Shown here: piece after piece, positions 1 to 64,000 of the stretch | How the letters are laid out: each line of letters starts with the position of its first letter | Position numbering within the stretch: position 1 is the stretch's first letter | DNA from: Octopus vulgaris | Taxonomy: Eukaryota | DNA: 64,000 bases | Assembly (NCBI GenBank): GCA_951406725.2 | Contig: OX597831.1 | Coordinates: forward strand, 83,452,001-83,516,000 | Reading direction: 5' to 3' | Program-made: the position numbers and the translations under genes | Notes under the pieces: generated by a model | What the model was told of the DNA's origin: nothing | What the model saw: only the letters and a program-made list of their open reading frames with translations | Database searches by the model: none

Positions 1-790
1 GTATTTGTTAAATAGCGATGAAGACCTGCTGCAAAATGCCGCGAAAGATATGGGTGTAAATGCAGATGAAATGATGGGCAAGGAACAGTTTAACCAAATA
101 GCTTAGGAAAAAAGAAAAGAAGACCTTCTTGGAATGAAAATGCACGGACAGTTGGAAAAGAATACACAAGACGTTAAGGAAAGCACAGCATTGTGGGCAT
201 GGCTCGAGTGAGGTGATTTGAAGCGTACCACAGAAAGCCTAATCAATGCTGCACAAGACCAGGCTCTCGCTACCAATTCAGTGAAGTATAACATCTATAA
301 AACTTCTGACACCCAAAAATGCAGTCTCTGTAGAAAGAGTGTAGAAAATGTGATCACCTGGTAAGTGGATGTGAGAGCCTTGCACAAAAAGAATACAAGC
401 GCCAACACGATAAAGTGTGTGTGCATGTTCATTGGCTGTTATGCCGTAAATACCAATATGAAGTAACAGAGAACTGGTATGAGCATGTACAAAGTAAAGT
501 TATGCAGGAAGATGGAAAAGTAACGATACTCTTGGACTATAATTTTCAAACGGATCGTGTAATCGAGCACCGTCAGTCGGATATTGTCATACCGAATAAG
601 AGAGACAAATACTGTCAGATCGTTGATGTAGCCATACCAAATGACATGAAAGTCGTGTGTAAAGAGGTTGAAACAAATCACTAAATACTCCGAATTGAAA
701 GTGGAAATGGCAAGACAGTATGGAATGAGAGAGGTTAATGTAAAAGTGATACCAGTGGTGATCGGTGCATTGGGTTCAATCGCAAATGGC
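1..790 (+). mobile_element. Decayed 3' part of an R4/Dong-like non-LTR retrotransposon (zinc knuckle + restriction-like endonuclease)
   Basis: Frameshifted translation gives MHGQ..WL..GDLKRTTESLINAAQDQALATN..KCSLC..GCESLAQKEYKRQHDKV..WYEH..TDRVIEHRQSDIV..IVDVAIP..KYSEL..VIPVVIGALG, which matches the RLE-clade C-terminus. Confidence 0.85.
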
Positions 791-1243
791 TGAGGATATA
801 AAGTAGGATTTTTTGTCTCGTAGTCGACAGTTCACATCCCATCATTGGTGCTATGAGGAAACAAGTTAAACAATGATGGTATGAAGTTCACAACCATCAT
901 AACGACAGTGTTGCTGCGGAATATATTTGCATTGAGATTTAAATAGAAAATAATGAAGCTCTTCTGTGTCGTTGTCATCTTAGCAGAATTCAAAATCGAG
1001 CTTTTCCTTAAAGAAAACACCAAAGATATTTTTCAACGTGGATTTCTTAAAAGTGTAAGTCATTTTTAGAACCATTCTGTGTTGGATTGTCATGGAACAT
1101 CGGAAACCACAGACGGTTATCTTTAAAAAAGAAAAAAAAATAGGTAGGAGATGAAAGAATTTTAGAATTGATTCCATTTTCAGACACTTCCGTTTTGGAA
1201 CTTAACTTTGTCATGTGAAAAGAAACTAATTGGTATCTATCTA

Positions 1244-1289
<46 letters not shown>

Positions 1290-1292
<3 letters not shown>

Positions 1293-2260
1293 AAAATTCT
1301 TAAAGCAGTTTCAAGAACAGATGCATAGATGGTGCATCTTGAGCAAAACAAACGACAGCTATCCAAATAACAGCGATCTATTCTATCGTCGGAGGGAGAA
1401 TGAGATAAAATCTTATTGAAAACTTGGGTTTACTACTATTATGGAGTATAGGGGAAGATTGAAAGAAGTAAATAAGGTCTTACTAATAAATAGAAACTAA
1501 TAATCATGTCAAGGGATAGATATATGAATTTCTAACGTATGAGGAAGATATATAGAGACAGAGGAATGGGCTGTGTCGATACGAGTAGAGAGAATGATAA
1601 ATAGCATAGAGTGAAGAAAGCCACGTATATATGGCGACTGCATAATAAAGTTATCCGTTACGTAGATTAGCCAGCGGGGGTAGGGGTGTTATGTAAGATA
1701 AATAATACGTATTATCTAAAGAAGTTTGGCGTGGTGGTCAACGCGATGAGTGTGAGATTATGCTAAGTAAAAAAGACTGAGATGATATGGAGGGACAAGG
1801 TTATAAATAATTTGATTGCAACTGGGTTTAGATAGCACTGAGTGTTGTTTTCTTAATCTATTCACTAACGGCATTCACTCCATCAACAAAGTGAGGAAAT
1901 ACTTTGTGTGTGTGTGTGTGTGTACAAAAGATCTGTATCTAGTGAAACGGAGATAAAATGTGTAATTCAAGTCTTTTCAGGAGAGCACTAGTCGCGCAAT
2001 ATTGAAATAGCTCCAGTCAAGTAGTGAAACTTTATTGTGATCTCAACTTTCTTCGTTTCAGAACGGATAAAATATCGTAAAACAAGGTTTGATACTTTAA
2101 TGAGTTCCAATGTATGAAACAATAACCTACGACCACATTGAGAGCTAGTCTTTCCGGTAAACTAAAGTATAAATAATGAAATGTCTTGTTGCTTGCAATT
2201 CGCGAACTCTCATACGAGACTCTCATCTATTGTTCACACAAATGTTTCCAATGTACAACG
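1290..2260 (-). mobile_element. Probable decayed Penelope-like element 3' end with degenerate hammerhead motif
   Basis: Minus strand 1400-1297 reads CCGACGA, a 9-bp stem (AGAATAGAT/ATCTGTTCT), then GAAA; abuts (TA)n; upstream coding similarity is weak and the boundary is approximate. Confidence 0.35.
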
Positions 2261-2689
2261 TCTGTCTGTAAGATGAAGGCAAACATACAGATCACACATT
2301 ATTAACTCACTATTTATAAATTGAGGGAATCAGCTCAAAGGAGTCGACTACAAAACAAAGCATATCGCAGTCAATGAGGTCTGTATAACACATCTGCAGG
2401 TTTCATTACACACGCCACAAAGAAAAAGAACATTATATATCATATATTATTACACATGGATTATTATCATTCATTATCATATATTATTACATATCTTATT
2501 ATTTATCAAATTCTGTATTTCTATACAATCGCATCCAACCACAGAAACAACCAATGGGAACTGGGGAAGAACAAGACCAATCAACAGTTCTTTTTATTCC
2601 CAAACTAATTCAGATAGTGATTATCAATCTTGTGCCTTCCTACAAATCTGTAAATCAATCAAAAATCATTTTGCATAAAATGTTTTACA

Positions 2690-2870
2690 GTATGGCGGCG
2701 TTACGTATTTTTAAATTTAGAGTTCAAATTCTGCCCAGGCCTATTTCCTCATTTGTCCTTCTGAACGTAAAGTGGCCGAGAAAATAAACGGTGGAATCGA
2801 TTAAATCGAAGATAACTCTCTTCCAAAATGTGTCACCTCGTGCCTTCGTTGAAAGATATCATTATTATTA
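2690..2870 (+). mobile_element. Degenerate tRNA-derived SINE
   Basis: gagttcaaattctgcc B-box-like motif plus a decayed core resembling the copies at 18430 and 53600; short (ATT)n tail. Confidence 0.5.
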
Positions 2871-3501
2871 AACCTCCCCCGCCTCCTCCTCCTTCCATTT
2901 TCCTCTTCCTCCTCCTCTTCTTCCTCTTCGTTTTTATTAGAATTTACAAATGCAAACGGATTGTTATTCTAAAAGATTGCTTTTGTTTTGAGTAGATTTC
3001 AATGTATTGAAGAGAAATAGGAAGTGTGACAAGCATGCCTTTCCGAGATTCATGGATGACATCAATGAACAGAAATGGTCTGAAGTCAGTTTGCTGCTAA
3101 TTTACCATTTTTTTCTACGACCACCGACAGAATATTGTAAGATTTTGTGAAGAAAACATAAGTAATTCCAGTGATGAATACCAAATGCGTTTTGTAGCCA
3201 TAACTTAGAATCATAATGAACGCTTTAATCTTGAAATGATGTAATTAATGGTAATTTTGGTCGGAGAAGTTGATAAAAGAAAATTAAACTTAATCAAATG
3301 GAAGAAAATTACAACACAATTTTTTGCCGGCCACGAAATAATTGAGTTGTTGTCACATCATTTGCATAATCTCTTCACTCATTTCCATTCATATGCACAC
3401 TTACATTTTCCTGCCTATTTCTTGGTCTACCTCTTTCACACCCACATATATACGTATGTAATGTATGCATATACCCATACATATGCACACATATACATGT
3501 G

Positions 3502-3504
<3 letters not shown>

Positions 3505-3533
<29 letters not shown>

Positions 3534-3598
3534 TGTATGTATGTATGTATGTATGTATGTATGTATGTATGTATGTATATATATATATATATATATAT
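3505..3598. repeat. (TATG)n/(TA)n microsatellite
   Basis: Directly visible. Confidence 0.95.
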
Positions 3599-4494
3599 GA
3601 GTATGTATGTGTATATACATTTGTGTGTGTGTGAGTGTGTGTGTATGAGTCTGTATACACACACAGATACATACACATATTCAGGTTGGGATTGAAATTG
3701 AGAGGGAGAATGTTTATGCGACATATATTAAAAATAATGATTTTTAACTGATCGAGTTTAATAAATATTTACATAAAATATATACACACACACACACTCA
3801 AATATATGCCTGTATATACATGTTCAAACACATACCCATACACACACATACATGAAAATGTATCACTGGGGTCGATATGCCAGCATGAATATATACATGT
3901 ATGTGTATATATACATATATACATATGCATACATAATCACACACTCACAAGACACAGACACACACATACATATATATATATAAATATAACAATTATATAT
4001 GCGTGTGTGTGTGCATACATATAATCACATGCACATCTATACCTATAAGTCCCAGATGATTATTAGGATCGATGGAATCGACCACCCATCTCCCCCCACA
4101 CACACACACACACAAAATTATAAAATTCCAAACTGCTGGCTACCAGCAAACAGGGACTGGTAAAAATATTTAATGAAACACTATGAGTAGAAAGTCTTTG
4201 ACTCAAGGTGGAGAGGTGCGGAAACTATTACTAAAAAAGCAGTAAACGCTGTGAGATAGCAACGCCATAGATTTCTGATCTCTCGCAGACAGATATTTAC
4301 CAATCTACATAAAGAAAGATATCGATCGTATGTTGTGGTGAAGAAACATCAGGTGGGTTAATTAACTACATATTATAGATGAGTGAGGAAGGCGAAATAT
4401 TAGAGAAAAATATTTAAAAAAGGAAAGTAAAAGAAAAATCTGGTTGGAAACGTAAACGTAGTTGATTAGATTTATATGTATGTGTGCATGTATA

Positions 4495-4529
4495 TACATA
4501 CATACATACATACATACATACATACAAAC

Positions 4530-4604
<75 letters not shown>

Positions 4605-4634
4605 TATAGATAGGTAGGTAGGTAGGTAGGTAGG

Positions 4635-4673
<39 letters not shown>

Positions 4674-4678
4674 GTAGG

Positions 4679-4755
<77 letters not shown>

Positions 4756-4798
4756 GGATAGGTAGGTAGGTAGGTAGGTAGGTAGGTAGGTAGGTAGG

Positions 4799-4841
<43 letters not shown>

Positions 4842-4850
4842 GTAGGTAGG

Positions 4851-4921
<71 letters not shown>

Positions 4922-4960
4922 TAAGACAGACAGACAGACAGATAGACAGAAAGATAGATA
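4495..4960. repeat. Compound (TACA)n/(GATA)n/(GGTA)n/(GACA)n microsatellite
   Basis: Directly visible. Confidence 0.95.
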
Positions 4961-5002
4961 CACACAAACACACATACACTCATATGCATATATACATACA
5001 CA

Positions 5003-5853
5003 TAGTGGTTAGTCTTTCGAGCCCGAGTGGCGTCCATCTTATCTTCAGGAGGAAGCGTTAACTCGACTAGATTTACCATTTCCTTTCTTTCATGCTATAT
5101 GATAATATCCGGTTTCTTCGTAACTGGAATGAGAAAGAATACTTGGCACACAGGAGAATCTTCAGCCACCTCCCAATACCCGTTTGATTTTCCATCGCTC
5201 ACAGAAAGATTCTTCTTCAAACGGATCTACTGTCCTGAACTCATGAAGGTAATGAAATCTCTGGTTGATTCCTTCAGTGGTTTTTCGCCACTGTTGATGA
5301 GAGCAATTTGGTTCTTTATCGCATTGATAATCACTTTAAGGACCAGATTGTACTTCTATGTATATCGATTCAATGCCAGTGAAAGTATATATTTCAGTAC
5401 CCCGACTTTTCCGCATCTGCATTTCTCAATTTCTGATACGTTCTAACTTACTAGGATGAACGAATCAGAAAACTTAGACGTGATGTAGTCCACTTCCATA
5501 TCTCATTCCAACCTATTAACCTATTTTTCTCTCAACAACGTCTTCCTCCCATTTTGTTATCTGTCCTTGTTGAGAACATGGAATCAAATGAAGCTCCCAT
5601 CTTCCTGTTTCCCTTGCTTTGACGCTGTTGCCGACAACAAATCAGCGTTCGCTCCGCATCGTGCCTGAAATGGTCTGAAGCCAACGGCTCTAAATCCAAG
5701 CCTCTTCCGAGGAATTTGCGTTGCACTCACCATATCTCGATGTGTAAGGGAAGACAGGATGTCAGGAAATGCTTTCCATTTCCTGACCGTTTTTATTTCT
5801 GGTGGATTACGCCTGATTTCTATATCCTTCGATTCTCTTAGTATCGTCACCGT
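5003..5853 (-). mobile_element. Hero-like RLE non-LTR retrotransposon fragment
   Basis: Minus-strand peptides LRESKDIEIRRNPPEIKTVRKWKA..LTHRDMVSATQIPRKRLG, IGWNEIWKWTTSRLSFLIRS, KCRCG..LKYILS.ALNRYT and KKPDIII..LVELTLPPEDKMDATRARK..Y match the Hero-type C-terminus and RLE motif. Confidence 0.75.
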
Positions 5854-5896
5854 TCATCTCTTACCTACATTATAAATTTCGACCATTCTGCTGTTA

Positions 5897-5911
5897 TGTG
5901 TGTGTGTGTGT

Positions 5912-5942
<31 letters not shown>

Positions 5943-6135
5943 AGCGTCTTTGTGTTCGTGTTTGTCCTCCACGATCGCTTGACAACCGGTGTTGGTTTGT
6001 TCACGTCCTCGTGAATTAGCGGTTTGGCAAAAGAGACCTACATAATAAATACCAGGCTTTAAAAGAAATGAGTACTAGAGTTTATTCGTTCAGCTAAAAT
6101 CGCTCAAGGCGGTGCTCCAGTATGGCTTGTGTCCA
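5897..6135 (+). mobile_element. 3' half of a SINE with internal (TG)n and a CR1/L2-like tail
   Basis: ttgacaaccggtgttggtttgtt...ggcaaaagagacc...aaggcggtgctccagtatggc; homologous to 25370-25740 and 56085-56337. Confidence 0.7.
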
Positions 6136-6485
6136 ACCACAACCTCAACCGTTGTTCTCACTGGAATTTTAGTGGTACAACAAATATCTAAATGGATTTA
6201 ATTGGACCCACCGCAACAAATATCATTGATGACGAACATTCTTCCACTGTCTAACGAATATTTCTCCGATGACGAAATACCCAACTTGTAGGGTCTTCGC
6301 TCGATAATTTCGCTAAGTTTTAGATTGAATTCAATGACATTAAATGTCGTTGCCTTGAATGGCCTAATTGTTTGCCTTCGCTCACTACTTTAACCTGTTA
6401 ACTGAAAAGGATGCCATCATGGAATTTTAGTGGTACACATATGTGAGCAATTAGAATGCACACCTATTGGTCTGAGTCATCCCCC

Positions 6486-6543
<58 letters not shown>

Positions 6544-6934
6544 AAAGACGGAATTTATATTATATTCCTAATCCAGAAACGCGTTCGTAAATGACCGTTA
6601 GACTTTGTTTTCGTTTTTTCTTCCTTCTGTTTTGCATATGTGAATTACAAGGGATATGTCGTATGTGGAGTCTCATTTGTAGAGAATAGAAATAAACAGT
6701 CTGCTATTTGACTGCTATTTCTAATTTTTTTCGGTGTGTGGCTAAACAACCTGTTGCCTGCCTCTTTTATTTATGTACAAAATATATATTGAACTTTCAT
6801 AAAAGTTCCTACCGTTAATGGTTATATTTACATGCCGAAATCTACCAGTAAATAATTGTTGTTGTTTTTTTAAACTATTAAAGAAATTATTTACTCTTAT
6901 TATATTACTGTATGTTTATATATATATATATATC

Positions 6935-7857
6935 TTAGATAACTTAGATTGGTTTCGGCCATTATCGGCCCAGGCCATAACTAACTCAATAGCACCACCT
7001 GGAAAAGTCTTTTAGTTAATTATTTCGGGACACCATGGACCACTCAAGCAGAGATTTCTTGTTGGTTGAGACGTATCCAGGTGGAGGTGGTTTATCTGGT
7101 ATTTCCAGGAAGAATTTGGCCAGGTACCGTTTGGAAGTTGTGGGGTCTTTTTCTACTTTAATTTCTTTCAGGATAACATTGAAAAGTGTAGGACCATTTG
7201 CAGTGAAGAAATTGTGTTGCAATGTTCTTATGTGATGTGATCTCAACCTTTGTAGGGGACGCATTGCACGGGGGCCTAGTCTTGGGTGAATTGTAAACAT
7301 AATGCCAATATCATTTGGATAATATTGGTGGAATATTTTCCACATGGTACAAATGATGTTTCGCTCATGGTGCCGTTGCAGAGAATAGAGCTGCAGCTGT
7401 TTAAGTCGAGCCCAATAATCAAATCGCATCATGCCATTTATTTTCTTTTTTGTGATTGATCTTTTGGCGCTTCGACCCTCATTCTGTCTTTGATTTTGTA
7501 GGGAGACCGCAATGGGCAGCAGTATTCGAGGTGGGGCCTAGCGAATGTGGAGAAGAGAAGGATGATAGTTTCATGATTCCTAGATTGAAAAGTTCTTAGG
7601 ATCCATGAGCACATTCTGCGGGCAACCTCGATTTTTTGTTGATGTGCACACTCCAGCTAAGTTTGCAGTCGACGGTTACACCTAAGTCTCTGATATTATG
7701 CGATGGTTCAAGTGGGTGCTCGCGGGGTTACTGCACATAGGTCCGATTGAAGCATTGTTCGATCATATGCTTCCTTAATGACTTTCTGGAGCTTAGAGTC
7801 ATCTGCAAATATTTTTAGGGTGCTATATTCAATGGAATCAGCAATGTCATTGATATA
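6935..7857 (-). mobile_element. CR1/L2-like LINE 3' fragment (RT C-terminus to 3' tail)
   Basis: YINDIADSIEYSTLKIFADDSKL (RT FADD motif), PHLEYCCPL, YWARLKQLQLYSLQR..ER, GPTLFN..L..F..IPDKP. Confidence 0.85.
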
Positions 7858-7937
7858 GATATGTATAGATATGTATATATAGATATGCATATATACATAT
7901 ATATACATATATATATACATATATATATATATACAAG

Positions 7938-7980
<43 letters not shown>

Positions 7981-8899
7981 ACACGTACGCACGCACACAG
8001 ACATAAACACACGCACACAACACACACACATTCACGCATCCAGACAGAGACACACGAGTTTCTCTTCGTTTTTGTGTTCACCTCAGTCTCTCTCCACCTC
8101 TCCCTTTCTCCCTCTCTCCTCCCCCTCACACATCAATACTCTTTCCTTCATACTACGATTGTTCAATGAAACGGTCAATTAATAGATTATCGTAGTTTCG
8201 AAACCGAATGCCCGTAGAGGCCGCAGCGGCAGCGGCAGCGATACAAAGAAACGGTTTCAGAGAAAACATTGACAAGAAACTTTTGGCGACTTGTTTAAGA
8301 CTGAACTAGATTTATGATTCTGTTTATGTGCCGATATCTGCTCAGAGAAATATAAAACAAAACCGAAACAAATAAATTCGAGATTTGTTTCAAATGTGTT
8401 TGCACTCTTTCAACTCCATCTCCACATCCCGGCTGACAACCACTAGTTTCGTGTTTCAATTAACTTACCGCCAAACAGGCTTCAATATCGACTCCCTGGT
8501 AACCGAGTGACGGTGTGCGTGTGTGTGTGTGTATGTTTTGGGTGCAATGATTGAAATGTGTCTATATTTCCAGTGAAATACAGCGAAGCGATGCGCAGTC
8601 CTACTTATGGCATCAAACGAGGTATCTAGCCAGGGTGATATTCAATTGCTGTGTAAATGACGCCGATCGGAAACTGATCTCGCTGAATTTGTTATAAATA
8701 AAATCATAACAAAAACATAAAAAGCACAAGCTATGCTTATCTTGGAGTGCACCAGTCTTCTCAGATTAAAGGAAATGACGCTTGGGTATAATTATACTTA
8801 ATTTTCAACGTTGGCTATTTTCCCTGATCGCCTATTAGGAATATATCTACCATATCCATTTAAACTGGAGAATCTGAGTTCAAAACATATACATACGCA

Positions 8900-8942
<43 letters not shown>

Positions 8943-8992
8943 GAGAGAGAGAGCACTAAATGAGAATGACTCTCCCCAGACACAAAAGAATG

Positions 8993-9442
<450 letters not shown>

Positions 9443-9446
<4 letters not shown>

Positions 9447-10228
9447 TCTGTGTTCCGTGTTCGTCCCTTCCTGTATTTCACGTTCATTATATATAAAAAC
9501 ATTCATTCTTATATTATTGCGGCGTTACGTGCACCACCCCCCGTTTGTTTGTCCAATTTTAAACCCTGCACGACTTCTATACACACTGTCTTTCCTACCC
9601 GCCATTGCTTCTTCACCAAACTTTTTGGCGCCCTCCGATTCTTCCCCCCTCTTCCTCCCATCCTCCTCCCCTCTTCCTCCTTAATCCCTTCTTTCTCCTT
9701 TTCTCTTGGTCACTGATTCTGTCCCCTGCCTTCCACCCTCTTTGATTCCCTCTCTCTCTGTCTCTCTTTCTCTCTCTCTCCTGCAACCTGCTGCTTCTTA
9801 ACCATTCTGTTGGCCATCGTATCTCGACCAACATATGTCCCCGCTACCGAAACGGTAATTTTTTCTACGCCAGCTGCTATGTTGTTGTTGTTTCTGTCTC
9901 ATTTGGTCTAAAGTCGTATGACAACCACCGTTATATATATTTTTGTTTATTCATTACTGTTTTCAATTTCGTTTTCGTCTCTTGTATTTACATCCGTCTT
10001 GTGCGTTCACATTCCTGTCTTCTACCAAGAAATCTAATGCTTACAGCTTAGTTTTTTTTCTTGGGGCTGGCCGAGTTGGAGCAAATATCAGAATTGAACA
10101 GCCGAAATTTGCTATGATGATTCGGTGTCTGACTGAAGATTGAAGGCTTCGAATGATTTGTCTGTGTTCCGTGTTCGTCTCTTCCTGTATTTCACGTTCA
10201 TTATATATAAAAACATTCATTCTTATAT
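9443..10228 (+). mobile_element. Element bounded by 72-bp direct repeats (possible Penelope-like partial tandem)
   Basis: 9443-9514 and 10157-10228 are identical except for one base; both ends abut (TA)n. Confidence 0.5.
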
Positions 10229-10341
10229 ATATATATATATATGTATATAAAATATTATTAGAGACAAAACCACTATTTTGCAAAACAAACAAGGAAAGAC
10301 TTAATCAATACATAAAATTTTAATAAATAGTCAAAAAACCG

Positions 10342-10384
10342 CCACTACAATTGTTTCTTGTCTTGATCGACAATCTTCAGGTGG
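10342..10384 (-). ncRNA. Minimal type I hammerhead ribozyme (mirror copy)
   Basis: Exact reverse complement of 10432-10474. Confidence 0.8.
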
Positions 10385-10431
10385 ACTTCCAATAAGTCAG
10401 TTTCAAATTATGAAACTGACTTATTGGAAGT

Positions 10432-10474
10432 CCACCTGAAGATTGTCGATCAAGACAAGAAACAATTGTAGTGG
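10432..10474 (+). ncRNA. Minimal type I hammerhead ribozyme
   Basis: CCAC-CTGAAGA-TTGTC-gatcaa-GACAA-GAAA-CAATTG-TA-GTGG: stem I, CUGANGA core, stem II, GAAA, palindromic stem III, GUA cleavage triplet. Confidence 0.8.
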
Positions 10475-10645
10475 CGGTTTTTTGACTATTTATTAAAATT
10501 TTATGTATTGATTAAGTCTTTCCTTGTTTGTTTTGCAAAATAGTGGTTTTGTCTCTAATAATATTATATAATATTTTACTATAAAATTGGATTTAATCCT
10601 AAATCTGATTTTTTCCCTGTAAATTTGGATTTATTCCCTAATATT

Positions 10646-10696
<51 letters not shown>

Positions 10697-10776
10697 TGCA
10701 TACATATACATACAGGCATATAAATATATACGCGCATGCAGAAACTTATGCAGATTCCTTCCAATTGCTCTTTCAC

Positions 10777-10840
<64 letters not shown>

Positions 10841-11308
10841 CAAAGCGCTATCAGTTTCCTCTCAGTATTTCAAATAACGTCACGATTTATCTGTTCTTCT
10901 CCTTGATAAGAATCCTCTTTTTCAGCGAGAAAATAGTTCTATTGAAAACTTTTCAAGTATTTGCAACCGCGTTACTGGAGCAGTTAATAGATGTAAACAT
11001 GTTGTGGTCGAGCGGACAGTCCATGAAAGGCAATGGCAGCTGACTGAGTAAAAATTCGAAATACTATTTGAAAGATCACCGATTTTCATCTTGAAATTGC
11101 TGCTACATTTACCAACAATAAGAATAAATGCCATGAGGTGGCACAACTTACTGTTGTCCACAGAAGGAGCACAACTGGTGCAGTGAGACATCAACACATC
11201 ATCATAGATTTAAGAGACATTGTTTATAATTTTATCTATTTAGGTTTCTTTCACTCAATTTTATTTGGATCAAAAACATTCCAACCACAGCCATCCCGGA
11301 ATTTGTGT

Positions 11309-11374
<66 letters not shown>

Positions 11375-12249
11375 ATGTGTATGGATAGATAGATAGATAG
11401 ATATATAGATAGATAGATAGATAGATAGATATTGCGTTCCATTAGCCAGCTTGTTAAGACGGTAAAGCTTGGTTTAAGGGAGTTTGGCTGCCGTATTTAC
11501 AAAGAGACTCCTCGGGAAAGTCCAGTGTGGCCGACACTCAAACATTTACATGGTATCTTTTAGCAGCCATTTTAACATCTATTTCTTTTCTCTTCTACTC
11601 TCCTCCACTTTCTTCTCTTTTCAGTTTTTTCTTTTACTTTTCAGGTTCTTCTTCCTCCCCTTGTCCTCCTCCCCACCCCTTCTTCTTCTTCTTCTTCTTC
11701 TTCTTCTTCTTCTTCTTCTTCTTCTTCTTCTTCTAATCCCTCTAATTTTTCCAGGGTTTCTTTATTCCCCCATTATTTTTGTAACTCTTTCTTTCCTCTT
11801 TCTTTTTTATTTCCCTTGTATTTACCTCCAGTTCTTTTAGTTCTTAATTATTTTCACAAATAATTCTCACTTTTATCTCCCAATGCCACTCTCACAACTT
11901 ATCACCGATATATTTTATGTCTTCTTTCCTTTACTATGTTTATTTATTTCATAATTTCAACTGAAAGACTTCTTCTTTTTTTTCTTTTCTTTTTTTTTTT
12001 CTTCAAACTAAGGTGAAATAGTTACTAAGCAACGAATAGTCTTCTCCAAAATTATGTGGGTAACATTTTCTACGTTCTTTGCTTTCTGAAATCAAAGCAT
12101 TCACATTAAAATACGAAATACAAAATTTATCGTTTTTATTTGTATATTCAACAGGAATTTGTTGTCTCCTCGAATACAATTTGTTTTGAGCTGTTCCTTT
12201 CTGCAAAATAGTCAGATCAGAAATGGCTTTCTTCTTCTTCTTCTTCTTC

Positions 12250-12291
<42 letters not shown>

Positions 12292-12799
12292 TCCCCTCCT
12301 CCTACTACCAACCACATTATATCATTTGAAGTATTGCAGAGTATTGAACGCTGGAGCTCTTATCAATAGGATACAACGATGCCACTATTCACAGAAATTA
12401 TGGGATTTGGGCATCAAATAAAACACTCAATAATTTTGGTGTTCTTTCTCTCTTGATATTTGCTTCCACATGGAATTCATTTGCTCTTAGCTGGATGAGT
12501 CATTGATAGCCACACCAAAATGTAACACCTTCACACCAAGTGTCACTCTCCCGATTATCTCCCTTAAACTTCGCTCATCTTTAATATTTAAAGTTAAACT
12601 TCTATACTAGGAAGACGAAGAAGAATGAGAAATACTGTTGGATATATTTAAGTTGCTTCACAACGTTACCACAAAATATCTATCGATATATCTATTGATT
12701 AACAGAAGAAACTAAATAAACGTTAAATGGTTTCATAGATACAACTAACTACAAGATTAAATTCATTAAACAGTAATTTTAATATGTGAAGGGAGGAAT

Positions 12800-13030
12800 T
12801 ATATGAACTATAACATGTAAGAGGGTGCATGATAAATATATCATGAAAGAGGATGTATATATAAAATATACAATGCGATAGGGTATATATTAACTATATA
12901 ATGTAAGAGGATGTATAATAAACATATAATGCAAGAGGGTATACATGAACTATATAATGCAAGAAGATGTATATTAACCATATAATTTAAGAGCATGTAT
13001 TTGAAATATAGAATTTAAGGGGATGTTTTA
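12800..13030. repeat. Degenerate minisatellite, unit about 28-29 bp
   Basis: About 8 copies of ATATAATGYAAGAGGRTRTATATWAAC-like units. Confidence 0.7.
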
Positions 13031-13460
13031 ATAGTCGTGATTAGAGACACAAGCATAGCTCTCTAGTGGAGCAGGGCTAATGAACTTCCTGTAGTTGTCT
13101 ATATTGAATCACAGCTTATCAATTTGCTGCAGACTCTCCTCTCATGAACAACATGTGACCCACTTGTCTTTCTCTCTTACAACTAATCAACTTCATGTTA
13201 TACCAATTTCTCAGTAATTCTTAATATATCGCCTAAACTCCCACAAACTCCACTTTCTAACTTATGTTAACTAACTTCCTTTAGATAGGCATAACTCAGA
13301 AGAAAGGCCCTTCTAAGACTGTTGTTTTGTTTTATTTAGCGTATTGAGTACTTAAAGTAAGAGAACTGATTATCAATAAAAGTAACTCTTGTATTTTTAA
13401 TATTTTTTTTAGCAATGTCCCATTATGTTTGTCTGTCTTCCTTAAACATATAGGCCTTGT

Positions 13461-13920
13461 GGGATCCGGACAAAAGCCCCCTCGGACAAAAGCCCCACGG
13501 TTATATCTTTTCGGCTATTTTTTCATTTTTAGAATTTTTACTTGAATGTATCGACCCCAGAATTTTGTTTTTACTTGTTGCAGTTGTTAGACTGTGGCCG
13601 GCCATGCTGGGGCACCACCTTGCGAAAATGTTAGTCGATCGCGCTGGTTGAAAATCATCAAAAAAATTCTGGTGTTGTTACATTCGACTAAAAATTCTCC
13701 AAGGTGGTGCCCCAGCATGGCCACAATCTAATAACTGCGACAAGAAAAAGGGAAAAAAATTCTGGGGTCGATACGTTCCACTAAAAATTCTTCAAGGCAA
13801 TGCCCCAGCATGGCCTCAGTCTAATGACTAAAACAAGTTAAAGGTGAAAAAGAAAACGAAAAGATATTCGAAAAATATAACCGCGGGGCTTTTGTCTGAA
13901 GGGACTTTTGTCCTACACTC
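13461..13920. mobile_element. Foldback MITE (MULE/Rehavkus-like subterminal repeats) with internal SINE-tail modules
   Basis: Left (GGACAAAAGCCCC)x2 + ACGGTTATA vs right TATAACCGCGGGGCTTTTGTC..CTTTTGTCC; degenerate 9-bp flanks aggccttgt/tcgccatgt. Confidence 0.7.
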
Positions 13921-14619
13921 TCGCCATGTCTGATTAGAAAAAGATAAACTGTGGGATTATCTTCGACTTCGAAGTCTTTATAAGTTAAACTCGTAGCAGT
14001 ACAATGATTAGTAAGAAAAGCAAGAAAATGTCTTTCATTGTGGGACCTATTTACAACTAGACGGCCTGGGGCACAGAGAGTTGAGTATTTCAGCCTTAAA
14101 CAAAAGTTGTGATTGTAGAAAAGATACAACAGTTGATCATTTGTCTAGTAATTTTTGTTTAGTTATTTCTTTAGCAAAGACAATGTCTGTAGTTGGTGGG
14201 GATGGGGAGGCGGAAGAATCAATTCCAGTTTATGTCTGGTATTCAGAAGAATGAAAAACAATGTTGGAATTTCAAACAGAAATTGAAGGAAATGCAACCT
14301 AACTGATACCCATTCACTTCTAATCACTTCCAAGACACAGTGATGATGTCGGCTAGGAGTTCAAAGCATGCTGTAAGTTTCGAGACGGACAATATCATAG
14401 ATACGCATGCGCGTGTGTGTGTTTGGAGATTGCATTACTGATGTTTCAACCTTAAGGTATTTTCAAATATTAAACCCTACATTATATGTATTGAGTACTA
14501 TATTAAAAAAAGATCTTTCGTTTTAATCTCATTAACAAAGAACATGTAGGACACAGACGTACATATGCACATGCTTACACCCCCACTCCCCCACACACCC
14601 ACACAAGTATGAATGTAGT

Positions 14620-15000
14620 GAAAGAGTCGGTTTCTAACCTAGATCCAAGGCTCGTTCCTAGGAATTTCAACATGGACAGGGTATTTTTGTATGTGTGTAT
14701 CTCTTCTATTCTTTAATTATTATAAATCTTCCACAGAAGAGGGACCCAGTTTCCAACAAAGATACAAGTCTCCATCTTTGGAATGTAGTTCACACAGAGA
14801 AATTTACATTTGGAACTATGCATGCATGTATGTATGTATGTATGTATGTATGCATGTATGCATGCATGCATGTATGTATGCATAAGTACATACTGGGTAT
14901 TTTTGTGTGTATTTATGTATGTATTTAACCATTTAAATTCTTACTCTGAAGACGGAGCTGATTTCTAACAAAGATACAAAGCTCCATCTTTGGAATGTTG
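14620..15000 (-). repeat. Three related modules with hammerhead-like remnants
   Basis: GTTTCYAACMWAGATMCAAG.CTC at about 14630 and 14749, with a similar variant at about 14961; units 2 and 3 both begin GGGTATTTTTGT. Confidence 0.5.
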
Positions 15001-15300
15001 ATAACAAAAACAATGTAACATTATAAACTTGAGAAAAGTCTTGCATATTTTTACTGTTCCGCTTACAAATTGTATTTGTAATGTGTGAGTCAATTGGTTG
15101 ATTTTTTTTTCTGGAAACCCAAGCTTATTGAGACTGACAGTCGGGCAAAAACTTACAAACCAACAGCTCCAATTATTATTGGTATAAATGTATGTATGTG
15201 TGTATGTATGTATGTATGTATGTATGTATACATGTATGTATGTATGTATGTATGTATGTATGTATACATGTATGTACGTATGTATGTATGTATGTATATA

Positions 15301-16031
15301 TGTCAGGTCACTTTCGAGTGCTACTGGTAACATGTAACCCAGTACTACCTGTTGCATGGTCGGGTCGTCGGCAACTAAACCGGCAACCCCACCAAGCTTG
15401 CTTGGTGAGGAGGGTGTTTATTGGACACCCTGCGGGATGAAAAAAAACCCGTCAAAGGGCGGAGGAACTCTTGAGAGTCAACGGCCATCCAATAAATGTA
15501 TCATGCGCGGGGACATAGAAATAATCGGACTGAATACCCGAACGCGCAGTTAGACCATTGGGAGTGAAGGACTCCTAGCCTTTGTTAGAGCATCCTTCAA
15601 GGAGAAGGTAACTCCTCAACTGGGATAACTCCAACATAAAATCTGCGGCTCAGCGGTTACCGATGATGTTGAATTGTTCTTTTTTTCGGATTATGGCTGC
15701 TGTTGCTTAGTGAGGGGGATTGACTCAGTGCACAGCCTTTCCTCACTTTAAAAAAAATCTTCTTGCACAGGCATTGCACGATAACAACATTGATTGATTG
15801 ATTAAATTGATTAACTAATTCATGATTGTTGATGGCACTGTGAGTCTCAACTGAACGGCTAGCTGTAGCCTTATACAACTACAGCCGGCTATTACCAGTA
15901 AAGGTCTTAGTACCCAATTTTGTACAAGACATTGTAGATCTTTAGCTGGGCTAAAAAGTCACATTTGATCACAGCACCAGTAACAGTTAAGCTTCGTGCA
16001 ATGGCCATACTCGATAACGAGAGGACAGCCA
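15301..16031 (+). mobile_element. RTE-type non-autonomous retroelement copy 1, interrupted by an insert of about 190 bp
   Basis: Near-identical to 39271-39825 and 59533-60086; carries the RTE-like AGGAGAAGGTAACTC motif; insert at about 15794-15986. Confidence 0.8.
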
Positions 16032-16230
16032 TAATAATGTATGTATGTATGTTTCTGTGTATGGAGCTATTCCAATGTGCAAATTGGAGAAAGTATATGG
16101 CAGCACCATTTGCTATGCAGTGGAGTCCATTTATTCATTAGAAGCTGATCATTCAGTTTATCGCCGCTGTTTTGTCGCTCGAGCGAACACAGAAGCTAAA
16201 AGTAGCGATGGAGGAAATGTATATTTAAAT

Positions 16231-16268
<38 letters not shown>

Positions 16269-16649
16269 ATACAAAGGTATGTGTGTATATATAAATGTAT
16301 GCATGAATGTAAAACACTGGATTGTGTTTTAATCGGTGTTAAAGCGATGCAAATGTGGAAAAGGAGAAAACAATCTGCAGTTGAACATCAAATGTTGCTG
16401 CATGCTTTACGTTGCAACTTTAATATAACAAATAAGCAGCTGCATTGTGTTGTTGCAGCTGTTGAATATGCAGCAGTAGCAGATGGTGTAGATTCAATGT
16501 AAGCAGGTTTATGTTTTGTCCGTGTGACTAAACACAGCAAATAGTGCGAGACTGAGTGGCGGCCTTGTGTCAGATGGGTTAGAATTGTGGGTAAAACTGG
16601 GTTCCATGTGAACATACCACCAGCTGCAGTTGGGATGGCTGCTACAGCC

Positions 16650-16832
16650 GGTGGTGGTGGTGGTGGTGGTACTGGTGATGGTGGTACTGCTGGTGGTGGT
16701 GGTGGTGGTGGTGGTGGTGGTGGTACTGGTGGTGGTGATGGTGGTGGTGGTGGTGGTGGTGGTGGTGGTACTGGTGGTGGTGGTGGTGGTGGCGGTGGTG
16801 GTGGCGGTGGTGGTGGCGGTGGTGGTGGTGAT
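16650..16832. repeat. (GGT)n trinucleotide repeat
   Basis: Directly visible. Confidence 0.95.
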
Positions 16833-17169
16833 TGTGCACTGTAATCAGGGATAAACATAGAAACAGGAAACTGTTTAACAGTATCTCATTCGACATACAC
16901 GCACACGCATGCGCACGCACTCTCTCTCTCTCCTCTCTCTCCCTCTCTCCTTCCTCTCTCTCTCCTCTCTCCCTCTCTCCCTCTCTCTTATTCATGCGAA
17001 TGCGAATATTTCCGCGTACGGATGCGCACGCTCGTATTTGTTTTTCGATGATTGGGAAAATTTGCCAACACGATGAAGATTCGGCTGAACTTACCCTCCA
17101 AGAAGTCAATGAAATATGTCGACATCTTTTGACTGATGTCCAGTCTTTCTCCGTATTTTACTTCCATTG

Positions 17170-17311
17170 ATCCAGTTCAGTGTTACTCTAGAACTTCCTG
17201 ACATTCGATCTGTTCACCAGAGAGATTAAAATGGATTCAATTGATTAAGTTCAATTTACCTGATGAACCGACCGGACGTCCGGTAAACTCTAGAGCAACA
17301 CTCAACTGGAT
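17170..17311. mobile_element. Old imperfect palindrome with degenerate hammerhead motif in both arms
   Basis: Right arm CTGATGA-ACCGAC..GTCCGGT-AAA-CTCTAGAG-CA; left arm (minus) CTGGTGA..GAAG-TTCTAGAG-TA; shared ACACT(C/G)AACTGGAT. Confidence 0.6.
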
Positions 17312-17361
17312 TAACCGAAAAGAATTACTATTTTCTAATACGAATTACAGTTCTATTCTGG

Positions 17362-17597
17362 ATGTGTGTGTGGGTTTGTGTGTGTGTGTGTGGTTTGTGT
17401 GTGTGTGTGGGTTTGTGTGTGTGTGTGTGTGGGTTTGTGTGTGTGTGTGGGTTTGTGTGTGTGTGGGGGTTTGTGTGTGTGTGTGTGGGTTTGTGTGTGT
17501 GTGGGGGTTTGTGTGTGTGGGTGGGTTTGTGTGTGTGTGTGGGGTGTGTGTGTGTGTGTGTGGGTTTGTGTGTGTGGGGGGGTTTGTGTGTGTGGGT
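17362..17597. repeat. (GT)nGGGTTT minisatellite
   Basis: Directly visible. Confidence 0.9.
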
Positions 17598-18429
17598 TCG
17601 CGTAAAGCAGTTTGTCACTCCGTCTTTTAATGAATCGCTAATATACGGTTCAAGTACCAGACTAATATACGAAGTGGGGCGGGGTGATACGATCGACGAA
17701 ACTCTCAAGGCCCAACAAATGAACCCCAAACAACATCAAACTGTAGTTCAGTCACTGAAATCGTAAAGGAATAACGAAAGTTTCACAAGTGGAAAATCGA
17801 TTGAAACAAAGAAATATCTTCCAAGGATTTTATTATTCTTTAAAGAAACATTTTCCTCACATAAAAAACTTCTATGAAGACAGTCGTTAATGTAAAAGAA
17901 CCTTTAAATAAATGTTTTTCACCCTCAGACCATAAATAATCATTTTATTGTAAACTTTTCGAATAGATTTATATTGTACAGCGATCAAATTCGTTCTCCT
18001 TAAACTCCTTCCGCCCAACCGAATTTTAAAAGGAAAAATTCATTCTTACTTTAAAGCGTCTCCAGTGTTTCCCGATTCTGTTTTGCCAGAAGTAGATTCA
18101 TTTGAAAGAAGGTCTCTCTAGGGTTCTGTTCGTCTGTATGTATGTGTGTGTATGTTTATATGCATGTGTCTGTTGTGTGTGTATGTGTGTATGTGTGTGT
18201 GTGTGTGTGTTTGCGTATATGTTATGTGTGTGAGTATGTGGTTACGTATGTATCTGTTGTGCATGTGTGAATGTGTGGCTGTATATGTTTTGTTTGTGTG
18301 CGTATACGCCTGTGTATATATGTGTGTGTCGTCGTGTGTGTGTATATATGGATATGTAATATGCACTCGTAAAATGATAACTGTGCGTTGAAATTAATAT
18401 GCAAAAACAAAACAAAATACCAATGTGAT

Positions 18430-18635
18430 AAGCTGGCGGTAACGTTAGTCGCCACTCAAAATGCTTTGCGGCATTTCTTCCGCCTTTACGTTCTGGGTTC
18501 AAGTCCCCCCGAGATCAACTTGGCCTTTCATCCCGTTCAGGTCGATGAAATAAGTACCAGTTGAGTACTGGGGGTCTATGTAGTTGACTGTACCCCTGTC
18601 CCGAAATTGCTGGCACTGTGGTAGAATTTGAAACC
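18430..18635 (+). mobile_element. tRNA-derived SINE with conserved central domain (MetaSINE-like)
   Basis: B-box GGTTCAAGTCC followed by GCCTTTCATCC...GGTCGATGAAATAAGTACCAG and a 3' AAATTGCTGGC..TTTGAAACC. Confidence 0.75.
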
Positions 18636-18882
18636 AAGGAAGTGCCCAGGGACGCCTGCTGCAAGAAAACCTAAAATGGAGTGAGTCAAGAAAAATATAA
18701 CTCAAATTGTTTTAGCTTATTCCATAAATATGTTAAGGCCAACCAAATTGTTCGTGTTTTTAATGTCTCCCCAGTAGAATCTCATTATTAATGTGAGATG
18801 TTATCACGAAAGTCGTTCTCTAATAGAGCCTCAACAATTTTAACTCTTTTCCTAAAGACAAAACCATGAACTAAGCAATGAG

Positions 18883-18985
18883 AAGAAGAAGAAGAAGAAG
18901 AAGAAGAAGAAGAAGAAGAAGAAGAAGAAGAAGAAGAAGAAGAAGAAGAAGAAGAAGAAGAAGAAGAAGAAGAAGAAGAAGAAGA
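18883..18985. repeat. (AAG)n microsatellite
   Basis: Directly visible. Confidence 0.95.
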
Positions 18986-21008
18986 ACTTTTGACTATTCA
19001 ATTCGATGAACAATCAGATTTATTTCTAAAACAATTTCTTCACAGATTCCCCTCCCTTACCCGTTGCAATACACAACACGCCATATATGTACACAAATCT
19101 CCTCCTACTACAAGACCAAAGACTAACAATAGCAAAGATAATATCAAACAAAAATAAAATTCTGAGTGACGAAAGTTGGAAGTGTGTCTTTAACGAACCT
19201 ATCAAAATATAATGTGAATAAGTTTTTTTGTTTTTGTTTTTGAGAATAATGGGGTGAAAATATAAGCATAATGGCTGAACAATTGCTATAAAATGGTAAA
19301 GGAAACTGAATTGTGTCTTAAAATCATTGAAATCTTTATTGGTATCGATTTTATTAAAATTAATACCCAATCATTTATACCTTAACATCAATAGCAACAG
19401 GAATAAAAACAGTTATTATAATCGTTGATTATTGAAGATACAAAAGTCGGCAAAAAACTGTAACATTTTGGGGAGTTAGTTTTGTTGGTGTTTGGATTAC
19501 CGAATTGCGCTGGATCGAGAGAAAGGTTAATGCAGGTGAATTAATCTGATTGATGAGAAAATGCCAATTAATACGATTTTATGCAATAAAGTTCCACGAA
19601 GGATTCGAATTATTTCTTCGCTGTATTTTGAGTAGCAACAATGAGAAGGGAGTGTCTTTGTAATATGATGCAGAACAAATATCTCAGAGACCTTACTTCA
19701 GAAAGCACCAATTATTTGGTTTCTCGCCCAAGTCTACAGACTTTATCAACATATATCGAGGAAACATACATACATACACTCACACACGCACGGACACACA
19801 CGCACGCACACACGCGCACGCATACACGGATGCACACACGCACATGCACACACATAAATTGCTGTATTTGCTGGTAATATATTGGAAACTGACCTCAGCA
19901 AGATTTGAACTGTAAATATTAGGGTTAAAAACTAGGCGCAAACAAACGATTACCGATTCCTGCCGAATCAGTTGCGTTAATTAGTTTCCCTGCTATATTA
20001 ATTAACAGGGAAAACGTTTATCAGAGGAAGGAGAATGAAGAAGTATTGAAGGCATTGTTTAATTCTGTTTTGTCAGCAGATGTCAATTATTTTATAACGC
20101 CAAACATACATAATGTGGACCAAAGAATTATTCACCAAAATCTTAGTGATGTCTCATGTTTGGCAACCAAGTTTAGAGGAAGGCTTTATTACAATAAAGA
20201 AAATATGAGAGAAGAACGTAAATAACCAGAAACGATTTGTTTATGTAAAATATTTATATTTAGTTTTCAGGATGACTCCACTGAGCTTTGTCCCCCGCCA
20301 CCATATTGTGGATATTTAATATGTTTCTTGTCACTATATTATCTTCATTTTCCTATATATTGATCACGTGTAGCTCATCTCAATTGAGTAAAATATTTCG
20401 CTGAGGAGGTCAGGTAATATTAAAACATGTCTGTTATTTTTAACAGTTGGCTTTAAGAAAGAGATCCATTCCTGTCTTTATCTGCTGATTGTCGAAAAAT
20501 ATCCGTCAACTTGCCACATTGTGTGATTGTTATTTCAGAATTTTAACAGTTCTACAGGGTATTCAGAATACCAATTGCTTCGATAATATTATCAGATTAA
20601 ATTTGTCCAACTCATTGTATTAGATCAGTCAAACCCCAAAGTTGTTTTTTTAATATGCTGAACGCTTCCCACCCTCGTAAAGTGTTTCCTGTCATATTGT
20701 ATGCGATATATCTACGTCAAAATATCACGTGACTGGTGTGCAGCTAAGCAAGATATGTATTTTAACATGTATAATTTCAGAAAACGAAATAAATATCAGT
20801 GGAATAATGATTGTTATCGTGTTATCGTCTTCGTACAAGATGCAACAGTTGCCGCCTACAATTTGCTTTAATTAAAATAATATCTTTGCAATCAGCCGCA
20901 ATAATGCCACATTACAGAGTTTTAATTAAATTCTGAGGCGGATTATTCCCTGCTGAAAACAACAAACGCACACATACATAAACTCACACACACACACATG
21001 CTATTTGA

Positions 21009-21069
<61 letters not shown>

Positions 21070-21324
21070 GTGAGTGAGTGAGTAAAACAGAGAAACAGAG
21101 GGATGGATAAAATAATGAGGAATGATTAATAAAAATAATGGTACTTAGAAAACTTGTGATGATCAAAGCAACTAATGATTTTTAATTCCACAATCGGATT
21201 TCTCTGCTTCACAAATGAAGACAATATCTGCTATTAATAAAACCTTAATTAAATGTACTTGGTTCAAATTTCAGTTGGTAATATCACAATAACGATGAAT
21301 ATTCTTATCGTAAGTTTTGATACA

Positions 21325-21505
21325 TTTCAAATTTTGGTACAAAGCCAGCAATTTCAAGGACGGGATAGGTCGAATACATCAGCTCTAGTGTTCAACTGGT
21401 ACTTATTTTATTGACCTTGAGCAGGATGAAAAGCAAAATCAACCCCGGCGGAATTTGAACTCGGAACGTAAAGATGGATGAAATACCGTTGAGCAGTTTG
21501 CTCAT
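21325..21505 (-). mobile_element. tRNA-derived SINE (18430 family)
   Basis: ctggtacttattttattgacc..ggatgaaaagcaaa..ggcggaatttgaactc is the reverse complement of the core and B-box. Confidence 0.75.
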
Positions 21506-22296
21506 GTTTACTAATATTTTTATAAAGCTAAAACATCCCAGTTAGGCAACTCTTGACTGACTGGGATGCTTTAGCTTTATAAAAATATTAGTTAATACTA
21601 TTTGTTGAGTTTTTCACGTAGGCCACGAGGGCAGAACAAATATGTAAGTAGTTACGCGAAGCAATAATGGGAAATCAACAAACTTCAGGTTTGTTTGAAT
21701 ATGTTTGGGATAGATTTCAAATTATAAAAGCTTTTTCACTGCCGCGAAGAAAAGAAAGAAAAAAGAATGTTCGCCTTCAGTACAAGGTGTACTGATCTTT
21801 TATAAAGCTTTCTACTTAGCTCAAAATCTGACTGTCTTGGTATCTGGCACTGAGGACAACCAACAAGCTAGATATACATCTATTAGTCCAGAGCTGGAAG
21901 AATCCTTAGCACGCCGGACAAAATGCTCAATAGTATTTCGTTCGTCTTTACATTCCACAAATTCACAATGTTCAAATTCCACAATGGCCTATTTTGCCTT
22001 TCATCTTTTTGGGGTCCCAAACATGCTTGCCTTGTAGCAAAATTTTAAACCATTATTTATAGCATTACATTCAATACAAGATTTTAATTTAACCTTTGAG
22101 ATCTAAAGACAGGGCTAAAAAAATAAGCATGCCAACTGCTTAGAATTGGCGCCAGAATTTAAAAACAGAACCCCACATAAACCCGGGATTAAATGCCGAG
22201 ATGAAAAATAATCAAATTCTACGATAGAATTAAGAATTCATATAGACACAGTAGAGACTAGGTAAGGCTTTAATATTGCTCTCTCTCTCTCGCTCG

Positions 22297-22332
<36 letters not shown>

Positions 22333-23519
22333 CTCTTCCTCTCTCTTTCTTTCTCTCTCATTCTCTTTGTTTCAGACTTAGAGAAAAAATGATGAACAGT
22401 CCTATCGTATTAAGAAAACATTATTCCACTTCATGTAGAGATACGTTAACCACTTGATAGTACCTATGTACATCTAGGTGGACTGAGCCAGCGAAAACAC
22501 GTTCATCAACCGACACCGATGATGAGAAACAACGAATTGACGTGGAAACATTCAATGGCATGTGTGTGTGTGTGTGTGTCTGTCTGTGTGTGTGTGTGTG
22601 TTTGTGTGTGTGTGTTAGTGTGTGTGCTTGTGTGTGTGCGAAAGGAGTATATATATTTATGAATGTATTTATATAACTGATTATTCAACACACGAAAACG
22701 TTTATATTTTATGTTGCCATTATTATCAGAAAAATATTGAAGCTGAAATGACAAGATTTCAATAAAGTTAATTAATTAAGATGCTAAAATTCCCGCTAAA
22801 AGAATATCTGACAAATTACAAAAGTCTGCGGATCAATAGACTGCCTGTTTTTAATAGATTTGAATTTAGAATGAATAAAATTAATTTCATTAAAGTATAT
22901 CTTAAAAGTTTTCAAGTCAATTTCGATTTTATGTTCTCACTACTATCAGACAAGAGTCTCACGTTACCTCAATTGACCCTGACATGCATCAAAGTTAGGA
23001 AAACATTTTAGTGTAGCCGATCGATAACAACAGATTTGATGTGGCTTAGATTCTATTGTTAAGAAACTTCACAGAAGTGTGTCACGTATTCAAGTACAAA
23101 ACTACAGTATTTATTCCAATACATAGCAATGCATTCCTCTTTATTCTATTATATTCTATGTAAATTAGTTTGGCTACAGCATATATATATATGCGTGTGT
23201 GTATGTGTATAGTACTGTCTATAATATTACTAACCGTACTCTCTATACTATTATAGCACCTGTTATTATTAGTAAGACAGATTTTGTTTTCAAGCCCTAC
23301 ATTCTGGTTAGCTCTTTTTCCATATCTTTATATTATCTAATTCTTCGAGAAATACATTCTCAACTGTTGAGACAGATATTTCAATCAGGAGACTCTTTCC
23401 TCAAAATATCGTGTCTCATTGCAATGATATCAACTAAAATAAGTTCAATGAATCCTTTTCTTGCTTTGAATCCAACAACGAAGTCAACGTTTATCTTACA
23501 TTTCCAATTGTGACCTCCT

Positions 23520-23967
23520 TCGGTCATGAATAACCATGGGATTGCAGTTAGAAAGTTACCCTCCGAGGCACAAGTCTGGGCAATGTTGTTTATGGAAGAC
23601 CAGCAGTCGCCCACGCATACTAGCCTCCCCTCTCCACGCCACCAAGGGAAAGGCAAAGGCCGACACAGCTTGGCACCATAGACGTCGCAGCTCATTTATT
23701 AACGTGCAAGTGGCTGAGCACTCCACAGATACGTGTACCCTTAACGTAGTTAAGTGTGACAAGGCTGGCCCTTTGAAATACAGGTACAACAGAAACAGGA
23801 AGAAAGAGTGAGAGAAAGTTGTGATGAAAGAGTACAGCAGGGTTCACCCCCCCCCCCCCGCCGAAGCCTCGTGAGCTTTAGGTGTTTTCGCTCAATAAAC
23901 ACTCACAATGCCCGGTCTGTGAATCGAAACCGCGATCCTACGACCGCGAGTCCGCTGCGCCTCTACA
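23520..23967 (-). mobile_element. tRNA-derived SINE sharing its central domain with 55183-55512
   Basis: aacgtgcaagtggctgagcactccacagatacgtgtacccttaacgtagtt is complementary to 55384-55434; B-box-like gtttcgattc on the minus strand. Confidence 0.7.
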
Positions 23968-25369
23968 CATTTCCAGTTAACCTGTACGAAACATCATGTC
24001 CTTACTATTGCGCTCTCGAGGATAATAACAAAACGCTTTTGTTATTTTGGTCAGGCAAAATGGTATCAGAATGATTCCTTTCTTTGCCTTTTTGTCACAA
24101 TGACAGTTTCCAAAGCAGGTGGCGGTTCTTCCGAGTACCAAAGAGGAGCATTTTGTTGCCGGTTGAGTATATGAAAAGTTGTTCTGCCACATTGCTGTGA
24201 CCACCACCACCACCACCACCACCACCACTACACCCCTCTCCTTTAACTGACCAATTATTCGCCAATCTGTTTCATCCGTGGCAATAAAAGATTAAAAGAA
24301 ATGCCAGCCAAAATTGAAACCACGACCTTCATTATGTTAGCGAGATTGGTTTGATCTGATTGATGGAGTTGTTTGAGGGAGCGCGGAGGTGAAAGTATTC
24401 GGTTAGTTAGTCAGTCAGGTGGTGGTGGTGTTTGACTGTGTGATTGGTTGACTAGAGAAAGGGGGTGGTGTTGAGGAGGGGGGCGGTATTAACTGTTTCA
24501 TTATCCTGTGAAGTTAATAGAATAAAAAGGCGACGTAATTAACTGTGTGTCATTAGCGCTTTCTGAGGATATGCCTCGGTGAGTGTGAGTGTGTATGTGT
24601 GCGTGTTTGTGCGTGTGTGTGTGTGTGTGTGTGCGTGTGTGCGTGCGTACATGTCTTTGTGGATATATACATGTGTACAATTATGTGTGTGATTACGTAA
24701 GTGTTTCTGCATATTTTCCTGAGAGTCAGACATTTAATATCGAAAACATTAATGATTCAACAGTGTCTCCAGTCAGATCCTCAAACGCATCTGCCCACAC
24801 TCACGCACACATATACTCACACTCACACACACACACATGCACACACACACGCACACACGCACACTTACACATGCACAGATATACACGCACGCTCACATAC
24901 ACACACATACGCACATACACGCATGCACATACGCATGCACATATACACAAGCACACATAAATACACACGCAAGCTCGAACACACATACGCAGTTGCATAC
25001 ACAGCCACGCACACACACTTACACAAACAAACACACATACAAACATATTGTTTGCTGGTTTTAGACATTGGATTGAGGTCATACGAGAAGGTTCTGCTAA
25101 TTATATCGATCCCAGCAATTAGATCCTCATTTGATCGATTTTTATTTGAAGGGCTAAGTTCACTGCAGATATGACACTTTGGGAATTGTGACATCTTTTA
25201 ATGACATCAAATGCCACAAGACGTTCTTCACCAACTTCCTTCGAACCAGATTCCGTGTGTCAAACCAGGTTTACAAGGAATTGGCCAGCCTTTGTCCAAT
25301 TTCCAAGAGATTTCCAAGATAGGGCAGCACCACTTTACAGCTCGGACTAACTTCTTATCTTTTCTATTT

Positions 25370-25740
25370 TCTCTTTTGTTTCAATAATCTGCGGCCATGC
25401 TGGAGTATTGCCTTGAAAATTTTAATCGAATGAATCGACCTCAGAACTTATCTTTTAAGTCTGGTATTCATTTTGTTGGTCTCTTTTTGCCAAGCCGCTC
25501 AGTTACGAGGACGTAAACACACCAACACCAGTTGTCAACAGTGGCAGGGGACAAACATACACACACACATATAAATATAATGTATATACGATGGAGTTCT
25601 TTCAGTTTAAGCTTGCTAAATCCACTCACAGAGCTTTGATCATCCCGGGGCTATAGTAAATATTTACCTAAAGTAACACACAGTGGGACTGAACCCAGAA
25701 TCCTGTGTCTTGGAAGCAATCTTCTTACCAACCAGCTACA
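25370..25740 (-). mobile_element. Near full-length SINE with tRNA head and CR1/L2-like tail
   Basis: Minus-strand gtggtaagaag..gggttcagtcccactg head, ggatttagcaag, (TG)n, ggcaaaaagagacc, ctccagcatggccgcag tail. Confidence 0.75.
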
Positions 25741-25750
25741 TCTATGACTC

Positions 25751-26978
<1,228 letters not shown>

Positions 26979-27904
26979 GCCGCCCTACTTAAACATCTGT
27001 GACATATACAAACACTGTATTCCGACGGAAAAATATAGAAGCGACGAGATTCATTGTTAGGGTAAGTTATTTCTCTTGGTTGGTCGAATTGGTTGGGAGT
27101 TTTAAACTTTAGCAAGTAATTCAATTCTAACGAAACATTCTTTGAAATGTTTCAACATTCATTGAAAATATTTGAATTGATTCAAAATGGCGATTTTTTT
27201 TATTGTAAACGTGAAATAACGAAATGAAGTTGTCAGTGAGTGTAGTGTTAGGGGCGAATTATTTTAACTCTCCATAGAATTTTAAAATCCTTGTACATTT
27301 AACCGATGCATGGGGATAACTTATGTGTTTCTTATAAATGTTAGTCATCTCATATTTCTGAATCTCGAATGTAATTTTGAGCGTCTGGAAAACATAATTC
27401 ATATGTTACTCATGATCAATTGAGAGATTGAGCTCCTCATAATCCGATGATTGTTCGAAACTTCCTGGATATGAAACTCAGAGTCACGATGTATTGCCAT
27501 TTACAGACTACATGTAGTTATGTGCATTTATGGGTTTGTCGATTTATATATAGCAAAACCTACTCGAAGGTTTAGCCCCAACATGGCTGAAATCTAATGT
27601 CAAAAACCAAAGTGCATGTGTGTGTGTGCATGTTTGTGTGCATGTGTGTGCATACGTGTGCCTGTGTGTGTCTGCGTATTAACGTATGTATGTATGCTGA
27701 TTTATATATATATATATATAACACGTATGTATATGAACACACTCACAGTTCTTTTCCTAGTTCCAGCGAACTGGATGTAAACATGTAGAAGCATAAATTA
27801 TTATGTTAAATTTGAAAAATATATTCTGGAGAGATTTTTTTGTTTTGCAATTGTTGTAGGCGTATATTTCCTTTCTAACACAAATACATACATACATACA
27901 TACA

Positions 27905-27938
<34 letters not shown>

Positions 27939-29132
27939 CATACATACATACATACTCACACACACACGCACTTGCATGCGCGCGCACCCCATCAACCACC
28001 TCCACACGCACACACACACACACAAGCACACACACGCACTCACATACACATATATAGTCTATTACCCTGGAGTTAATAGATTTTCTGTCACTCCTTTATT
28101 TCGGAGGAAATTATAAGTTCATGTGAAGCCTTCTTTGTGAGAAACGAACTACGTCATCAATTTATGCTGGGTTATTACCAAAATAGACTTAACATAATAT
28201 ACAGCTAAAAATAGATTCAAGACTGCTTTTGGGTAGTGAGATCCAGTTCTTGCAATTCATCTGTCATGCAAAAGGTCAGAATATCAAAATAGTTTCGGTA
28301 AACATCGACGGTTGAATAATATATAACTTTCTCTAATGAACTGTCATAAGAGAGTTGCCAGTTTCTAATATATGCTTTCATTGCAGGTCGTGATAGATAT
28401 GTTATTTTCGCTCGCTGTCGGCTTGTTTCTATTTAGATTTTTGTCGATAAAAGTTAATTAACTTTTCGGGGAATTCTTCTGAATAAACTATCAGCACTGT
28501 TTTTGTACTGCTGAGTCCAAATACGAATCTGGGTAGAGCTATGATATCTTATTACCTGAATCCACCAGAAGTGCATGGATAGTATTAAGAAAAGACACAC
28601 AATTCGTTTTTATGTGTTGTAATTGTTTAACATAATTAAGTTTCTGTTGGTTAAGTAGAAAGGTTTTTATATTTAAAGAAGGAAAGCGATATGATGTGGC
28701 ATTTCCAAAAGAATTAACGGCAGAAGAGAAGAGAAATAAATTTGATATGTTATAAATTCGTGTTGCTATCGTGTTCCTGCATTATCTACAATGCTCGCCG
28801 TCGGAGCAGGTAAATAAATACATATTCAATGGCTGAGGGAATAGATTGATTCTCTTTGCGTTTTTATGTAGATATATTGAACATTAATGAAACTGTAAAT
28901 TAACAATTAGAGATTGGGATGTATTAGGTCTGGTCAATACTATACGATGGAGGAAGAAAAAACGGGATTGAAAATTTGACTAAATCTAGCAGATGCGTCC
29001 ACGTAGAAGCTTCTTCGTTAGCCTGTTGTTGACGTTGTTGCTGGTCTTCTTGTTGTTTAGCCCCAGGTCAGTCTTGATTCAATCTTCTATTTTAGGCATC
29101 GTGTACTAGAATCGAATTATCTAATAGTTCTT

Positions 29133-29449
29133 TGTTATGGGGATAATAGTAATAATCGAACACCCCTCCCACGTGAAGAATGGTATGTGCTAGTCATTAC
29201 AAATACCGGAATGTCAATCGAATAGACGGTCATAGATAGTCGCATCTTTACTTGTCTAACTGTTATATCGGAGTGGTTGTTATAACAGTCCGACAGAAGA
29301 TTACAACAGTGGCGACGAGGAATTAAGAAACTCACGAGGATTAAATAAACTCACTAGGAGCTTTTTGTGCGAATTTTACGGTATACAAAATCGTAAAATT
29401 ATGGACGAAGTGTTGGACGGTTTGCTCGAGTTGCAGAAACAGCAGCAGC

Positions 29450-29481
<32 letters not shown>

Positions 29482-31382
29482 ATGCTGCAATTTATGAATA
29501 AGTCGTCAAAAAATGCTGAAAAAATGTTCTCGCCAGATTATGTTGCAAACCCAATAACGGAATTTAAATTTGAAGCAGACGAGAGACTTACCTTCGAGGC
29601 GTATTATAGAAGATAGGGACATATCTTCAATAAAGAGTGCAAAGATTGGGATGACGATATGAAAACGCGTCTAACCCTAAGAAAATTGGCAGCAGGAGCA
29701 CATGAGAGTTACAGCAATTGCGTACTCCTGAAAAAACCTTCTGACATAAACTTTAAAAATACAATAGAAATATTGTGTAAAATTTTTAGTGAGAAAAGTT
29801 CAATACACGCTGGAAATGTTTGAATCTAGAAAAGAACAACGATAAGGACTGCATCACATATGCTGGTAGAGTTGACAGAGAATGTGAAGAGTACAAACTG
29901 GATGAGTTAACGCCAGACATGTTCAAGTGTCTGGTAATTACTCAGGGACTAACTGCAAAAAAAGACGCAGAAGTAAGAACAAGAATTCTCGCTAAGCTGG
30001 AACAAATCCAAATTGTAACCTTACAACAACTGTCAGAAGAGTGTGAAAGAATAGTAAATCTAAGGCACGGCACAGAGAAAATTGAATATAAAGATTGATC
30101 GCAAGTGAAACAAGTGCGAAACAGGCAGAAGAGAAATCAAGTGTGTTGTACTAAAATACAGTAGAAACAGGACAAGAATCAGGAAACAAACCCGTATTTT
30201 GTATGTGGAGGTCTACACCAGAGAAAAAATTGCTCTTTAAGAAAGTGCAATGTTTCCGTTGTAGAGAAATGGCATATGAAAAGAGCACTGTAAAACCACG
30301 ATGACAAAACGTTGGAACAAAAAAAAAGAGTAAACAAGATGTCGTCGAAAGAAAATGGTAATGTGAGAAAGGAAAATTGTAAATATGAAAATTGAAAATA
30401 TAAGAGTAAAAATGCAGTTAGACACTGGAAGTGATATTAGCATTGTGAATGAAGAAAGTTGGAAGTATAAAGGTAAGCCGAAATTAAGTAAATCTACAAA
30501 AGTAGCACACAGTGTTACGGGTAAGGCATTGTATTTTGTTGGTGAAATTGTGTGTCATGTGACAGCTCGTGACCAAATGAAAACGGCAAAAGTATATGTG
30601 TTAAAAAATTCAGTAAGTCTCTTCGACACAGAGTGGATGGAACATTTCAAATTGTGGAATACACCCATAAGTGTATTGTCGGGGAATATAGTCGATTCAG
30701 CCGAAGGTTCGAATGCAGTTGAGGGATTAAAACGAAAAATAAAGCTTTTATTTCCAGAGGTTTTCACAGATGAACTGGGCTTCTACACGAAAACGAAGGC
30801 AAAATCTTAGTAAGACAAAGTGCAACACCTGTATTTAAGCCAAAACAGAATGTACCGTATGCGGCGCTAGAACAGGTAAATAAGGAACTTGAAAGACTTG
30901 AAAGCTTAGGAATAATCGAGAAGACGAATCACTCAGATTGGCAGCACCTACGGTCTACGTAAAAAAAGGAAAATAAGTTAAGTGTTTGTGCAAATTTTTC
31001 AACGGGGTTGAATGATTGCTTAATGTCACGTAACTACTCATTGCGGAGTCCTGAGGATGTGTTCGCAAAATTGAATAGAAGGAAATTCTTCAGTTCCATA
31101 TTTAAGACATGAGGAATTATGTACATTATTTACATTATTTACAATTCCTGAAAGAGGATGCCAAATTAAAAATAAAAACATTAAATGTGTAACTATGAAA
31201 TAGAAAAAACTCAAAAGAGGGAGGTGGAGGTGATATAAAAATTATTGCTAATAAAAGAAATAAAATTACACTTCCTTAGAAAATAGAACTTAAAAGGTGA
31301 GACGTTATGGGGATAATAGTAATAATGTACCGCCCCCTTCCACGTGATGAGTGGTATGTGATAGTCATTACAAATACCGGAA
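29133..31382 (+). mobile_element. Internally deleted Gypsy LTR retrotransposon (5' LTR 29133-29308, gag, protease, RT N-terminus, PPT, truncated 3' LTR from 31303)
   Basis: LTR TGTTATGGGGATAATAG...ACA repeated at 31303; gag-like F.F..DE.LTFEAYYRR; protease MQLDTGSDISIVN; RT start PVF.PK.NVPYAALEQV.KELERLE.LGIIEK..SDWAAP; PPT AAAAGGTGAGA 31292-31302. Confidence 0.9.
29310..29321 (+). promoter_or_regulatory. Primer-binding site (tRNA-Ser type)
   Basis: TGGCGACGAGGA 1 nt after the LTR CA end; complementary to a ...UCCUCGUCGCCA tRNA 3' end; tRNA identity is from recall. Confidence 0.75.
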
Positions 31383-31793
31383 AAGAAAATAATAACTCGA
31401 GTGTTTGTCTTAAACAATTACGTGTTCGTAGTTGCTTGCACCATTCCTTTGTTTCTTTCGATGCCCATGCAGTCACGAGTAGATACAAACAACCTCTTGT
31501 TGAACCTCAAATACGCGATGACTGGCGGCAGATCGCCGCTGTGCCTCGACTTGGAATGACAAAAAGCAAAATCGACCGCGACAGGAATTGAACCTTGACC
31601 ATAAAAATCTGGACGTAAAGAAAAAAAAAAATAGAACTACCATTACAAGGAATGTGACACGAACGAATCCAAAGGCCCAGTCGCCGTTAAGATTATTATA
31701 ATTATTTCAGTGGCAGTGTGCACACGAACCACACACACACATATAAACAATTATAAACACACACGCGCGCGCGCACACACGCACGCACACACA

Positions 31794-31838
<45 letters not shown>

Positions 31839-32006
31839 GTTGTGTTATAAACTAGCACCGTTGTCTCCAATGGCAGTTCTATAAATTCACTTGTTCATGT
31901 CTGTGAAGTGCGGAATTTAACCCACCTCCACGGGAAAAGTAAGTATTATTATACTAGCAACCTATCCAAGAGACAATTTGTCCGTAATCTATTTTAAAGT
32001 AAATCC
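31379..32006 (+). repeat. Local duplication, copy 1 (about 630 bp)
   Basis: Near-identical to 33951-34599. Confidence 0.95.
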
Positions 32007-32049
32007 TAAAATGCAAAAGGGTTCTTGCAAGACCACTACAAAAGCTCTT

Positions 32050-33550
32050 CTAGAGGCATATGTTCTATCCATAAGAGAGGTAGCAGAGCAGATGCTAAAA
32101 ATTACGGACCCATCTTTCAAACCTCCCATCTCAGCAAAGTAATGTAACGCATTATCAAGAGAAAACTGATCGCGTTCCTTGAAGATAATGACTTGTTCCC
32201 TGGCACCCAGCATGGTTTCCACTCAGAAAGAAACTGCTTCACACGGCCTTTGTAGCTTAATGACTGTGTGTTGAAGCAACTAATGAATCGCTTAAACATG
32301 AATGTGATAATCTTAACTTTGTAAAGGTCTTTGATAAGGTCGATCACGTGATGATGTCACAAGCTACGGAGGCTTGGCATAGTCGGAAAACTGGAAGAGT
32401 GGTTATATGACTTCTTAAAAGACAGAAACCAAGTTGTGGCAGCCAATGGAGCCCTCTCCAAAGAGACAATTATAGAATGGAGTACCTCGGGGAACTGTAT
32501 TGGGGTCACTACTGTTCATGGTAGCTCTTTCAGACATGCCATCAGTTACAAAGAGACCCACACTTACTAGCTATGTCGGCGACACAAAAGCAGTACAAGC
32601 AATTAAAGAACCTTCTGATGCTAATCTTCTACAGAAAGATCTAGATGCCATATATACATGGACCGAAGAAGACAATATGCAATTAATTTAATGCAGGTAA
32701 TCCCAGGCCCTCTGCTAGCCAGCTAAATGGTGCCCACAAGCTGCAACAATGATACTTTGAACCAAATGGAGCAGCAATCCTAGAATGACATACAGTGCGT
32801 GATTCGGGGATTGATATGAGCAAGGGTGCCTCATTTCACGTACATATCACCAAGCTAGCGGCAATGTGCAGACGAATGACCAGATGGATTCTGAGATCAA
32901 GGGACCAAGAAACTGTTAGCTCTATGGAGGACATTTGTACTCAGCTGTCTGGACAACTGCTCTCAGTTGTGGTCACTCTACAGTGTCAAAGTATTAGCGG
33001 GACTTGGGGCAGTTCAGCGGTACTACACCAGGAAAATTGCATTGATAGAACAGCTAAGCTACTGGAAGAGATTGAAAGAGCCACGACTTTACTCCTTGGA
33101 GCTAAGACAGCAGAGGTACGCAGTGATATACGTATGGAAGATCCTGGAGGGGCTGGCACCAAAATTGGTATCGAGAGTTATATCGGCCCCGAACTGGACG
33201 TCACTGCACTGTTTTCAAAGATCCCAGCTATCTTGTCCAGAGTGAAGACCATGTATGGCAATAGCTTGGGATTTAAGAGCCCACAGTTATTTAACGCCCT
33301 GTCAAAACGTCTGAGAGATCTTCATGAAGTAAGGGGTAGATGTTTGCAAGAAACAGCTTCATCTCTTGCTATCCAAGGTCCTAGATGAACCAGTATCAAA
33401 GCAGGATACTCAAAAGAGGGCAGCAGTGTCGAACTCCCTCCTTCACTAAAACCAATCACATGAGACTGGCCATTAAAAATTTGCTTACAGTAGCGGTGTT
33501 CAAGCATGGCCACAGCCTTAGGGCTGAAACGTATAAATGAATAAAAGAAT
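32050..33550 (+). mobile_element. CR1/L2-like LINE 3' half (decayed RT + tail)
   Basis: TQHGF...CFT, F.KVFDKVDH, W.YDFLKDRNQVVAANG, GVPRGTVLGSLLF, SYVGDTK, YWKRLK..RLYSLE.R..RY..IYVWKILEGL; tail GCGGTGTTCAAGCATGGCCACAGCC..GGCTGAAAC..ATAAAAGAAT. Confidence 0.9.
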
Positions 33551-33950
33551 ATGTATACATACACACACACACACACACACACATGCACACACGTGTGTAT
33601 GTATAAATAAATGTGTGTGTGTATATATATATACATGCATACATACATACATACATATGTGTATATATATATATATATATCTATATATATATATATATAT
33701 ACATGTGTATGTGTATGAGAAAACATGTACTACAACCAACCGTGTGGTGTCTCATCACCCAATTTTATCTCTGCCGTATGCCCCAGTTTCTAATTCTTTG
33801 TAATTTTTGTCTTTCTTCTCCCATAACGCACACCTTGACTCCATATCTATCAATGTCAAATTTTCCGCTAAGTTTGAGAAAGCCGACATCGTACACCCGC
33901 GAAATCTGTTCAAGCATAAAAGTAAACTTCTTTTTTTTTCTTCAGTATGA

Positions 33951-34364
33951 GGAAAAGAAAATAATAACTCGAGTGTTTGTCTCAAACAATTACGTGTTCG
34001 TAGTTGCTTGCACCATTCCTTTGTTTCTTTCGATGCCCATGCAGTCACGAGTAGATACAAACAACCTCTTGTTGAACCTCAAATACGCGATGACTGGCGG
34101 CAGATCGCCGCTGTGCCTCGACTTGGAATGACAAAAAGCAAAATCGACCGCGACAGGAATTGAACCTTGACCATAAAAATCTGGACGTAAAGAAAAAAAA
34201 AATAGAACTACCATTACCAGGAATGTGACACGAACGAATCCAAAGGCCCAGTCGCCGTTAAGATTATTATAATTATTTCAGTGGCAGTGTGCACACGAAC
34301 CACACACACACATATAAACAATTATAAACACACACGCGCGCGCGCACACACGCACGCACACACA

Positions 34365-34431
<67 letters not shown>

Positions 34432-34599
34432 GTTGTGTTATAAACTAGCACCGTTGTCTCCAATGGCAGTTCTATAAATTCACTTGTTCATGTCTGTGAA
34501 GTGCGGAATTTAACCCACCTCCACGGGAAAAGTAAGTATTATTATACTAGCAACCTATCCAAGAGACAATTTGTCCGTAATCTATTTTAAAGTAAATCC
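33951..34599 (+). repeat. Local duplication, copy 2
   Basis: Near-identical to 31379-32006 with a longer (CA)n. Confidence 0.95.
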
Positions 34600-35530
34600 G
34601 GAATTAAGTAACGAACCAGAAGATCAAGAAGAAATTCGCAGTAAATAAGACTAATAGAATGAAAGAGAGCACGCTCTACCAATATCGAAAGTCCTTGGCA
34701 CTCCATTGTCATCACTGCTAGTATCTACCAATATTTACCCCCATTAATATCACCAACAGATTGCAACGAATCAAATGATTGTGGATTGTGATACACAAGA
34801 GATGTCAGCCATGTGTAGATGCAATTATTTTTGGGTCTACATGAGAGAATTGTTATCTGCCAACTAATGGGGAGATATATCATCTTATATAAACAAAGAT
34901 ATAACGCACACACAAACACACACACACACACACACTCACACATACACACACACTCACACACACACACACACACACACTTCCTGTATCTGTCAGACACCCG
35001 ATCTCGTCATTGTCTGAAGCCCAAACAATCAACTTGCAGCTGATTGCAGACACACATCAACCCCGACCAACAACAACAATGTAATAAACTACCTCCACGC
35101 CGTGCCAGATGGAAGGACTGAACTCCTACAGAAATAACAAACCAAAACAATTACTACAGAAATTTGGGGGAGGGGGAGATAAAAAGTTCTTTATATTTCA
35201 GGGAATGGGTGAGGTACACCATTTCCCTCGCAATAGGGGTAAGTTGTAAACGTGATATAAAATGTAAAATTTGTTGGATTTTGCACAAACATATTTCGGA
35301 TTAAATACGAATGGATCTAATGCAACGTCTCAAGCCCACACGACGACAAACATTACACGCTGCACTTCTCCACAACCTACCTACCTATCTGTCTGCCTGC
35401 CATTTTCTCTTTCTCTTTCTCGTCTCTTTCACTCTCTCTTTTTCTCTCGTTCTGTCTTCCCATACATATACACACACACGCATATGCACACACATATAGT
35501 AGTAGTAGTAGTAGTAGTAGTATATATATA

Positions 35531-35561
<31 letters not shown>

Positions 35562-35967
35562 ATATATTTATAAAGAAGAAGTTTGAAACGCCACAATATA
35601 AGATAAATTTTAATTTTCTCAGAGATTTTACATGTTTCGGTTCTTCTTGAAAAAACGAACCTTATCAAAAATAGTTTTAAAAGTTAAGTGGGATCTTTTC
35701 AATTCTGAAGCCAGGACCACAGATCTTTCTACTTAACTAAATAATCTGAAACTTCGTATGCTGATAGAGTCTAGCAAAACAAGACACAGGTTGGAACTAG
35801 TTTATTTGAGAAAAATCTATTTTATGACTTTAATCGTAGATTAAAACTGCGAATTTTAACCAATCAGATTGTTTGTTTTCATGTGTAAAACTTGACTGCA
35901 TTCTATTAGTGTGACGTAGAAAGCGCTTTTGTGACGTACTAACGTTCGGAAAACTGTAAACAAACAC

Positions 35968-36032
35968 AGAACGTAACGGCAGACGAAATACGGCTACGCA
36001 TTTCGCCCGGCGTGCTAACGTTTCTGCCAGCT
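35968..36032 (-). mobile_element. SINE head fragment nested in the MITE
   Basis: agaacgtaacggcagacgaaatacggctacgcatttcgcccggcgtgctaacgtttctgccagc; matches 51147-51207. Confidence 0.7.
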
Positions 36033-36291
36033 CTTTGCTTTTTTAATATTAAATTTCGGCGAAGTTTCGCTTGTCGTAGCACAAGTTTTCCGTCGATTTC
36101 CGTAAAAAACTTTTATTTTTTTACATAAGTAATGAGAGCGAAAGAGACTAAGAGGAAGCGATTTTATGACGAGGGAAGTTTGTCTTTGAAGTTACCGTCT
36201 AGGGGAAGCATTGATGTACATGTGTGTGTGTGTGTGTGTTTGATGGGGTGTGGGAGACAGTATGTTGTGTAAGTGAAGTGCTTCTGTTAGT

Positions 36292-36603
36292 GTGTGTGAA
36301 GAGACAGAGAGAGTAATGTGTGAAAGAGAGAGATAACTGAAATTTTTTACTCGGTGTATGTGTATATGTATGTCTGCATGTATGTGTGTGTGTGTATGTA
36401 TCTATGTATGTATGGCCGATTCATTGTAATTACGATGAATCGGCCATACATACATACACACACACACATACATACACACACACACATACTTACACATACA
36501 TACACACACACATACATGCAGACATACATATACACATACACCGAGTAAAAAATTTCAGTTATCTCTCTCTTTCACACATTACTCTCTCTGTCTCTTCACA
36601 CAC
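36292..36603. repeat. Spacerless palindrome inside the MITE
   Basis: Arms identical apart from microsatellite length; centre ATTCATTGTAA|TTACGATGAAT. Confidence 0.9.
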
Positions 36604-37022
36604 GTTAAATAATTAGAAGGATGCGCTTGTTTACATTTAAGATGTTTAATACGTCACGAAATTGGTGGTCGAGACGGAGTAAATAAAATAAAGCCGAATG
36701 ACGGAATATCATTGGTTAAAATTCTAATTATTAAACAACGTTAAACTTAGAAGTTACAATTCCGTTTTCATTCTGGTTTACAATAAAGTTTACTTTTGAC
36801 ACATTCTACCAGTATACGAAGTTTCAAATTGTTTGGTTCAGTAGGAAAAATTTGAAAAAACTGGCTTCAGAATAGAAAAGATCCGTTAAGTGTAATAAAA
36901 AAGTTCATAATTGTTTCTTACTAGTCTCAACAGAGTTCACGTGGTGGTGTTTTGAGTGGGGGACCATAATGGCTGTCTTGTACGTTGACTAGAATCGATG
37001 GCTGTATTAGTGACCGTTGGCC

Positions 37023-37272
37023 GTAATAGCAGTAGTAGCAGAGACCGTTGGTCGTAGTAGTAGTAGTAGTGACCGTGGTGGTGGTAGTGGTGGCTGGAGT
37101 TGTAGCAGCAGTTCAGTGGCTGTAGCAGCAGCAGCAGAAGCAACAGCAGCAGCAGAAGCAGCAGCAGCAGTGGAAGTGGCTGTTGGTTGTAATAGCAACT
37201 CCAACCACCACTACCACCACGGTCACTACTACTACTACTACGACCAACAGTTTCTTCCACTGCTGCTATTAC
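37023..37272. repeat. Imperfect inverted repeat built from trinucleotide repeats
   Basis: 37023-37102 pairs with about 37197-37272 around a (GCA)n spacer. Confidence 0.85.
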
Positions 37273-37609
37273 ACACAAACTGGCACCTTCTCACGAAGGA
37301 AAGCCTTTGTTGCTTATGACCCATGACATGGTACAGAATCTTGGATAAGCACCACATTGTCAAGCTGAAAGTTCTGCTCCATCGAAGGTAACAGTTCTTC
37401 AGGATGTCCAGATACTCCAGGCGCAGGAGTGGGTGTGTAGGTGCAGGGGTAGCTGTGTACGTGCAGGAGTGTTCATATTGTGGATAATGTAATTCAATGA
37501 TGATTGAGTTGCTTGAGGGTGATTCTGTCTCTTAAACCTATCTATTTATATATATATATATACATATATATACTCACGGCATCCCTTTTACCAGAAATGT
37601 AAAGATATT

Positions 37610-37915
37610 GGTACCAAATTTTTGGGCGCGAGGTAAGCAATTTCTGAAGGCTGAAAGGCGAAGTCATCCCAGCCGGAATTTGATTTCAGAATATAAGCAC
37701 AGACAAATACTGCTAAGCTTTTCGCCCGGCGTGCTAACGATTCTGCCAGCTTGTCACCTTAAGATATGCAGAAATATTCTTTTTTATCCTAGGCACAAGG
37801 CCCGAAATTTTGGCGGAGGGGCCAGTTGATTAGATCAACCCCAGTACGCAACTGGTACTTAGTTTATCGACCCCGAAAGGATGAAATACAAACTCGACCT
37901 CGGCGGAATTTGAAG
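37610..37915 (-). mobile_element. Two SINE fragments (18430 family)
   Basis: cgcccggcgtgctaacgattctgccagc head; ctggtacttagtttatcgaccccgaaaggatgaaa core. Confidence 0.75.
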
Positions 37916-39270
37916 AAATGTAGAAATATTAAAGAGTTGGTAACTTCTTCTCATGGCAGTTATTAAAGGAACAATTTAAAAGTGGCTCGATGTGTATCAA
38001 TCAGATTTTATTAAGGACAACGTTAACTCAAATTGCTGATTATTTGCTGTTGTTTTGTAGACTAATTTATCATATATGATAATAATTTGTAGATTAACAG
38101 TTGCATTTGTATTGACTCCTTATAAAGTTTTCTTGAATCCATCTAATAATTTCTAGGACAACATAACCTTTTAAATTTCCGACAAAGATGATTTGAATGT
38201 AGGGATCCCAAATTCCTGCTGCTACTACTACTACTACTACTGCTACTTCTTCTTCTAATGCCATCTTGCTGCTGTTTACGTCACGAGTTTTCAAAAGAAA
38301 TCGATTTTTACTGCCGTTCAAATTTAATATTTGTTTTATGATTAAGCAAAATGTTTGCTGCTCAATTATTATTCTTCAACTCCCTGAGGTTAGCTCTGGC
38401 TTCCATCTTTCTAGTCTCGACAAAATAAAGTACCAGTCCCTAAAAGGATCGAGTTAATGACTTCCACTTTCTCAGAAATGTTTGTGTCCTGGTGAGAGGT
38501 GACTGCCACGGCTAGATTGATTATATTTACTAACATCTCTTCATGAACTTCAGTTCCAGTTGAGATGGTTTCGTCACCTCTCCAATGTCTATAAACGAAT
38601 TACTTGTTGATTATTTAACCATACTTATTAATATCTGGGTTGATCCAATTAACGATAATTCTTCCATGCCATGTTGAGTATCATTATAAGTTCTAAAAAA
38701 AAACCCATTTGCTTCCAAATCTGCCAATTTGGAGGACATGTAAGTGCCATCAGTCAGATGTACTTAAGAAGGGTGGTCTGTCTCAACACGTGAGTCCATA
38801 GATAGTTAAACTGGGGAAATATGGCGAAAGACTGCTACCCACTGCGGGATGGATTTTATTCGAGTGGATTTCGGAGTTCCTCGAGCTGCTTTTCGTTTGA
38901 CAGGAAGGCTAAGAAGCTATTCTCAGACTGGTACCTATGGCTAAAGGGCAAAACAGGTGGATGAGGCTAAAAGGTGTTGAGAACATTTAAAGTGGTATTG
39001 AGAATGCAGAGAGAGGGAAGAACTACACTTTAGTAAATAAAAGTTGCACAACTTTAAGTTGAATGAAAGAACCGATTCTGGGAGAGGAAATTCGAGAGAT
39101 AAGCACAGACAGAGAATGATTGAGTTTTGTGCTAGCATTTTGTCGCATGTTAGCCATTGGATGTCTATTTAGAGAGGGTTGTACCCAACTGTGAGCCGAA
39201 TATTCTAACCACTAAATCGCCATGCATACATACATACATACATACATACATACATACATACATACATACA

Positions 39271-39825
39271 TGGTGGCTGCCCCCTCGTTATCGAGTATGG
39301 CCATTGCACGAAGCTTAATCAATGTTGTTATCGTGCAATGCCTGTGCAAGAAGATTTTTTTTAAAGTGAGGAAAGGCTGTGCACTGAGTCAATCCCACTC
39401 ACTAAGCAACAGCAGCCATAATCCGAAAAGAAGAACAAGTCAACATCATCAGTAACCACTGAGCCGCAGGTTTTATGTCGGAGTTATCCCAGTTACCTGA
39501 GTTACCTTCTCCTAGAGGGATGCCCTACCAAAGGCTAGGAGTCCTTCACGCCCAGTGGTTTAACTGCGCGATCGGGTATTCAGTCCGATTATTTCTATGT
39601 CCCCGCGCATGATACATCCTTAAGACATTTATTGGATGGCCGTTGACTCTCAAGAGTTCCTCCGCCCTTTGACGGGTTTTGTTTTTCATCCCGCAGAGTG
39701 TCCAATAAACACCTTCCTCACCAAGCAAGCTTGGTGGGGTTGCCGGTTTAGTCGCCGACGACCCGACCATGCAACAGGTTGTACTGGGTTACATGTTACC
39801 AGTAGCACTCGAAAGTGACCTGACA
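39271..39825 (-). mobile_element. RTE-type non-autonomous retroelement copy 2
   Basis: Reverse complement of 59533-60086; (CATA)n on both sides. Confidence 0.85.
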
Positions 39826-40417
39826 TACATACATACATACATACATACATACATACATAATTACATACATACATACATACATGCATGCATGCATACATAC
39901 ATACATACATACATACATACATACATACATACATACATACATACATACATACATACATACATACATACAAACGAAGGTACTGTGGATAAAGATAGAGTGA
40001 CCCAAGAATATTACATCAGACTAAGAAACATAATGCTTAGGATGTTGCATTCATAATCGTAGGCTCGTGGTTTCCATCCCTGGAGCATCTCGTGTGTCGT
40101 TTTCTTGACCAAAATACTTCGTTTCATGTTGCTTTAATCCATTCAGTAGCAAGACTCCGCGAAACCGCGATTACGATCCAATGGCTCATGAAGGACCTTT
40201 CGTGGACTCTCCCTCCGACTTCGACTTATGAGTGCGCAGTCATTCCATAAGCTACCCCCCCACACACACACACACTCCTACTACATTAATTCACATGTGT
40301 CAACGGGATTTAACGTCATCTTCATTGAAATATTTAAGAAATGCAAATTTGAGTTTTTCTTTTCATATTAAAAATCATTCCATGGTTTATAGAGCGAATC
40401 TATGTGGTTAAAGGCAT

Positions 40418-40765
<348 letters not shown>

Positions 40766-41235
40766 GTAAATGTAGAGATTTGAGTCAATTAAAACCTATC
40801 ATTTACATATCTCGGCGATGTGCTAAAGCAATGCGCTGCCTTTGAATTTCTAATTAACATTCTTACTAAACCTGCTTTCCGCTAATATGCATCATTAAAA
40901 TCTATAATTTTATGTGCAGTTACCAGAATTCCACACAACCAGATTATTTGGAGGGATGCAGCTCTCAAGTAGAAGTGAAGAACCTTTTAAATAGTGTCGC
41001 TAACAATTTGTTTGCTAGTTAATTATTGTAACCAGTTTCTGGATTTCATGGAAGTTTTGAAGAAGGAACAGTGTTAGAAAGAATATATGAACACCATCAT
41101 TATTACGATAAAATGCACACGCGTTGTGCTTAGAGCAGAAAGGACTATTACAGTGATATGTAATACTGTGCAACTCATCGAATTTGTAATATTTAATTGA
41201 GCTGTATTACAAATTCGATGTAATTCGATGAACTG

Positions 41236-41506
41236 TGTGAAAGCGTGTGGCCTGGTGATTAGGCTGTTTCACTCACAATCGCTAGATCGTGGGTTCGATT
41301 CCCTGACTGGGCAGTGCATTGTGTTCTTGGGCAAAGCACTTCATTTCACGTTGCTCCAGTCTCCCTTTCGATCAGGAGGGGGGAATGTTGGCCTGCTCGC
41401 CTAGCCAGCGGGGTGGTGTCATTTGAAGGCTAAAACAATGCAAAAACGCATTGTGGCCAGCGATGTGTAACAACATCTGATAATCTGGTCGGTCATGTGA
41501 TCACGT
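41236..41506 (+). mobile_element. tRNA-derived SINE
   Basis: A-box TGGCCTGGTGA, B-box GGTTCGATTCC, and TGTGTTCTTGGGCAAAGCACTTCATTTCACGTTGCTCCAGTC shared with the 55183 SINE. Confidence 0.8.
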
Positions 41507-41919
41507 AAACTGAGCTGTAGTTATTAAATCGAATCAAACTAGATTAGGGAAACAAATACGTCACACACACATTCGTACACACGCGCGCACGTGATGGACT
41601 CTCCCGTCGGTTCCAACCAATGAGAATCCAACAACTTACACTTTCTTTCTCAGTCATAATGTTTATGTCAAATGTGACATTTGAGTCTTGCCAACGATTT
41701 GCAAAGATCCCCATAGATGTTGCAATTATGAGGATTACGGGTCACTGCTGGCGGTATATTTACAGCTGCTTTTCTCATTTGCCTCGCAACCCTAAGCCTG
41801 TTAATGTTGGCTGAAGCAACGTTTCTTATACCATTTCGAGACGAAGATTTCCATTTTGTTCGCTCCAAGGAGTTGTGAGTTCTATTAACCCTAACCATAA
41901 ACACACATACATACAAATG

Positions 41920-42500
41920 TGGTGATTGGTGATTGCTTCATCTTCGCAGAGGATTAGCCCTCGCTGTCAATGGCATTTCTGACCTTTCGTCTATGACACA
42001 GAAGTGTCGCTACAGATCTACATGGTTTAATGAAAGGTGACAGATAAAATTTGTGACTTCCACTGGATTGATTGGGTCACTTTGTAAGACATAATTTCCG
42101 TGAACTGCCATGTGCCCCTTCGGTTCCGAAATCCACTTGCAAGCCCTTTCACACACGACACACGTTGAATCACCCGGTCTAGTGGGAAGGATGTTGCATA
42201 CACTTGATCTTTCCTGAGACGTCAGATGGTTGTCATGCTCAACCTTGGAAAGGAGTACACGGCCACACCTTTCATACATATCCAACACTTAATGTTCTCA
42301 TTGAGGTTCTGATGTGAGTCTCTTCCAAAGCCAACGCCTTAGGCTTTCATGCTCAAGTCGAACCTCTTCAAATGTTTTGCAACTTTCCCTTATACGATTC
42401 CTTCAATCAACTTTTTCCAAAGCTAGTTTTTCCCAGTTCTTTACGTTTATTTGCAGTCCTTTCAGGTTGTCTTTTATGCAGTTTTTTGTACTTTTTTTAA
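41920..42500 (-). mobile_element. RTE LINE 3' fragment with C2H2 zinc fingers
   Basis: IKDNLKGLQINVKNWEKLAL....R..I...C.TFE..R, then CGRVLLSK....NH and CVVCERACK.....KGHMAVH. Confidence 0.8.
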
Positions 42501-44459
42501 TATATTCATACACACACATATGGACATATATACACACCTATATGCAATCATGCGTAAACTCACACACATAGAAAGTTGTTAGATCCATGGCAGAGATTGT
42601 CCGATTTGTTCCATCTCTGCGCCTTGAATCCAAATCTTAAAAAACCCCTCCAACTTTGATGTTTCGGCGGTGTATTGAGGAGGGGTCAGATGAGGTGCCT
42701 TATGGTATTTGTTTTGGATCTTGGTCTTCTAATGGCAACCTTAGTCATAATTTTGGCACCAATCAACATCGGTATTGAATTTTTTTTTAACAATATCGTT
42801 GGATATAGTCCAAAGGAAACACTGCACCGATCCATGTTGGCACTTGTGAGATTGTATGGAGAGGTTTACGTTGATGGACAACAATGGCTTCACAAAAAAC
42901 TGTGCTTATTTAAATCTGCCCGAATTATAACCTTCCCTATTTATAAAATGTATAAATTCTAAACTTCAGTAAACAAAAACTACTCACACTTCAAAGTGTA
43001 TCCTTGAAAATAGAAATATATATATAACGAAAATACCACTAATGCTACATAAATCTGATCTTTGATGTAATAGTTGTTTTGGTCTTTTGAAAATAACGTA
43101 CGTCAGATCGAAGTCTGGAATGAAATAACTTATGTTACAGAACTAATCAAATTACCAATTTCTAATGGCAGTTTTCGTTAGCATTTCCTTTATTGTTTCT
43201 ACAAATAGTAAAATGAAATCTAGAAATGCCAACATTGAAACTAAATGACTCCTGTCTGTATATTAAAAATCATTTAAAAAGTTTATTTCTTATAATATTT
43301 ACCTAGTCTATTGTTCAATTCATTGATTTCCGTTGATCGAGCAATCTCTTGATAATTCATTCTAAATTTTATCAATCCTGTGCCTGATTGGTTTCTGTCT
43401 AACCAATTTATGGAATCACTTCCCAATTTGAAATGATATCCTCATGCTCTTCATTAGCAATATATCAATATTTCAAGATGTAGTTGTCAAACTTTAAGAT
43501 TCCTGCTATTTATTTATTGACATACATCATATGTCTTCAACTCCGATCGTAGAAGATTATGGAAGATAAAACGACCAGGTTTCTAAAGATTGTCATAAAT
43601 TTCAAGACTTTGCATGTTTTCTACAGGTATTCTACATGCAATTTATTCCAATTCAGTGTCCACCCGTATTGACCACGCAGTGTCTGTTGACTGCACAGGG
43701 TGTTTTCGGAGAAAATTCATTAGAAATCATTACAAACTAACGAAACTGTTTCTAATTTGTAGCTAACTCTCCACCTAAATCATTTAACTCAACCTAATTG
43801 TGACAAAAAATAAGACACTGTAACTAGGAAACATTAATTACATTGTTCAAGAAACAAATTTTTCTACTTATGAAAGCTGATCCATTAGGACCTTTGTGAC
43901 ACAACCCTCGGTACACATCATCTTTTATACTTAAAAAATAGCAATAATTATGCTTCATGGTATTGTTCGATTTGCATAGCGTTCAATAAATATTCCTTCT
44001 CTTAAAATATAACCAGTTTTAAGGACCATCTAAGATAACATTAGTTAGTTTTGATATATTTAAATAAAATCTTTAAAACAACGGAACCAAAACAAAAATT
44101 TTCAATAAAAATTCTAGAAGTTAGATTATTCAGAGATAAAATTCGTTTATATTGCTATCACAGAGTGAAAATGCCATATCTGTCTTTCGAAATCATAGAA
44201 ACTTGCCAAGAATAGTAAAACGGTAGATAAAAAAAATCTTGGTCTATTTCGATAACTTGTGGCAAAATACTAAATCTTTCTCCATTAGACGTAAAAAATA
44301 GGTAGAAAAGCTATGGAAACTATGATAATAACAAGAAGACGATTTTAATAAACATGACTTCGTACGTCTGATGACTTTCATCGCCGTCGCCATACAAGTA
44401 AATAATACATGTCTGAGTAAAACTGAAGACTTTAGTACAAACCGAAACTCTGCTCAACT

Positions 44460-44496
<37 letters not shown>

Positions 44497-45748
44497 CCAA
44501 AGTTAATTGTTTTATCAAATTAACAGTGGGGTTTCTATTTAGGAACAGCAATCAAATTTTCCTCAAATCTTGCCTTATACTCCTTAAAAAGGGATCAAAG
44601 CTAAAAAGTAAGACAAGATGGTCTTATCTAGAAGACTGCTTACATTATAGCTCTGCAACATCAACATAGAGAAGGAAGAAAGAGAACAATTGAATAGTTC
44701 TTACTGTTTAATCTCAGATCAGTCATGGTTAAGCTGCTCTATCATCAAAAGTGCTTCAGCCGTGGCCAACCCGTCAAAATATTGCTGTATTTAGAAGTCA
44801 GTGTTGGCGATGGTGTCAGCGCCAGCTTTTAAAAGCTGAATGCAAAAGTTAGCGGGGAAATAAGTGATATTAACCGATGCCAATTTCTAGCAAGTATTCA
44901 ATAAACTCTGATATTTGTTCTGTTTTCTGGAGAATCTTCGGTAGAAATGGAAGCTGAACCAGCATTCGACTCTTTTTTATACTTCGATATGATGGTAATT
45001 TCATAGCTTTTCTATTTCTTTCGAGCAGCATTATTCATGGTTTGGAAGCATCGAGAAGTGTAATACAGTACACTTGTTTATATTGTTGCTTTCTTATATC
45101 AGGGACTTCTCTGTCCGTCAGCACAAACAGCTCCCAAATTGTCAAAGTCCACTTAATAGTCAGTCAAAATGTGATTCTTGGATATTTTCAGATTTGGCGT
45201 GGAATGCCCACAATAATCCCCGAATGCAGTGGCTCTCAAACTGACCTAACCCTAACCCTAACCCTACCGCCCCAACAACAACAGCAGCAGCAAAAATATT
45301 TCACTCCTCTGATGAGAATATAAAATAGATTTTGCGTCTCTAGAGTTCTTTCCTCATCATGGTGTCAGACAAAACCGTCTTCACCTCATTGGCCATGACA
45401 ATTTGCTCACCCATTTTCCAATACTCACTACCCCTCTTCCACCCCTATGATAACCCCCAACTAATGGACAAAACTCCCCCAAATAGTTATATCTGTGATT
45501 TTCTTGTCTTTGTTCTTTTAAAAGGCCAAAGTTAATTTTTTTAATTACTTTATTTGAGACGAGGGGGATGATCGTGTGCAGCTTTTTTCAGAAACAAACA
45601 CACACAGCGACACTCTACATAATCCTCGAGGATACAGACAGTGTTTTCTACAATAATTTCCAACATGGTTGACAGTGATATTTTAACTAGTTTAATTATG
45701 ACCACAACATATAATCTGGGATGGAGGTCATTTTGTCCCTTCTGTAAT

Positions 45749-47720
45749 TGTTGTGGTGAGAGTACGACACTCTCTGGCGAGAATAGATGGGACCACTGCA
45801 TATAAATAGCAGCGGTTTGACGGAGTCGGCAGTTCACCGTTTGGTTTTCGTAGTAGTCGTCAATCGCTCGAGTGTTGTTGTATTTGAGTTCGCTCCATGT
45901 GAGTTGCTGCCTTGTTAATTTGCTGAATTGTTGAATTCTTGTTGTTACTTGAATTTATTGCAGTTTTTATTTGCCTTCCCCGTTTCTGGCCGAGGTTATG
46001 AGGAGCATTGTTGTGGAGGGTGGACAAGTGAAAACGGGAAGTTGTGCTGCGGTAACTGGCAGAAGCCTGTCAGCGTAGCTACTACAGGTCCGGGAGCTAG
46101 AGGTCGGGGACGGGGACTTCAATAAGTGCAGCGCCTTGCTGAGGAAGGAGAGGGACTGTCTAGGGCTGGTGCCTTTCAGGGAAGTTGTTGAGAGTTTGGA
46201 AGGGGAAACTATCATATGTGGAGCGCTGAACATGGCATCAAGGAGGGTAGCGGTGGCGACCGTGGAAGCGGTTGAGGAGTGTTTGAGGGAAGTGGAGGAA
46301 TCAACCACGTTCTGCACCGGAGGACGGAAGTTCGGCGCGGTGGGGGTGCGCTTCGTGAGCGAGGGTGAGGCGGGTAGGTGCTCCACTATGGCCTTGAAGT
46401 CGGTGGAGTGGACACTGCTACCTGCTTGCTGTGGCAAGCGTGCGGCCAGGGTGGGGTGGGTGGAGTGCCCTTTGAAATTGACGAGGCATGGCTTGTGGCC
46501 TACAGAGGAAGATACAGAAGTTTTTAAAATGTTGAAGACGACAGAGGTGAACTGCTAGACGTAATGGGCTAGACGTAATGGTCCATGTAAGCCTGCCAGA
46601 CCTTCATTAGATTGTGAAAGAGCTGGTGTTACCTGACGAGACCAGATTAAGGAGTGTTGTGGAGGGTAGACCGCCAATATGTTTTGCGTGTGGAGGAAGG
46701 GGACACATGAAGGCCAAGTGCCCCCAGAAACACGAGGAGGAAATAATAGAAACAGAAATGCAAAAAGAGAACACAGTTGTAGAGGAGGAGAAAATAGAGA
46801 AACAATTTACGGTGGTGAAAAGAAAAAAGAACTTCGAATCACCCCCTAAAAGCCCGAAGGAGGAAAAAAGAAAAAGAAACGAGGAAGAGAACAAGAAAGA
46901 AAAGAAGAAAAATGGGAACTGAGGAAGCGTTACCTTCAACCAGTAAGGAAGAAGGAGCACGCCAGGAGAATGAAAACGAAAGAGACAGAGAAAATTGTAT
47001 TGGACGAAGAGAGTGTTGAAAGATATCAGAGAAAGATTACCTAGAGGGAGAAATTTAGGAAACCTCGTAGAATAGGAAAAAGGTGTTGAAATGGAAAAGA
47101 GGATAACAAAGATGAAAAATGTGATCCGAGTGAAATTGGCAAACTGAGAAGGTAAGAAGGGCGTGCTGTTGGGGAGGGAAAGAGGGGAGAGATTAGTAGA
47201 ACTGTTTGGGGGGAAAAAAGAGTTTAGATACGACGAGTTGCCCCCTGTTTCGACGATCTTATGCAATATTTGTGTGTTTAAAAAACAAAAAAAGACACAT
47301 GACTGTAAAGTGAACAGTAATTTAAAAGAACAGTGAAATGGAACTGCTTGCATGGGGAGGGGGGGGGCGAGTAAACCATTTCCTCCTCCTTTTTTTTTCA
47401 TAATCATAGTCCATTCGATATGTGTTTTATATGTACCCCAATGTCTTGGTTTGTCTGTCCTTATGGCGTCCCCTCTTTAGAAAGGCGATGTGCCTAAATA
47501 AAAGAAATCAGTTCGTAGTTTGGTCTTCGAAGTCCAGGTACAGTTTACAGTTCGAGTTAATGTGTTGGAAATATTGATTGTTGGTTCGTAAAAGACTGCT
47601 GCTTCGTTGCGTGTTTGTTTCTGCTGCTGTTTCTATTTTACATTGTTATAGCACTGTTACAGTGTATTCTTCATCTAACGTCGACACTATCAACCATATT
47701 GGAGGCGTAAGGCTGTAACA
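45749..47720 (+). mobile_element. Probable Gypsy 5' LTR split by an insertion (45749-45835 + 47509-47720)
   Basis: TGTTGTG start, TATAAATA at 45801-45808, CA end at 47720 followed by PBS-like TGGTGACGGGA at 47723; the left half is assigned by inference. Confidence 0.55.
45836..47508 (+). mobile_element. ORF1-only (HAL1-like) L1/Tx1-type non-autonomous retroelement
   Basis: Decayed ORF with RRM-like GRKFGAVGVRFVSEGEA, then LPDETRLRSVVEGRPPICFACGGRGHMKAKCP (CCHC knuckle) and a K/E-rich tail; no ORF2; ends AATAAAAGAAA; CAGTTC on both sides. Confidence 0.7.
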
Positions 47721-47730
47721 TCTGGTGACG

Positions 47731-48009
47731 GGGATATCTTTTTTTCTTCGCAAATGTAAATAAACCCAATCTGTTTCTTAAAGGAGGGACATATTCATAC
47801 AGCACGGAATGTTTTCACCCCAAATGGAGGTCAGCGATTGGTTAAAATTGCCGAAATGCTCGAAATTAAAGTCGAAATTAAAAGAATTTTCTCAATAAAG
47901 CCAAGAAAAAATGATGTTTTATAAACACATTCTACCAGTATAGGAAGTTTAAAAGTGTTTAGTTAACTAGAAATTGTGTTGAGAACTGCCGTTCAAAAGG
48001 AAAAGATCC
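47731..48009. mobile_element. Partial MITE of the GGATC-TIR family
   Basis: Right end acacattctaccagtata.gaagttt..aactgccgttcaaaaggaaaagatcc resembles 36800-36884; left end degenerate, no TSD. Confidence 0.7.
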
Positions 48010-49285
48010 AAAAACGGTGTAATTATTAAACTTCAGTTGGATACGGGTAGTGATATTTCAATCATAAATGTGGATACATGGAGAAAAATCGGTAAACCGA
48101 GGTTACCTAGAACAGCGAAAATTGCGCGTGGCCTGACGGACGATGAATTACATTTCATGAGCGAAATGTGTACAGACGTTACATTTCGAGGAGAAACACG
48201 TGAAGCAAAAATATTCATTGTGGAGAAAATCGTCTGAGGAACTGAAGAGAAAATTAAAAAAGATGTTTCCTCAAGTACTACCGAAGACTAAGGTCTACGT
48301 AGAAAGACTGAACCCTGCTTTAAAGTAACCGAAAACGTTGTGCCTGTATTTAAATCTAACAGAAAAGCACCGTTCGCAGCGTTTGAAATTGTAATTGAAG
48401 AGTTGGACGGACTGGAAAAGAGTGGAATCATGAGAAAGGTGGATTACTCGGAGTGGGCGGCGGCCACGGGGTGCATTAAAAAGACATAGAATAAGATTAG
48501 GCCGTTTGCCGATTTCTCTTCAGGACTGAACGACTGCTTAAAGACTGTCCACTCCCGACTCAGAGGACATTTTCGAAAAATGGTGGAAAAACTTTCTCCA
48601 AATTGGATCTGTCTGAGGCTTATTTACAGATTAAAGTAAATTACAAAGGCTCAACGTATCTGATAATAAATACACATAGAGGATTGTACAGATATAGTTA
48701 GCTACCTTTTGGATTAAAGGTTGCACCGGCAATATTTCAGCACACCATGGGCGCTATGTTGTCTGATTGTGAATTTGCAATCCCTTATTTTGACGATCTG
48801 TTGATTAAGAGTAATTCACGTGAACAACGTGTAGAGCATATAAAAGCTGCGATCAAGAAAATTAAAGAGTACAGGTTCACTTTGAGTGAAGAAAATGCGA
48901 ATATATTTTGCCTCAAATTAAGTACTTAGGGTAAATAATTGATGGCAGACACAATAAAGAATATGCCTGCTCCGACAGATATACCGACATTACAAGCGTT
49001 TCTTGGTCTGCCAAACTACTACCGAAACTACAATCCTAACTCACACAAATTAAGATCTCCATTAAATGACTTTCTAAAAAAGGAAGTAAAGTGGAATTGG
49101 TCGGTTAAATGCCAAACGCATTTAAAGAAATAAAAAAAAGTTCTAATCGCAGATTTGTCTCTAGCGCATTTCGATCCTGAAATAGACGTTGTTGTAGCGT
49201 CTGATGGTTCGGAGTACGGAATAGGAGCAGTTTTGCTGCACAAGTATAAAGATGGAAGTACGAAACCAGTGATTCATGTTTCACA
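48010..49285 (+). mobile_element. Decayed Gypsy pol (protease, RT, RNase H start)
   Basis: LQLDTGSDISIIN; YSEWAA; FSKLDLSEAYLQI; LPFGLKVAPAIFQ; YFDDLLI; LQAFLGL.NYY; VVASDGSEYGIGAVL. Confidence 0.92.
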
Positions 49286-49790
49286 CATTTTACATTTGAA
49301 TTCTGTTTTATCATTCTCTTGATGGAATTTATTCCGCAGGACCTGCTCCTCCTCTGCTGCTAAAATCATTTCCTCGATATCTTTCTTCAATATTCTTCTC
49401 TGTAACCACTAGGTGTCTCTTTTTATTTTTTTAAAAAGCCTGAATGGAGTTTCTTTCTTTCAAAAGTTCACTTCTATTTTTTTTCACATCTCCCTGTCAT
49501 CTTTTTTTTTTTTTGCCTTTGTTGCTTTTTGCTTTGTTTCTTTTTTTTGGCTTGGTTTTTGTTCTTGTGGGCTTTGCTAATTCTGTAAACATTCCTTCGA
49601 TTGTATTCTCTAGTTTTATTACATTTTCATCTCATAAAAACCCTCTTCTTCTTTCTCGTTTATTAATCGTTCATATCTGATTGGATGTTCGTGAGAGTGT
49701 GCATGCATTGTGAGCTACACCTTTGCTTTTCGGTGGATAGTTCAATCGTTTCCACTCAATAAGTCCTGCTTATCATTGTTTTTATAATGT
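49286..49790 (-). mobile_element. R4/Dong-like LINE fragment (pre-zinc-knuckle region)
   Basis: Minus strand WLQRRILKKDIEEMILAAEEEQVLR...KCKMC; distal boundary approximate. Confidence 0.65.
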
Positions 49791-49864
49791 TTCTCATATT
49801 CAGTTTAGATTTTTAAATCATTTTACAAAAATATTCCATCATTACTACCACCACCACCGCCACC

Positions 49865-50528
49865 ATCTTCCTCATGACCTTCGCCTCAGCACACTGATTC
49901 CGTGCCAATAATTAATGCTGAGAGAGAGCAACCCATAACAGATGAGTAAAACTCTGATTCCCGTCCTCTCATATATTTCAAGAACCTTCCTCAAAATCTG
50001 AGCTGTTCTTTAACATTGTCATCTTCTGAAACAAGTTCCAAAGATTCTAATCCATGTCTATATATTAGTTGTAACTGTCCAACACCCTCTATCTCTCAGT
50101 ATTACTGGTATGACTTCATCTTTTTTTCTCATGCTCCACATTTTGTGAATTTCTCTCTTCAAATTTCCATACCACTTATTCCCTTCCTTGCCTCATTATT
50201 CTGTACATCTCCGCCACAAATTTCCGATGCAACATCAATAATCAGAGTCTTTCTCTTATTCGGAAATGTCAGCTTTACTTACCTATATCATGTGATTATA
50301 TTGAATCTTCAAAATAGACTGTTTCTACCTCTGACACATATGACTCACCTGACTCTACCAATGTTTCAGTCTGCGCTCATACTAACCATTGTTCCGTTCT
50401 GTTTCTTGCACATATCTCACTACACAATCCTGCAAATGCTGTCTTTTCTTCTTTTCTTTGTATATGTCTTTTGGGCTACTGTGGCTACGCTCATTATGAT
50501 CGCACATTGTGTCTTCTTTCATTCTACA
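49865..50528 (-). mobile_element. R4/Dong-like LINE 3' end (decayed RLE)
   Basis: Minus strand ..LIIDVA..EIHKMWSM..EVIPVI..MLRTAQILRKVLEI. Confidence 0.65.
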
Positions 50529-50544
50529 CAATGATGATGATGAT

Positions 50545-50804
50545 AGTCTTATGTGGTCGATGAAAAAGGTAGCAGTAATACTAATAATTGTCGGAGCCCT
50601 GGGGACAGTGAGCAAAAATCTCGGGAAGTACGCGGAGAAAATAGGGGCTGCAATAAGGATGGAGCACTTGCAGAAAACAGCACTGCTTGGAACGGTTGGA
50701 ATACTCCTGAAGGTGCTCGAAAATTAAGAGGTGTTACCTTAGTTCACTGATAGTGAACAGCTGACACTGTAGTATATCTCCAGCATTAGAAGCTGTGCAA
50801 AGGC
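50545..50804 (+). mobile_element. R4/Dong-like LINE extreme 3' end
   Basis: MWSMKKVAVILIIVGALGTVSKNL..EHLQKTALLGTVGILLKVLEN*; 3' UTR matches 53225-53278; between (ATG)n and (AAT)n. Confidence 0.85.
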
Positions 50805-50864
50805 AATAATAATAATAATAATAATGATGATGATGATGATGATGATGACAATCTTTTCTACTCT

Positions 50865-51415
50865 AGCACAATGCCCGAAATTTTGGGGGAGGGGGCCAGT
50901 CGATTAGATCGACCCCAGTACGACCCCAGGATGAAAGGCAAAGTCGACCTTGGTGGAATTTGAGCTCAGAACCTAAATACAGACGAAATACCTATTTCTT
51001 TACTACCCACAAGGGACTAAACACAGAGAGGACAAACAAGGACAGACACACGGATTAAGTCGATTATATCGACCCCAGTGCGTAACTGGAACTTAATTTA
51101 TCGACCCCGAAAGGATGAAAGGCAAAATCGACGGAAATTGAACTCAGAACGTAACGGCAGACGAAATATGGCTACGCATTTCGCCCGGCGTGCTAAAGTT
51201 TCTGCCATCTCGCCGCCTTAATAATAATAATAATAATAGTTTCAAATTTTTCCAAAAGGACAGGCATTTGTGGAAGGGGAAGAGACGATTACAATCGACT
51301 CCAGTCTTTCACTGGAACTTAATATATCGACTTCAAAAGGATGAAAGGCAAAGTCGACCTCGGCGGAATTTGAACGCACAACAGTGATGAGTGAAATACC
51401 GCAGAGCATTTCGTC
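50865..51415 (-). mobile_element. Tandem of three SINE pieces (18430 family)
   Basis: Repeated ggatgaaaggcaaa(g/a)tcgac..ggaatt(t)gaac/gagc motifs at about 50930, 51113 and 51339. Confidence 0.8.
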
Positions 51416-51429
51416 TCAGACGACAGCAG

Positions 51430-52524
51430 AACAGAAATGGTGAGAGAGAGAGAGAGAGAAAACAACATGGAAACTGAATTACAAAAGATGCTGAAGGAGA
51501 AATGGAGAGAAAGATCCCTTCATGGCCAGTATCCTGCAAGGCTCGACAGAGAGGAATTGAGCTTTAGTAAGAGCCAACAATGGCTGAAAAGCTTTGGACT
51601 AAAAGCGGAAACGGAAGGACGGATTCTCGCTACAAACAATTATAAAAACAAAATAATGAAAACAGGCCTCAACACCAAATGCAGAATGTGCAACCTGCAC
51701 AATGAGACAGTTGACCACTTCCGTCCTCTTGGGCTGCCCAGTCCTTGCCAAGTCTGAATATGTATACAGACAAGACAAAGACCGGACAATATGCCAACAT
51801 TACATCAAAACGAACAGCGGATGGTATAAGCATGAGCCAAGCAAGGTGCAAGGCAACGATCAGGCCACAATCATCCGGGATATGCCGGTTCAAACCGACA
51901 AAGAAATAAAAAGCTAAACGCCCAGACATAATAGGGATTGGGGGAAACAAATACCTGCTTACTGATAAACACTGCAGTCTCTTCTGATCAAAATATTGTC
52001 AAAAAAGAAGTGGAGAAATTTTTGAAGTATAAGGAATTCGAAATTGAAGTATTCAAAATGAAGGTTTAAGCAATATCAATAATAATCGGAGCATTGGGCA
52101 TGTTAAAAAATCATATGAACAAAAATGTAGAAGCTATACCTGGACCCTCAATACTACACACTGTCCACAAAATAGCCCTGCTAGGAAAAGCCCACATTCT
52201 ACGCAAGACACTATCAATTCAATAATACAACCTAAACAAAACAACCCACAAATACAAGACACATTCTGTCCAGTGAAACAAACTCCCACCAACAACCCAG
52301 AAAACCGAAGCATTACACACTCAACACAATACAAGTGAAGACAGCACAACAAAAGACAGTACCACACTTGAGAGAAAAATCGCTAACACAATACAGTACT
52401 GGGAAGAATTTGCACACCCACTGTAGCAGAAACGAAAACACAATGCTGCACACACCTCAGCAACTCGGATGTGTAGCAGGAGATGCAGTAGAAGTTTGCC
52501 ACAGTCTACCAAATACTGAACAGT

Positions 52525-52527
<3 letters not shown>
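51430..52527 (+). mobile_element. R4/Dong-like LINE 3' part (second family)
   Basis: WRERSLHGQYP..SQQWLKSFGLKAETEG..KCRMC...ETVDH..GCPVLAKSEY..WYKHEP..VQTDKEIKAKRPDI..IIIGALG..HKIALLGKAHILRKTL; followed by (AAT)n. Confidence 0.9.
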
Positions 52528-52580
<53 letters not shown>

Positions 52581-52581
<1 letters not shown>

Positions 52582-53278
52582 GGAAGTGGCTAACAAGATA
52601 TGGGACACTAAGAACAAACTACATAAAATATAGAATAGACAACACATAAGAAAGTGATAAGTGCAGAATCTATGGGCAAAATGATGAGATCGTATGGCAT
52701 ATTACCAGCCAATGAACGCCACAAGCCCAGAAGCAATATAAGAGACACCACGACAATAAAGCAAGGCTTGTTCATTGGACACTTTGCAACAAGTATGGAC
52801 TTGACAGAGTAAAAAAATGGTAAGACCACAAACCCGAAGGCATCATCGAAAATGATAACGCAAAAATCCTGTGGGGTTTTATGATTCAGTGCGACCATGA
52901 GATAGAGAATAGGAAGCCAGACTTAGTCTTAATTGAGAAAGAAACCAAACTATGCTGGATCGTAGATATAGTATGCCCAGCTGACAACAAGGTATACGAT
53001 AAGAAAGAAAGAAAAGTCGATAGGTATGACAGGTTAGCTTGGGAGGTGAAGCAGTTGTGGTCACTGAAAAAGGTGGAAGTGGTACCAATAATTGTCGGAG
53101 TCCTTGGAACAGTGAGTAGAAATCTCGGGAAGTACAAATAGGGACTGCAATAAGGAAGGAGCACTTGCAGAAAACAGAAATGCTTGCAACCGCTCGAATA
53201 CTCCGGAAGGTACTCGAAAAATAATAGTGAACAGCTGACACTGTAGTACATCTCCAGCGTTAGAAGCTGTGCAAAGGC
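52581..53278 (+). mobile_element. R4/Dong-like LINE 3' part (same family as 50545)
   Basis: KILWGFMIQCDHEIENRKPDLVLIEKETKLCWIVDIVCP..KVDRYDRLAWEVKQLWSLKKVEVVPIIVGVLG; starts directly after (AAT)n. Confidence 0.9.
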
Positions 53279-53319
53279 GACGACGACGACGACGATGATG
53301 ATGATGATGAGAAGAAGAA

Positions 53320-53362
<43 letters not shown>

Positions 53363-53599
53363 GAGGAGGAGGTCCAAGCACAAAAATCACAAGCTCGCAG
53401 GCAAAAACAATACTTACCAAATTTAACAATTCAAATCATAGGTTCACCCTCGCGGGGGACCCTTCAGCAAGTATACAACTCACGTCGAACGGAATCAAAA
53501 GATTTAACAACAAAAAAAACTTCGCCGAGCGACCACTACTGATTGGGTTGGTCCACTATTTATTCGTAGTGGACCAGCCCACTTCTCGCCTGAGCTCAT

Positions 53600-53762
53600 C
53601 GGCATTTCGTCCGTCTTTACGTTCTGAGTTCAAATTCTTCCCAGGTCGACTTTCATCTTTTCGGTGTTAATAAAATAAGTATCAGGTGAACATTGGAGTT
53701 GATCTAATCGACTTTTTCCCCTTCCCCGAAATTGCTGGCCTTGTGCCAAAAATTTGAAACCA
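53600..53762 (+). mobile_element. SINE (18430 family)
   Basis: gagttcaaattc B-box, tttcatcttttcggtgttaataaaataagtatcag core, gaaattgctggccttgtgccaaaatttgaaacc(att)n. Confidence 0.8.
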
Positions 53763-53831
53763 TTATTATTATTATTTTCTTTGTTGTTACTTTGTCATTT
53801 ACTCGCTGTTCGAAGTCTCTCTCTCTCTCTT

Positions 53832-53888
<57 letters not shown>

Positions 53889-54696
53889 CTCACACACACA
53901 GCCAAAGACTTCGAGCATCAGCAAGTCAGACGTTTTTTCTCTACCTGTTATTTATGAGTAGCAAAAATATATCATTGCATGAAAAGGAGAGGAAATACCG
54001 AGAATTCTATGATTATCAAGATTATCCGAGGATTATCCGAAGCGGAAGATCACCGGATTGTTTTGTATTTCATCCTTTTAGGTAAATGAGGCTACCTGTA
54101 ATGCTTGAAGAGTAATTTTCATTGAATCCATCCCCTTTCTCCTCTTGTATGTCTTCTTATACTAATCTATTATTACGGATCATTGTGTCCGTTTAGGGTT
54201 CCACTCCTTATTCTTTTATAGAAATAAGGATTTCTAATATTCTTTATATTCTTTTGTTAAAATAACAAACATAGAATATTATTATCAGTTACAGAAATAG
54301 TTATCTATCTCCTCTATTTATTTTACCTCTGCAATATTCCCAGCAAACTGACCGAAATCCCCAGATAAGATATTATGAAACCGAGATGTTCTTTCTATAA
54401 ATAGCTGGAAGAGGCGTGGGGTGGGGAGTATAGTTTAAGCAATTTGCCAGACGACAGAGCTTGCAGAGCTGAAGGTTCCATTCTTTGCAATAGATGTGCT
54501 TCTGTTATCAGAGAGATAAGAGAATCACAAGAAATGTGGACCATGTTATCGATCAGAGAAGAAATCTCTTGCCAAAAGATAACCGAAGCTATTCTAGCTT
54601 GCAGGTTTCCCAGATACGCAGTTTGGAGATATTAAGCTGCGTGCACATAGACATCTTCCATATCCTACTATATACACTCGCATGTATGGGTGACTA

Positions 54697-54955
54697 TGTA
54701 TGTATGTATCTATGTATCTATGTATGTATGTATGTGTGTGTGTATATGTATGTGTATGTATGTATGTATGTATATATGTATGTGTGTGTGTATGTGTGTA
54801 TGTATGTATGTATGTATGTATGTATGTATGTATGTATGCATGCATGTATGTATGTATGTATTTATGTGTATGCATGCATGCATGTATGTATGTATGTATG
54901 TATGTATGTATGTATGTATGTATGTATGTATGTATGTATGTGTATGTATGCATGT
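54697..54955. repeat. (TATG)n microsatellite
   Basis: Directly visible. Confidence 0.95.
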
Positions 54956-55182
54956 ATAGGTATATAGATGTAAAGATGGATAGATTTTTTTCTGTCTCGC
55001 TTTTTCTCTGTTTCATATGTATTAATTAATGGACATACTAAGTATGTATACCTGCTGGAAATAACAGTCAAAACTCTTATTTAAACTGCCGAAAAAATAA
55101 CACTGATATAAACTACAGCAGTCAACCGTTCGCGGGTAAACGGGTTAAGAAAATCATTCAACATACCTCTATAGCATCCAGC

Positions 55183-55512
55183 AGAGGGCGCGTGGCTTAG
55201 TGGTTAGGGCATTCGGCTCATGATCGTAAGGTTGTGAGTTCGATTCCCGGCGACGCGTTGTGTCCTTGAGCAAGACACTTTATTTCACGTTGCTCCAGTC
55301 CACTCAGCTGGCAAAAATGAGTTGTACTTGTATTTCAAAGGGTCAGCCTTGTCACTCTCTGTGTCACGCTGATTATCCCCGAGAACTACGTTAAGGGTAC
55401 ACGTGTCTGTGGAATGCTCAGCCATTTGCACGTTAATTTCACGAGCAAGCTGTTCCGTTGATCGTATCAGCTGGGACCCTCGTCGTCGTAACCGGCGGAG
55501 TCTTTTTTTTTA
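55183..55512 (+). mobile_element. Full-length tRNA-derived SINE with 12-bp TSD
   Basis: A-box TGGCTTAGTGG, B-box GTTCGATTCC, poly-T end; TSD ATAGCATCCAGC at 55171-55182 and 55513-55524. Confidence 0.93.
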
Positions 55513-55549
55513 ATAGCATCCAGCTATATATCTTCTAGTATTTGAACTC

Positions 55550-55600
55550 ACGTGGACCGGTTTCTGAACTGGCATTATAGCCTTACTTTCCTCAGCACAT
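55550..55600 (-). ncRNA. Type I hammerhead ribozyme motif
   Basis: ATGTG-CTGAGGA-..GGC tataat GCC..-GAAA-CCGG-TC-CACGT: intact core and GUC site; base of stem II imperfect. Confidence 0.65.
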
Positions 55601-55673
55601 ATTACCACGCTGGAAAAATCCCCAAACCCGTCACGTTGAAGTCTGCGATGCACGGATTTGTCATCGTCGTAAC

Positions 55674-55724
55674 ACGTGCCGAGGAAGGTAAGGCTATAAT
55701 GCCAGTCCAGAAACCGGTCCACGT
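55674..55724 (+). ncRNA. Type I hammerhead ribozyme motif (CCGAGGA variant)
   Basis: ACGTG-CCGAGGA-..GGC tataat GCC..-GAAA-CCGG-TC-CACGT. Confidence 0.6.
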
Positions 55725-56042
55725 GAGTCCAAATACTAGAAAATATATAGCTGGATGCTATAGAGGTATGTTGAATGATTTTCTTGAACAGTTTACCCGC
55801 GTACGGTTGACTTCTGTAGTTAATATCGGTGTTATATTTTTTCGGCAGTTTAAATAAGAGTTTTGACTGTTATTTCCGGCAGGGAGACATATTTAGTATG
55901 TCCTTTGATTAATATGAATTTCAATCCTTCAGATATTTAATACTATTTTGGGTTCTGCAATCGCCTATATTATTAATTCTCTTATTATCAATTTACTCAA
56001 ATCTTCGCAAATATTCACTCCTGAATTATTTGCTCCCCATTG

Positions 56043-56084
<42 letters not shown>

Positions 56085-56089
<5 letters not shown>

Positions 56090-56164
56090 GTATTCTAATA
56101 TAGCCTCGGACCGACCAAAGCCCTATGAGTGGATTTGGTAGACGGAAACTGAAAAAGGCCGTCG

Positions 56165-56205
<41 letters not shown>

Positions 56206-56337
56206 TTGTGAGTTTTTCCCCCACCATCCTCTGACAACCGATGGCTTAGAAAGAAAAAGTTCTGAGGTCGATTTGTTCGACTAAAGGCGGTGCTCCAGCA
56301 TGGCCGCAGTCAAATGACTGAAAACAAATAAAAGAAT
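56085..56337 (+). mobile_element. SINE 3' part with CR1/L2-like tail
   Basis: gagtggatttggtagacggaaactgaaa..(TA)(TG)n..ggcggtgctccagcatggccgcagtcaaatgactgaaaac..aataaaagaat. Confidence 0.8.
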
Positions 56338-56342
56338 ATATA

Positions 56343-56777
56343 TATTATCCGAAATGTACAGTATTATATATCCATCACAGCTGATCCCACCAATCGGTTT
56401 CGCGCAAGGAATACAATGGAGTGTTAGGTAACAATCCGATTATATGATCTTACAATCATCAGAGTCAGCCGATATGGAAGGGAATATGGTTACTGTTCTC
56501 TATTTGTGGAGGTGATTTCGCACTTCCGGTTTATGGTTGCTGTGAAAAGGGTGGTGAAACGAAAAAGGGCAGGGGATTTTTCGTTTCACCAGCCTTTTCA
56601 CAGTAACTGCAAACCGGATGCGTCAATTCACCTCCGACAATGGAGAACAGTCGCCATATTCCCTTCCTTATCGGCTAACTCTGATGAACGTAAGGTCATA
56701 TAGTTGTATTTCTTGCGTGAAACCGATTGGTAAGATCAGCCATGGTGGGTATGTAATAGTGTACATTTCAGATAATA
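56343..56777. mobile_element. Imperfect palindrome with paired hammerheads
   Basis: Arms pair along their length around the loop agggcagggga; about 70-nt right tail, then (TA)n. Confidence 0.85.
56674..56740 (+). ncRNA. Type I hammerhead ribozyme motif
   Basis: GCTAACT-CTGATGA-ACGTAAG..CTTGCGT-GAAA-CCGATTGG-TA-AGATCAGC; the mirror at 56380-56469 has TG at the cleavage position. Confidence 0.7.
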
Positions 56778-56865
56778 CACCCACTCTATTGACAGACATG
56801 CGAGTCCATCTTTGCCCTGACTTATGGACTCTTAGACGACTCGTGCATATATATATATATATATA

Positions 56866-57227
56866 CTAGCTGAAGGTGACCCGCTCTACGCGCGGGTAAG
56901 AGTGTGGTTGTTACTTTCTGTTGCTTCCTTTCAGCACGTAAAAAGCACCATCCGAACGTGGCCGATTGCAGCGCCGCCTTGATTGGCTTCTGTGCCGGTG
57001 GCACGTAAAAAGCACCAACCGATCGTGGCCGCTGCCAGCTCCCCTGGCACCCGTGCCGGCGGCACAAAAAAAGCACCCACTACGCTCACAGAGTGGTTGG
57101 CGTTAGGAAGGTTATCCACCTGTAGAAACACTGCCAGATCAGACTGGAGCCTGGTGCAGCCTCCTGGCTTCCCAGACCCCGTCAAACTGTCCAACCGTGC
57201 TAGCACGGAAAACGGACGTTAACCGAC

Positions 57228-57261
<34 letters not shown>

Positions 57262-58059
57262 CTCCCTCTTTGTTTCTCTCTCACTTTCCCCACTCTCTTA
57301 CTCTTCCTTTCTCTCGGACTCTCCCTCGCTTTCTCTTACTCTCTATCTTTATCTATCTCTCTCCCATTTATAAACAACAAAAGATGTTGAGTAAGTTGAG
57401 AAATAAAATATTTAGAAAGATCAATCATAAATATCAGGCAGTAACAACGGAAAGGTCTGCTTCAAGGCAGACAGCAAAACACTAACATTTAAAAGGGACA
57501 GACGAACTTGCGAGCTGAATAAAAATAATAAAATATTGGAAACTAAAGTTTGAAGGGATAGAATCTGAGGATAGTAGAGTCACCATGGCTGGCATTTCTT
57601 AACGACGGATAGCAACGTTTTGACAGTTTAACGGCTGGCGTAAAATTTTGAACTTGATGTAAAAGAAAGTTCGTAAACACCAAGTTTTGAAGTGATTCTT
57701 TCTCACGACAGTAGACTCACCATGGCAAGCATTCAAAACTTCATCATGGACGGCAACACATTGACAATTAAAAGGCTGGCGCAAATTTTTTAGCTTGATA
57801 TAACAGAGAATTCCTAAACACCCGCTCCTTTAAGTTTTAATCCCCTTCCAGCCCCATTTAGACCCCTTTTCACATTTTGGTTAATATAACCCGATTTCAT
57901 TCGGGTCTACTGGGGCCACATTTTATAAGATGAGGAATTTTGTCCTAGAGGTCACGCTTTTCATTCGAGGAAAAAAAAAATAGTTGTCATGCAAACTTGC
58001 CAGCACTTTTAACATAGGTCTGCATATTTTCAGCTCAACCGACCACAAAATGCACACAT

Positions 58060-58113
<54 letters not shown>

Positions 58114-58807
58114 GGAGTCTCTGTCATACGTGAACGTTGACGCTGAATTCGACTGGTAAGCAGGTAACCTTGTCTTTGTTGAAATAGTTGTGAGCTGCTG
58201 GAGTTATTTCTCTGACGGGTAATAGGAATTTCCATATCCTCCGATGAAACGAATTGTTGACCCAGACAATTAGAATTAATTTTAATAAAATCATCAATTT
58301 AAGAAAAAATAATAAAGTAGTAAAAAATGAAAATTTAGCACGAAAAATTTGCAGGGTTCTAAATAAATGTTAAAATGTAATAGATACGAAAAACCTACGT
58401 TATCACCAGAACACGAACGCTCGTTGGCGTGTTCTGTTTGTATTTGCTCGATCGGCGCATTGACAGGCAGACAATAGAGTGCGATGGCGAGATTAATAAT
58501 ATTTGTTGTCATGATTGTGTGTTGGTGCTGGCGATGGTAATTCTCTCTATGAATGCAGACAGATACATAAAAGAAGGCCGTTTGAGGAAGTGAAAGTAAT
58601 GGGAATGTATGAAATAGAGTGAGTGAAAAAGTGCTGGTAAGAGAGGAAATAGCGAGAGTGAGTTGAGGAAGACAGATACATTAAAGAACGCGAGTGGGTT
58701 TTTGGCCCTAGCAACGTCACCTTTTTACATGTCCCTGTAAATTTTGGAGTCAATCGGACGGGATGTAGTGGCCTTGAAAGCGATCCAAGCGGTAAAAACG
58801 CATTTCA

Positions 58808-58820
<13 letters not shown>
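56866..58820 (-). mobile_element. Probable non-autonomous Helitron with nested SINE and internal repeats
   Basis: CTAG at 56866-56869 next to GC hairpin ACCCGC..GCGGGT (56879-56897); other end ..CAGTTTTATATATA resembles 62493-62509; continuity between the ends is inferred. Confidence 0.5.
56932..57260 (+). mobile_element. SINE with internal repeats and (GAT)n tail
   Basis: Three GCAC(GT/AA)AAAAAGCACC units; GGCGTTAGGAAGG.TATCCA.CTGTAGAAAC; GAAAACGGACGTTAA then (GAT)n. Confidence 0.75.
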
Positions 58821-58876
<56 letters not shown>

Positions 58877-58878
<2 letters not shown>

Positions 58879-59016
58879 ACGCTCAGGAAAGGAAAGAAAG
58901 AAGGAGGATTTAAAGTTTCGAGCGGAGCTCTTCGTCAGAAACATAGGAAAAGGAAAGGTCCAAGGAAGGGAAGACGGAGAAAGAAAATCGGCAACGATAC
59001 TCACGTGGTCACATAT
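58877..59016 (-). mobile_element. Short hammerhead-bearing element (same family as 63427-63617)
   Basis: Minus 58942-58908: GTTT-CTGACGA-AGAGctccgCTC-GAAA-CT-TT-AAAT; abuts (TA)n. Confidence 0.75.
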
Positions 59017-59115
59017 TGAAAAAAATGAAAATATATATACCGGAGTAAGCATATAAATGTGAAATAGAGTATTAAAAAATAGTATTTGAATACTGGAGGT
59101 AGAGTAATATGCTTT

Positions 59116-59388
59116 ACAAAGACATCACAAAAGCTGTTACCGAGAGTTTCGCGTTCCCGTTCGTCGGACAGTTTGGGTTGAGAGTGGAACAAAATATGTT
59201 TATATTCATAAAATGTACAGTTACGTTTATAAATACACATTTAAAGATGGTCTTGTTCCATTGGTCGTTTAGTTGAAAGGACCAATTTATATTTATGAAT
59301 AGAGCCATATTTTGTTCCATCCTCCACCAAAACTGTCCGACGAATGGAAACGTGAAATTCTCGGTAACAGCTTTTGTGGTGTCTTTGT
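59116..59388. mobile_element. Imperfect palindrome (arms about 95 bp) with paired hammerhead-like motifs
   Basis: Plus 59333-59370 CTGT-CCGACGA-ATGgaaaCGT-GAAA-TTCTCGG-TA-ACAG; mirror at 59134-59171. Confidence 0.75.
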
Positions 59389-59404
59389 TGCTTTATTTAT
59401 AAAG

Positions 59405-59479
<75 letters not shown>

Positions 59480-59532
59480 TTATGTATGTATGTATGTATG
59501 TATGTATGTATGTATGTATGTATGTATGTTAG

Positions 59533-60086
59533 TGTCAGGTCACTTTCGAGTGCTACTGGTAACATGTAACCCAGTACAACCTGTTGCATGGTCGGGTCGT
59601 CGGCGACTAAACCGGCAACCCCACCAAGCTTGCTTGGTGAGGAAGGTGTTTATTGGACACTCTGCGGGATGAAAAACAAAACCCGTCAAAGGGCGGAGGA
59701 ACTCTTGAGAGTCAACGGCCATCCAATAAATGTCTTAAGGCTGTATCATGCTCGGGGACATAGAAATAATCGGACTGAATACCCGATCGCGCGGTTAAAC
59801 CATTGGGAGTGAAGGACTCCCAGCCTTTGGTAGGGCATCCTTCTAGGAGAAGGTAACTCGGGAAACTGGAATAACTCCGACATAAAACCTGCAGCTCAGT
59901 GGTTACCGATGATGTTGACTTGTTCTTCTTTTCGGATTATGACTGCTGTTGCTTAGTGAGGGGGATTGACTCAGTGCACAGCCTTTCCTCACTTTAAAAA
60001 AATCTTCTTGCACTGGCATTGCACGATAACAACATTGATTAAGCCTCGTGCAATGGCCATACTCGATAACGAGGGGGCAGCCACCA
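59533..60086 (+). mobile_element. RTE-type non-autonomous retroelement copy 3
   Basis: Near-identical to the other two copies; (TATG)n on both sides. Confidence 0.85.
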
Positions 60087-60143
60087 TGTATTTATGTATG
60101 TATGTATGTATTTACTATTTTATTAAAGCTGGCTTAAAATTTT

Positions 60144-60192
60144 CACAAACTATTACTCAGAGTTTCATTTGACCGTTCATCAGATAGTTGTG
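60144..60192 (-). ncRNA. Type I hammerhead ribozyme motif at a probable Penelope-like 3' end
   Basis: CACAACTAT-CTGATGA-acggtcaaat-GAAA-CTCTGAG-TA-ATAGTTTGTG followed by AATAAA; stem II decayed. Confidence 0.6.
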
Positions 60193-61324
60193 ATGATAAA
60201 ACTTTATGAGTAATACATAATATGATATAGTCTTTAGTGGTTACAGTTCAACGAATAAGCATTTCAATTTGATTGGGGTAAATAAATTCATTCAGGGAAC
60301 ACCGGTATATAATAGGCTGCCAGTGGGGTTTGACTGTAGCGGGTAACTTGCTTTGCTCGTTATTGAGTTAAAAATTGTCCTCCCTTCATGGTTGCCCAGT
60401 TTTATTTCTGACATCTTTGATAAAGAGGATTCGGAGTTAATTCTCTGAACATTATTATTAAATTATGCAATACTCAAAACATTCTAAACAACGATTTTCT
60501 CCGACTTTTACTGCCGCCCTTCCATTATCGATTCAATCAACCGTTAATAAGGTACCACCATCGTTACCATGTTAGTTGGTTTGGCTCTTGATAGCTGTTC
60601 CGGTGGCTAAGTCTACCAAGTTTAACAAGTCTAATTATTTTTATAAGGATCACAAAACAAAACGTTGAAAGAAAAGTTATATTTCTGGAACTGTTGTTTC
60701 CTTAGCAATTATTTGCACATCAAATCCTCAAACATTTCTAAATCGATATTAAATTATTCAGCGCAGTTCAATAATTACTGGGAGAGTAACGGCGATGAGG
60801 GAAAATGAAATCAGAGGAAAAACAAAAGAAGTCATCGTAATTCGACCATCTTTAGCACCTCGATTATCTGACATTATCTCTACCCTCATCATAATCCCCG
60901 ATGCCATCTCTATCACCCCGCCACCCCACCCAATGATGCCACTTCCGTCCCAGACACCGCCACTCCCAACTCTATGCTTTGACAATAATTAATCTTGTTT
61001 TTGTTGTGTCACAAATAATCTCATCTCATATTCTGATTTTCCTCCTTTCAACTCTAACCTATCTCTCCCGCTTTCTCTTTCATCTCTCTCTCTCTCTCTT
61101 TCTCTCGTTTCTCACTTCCCCTTTCTCCCATTCACTCCCTCCTCCTCTCTCTTACAAGCTAATTATCTGTCTTCCTTTTTATCACCCCTCTTACTCTCTC
61201 TCACACTTTCTTTCTATTTTTCTCTTTTAATCACCTTTTCACCTCTTCTTCCTTCATTCTATCATTCACTCATTCCACTCATATTTTACTCATTTTCTTT
61301 ATAACTCAATCTTTGATTTATTTC

Positions 61325-61397
<73 letters not shown>

Positions 61398-61997
61398 CCC
61401 TCCACCTTACAACCGTCTCTCACAATTTTCTGATACGCCAAAACGGCGTTCTCCATATTGATTCAAAAACAGAGTTTTATATATTACATAAGTGTAGGCA
61501 GCATCTCATTTTTAATAAACAATGCTAGCAAGATATTTGCCGATAGCAATGTTATCAAAACAAGGCAATTAGCTCTGTACTCAAAAATAACATCAATTGA
61601 AGTTCATTTGTGAAATAACTGTTTCTCTATTGCTACTGAAACGAACAATGTATACAAAATAGCGATTACATATAAAGCTAAACTGCTAGAGTAGAGAAGA
61701 ATTGTTGTTGTTGTTGTTGTTTAAGTACCAAATCAGCTCTGCTTGAACAGATTCGTGTTTAGAGATATTCCAAGTTTGACCATCTGGTGACTAGATTGTA
61801 GTCCTTTATCCAATCACAGTACTTTTCAAAGTATACTATCCAAAATGTTCCTATTTTAATAAAGATAATCAAAGTATCATTTGAAGAAAACTTGCTTACT
61901 ACTTCTAGTAGTTCGAGTGAGCTAAAAAAAAACAATCTCCTTTGGCTCTAGAGGAGAGATTTTTATAAATGGTGAGAGCCTTCAGCTTTATATAATA

Positions 61998-62509
61998 CAA
62001 GCAGTATCGCCCGGCGTTGCTCGGGTTTGTAAGGGAAATAACTATATAAGCATTTTTAGAGAGTTACTTCCCTTATAGATGCCAATTCGGGCTTTCTTAG
62101 CCATTTCTGTTTTGGTGTCTTCAAGCTATGAAGTCGTTGTTCTAAAAGAACGCTGGTCTCCTTGACAACGCTTTACGACGTTGATTTCCTTACACTCCCT
62201 TCCCCACAGCTTCACGAGGGAGGGAAGAAGGGGGAGAAGCAAACAGGTGCAGGTGTGACCATGGACGCCAACTCCGCCGCCATCGACACACGAAAAATTA
62301 TGCATTAAAATGGAATAAAAAATGATGTTAAATTATTTTTAAAATCGTAGACTCATCGTAGACGCGCGCTAATACTCAGACGGGCTCGATATGAATCACG
62401 ACTATAAGATACCCGAATTTGGTTAAACTGCACCGCAAAATGTGGGAGTAGTTAGGAATCTAAATCGAAGGGGACAGACACTCACACAACTACAGTTTTA
62501 TATATATAA
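61998..62509 (-). mobile_element. Non-autonomous Helitron-like element
   Basis: Terminal hairpin CCCGGCGTTGCTCGGG (62010-62025) near a mutated CTAG end; other end CAGTTTTATATATATA. Confidence 0.65.
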
Positions 62510-62569
62510 TAATATAAAATAAGATCTTACCGGCCAAAGCTATGTCAGTGGGCCCATTAAACAACTAAC

Positions 62570-63297
62570 AGCGCATTTGAATAAATAACGATGTCATTAA
62601 AAAATTAACGTGCCATTAAATAAATTTGGAAAATCATGGTAGAAATGTTTTATGAAATGACAGCTGGTGTTGAAAGTCAATTAGTTTCAAAACTTACGGT
62701 AAATGAGTTCTCACTTCAAATAGATGAATCAACTCTACCTGATAATTCTGCTTTTTTAATGCCATTTGTTAGGTTTCTTAATGTCAATGATTTATGTCAA
62801 GAATTGCTTTTTTGCTTTGAAATTAACGACCGACACAAAAAAGGAATCCATCTTCAAAAACTTGAAGCCTATTTTGAAGAAAATAACATTCCATTGAAAA
62901 ACATTTTGGCTTGCGAAACAGATGGCGCTGCTGCTATGATAGGAAGATATCGGGGATTCAATGCTTACTTTAAAAAAGTTGTTCCTAATGTGCTTTGTGT
63001 TCACTGGGTTCTTCATTGACAGAATCTGGTTGCCAAACACATAGCAGGACGTTTGAGTGATGCACTTATAAATGTTATCGAAGCTGTCAACATGATAAAA
63101 AAAAGAATGCACTGCAAGATCGCCTCTTGAAGCAATTATGTAAAAATAACGACGAGGAATTTGAACGACTTGTGTTGCATACCGAAGTCAGATGGCTATC
63201 CAAGAGTAATTGCCTGCATCCACTTTGTTGCACTTTGAGACACTGTAATCTCTTTTTTGAGTGAAACAGAGCTTGGAGACAAACTTGTTGAAGTAAA

Positions 63298-63300
<3 letters not shown>
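62570..63300 (+). pseudogene. hAT (Buster/Charlie, ZBED5/SCAND3-like) transposase relic
   Basis: FSLQIDESTL..FVRF..ELLF, TDGAAAMIGRYRGF, VHWVLH*QNLVAK (CxxH motif decayed), LHTEVRWLSK..CL; stops and frameshifts. Confidence 0.9.
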
Positions 63301-63332
<32 letters not shown>

Positions 63333-63375
63333 GTAATAATAATAATAATAATAACAATAATATATATATATATAC

Positions 63376-63426
<51 letters not shown>

Positions 63427-63427
<1 letters not shown>

Positions 63428-63617
63428 AATGTGACCGTGTGTGTACCGTTGGCGATTTGTTTTCCTCTGTCTTCCTTTCTCTGGATCTTTCCTTCTCCTA
63501 TGTTTCAGACGAAGAGCTCCGCTCGAAACGTTAAACCCTCTTTCTTTCCTTCTTTTCTGAGGGTCCAATAATACTCGCGTTGTTGTGTTTTTTTGTGCTT
63601 TCTTGTTTGGATTAACT
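63427..63617 (+). mobile_element. Short hammerhead-bearing element between (TA)n tracts
   Basis: 63502-63536 GTTT-CAGACGA-AGAGctccgCTC-GAAA-CG-TT-AAAC; homologous to 58877-59016. Confidence 0.75.
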
Positions 63618-63630
63618 ATATATATATATA

Positions 63631-63929
63631 ATTATTTAACAATTAATTATCAGGTAGATAGCGTGAAAAGACTAAATTCCTTTTTAAATGTCTTGCTTTG
63701 GAAAAATTGCATTGGGTATGATTAGTAAAATTTTTTGGTAGAAATGACTAATGTCCCTCTTAGCGTGTGACATGTATGTGTAATAATGCCCTCTATATAT
63801 AAATTAATATGTTCAATAAGAAAGAATTATTTTCGAAATTTTTCTCCTATGAGGTTTTTCACGCTATCTATCTGATAATTTCTTGTTAAGATTCCTTATT
63901 AAGAAGTTATCCTTAATTGTTAAATAATT
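63631..63929. repeat. Inverted-repeat-bounded element
   Basis: AATTATCAGGTAGATAGCGTGAAAA vs TTTTCACGCTATCTATCTGATAATT; outer AATTATTTAACAATTA vs TAATTGTTAAATAATT. Confidence 0.7.
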
Positions 63930-64000
63930 TTATTCCGAAAAAACTTTTCCTATCCGAAATGCAATTCGAAGAAGCCTGCCATTTACCGGATGTATTATAT

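Follow-up and report, generated by a model that had tools for sequence, protein, structure and literature searches.

What event created the long perfect hairpin that lies within (TA)n at this locus, and is the ribozyme motif that it carries likely to be at work? The window analysed here, a 64-kb stretch (64,000 nucleotides) of Octopus vulgaris contig OX597831.1, was subjected to an exact scan for inverted repeats. The scan identified perfect inverted arms of 155 bp at 10251-10405 and 10411-10565 with 0 mismatches and only a 5-nt loop (10406-10410) between them. No other perfect non-microsatellite hairpin in the 64-kb window exceeds 23 bp, the runners-up being 23 and 22 bp long. BLAST lengthens the match between the arms to 10246 and 10570, giving 160 bp at 99.4% identity with a single mismatch at 10250/10566. 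As a tail-less end of the repeat family maps near 10570 (contig evidence below), the mirror position of the left-arm end, the natural arms are 10246-10405 (minus strand) and 10411-10570 (plus strand) and are identical at 159 of 160 positions. A 16-nt AT palindrome (10560-10575) occupies the border between the right arm and a tail of about 80 nt (10566/10571-10648) that is confined to the right side. The whole unit is flanked by (TA)9TG on the left (10224-10243), which is also the end of the neighbouring repeat, and by (TA)22TG on the right (10649-10694); these unequal flanks may be a target-site duplication of differing length. The exact scan thus bears out the earlier note in describing perfect 155-bp arms with a 5-nt loop within (TA)n and an extra tail on the right only. 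Long perfect inverted repeats with short spacers have a tendency to form cruciforms, so the site may be cruciform-prone, as the earlier note proposed.

A structure of this kind might be a fold-back artefact of sequencing or assembly, or its arms might have been made identical by polishing. No contig bridging the loop was present among the 32 contig pieces listed out of 22,410, and the locus therefore lacks independent confirmation; polishing or a chimeric read would also yield perfect identity. However, the symmetry ends exactly at the natural end of the family and the flanks are asymmetric. The same window contains five older fold-backs with diverged arms, and head-to-head joints of the same family occur in independent runs at a depth above 100. 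We consider an artefact unlikely, with only a very small chance of being correct.

The right arm harbors a type I hammerhead motif at 10432-10474 on the plus strand. Stem I has 4 bp (10432-10435/10471-10474) and is followed by a CUGAAGA core from 10436, a 5-bp stem II that opens with a U-A pair, and GAAA at 10459-10462. An 8-nt perfect palindrome (10462-10469) is predicted to form stem/loop III, the dimer helix, and a GUA triplet places the predicted cut after 10470. A motif scan located its mirror copy at 10342-10384 on the minus strand; these are the only two motifs of the hairpin and they lie on opposite strands, which rules out the pairing of two ribozymes in cis at the locus. In the descriptor search, the conserved core CUGANGA, GAAA, NUH and three helices were all present, in agreement with the earlier claim that 10432-10474 retains every core element and would be cut after 10470. 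The descriptor matched 7 of 20,000 dinucleotide shuffles of arm plus tail, and had 4 matches in the real window versus none in 20 shuffled windows. Rfam gave no match at gathering score anywhere in the window, and none of its 32 weak matches in 9000-11500 is to a hammerhead family. Because the Rfam models miss the motif, we base the ribozyme call on the descriptor and on published motifs, having compared the sequence visually with those tabulated in PMC8557442. Most of the 32 weak matches are to miRNA models, located on TA repeats and the hairpin; all 32 were dismissed as composition effects.

Folding predictions favor the dimer. The hammerhead fold of the monomer has a probability of 0.018, and single-strand monomer folds are no better than those of shuffled sequences (z -0.08 to 0.58), so that folding energy lends the monomer no support. 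The minimum-energy structure of two strands is a double hammerhead formed via the palindrome (-22.0 kcal/mol). Within the motif, only one variant reaches a share of at least 10% among the contigs; this common variant, at 10464, preserves the dimer helix as G.U. In an RNA spanning the whole unit, hammerhead pairs have a probability near 0 and the 155-bp duplex wins at -269 kcal/mol. The ribozyme is therefore improbable to work here, and on these models the hammerhead is likely intact but silent at this locus.

The predicted duplex could also be taken as the mark of a selected host element, be it the precursor of a hairpin RNA or miRNA or a ribozyme that works in cis. Read-through RNA would indeed adopt the 155-bp duplex at -269 kcal/mol, and weak matches to miRNA models lie near the loop. 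Every Rfam match nevertheless falls far below the gathering score, the hairpin is one copy of an abundant repeat amid other repeats, and the duplex destroys the ribozyme fold. Selection for a host function is thus very improbable.

The repetitive nature of the hairpin became evident from sequencing runs. The stretch 9440-11300, whole or in part, is present in 20 of 24 listed runs from 9 studies, none of them recorded as RNA. For four of these runs, all contigs were aligned to 9443-10650, which yielded 2237, 16387, 3414 and 222 aligned contigs with many variant sites; the summed contig depth does not equal copy number. Contigs of each of the four runs, one of them presumed to be RNA but uninformative on expression, cover both arm and tail. 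The contig numbers together with the many variant sites identify arm and tail as part of an abundant repeat family, which may already be catalogued. In all four runs, loose contig ends at 10559-10570 pass into TA-rich sequence, with 38 contigs having their loose end at 10570 in one run. The family therefore has two 3' ends, one represented by copies that stop at the position of the left-arm end and the other by tailed copies, and the 16-nt palindrome is the end point of the tail-less ones. As both kinds coexist, the tail (78-83 nt, plus strand, 10571-10648, with a 13-bp hairpin and a 21-nt imperfect tandem) is the second 3' end of the family and not local sequence.

The contigs also contain head-to-head joints. 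Among the best 15 of 95 joints, all pass from the left arm or the loop into the right arm; their positions differ, and they share 0-4 letters or carry short inserts. In 12 of these best 15, both 5' ends lie 9-29 nt behind the predicted cut; the 12 clustered joints occupy at least 11 distinct registers and 11 of them come from a single run. Three of the best 15 read through the loop, and one of these, 10410->10480, occurs in three of the four runs. The differing joint positions indicate that junctions are formed anew at each insertion. As the joints 10410->10480, 10414->10551 and 10415->10547 traverse the loop in other runs, the loop is probably part of the family sequence and a piece of the left copy. 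These joints also suggest that the antisense family strand passes the loop and runs on into a 4-nt stretch complementary to the letters that come before it. Both arms carry the same minority variant, a run of 6 T rather than the 7 of many contigs (rows 10332/10477), which is consistent with a single event. This copy deviates from the common family variants at several sites.

Taken together, the anatomy points to an insertion of a Penelope-like element (PLE), a reading to which we assign a probability of roughly 0.8. The hairpin likely consists of two short 5'-truncated copies of a PLE 3' end, an inverted tail-less copy on the left and a direct copy on the right, placed head to head in (TA)n. 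PMC8557442 describes inverted 5'-truncated PLE copies and a tail of 30-40 bp that is often found at one end only, and states that microsatellite targeting masks target-site duplications (TSDs). The locus presents the corresponding features: a type I hammerhead near the 3' end (pLTR), an inverted head-to-head copy with a varying junction, and an optional 3' tail at one end with two family 3' ends, the tail of about 80 nt being twice as long as published. Complex insertions of EN+ PLEs (PMC8557442 fig. 2, PMC3846280) resemble the locus in their head-to-head inverted copies of the 3' end, one-sided tail, junction palindrome, hammerhead in the repeat, and microsatellite target without a clear TSD; the locus differs in having no ORF between the repeats and in its longer tail (about 80 nt, not 30-40 bp). 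It is thus a further instance of a published arrangement, an inverted 5'-truncated copy with a one-sided tail. In PMC4209133, too, PLE hammerheads occur on opposite strands at distances of 100-700 bp and are ascribed to truncated PLEs.

No ORF was found in the insertion, as expected of a truncated copy, and only short frames run through the hammerhead. None of 117 window frames (stop-to-stop, at least 70 aa, low-complexity frames left out) had a PLE-type domain (RT, GIY-YIG) in Pfam, and a metagenome scan with the hammerhead motif gave 0 matches. The one RT match above cut-off over the window lies 38 kb from the hairpin beside protease matches; 48702-48926, 47983-48234 and 30367-30807 hold an RVT_1 fragment (E 5e-11) and weak aspartyl-protease matches (three among the window frames), which we assign to the remains of LTR retroelements. 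Membership in the PLEs therefore rests on anatomy and is very likely.

The parent most likely comes from one of the clades, such as Hydra (or Neptune), that target (TA)n and carry canonical hammerheads. PMC8557442 defines the Hydra clade, which includes Hydra-1_Obim and Penelope-13_HM and nearly all of whose members insert in (TA)n, with canonical hammerheads. Like the locus, the clade has a (TA)n target and a short palindromic stem III, and in 23 of 25 families its type I hammerhead lies about 90-210 nt from the 3' end (159 or 237 at the locus); Penelope-13_HM also bears an inverted 5'-truncated copy. The Hydra pattern of (TA)n insertion with a canonical hammerhead is common to other clades and is thus not diagnostic. 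The motif differs from that of Hydra-1_Obim, the one octopus Hydra family, the defining protein was not found, and a 13-nt piece of the motif had no match in the available supplement of PMC8557442, in which line breaks can hide matches. The U-A opening of stem II, noted earlier as a departure from the usual G-C, is no oddity among (TA)n-targeting PLEs: according to the table of PMC8557442 (25 Hydra-clade families after one duplicate row was dropped), 18 of 25 lack G-C at this place. U follows the CUGANGA core in 15 of the 25, and 11 of these 15 then have U-A and G-C pairs like the locus. The first stem II pair is U.U in 14 families, G-C in 7, G.U in 3 and U.C in 1; U-A itself occurs in none of the 25, which sets the locus apart from the clade.

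The minimal, dimeric hammerheads of metazoan PLEs (PMC4209133, PMC6765202) share with the locus a 4-bp helix I, a palindromic helix III and a predicted dimer. In contrast to those of PMC4209133, the motif here has neither of two features conserved there, a G10.1-C11.1 pair and an unpaired base following position 9. PMC4209133 found no monomer cleavage and low dimer cleavage, and dimeric hammerhead cleavage is reviewed in PMC6765202. The hammerhead would be a passenger of the pLTR, predicted to cleave weakly, as a dimer, in transcripts of the parent, and to be buried in the duplex in RNA read through this copy.

The hairpin might instead be a short non-autonomous element, similar to a MITE or a retrozyme, and be copied as a whole. 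Its loop sequence recurs in other runs (3 of the best 15 joints), the family is very abundant, and PLE-derived non-autonomous hammerhead elements have been described in bioRxiv 10.64898/2026.07.22.740005, which covers retrozymes. Non-LTR retrozymes are, like the locus, short, non-coding, PLE-related and equipped with a type I hammerhead. They are built of head-to-tail tandem monomers, whereas the locus is a head-to-head pair with a tail; its ends are asymmetric, and it has neither tandem monomers nor a fixed TSD. A unit copied as a whole is also difficult to reconcile with at least 11 junction registers among the 12 clustered joints, which indicate a new junction at each insertion. Hallmarks of a MITE or DNA transposon were lacking as well, given the asymmetric tail and the variable junctions, and any TSD is unreadable in (TA)n. 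We regard copying as a unit as improbable.

How a PLE could produce two arms and one tail is suggested by PMC11167929, in which the PLE protein cuts and extends both strands and two internal RT start sites delimit the tail; insertion in vitro did not require the hammerhead. An RT/GIY-YIG protein from a gene elsewhere would cut both strands of the (TA)n target, and each 3'-OH would prime cDNA on the element RNA, from two internal RT start sites. The left flank would have primed one cDNA at the tail-less start site, seen as the top strand of the left arm, and the right flank the other at the tailed start site, seen on the bottom strand as the tail plus the right arm. A tail on one side only would follow from the start of the two cDNAs at different sites. 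Both cDNAs would stop about 65-70 nt upstream of the ribozyme cut, anneal via a 4-nt self-complementary end and be filled in, and annealing with fill-in would yield identical arms and the 5-nt loop. We hold this two-primer route to be somewhat better than an even bet. The route resembles the 'twin priming' of L1; in the literature searched, no statement of twin priming for this arrangement was found.

The same PLE origin could also involve self-priming, in which a single cDNA from the tailed end folds back on itself, copying reaches the AT palindrome at the tail border, and the product is joined to the left flank. Snap-back would give perfect arms and a 5-nt loop, and the stop point falls within the 16-nt palindrome. 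PMC3846280 describes palindromes at head-to-head junctions and proposes self-priming for them. However, joints in other runs follow the strand of the left arm across the loop (in three of four runs for 10410->10480), which would place the extra 5' letters on the tail-less copy, and a tail-less first strand would be unable to template the tail. The objection from the loop joints holds only if these joints are other insertions and not deleted alleles of this locus. Self-priming is rather unlikely, and the two routes are separated without certainty.

The earlier note had called this copy the youngest example, which is true within the window, where the arms of the five other fold-backs are 87-92% identical. 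Its further claim of a very recent event goes beyond the data, since 0 mismatches in 155 bp only bounds arm divergence to below 1.9% (1 in 160 gives below 2.9%). If the calibration of PMC13282606 (distance 0.09 = 25 My) suits the host, the age could be up to about 3-4 My. Arm differences could also be erased by conversion between the arms or by polishing. The suggestion of an active parent likewise goes beyond the data: no parent ORF was found, and the copy differs from the common variants at several sites. Thus the copy is young and its present activity is without evidence. PMC13282606 counts 190 PLE families in Octopus vulgaris, 31 of them with recent insertions.

The surrounding window is microsatellite-rich and of animal type, with 106 tandem-repeat rows and a GC content of 0.33-0.45; a protein search with the frame at 46079-46555 gave no scoring match. 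Two of its five other fold-backs have hammerhead-like motifs. The fold-back at 56343-56777 (arms 87%) carries a hammerhead core at 56681 in its right arm, with a damaged counterpart in the left one; in that at 59116-59388 (arms 88%), each of the two arms bears a decayed motif resembling a hammerhead, near 59335. At 55020-55914, an older fold-back (arms 91-92%) is interrupted in its left arm at about 55183-55512 by an insert with a 12-nt target duplication and a T-run, which we take to be a tRNA-like SINE. Short fold-backs at 21507-21595 and 63636-63889 (39/43 and 31/34 bases matching) have no recognisable hammerhead. An inverted pair 4.4 kb apart (58877-59018 and 63425-63566, 84% identical) adjoins long (TA)n at each copy, and the copy at 58938 (minus strand) satisfies the hammerhead descriptor. 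Immediately left of the hairpin, 9443-10228 is an abundant repeat with 72-bp direct terminal repeats (71/72 identical). It lies between (TA)n tracts, includes half of a hammerhead core (at about 10133), is covered by many contigs in all four runs and looks like a short, pLTR-bounded non-autonomous PLE. Further repeats comprise a direct repeat of about 630 bp (31379-32006 and 33951-34599, 2.6 kb apart, 99-100% identical outside a CA tract), which is a young duplication or an LTR-like pair, and a repeat of about 500 bp in three copies (15304-15795, 39272-39822 and 59536-60085), 92-97% identical and each adjoining (TATG)n.

Taken alone, the locus is of minor significance, being a probably dead, truncated copy of a retroelement with an architecture already described. 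Such copies are prone to mis-annotation as MITEs or miRNA hairpins, and would give long dsRNA if transcribed. The wider interest lies in the pile-up of joints behind the cut site. It is conceivable, though we think it doubtful, that the family junctions record PLE insertion in vivo, by two-end priming in (TA)n from start sites about 80 nt apart on mostly ribozyme-cut templates, which would place joints 9-29 nt behind the cut (12 of the best 15) and a further group of joints at a defined 5' end 65-70 nt upstream. The cut-template part of this proposal is weakened by several observations: nowhere in the arm is the AT content higher than at 10481-10510 (0.90), which also contains a 10-nt palindrome, none of the best 15 of 95 joints lies at the cut itself, and the ribozyme is still covered by many contigs. 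According to PMC8557442, it is unclear what role the PLE hammerhead plays. If the proposal is true, this abundant family would let genome data test that role directly, as junction positions in a family with thousands of short insertions are mappable against the cut site and the long tail clearly separates the two RT start sites.
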